A stretch of DNA of 11,296 bases from IMG/VR virus record IMGVR_UViG_2534681736_000004; one strand, written 5' to 3'. Below the pieces are notes generated by a model. It searched no databases and was not told the origin of the DNA. It saw only the letters and a program-made list of their open reading frames with translations. Made by a program: the position numbers and the translations under genes. Source of the DNA: a virus (Duplodnaviria > Heunggongvirae > Uroviricota > Caudoviricetes). Of this stretch, positions 1 to 11,296 are shown in pieces; within the stretch, counting starts at the first letter, position 1; the number at the start of each line of letters is the position of its first letter.

Positions 1-8004: not shown

Positions 8005-9500
8005 TATGCAGACTCCTCTGAATACTGAAGACGGAACTGATTAACCACGGCAAAGACACGCAGCTGGTTAACATAGTCAGGCGGGAACAGCGTGTTCAGG
8101 CGGTTCGGATCGCTGGCATCACGCTCCACAACCAGGTACTGCTTAAACAGTTCGTAGTTTTCCACGATCCCCGCACGCTCAAGCTGACGGTAGGTTGCCA
8201 GCAGTTCCCCTTTGATCACCGCCGGGGTGACAATCGCCTGACCGGGACCAAAGCGGGTACCGTCACTGGCAAGCTTGTGACGCCCGTACTTACTGGTAAT
8301 GACGGATTTCAGTTTGCGCAGTACATACGCGCTGGTATGCAGCGTCTCACTGTCGAGGTAACTGTTATCCGCAACCCCGTAAGCGTTTTTCCTGTACGTG
8401 GTGACATCACGCTGAATGCGTAGTACCCCGCTTTCGACATACGCCGTTGCCACGCCATGAGACAGCAGGGTCTGTTGTTCGGTCATCGTGAACCGTTTCC
8501 CCTTCGGCGCAGGCAGCATACCCACCAGCTCACCGGTCTGCGTGGGACGTGCCGGATCGTTGCGGATAAACACCGCTGCGCGGGCGGTACGGCTTGCCGC
8601 CAGCTCGTCGGCAGGCGTCTGGGTCTCTTTTTCGTACCCCGCCAGGGTAATGTGCTGCTGGTTAAACTGGTCACCTGCGGTCACCAGTTCTGACAGCGTG
8701 CCGATCTTTGCCGTATACACATGACCATACAGCTGACGCGCATAGCTCCAGCGACCGCTGGTATCGTTCATCTCGGTCACCAGCGTGTTAACGGAGGCCG
8801 TGTCGTTGAACGGCAGGCCGATATAATCAAACGGCTCATCCGCCATTGCAGCCACCGCGCCGGTGAGAACCGGAGCACCCGTTCCGGCGGTACCCGTCGC
8901 CACGGCAATCTGTACGCCCGCTGGCAGCACTTCGCCCCCACCAAAGCCGTAGTAATTGAGGCTGACAGGAATTTCATTCCCACAAAGCCCCTTATGACGC
9001 GCGGTCAGTGTGACCACGCCTGCCAAAGATGAAGCCGTAAACGGCAGGGTCGGAACGGCATTGATGGCATCCTGGATACTGCTGGCAATCATCGTGACGT
9101 TATCGCCGTTAGTCACCGGTGCCTGCACGCGGGTACGTCCTACATACACATTCACCGTGCCGGTTTCGGTTGCCGCCCCGGTCACCGTCAGCGTAACTGT
9201 TGCCGCCGCACCTGTGGATTCAGGAACGGCAATCACATACAGCTCGCCAAACGGGTCAGTCTGGCGATAAGCCTCGACCATACGCGCCAGCTGACTTCCC
9301 GCACCACAAATCTGGCGTGCATAGTCTGCCGACGACATCAGTACCAGACTGTTGGCAACAATCTCTGCACCGTTATTGGCATGACCAATCAGCAGCGATG
9401 CTCCGCTGTCCTGTGCAGTATTCGCCGCCTGGTTATCCATTTCCGCATAAAACAACGGAACCAGCGTATTCGACGGAATGGTGTTAAAGCTTATCGTCAT
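8004..9500 (-). CDS. Contractile tail sheath protein (Mu gpL-like)
   Basis: 498 aa ORF, ATG at 9500-9498 with a GGTG ribosome-binding site about 8 nt upstream. It is the largest gene immediately before the tube, chaperone and tape measure genes; size matches Mu L (about 495 aa). Confidence 0.8.
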   Translation of the reverse strand: MTISFNTIPSNTLVPLFYAEMDNQAANTAQDSGASLLIGHANNGAEIVANSLVLMSSADYARQICGAGSQLARMVEAYRQTDPFGELYVIAVPESTGAAATVTLTVTGAATETGTVNVYVGRTRVQAPVTNGDNVTMIASSIQDAINAVPTLPFTASSLAGVVTLTARHKGLCGNEIPVSLNYYGFGGGEVLPAGVQIAVATGTAGTGAPVLTGAVAAMADEPFDYIGLPFNDTASVNTLVTEMNDTSGRWSYARQLYGHVYTAKIGTLSELVTAGDQFNQQHITLAGYEKETQTPADELAASRTARAAVFIRNDPARPTQTGELVGMLPAPKGKRFTMTEQQTLLSHGVATAYVESGVLRIQRDVTTYRKNAYGVADNSYLDSETLHTSAYVLRKLKSVITSKYGRHKLASDGTRFGPGQAIVTPAVIKGELLATYRQLERAGIVENYELFKQYLVVERDASDPNRLNTLFPPDYVNQLRVFAVVNQFRLQYSEESA

Positions 9501-9654
9501 CGGTGTTCACCTTTTTATTCACGCGCCGGATATCACCCGCTGCTTCACGGCGCAGCCAGTAGTTGTTCTCGTCAACATTTCGCCCTTCGGCGGGCAAAAG
9601 GTCGCCGCGGGCAGGGTCAGGCACTGACCGCCCTTTAACAGGTTTGACAAACAT
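9484..9654 (-). CDS. Small conserved protein before the sheath gene (DUF2635-like, Mu gp38 position)
   Basis: Not in the ORF track (56 aa). Manual translation from ATG 9654-9652: MFVKPVKGRSVPDPARGDLLPAEGRNVDENNYWLRREAAGDIRRVNKKVNTDDDKL, stop TAA at 9486-9484. GAGGA sits 6 nt upstream, overlapping the stop of the preceding gene. Its 3' end overlaps the sheath start by 17 nt. Resembles the small family I recall directly upstream of sheath genes in Mu-like tail clusters. Confidence 0.5.
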   Translation of the reverse strand: MFVKPVKGRSVPDPARGDLLPAEGRNVDENNYWLRREAAGDIRRVNKKVNTDDDKL

Positions 9655-9662
9655 GAGGATCC

Positions 9663-10223
9663 TCAGGAAGGAAGGGTTATTTCGGTGTGATGTTCGATAT
9701 CGCCGTCAGGCCCGTTACCGGGCTCGAGATAATCAACATCAATCGCCAGCGTTTGCAGTTCATCCAGACTGTTCAGATCATCCTGCTGGCGGGTATCGTC
9801 TTCAGTCAGCTCGCTGATGACCGAAAAATCGAACTGATAAATCAGCTCATGACGATTCAGATCCAGCAGCGTGCCGCCGTCATAGGTAATCGGGTTACCG
9901 CACGCTTCCGGGTTCCAGCCCAGCAAGGCCTTAAAGAGCATCTGCCGGACATCGTCCACCACATCATACGAAGCAAACTGACCGAGCTCATCACGCCCGT
10001 TACTCAGTATGACAACCACGGAGAAGCCCTCTTTCAGCTCCTGCCAGTAGTCGGTCTGGCTTTTGTTTTCTCCCGGAGAGTCATCACCCGGTACCACATA
10101 CGCCGCCGGGAGTCTCAGCTTTCCGACCTCCGGCAGATTTTTGAACTGTGCCGCGCCTGCCACCCGGTTTTCAAAATACGGGCAGCGGGCACGCAGCGCA
10201 GCAATAACAGGCGTCAGTTTCAT
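9663..10223 (-). CDS. Mu gp37-like (K region) neck / tail terminator-type protein
   Basis: 186 aa acidic ORF, ATG at 10223-10221 in an ATGA overlap with the upstream gene. Placement two genes before the sheath suggests a tail terminator or neck role. Assignment is by synteny only. Confidence 0.5.
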   Translation of the reverse strand: MKLTPVIAALRARCPYFENRVAGAAQFKNLPEVGKLRLPAAYVVPGDDSPGENKSQTDYWQELKEGFSVVVILSNGRDELGQFASYDVVDDVRQMLFKALLGWNPEACGNPITYDGGTLLDLNRHELIYQFDFSVISELTEDDTRQQDDLNSLDELQTLAIDVDYLEPGNGPDGDIEHHTEITLPS

Positions 10224-10726
10224 CTGCGTCGTCGCTCAGGCTTCAGTGATTTACGTAATTCTCGCGCCAGAAAATAGCGTGTCCAGCTGCGGTTCTTTTC
10301 AAGCGTTTCCACCATAAAGTTATTACGTGGAGCCAGCCGCCAGCCGCTGCCACCGGATGCACCACGATGATGACTACGACGACGTTTTGCTCCTCCCCGG
10401 ACACCAAAAAACAGAAACGCCGGATAGAAGTCACCAGAGATCATCCGGTTCCCCTTCCCGTTGCGCTGGTTAGGGGCAATGCGTGTCATAAAACCGGCTC
10501 GCTTTTTACTGGCTCTCGGCACCATGTAACCAATCGAACGAGCCAGGCGTCCGGTCTGATAACCGGGGTTTTCACCCGGTGCCGACCGCGCACGGCGCAT
10601 CACCAGCCGACGGGCATCACGCATATGACGCTGCCCAATCGTGACAAACGCCCGCCGGACACGGGCGCGGTTAAAGCGCATCTCGGCGGGCTGCTGAACA
10701 TCAACGTGAAAAAAGGGAGTCGCCAT
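10220..10726 (-). CDS. Basic virion morphogenesis / tail completion-type protein (Mu gp36 region; possibly P2 gpS-like)
   Basis: 168 aa Arg/Lys-rich ORF, ATG at 10726-10724 with GGAGG about 6 nt upstream. Overlaps the end of the preceding gene by 26 nt. Function is inferred from position and composition. Confidence 0.45.
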   Translation of the reverse strand: MATPFFHVDVQQPAEMRFNRARVRRAFVTIGQRHMRDARRLVMRRARSAPGENPGYQTGRLARSIGYMVPRASKKRAGFMTRIAPNQRNGKGNRMISGDFYPAFLFFGVRGGAKRRRSHHRGASGGSGWRLAPRNNFMVETLEKNRSWTRYFLARELRKSLKPERRRR

Positions 10727-11111
10727 TGCTGCCTCCGTGACTCTGCGTAAATTCGCCCAGTTCCGTACACTCCAGCAGCAGAAAGCGCCGCGCCCCGTTC
10801 AGATCGCGCTGACGTTTCACCCGGTACACACTGTCATCACAGACCACCTCATAATCAGCAGTGATCCCGCGGCGGTAGCGAATGGTGATGTAATGGGTGA
10901 TGGCGTCCCCGGTCTGCGCGGTTTCCTGCCAGGTGGTGGCACTGGTCTGGATAACCTTCGCCCATGCCCGGAACGCAACCGGGTATTGAGGCTCCACGCC
11001 AAAGTTATCCGCGGGCATATCCACCCGCTGGCGGATCAGGACGCGTTTATTCAGTTCGCCGGGGTCCGGCAGTATGTAGGTTGCGCTGGTCTGCGCCTGA
11101 CGAATTTTCAT
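10701..11111 (-). CDS. Head-tail joining / neck-type protein (Mu gp35-gp36 region homolog)
   Basis: 136 aa ORF, ATG at 11111-11109. I see no clear Shine-Dalgarno upstream (ttggttgctccttatcgccttataccactATG). Assignment is by position upstream of the tail genes only. Confidence 0.4.
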   Translation of the reverse strand: MKIRQAQTSATYILPDPGELNKRVLIRQRVDMPADNFGVEPQYPVAFRAWAKVIQTSATTWQETAQTGDAITHYITIRYRRGITADYEVVCDDSVYRVKRQRDLNGARRFLLLECTELGEFTQSHGGSNGDSLFSR

Positions 11112-11151
11112 AGTGGTATAAGGCGATAAGGAGCAACCAACCAGTTAAAAC

Positions 11152-11296
11152 TCATTGGCAACTCCATTTTCTCAACGTCTGTAACCGTTGAGCGGTTTTC
11201 GTAGAAATGGCTGACAAGTAGCAGAAGTGAACCGCCCCGGGTTTCCTGGAGAGTGTTTTATCTGTGAACTCAGGCTGCCAGATCATCGTTTCCGAT
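11152..11296 (-). CDS. Possible 3' end of an upstream gene entering from the right window edge
   Basis: Minus-strand frame open from the window edge to TGA at 11154-11152, translating ...SETMIWQPEFTDKTLSRKPGAVHFCYLSAISTKTAQRLQTLRKWSCQ*. Composition is not strongly protein-like and no start is visible in the window. Confidence 0.2.
   Translation of the reverse strand, partial: SETMIWQPEFTDKTLSRKPGAVHFCYLSAISTKTAQRLQTLRKWSCQ

Follow-up and report, generated by a model that had tools for sequence, protein, structure and literature searches.

Is the short gap in front of a phage tail sheath gene occupied by a genuine gene, and what might its product do for the tail? The question was raised by a stretch of viral DNA of 11,296 nucleotides (Caudoviricetes; IMG/VR record IMGVR_UViG_2534681736_000004), here called the window. 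Every long open reading frame of the window lies on the minus strand, and together they form a phage head-completion and contractile-tail operon. Its relevant features are listed below from upstream to downstream.

10701-11111, minus strand: head completion gene
10220-10726, minus strand: Neck1/tail completion gene
9663..10223, minus strand: tail terminator gene, 186 aa (PF23840, E 7.9e-26), the usual upstream neighbour of the small gene
9660..9664, minus strand: GAGGA Shine-Dalgarno sequence of the small gene, read from the sequence, 5 nt before its ATG and overlapping the TGA of the terminator gene
9484..9654, minus strand: small gene of the DUF2635/Mu gp38 family (PF10948, phrog_208, WP_000497751.1, dN/dS)
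9514..9654, minus strand: codons 1-47 of the small gene, conserved and predicted globular core (AlphaFold2 model and invariant residues)
9487..9513, minus strand: codons 48-56 of the small gene, variable charged C-terminal tail (pLDDT <50 for residues 49-56), a segment that also carries the ribosome-binding site and start codon of the sheath gene
9508..9513, minus strand: AAGGTG Shine-Dalgarno sequence of the sheath gene, read from the sequence, 7 nt before the sheath ATG and inside the small gene
8004..9500, minus strand: tail sheath gene, 498 aa, the downstream neighbour (PF04984, PF17482, PF17481; phrog_165)
7648-8004, minus strand: tube gene
7379-7648, minus strand: tail assembly chaperone (TAC) gene (PF10109)
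5402-7237, minus strand: tape measure gene, followed by DNA-circulation and baseplate genes

The 162 nt between the stop codon of the terminator gene (TGA, 9665-9663) and the start codon of the sheath gene (ATG, 9500-9498) are filled by the small open reading frame. In the window's list of open reading frames it runs from an ATG through 56 codons to a TAA stop, and its product is MFVKPVKGRSVPDPARGDLLPAEGRNVDENNYWLRREAAGDIRRVNKKVNTDDDKL. The frame is preceded by a ribosome-binding site of its own and fits closely between its two neighbours. An earlier note on this DNA had described a clean 56-codon frame with an ATG and a ribosome-binding site in the gap before the sheath gene, and this description was correct in every respect. 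Length alone does not prove that such a frame is a gene, as the window holds 92 open reading frames of at least 40 aa, many of them spurious. The small frame is raised above chance by homology, purifying selection and fixed synteny, and we regard it as practically certain that it is a real tail-module gene of the DUF2635/gp38 family.

The profile search against small-protein families that had been suggested as a check gave clear matches. The product aligned with Pfam DUF2635 (PF10948) over profile positions 1-45 of 46, with 60.9 bits against a cutoff of 26.6 (E 9.8e-17), and it matched PHROG 208 (phrog_208) with an E-value of 3.6e-26. Its 56 residues all agree with those of orf10 in Shigella phage SfV and related phages, and it is 85% identical to the copy in Salmonella ST64B. 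The family comprised 2381 clusters (50% identity) at E <= 0.001 in a profile search against 1.84 billion representatives; in each of the best 150 of these 2381 family representatives, the domain begins no later than about residue 22. The core motif (P5, GR, DP, LP, GR, YWxRR, GD) lies at the N-terminus, and the window protein has all of its invariant columns.

The gene is already known to RefSeq, Pfam and PHROGs. RefSeq lists the exact CDS as WP_000497751.1, 'DUF2635 domain-containing protein'. Of 5426 complete E. coli genomes, 1070 contain the region, and all 40 of the E. coli records that we sampled evenly down a ranking of 1078 carried an annotation of the CDS. That the gene had been called unlisted was an artefact of the size cutoff applied to the reading frames at the time. 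A tblastn search found intact DUF2635 frames without CDS annotation in the older phage records of SfIV (KC814930/NC_022749) and phiP27 (AJ298298/NC_003356), so the gene is occasionally overlooked in phage annotations, although PGAP calls it consistently in bacterial genomes.

Other resources yielded little. A PDB sequence search with the small protein returned no match even at E <= 10, and a search of NCBIfam returned none. The PADLOC models of anti-phage defence gave no family at E <= 1. In the literature we found no papers on DUF2635 and nothing functional on Mup38 or on 'FluMu protein gp38'.

AlphaFold2, run with a 39-sequence alignment, confidently predicted a small alpha/beta domain with a per-block mean pLDDT of 91-95 for residues 1-40 and 75 for residues 41-50. 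The longer predicted elements are a strand (residues 2-5), a helix (31-39) carrying the YWxRR motif, a further strand (42-45), and shorter strands between. Residues M1, P5, D13, P14, G17, L20, P21, G24, R25, V27, W33, R35 and R36 are invariant in the alignment, and Y32 is at least 90% conserved, which bears out the conserved-looking YW-RR motif of the earlier note and places it at the centre of what the family conserves. The protein is also charged as described, with 12 K/R and 10 D/E among 56 residues. The C-terminal tail varies from 6 to 49 aa across relatives and is rich in A, K, P and E. The protein thus comprises a compact domain of ~45 residues and a C-terminal extension that is short, variable, charged and predicted to be disordered. 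It is most improbable, in our estimate, that the protein is a nucleic-acid-binding or regulatory factor, such as an RNA binder with a fold like the N-domain of ribosomal protein L9 that would modulate late-gene translation.

Conservation and the junction with the sheath gene

Conservation was assessed at 70 loci taken from one-genome-per-species data. A scan of viral contigs returned 80 loci, all encoding a 100% identical protein, and was of no use for assessing diversity. An intact DUF2635 frame of 51-99 aa was present at every one of the 70 species-level loci. They span Enterobacterales, gamma-, beta- and alphaproteobacteria, Dethiosulfatarculus, and metagenome-assembled genomes (MAGs) of Myxococcales, Scalindua and Methylomirabilota. 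A sheath homolog follows directly downstream in 69 of the 70, and in the remaining case the contig ends there. Upstream, a terminator homolog ends 3-20 nt before the gene in most loci where it is detectable. A lack of homologs, or frame-breaking indels in close relatives, had been named in advance as grounds for abandoning the gene call; with 2381 clusters and a frame intact at 70 of 70 loci, neither was encountered.

The substitution pattern is that of a protein-coding gene. Against relatives at a dS of 0.6-1.1, dN/dS was 0.10-0.19, and the entropies at the three codon positions were 0.92, 0.88 and 1.61. Over long evolutionary distances, the aligned part of the small protein had changed less than the sheath (46 of 71 loci) and less than the terminator (36 of 48). 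Its divergence tracked that of the sheath (r = 0.93). Homology, dN/dS and the synteny at 69 of 70 loci together establish a genuine protein-coding gene, as the earlier note had supposed.

With its last 17 nt (9484-9500) the small frame runs into the start region of the sheath gene, which is read in another frame, and this overlap had been taken to imply coupling or occlusion. It is indeed present in the window, but it is not a conserved device. Among 69 junctions, overlaps measured 17 nt in 6, 11 nt in 6, 4 nt in 21 and 1 nt in 12, amounting to 45 of 69. One further junction was abutting, and 23 had gaps of 1-113 nt (1-10 nt in 13, 11-45 nt in 8, >45 nt in 2). The overlapping DNA encodes the variable C-terminal tail of the small protein. 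RNA folding of 9450-9600 (minus strand), around the sheath start, was not better than that of shuffled sequences (z = -0.73), and no Rfam family, promoter or terminator was found in the gap before the sheath gene. Occlusion is left without support by this folding result and by the sheath gene's own AAGGTG. Coupling is probable, and the junction is probably best described as ordinary tight late-operon packing with translational coupling.

An extreme form of the coupling idea would deny the peptide any function of its own, translation of the frame serving merely to bring ribosomes to the start of the sheath gene. Such a coupling uORF would agree with the 17-nt overlap, with the location of the sheath ribosome-binding site inside the frame, and with overlaps of 1-17 nt at 45 of the 69 junctions. 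It does not agree with strong purifying selection on the amino acids, with residues invariant across phyla, or with a confident predicted fold. In addition, the gene stays conserved at loci that have 11-113 nt between it and the sheath gene, its domain recurs in long proteins encoded elsewhere, and the RNA showed no occluding structure. The conservation data effectively exclude this explanation, and we assign it next to no probability.

Relatives in known phages and in virus particles

The closest system with a name of its own is that of SfV. SfV orf10 and its copies in SfI, SfII, SfIV and E. coli prophages (WP_000497751.1) encode the identical protein in the identical context, and there is no difference of substance from the window. 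Phage Mu provides a more distant comparison. Mu gp38 (Mup38, AAF01116.1; also in D108 and SfMu) belongs to the same Pfam and PHROG family and occupies the same slot, between the terminator (Mu K/gp37) and the sheath (Mu L/gp39). The two proteins, 67 aa in Mu and 56 aa in the window, have a PxxGRxVxDP...LPxxG...YWxRRxxxGD core in common. They differ in that identity is 42%, the Mu gene overlaps its sheath gene by 4 nt (ATGA) versus 17 nt, and the C-terminal tail is longer in Mu. The Mu terminator belongs to PF08873 and that of the window to PF23840, and the head modules also differ. The window gene is thus the SfV-type ortholog of Mu gp38, situated between terminator and sheath in one late operon.

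A further relative is Orf10 of the Pseudomonas fluorescens Q8r1-96 tailocin, which corresponds to PFL_1215 of Pf-5 prophage 01 (about 54-60% identity). Gene order is as in the window, with a terminator (Orf9, PF23840), the DUF2635 gene (Orf10) and the sheath gene, but the cluster is a headless, integrase-less bacteriocin cluster. Because the gene has been kept in such a cluster, its role must be independent of heads and of head-tail joining. The terminator-DUF2635-sheath block is also found joined to different heads, namely an HK97-type head in the window, the Mu head in Mu and a lambda-type head in another locus (L170). These gene arrangements assign the small gene to the tail and not to the head.

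We also observed a 68-aa frame, gp125, directly upstream of the sheath gene gp126 of Agrobacterium phage 7-7-1 (4733-4939 of locus L165). Its product matched phrog_208 with an E-value of 5.7e-7, and gp125 was the best fold match in BFVD, with a probability of 1.00 and a TM-score of 0.72. Unlike the window protein, it falls below the Pfam threshold, and 7-7-1 is a virulent, flagellotropic myovirus of 69 kb. As a remote homolog, gp125 extends the family beyond temperate Mu- and SfV-like phages.

Published particle data are available for two members of the family and are negative for both. [quoted passage not shown] In these maps, hexameric gp37 alone caps the tube and the sheath, its C-terminal beta-hairpin joining the last sheath ring, and no density for gp38 was seen at 3.5 A in the terminator-tail region (PMC11915804). 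In phage 7-7-1, MS/MS did not detect gp125 among 24 virion proteins, although the method registered its neighbours gp124, gp126 and gp127 and a protein as small as 3.2 kDa (PMC3517404). Since gp124 itself was seen through a single peptide, a low-copy gp125 may still be part of the 7-7-1 virion. A study of tailocin proteomics (PMC4684702) was considered as a further source and set aside, since it concerns P2-like particles and not SfV-like ones.

These data bear directly on the suggestion that the small protein is a stable collar subunit, specialized as a 'sheath terminator' in capping the last ring of the sheath. GenBank record AF083977 labels Mu_38 a 'putative sheath terminator protein', and the suggestion would fit the location of the gene between terminator and sheath, and the appearance of gp38 in the cryo-EM authors' list. 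High conservation and the fibre fusions described below would likewise agree with a fixed site on the tail. Since gp37 alone caps both tube and sheath in the Mu structure, the GenBank label is unsupported. The lack of gp38 density at 3.5 A and the absence of the 7-7-1 homolog from the virion proteome speak against the suggestion as well. Nor does the small protein resemble the terminators themselves. Known terminators (Mu gp37, T4 gp15, P2 gpS) share with it an adjacent gene position, yet they are hexamer formers of 150-270 aa that are visible in virions, which Mu gp38 is not. A search for homology to the terminator families (PF23840, PF08873 and T4 gp15-like proteins) found no similarity in sequence or fold. 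We therefore consider a stable sheath-capping subunit unlikely.

Long DUF2635 proteins and the possible role of the domain

Of the best 150 family representatives, 8 exceed 120 aa, and in all 8 the domain is at the N-terminus. The clearest case is a protein of 756 aa (P0240), in which residues 1-49 are DUF2635 and residues 295-754 match the tail fibre family phrog_4201 (E 1.7e-79), with a weak match to SASA esterases. Its gene (6001-8271 of locus L154) comes after gp45-gp48 baseplate genes and a fibre gene. The same alphaproteobacterial-type Mu-like contig also carries a 58-aa DUF2635 gene (3084-3260 of locus L161) that abuts the sheath gene. Both forms are present, for example, on contig IMGVR_UViG_2585427600_000002. 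DUF2635 therefore occurs as the N-terminal module of a bona fide fibre protein. Other long proteins have fn3 or fibre-like parts at the C-terminus. Among them, P0161 (402 aa) joins DUF2635 to an fn3 domain and is encoded among connector genes, on a contig for which no longer counterpart was found. P0208 is followed by a laminin-G-like gene, and the canonical slot is occupied by an extended form in the case of P0203 (137 aa). We also considered whether long DUF2635 proteins might be fusions to the sheath, and rejected this possibility, none of them having sheath domains.

The N-termini of fibres are generally the ends by which they attach to the virion, as in T4 gp34 and gp12, P2 gpH, Mu gp49 and T7 gp17. 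Because DUF2635 heads fibre proteins, and the N-termini of these normally attach to the particle, the domain may be a docking module. An analogy can be drawn. Podoviruses like T7, SP6 and K1-5 employ stand-alone 'adaptor' proteins that anchor fibres and consist of little beyond a domain which in other proteins makes up the particle-attaching N-terminus of a fibre. DUF2635 resembles these adaptors in this build and in that a single phage may have both a short and a long form. It differs from them in its unrelated fold and family and in the contractile tail that it accompanies, and attachment of DUF2635 to the particle is only putative.

Our preferred, tentative reading, which falls somewhat short of an even chance, is that the small protein works at the sheath/terminator end of the tail, as a docking or assembly factor whose binding is transient or of low occupancy. 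The conserved domain would be a protein-protein docking module that recognizes this end of the tail. The short form would act as an accessory or assembly factor during sheath polymerization and capping, and would be transient or present at low occupancy, not an ordered stoichiometric subunit of the virion. Transient or low-occupancy binding is proposed because gp38 is unresolved in the Mu maps and 7-7-1 gp125 is absent from the virion MS/MS data. In some phages, the same module begins a tail-fibre protein, and there it would serve to fasten the fibre to the tail.

A related and more speculative proposal concerns the domain as such. DUF2635 could be a portable tail-docking (anchor) domain, with the stand-alone gp38/orf10 proteins occupying or preparing a site at the sheath/terminator end and the fusions hanging accessory fibres with esterase-, fn3- or lectin-like parts on the same site. 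We would call this conceivable, with the balance of probability against it. If it were true, Mu- and SfV-type tails would possess a new fibre-attachment point that current structures have missed, and a family of >2000 sequence clusters would gain a function.

The main competitor to a docking or assembly factor at the tail end is a chaperone for the sheath that never enters the virion. Such a protein would hold sheath monomers (for example by their exchange arms), block premature polysheath formation and be released on polymerization. The absence of the family from the Mu maps and from the 7-7-1 proteome would be expected of a non-virion protein, and retention of the gene in tailocins is equally consistent with it. 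The location directly upstream of the sheath gene, overlapping it or within 10 nt of it in 59 of 69 loci, would suit matched synthesis of the two products. The correlated divergence from the sheath also points in this direction, but linkage alone explains it. A chaperone is hard to reconcile with the same domain at the N-terminus of fibre proteins that are encoded far from the sheath gene. To our knowledge, T4, P2 and other contractile-tail phages need no sheath chaperone, which is a further argument against one here. On balance a sheath chaperone seems to us possible but doubtful.

What is firm about the DUF2635 gene is its identity, selection, synteny and domain architecture. Since RefSeq, Pfam and PHROGs already contain the gene, the gene call itself changes nothing. 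The interest lies in the product, which is among the most conserved proteins of Mu- and SfV-type contractile tails and of tailocins that descend from such tails, and yet is invisible in the sole high-resolution structure of such a phage. To know the role of DUF2635 would make the inventory of parts for a 'minimal' contractile tail complete, and would be relevant to the engineering of tailocins and Mu-like particles. The occurrence of the domain at the head of some tail-fibre proteins offers a concrete, testable lead.

Other reading frames and a deletion in the operon

Two open reading frames lie antisense to the small gene, at 9381-9638 (plus strand, 85 aa) and 9478-9627 (plus strand, 49 aa). 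Similar antisense open stretches occur in related loci, with a median of 101 aa per ~470-nt window of sequence. The two frames are most likely by-products of base composition and not genes.

The small protein was also considered as a candidate tail assembly chaperone of the G/GT type. It lacked the features that define such chaperones, namely homology to the TAC family, a programmed frameshift and a location between the tube and tape-measure genes, and the TAC of the window is another gene (7379-7648, PF10109). Near that gene we noted a 62-aa frame in the -1 register (7224-7412, minus strand), which covers an otherwise unannotated gap of 141 nt between the chaperone and tape-measure genes. The frame overlaps the 3' end of the chaperone gene, stops a few nt past the ATG of the tape-measure gene, and can be reached via a classic T_TTT_TTC heptamer (GGT TTT TTC) at about 7397-7391. 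It probably represents the product of a G/GT-type programmed frameshift, of which RefSeq lists the short form only.

Finally, compared with a prophage of E. coli 7784 that is otherwise nearly identical, the window lacks 16 nt at ~3777/3778. Through this deletion, a gene for a Mu gp44/gpP-like 'phage baseplate assembly protein' (2953-4016, minus strand), which is intact in 7784 with 1080 nt, is split into reading frames of 89 aa (3747-4016) and 245 aa (2953-3690). Because of this split in a baseplate gene, the tail module of the window genome is probably defective. Among 1095 matching E. coli records, no more than about 7-9 have the deletion allele, for example that of the O157:H7 strain FRIK944.
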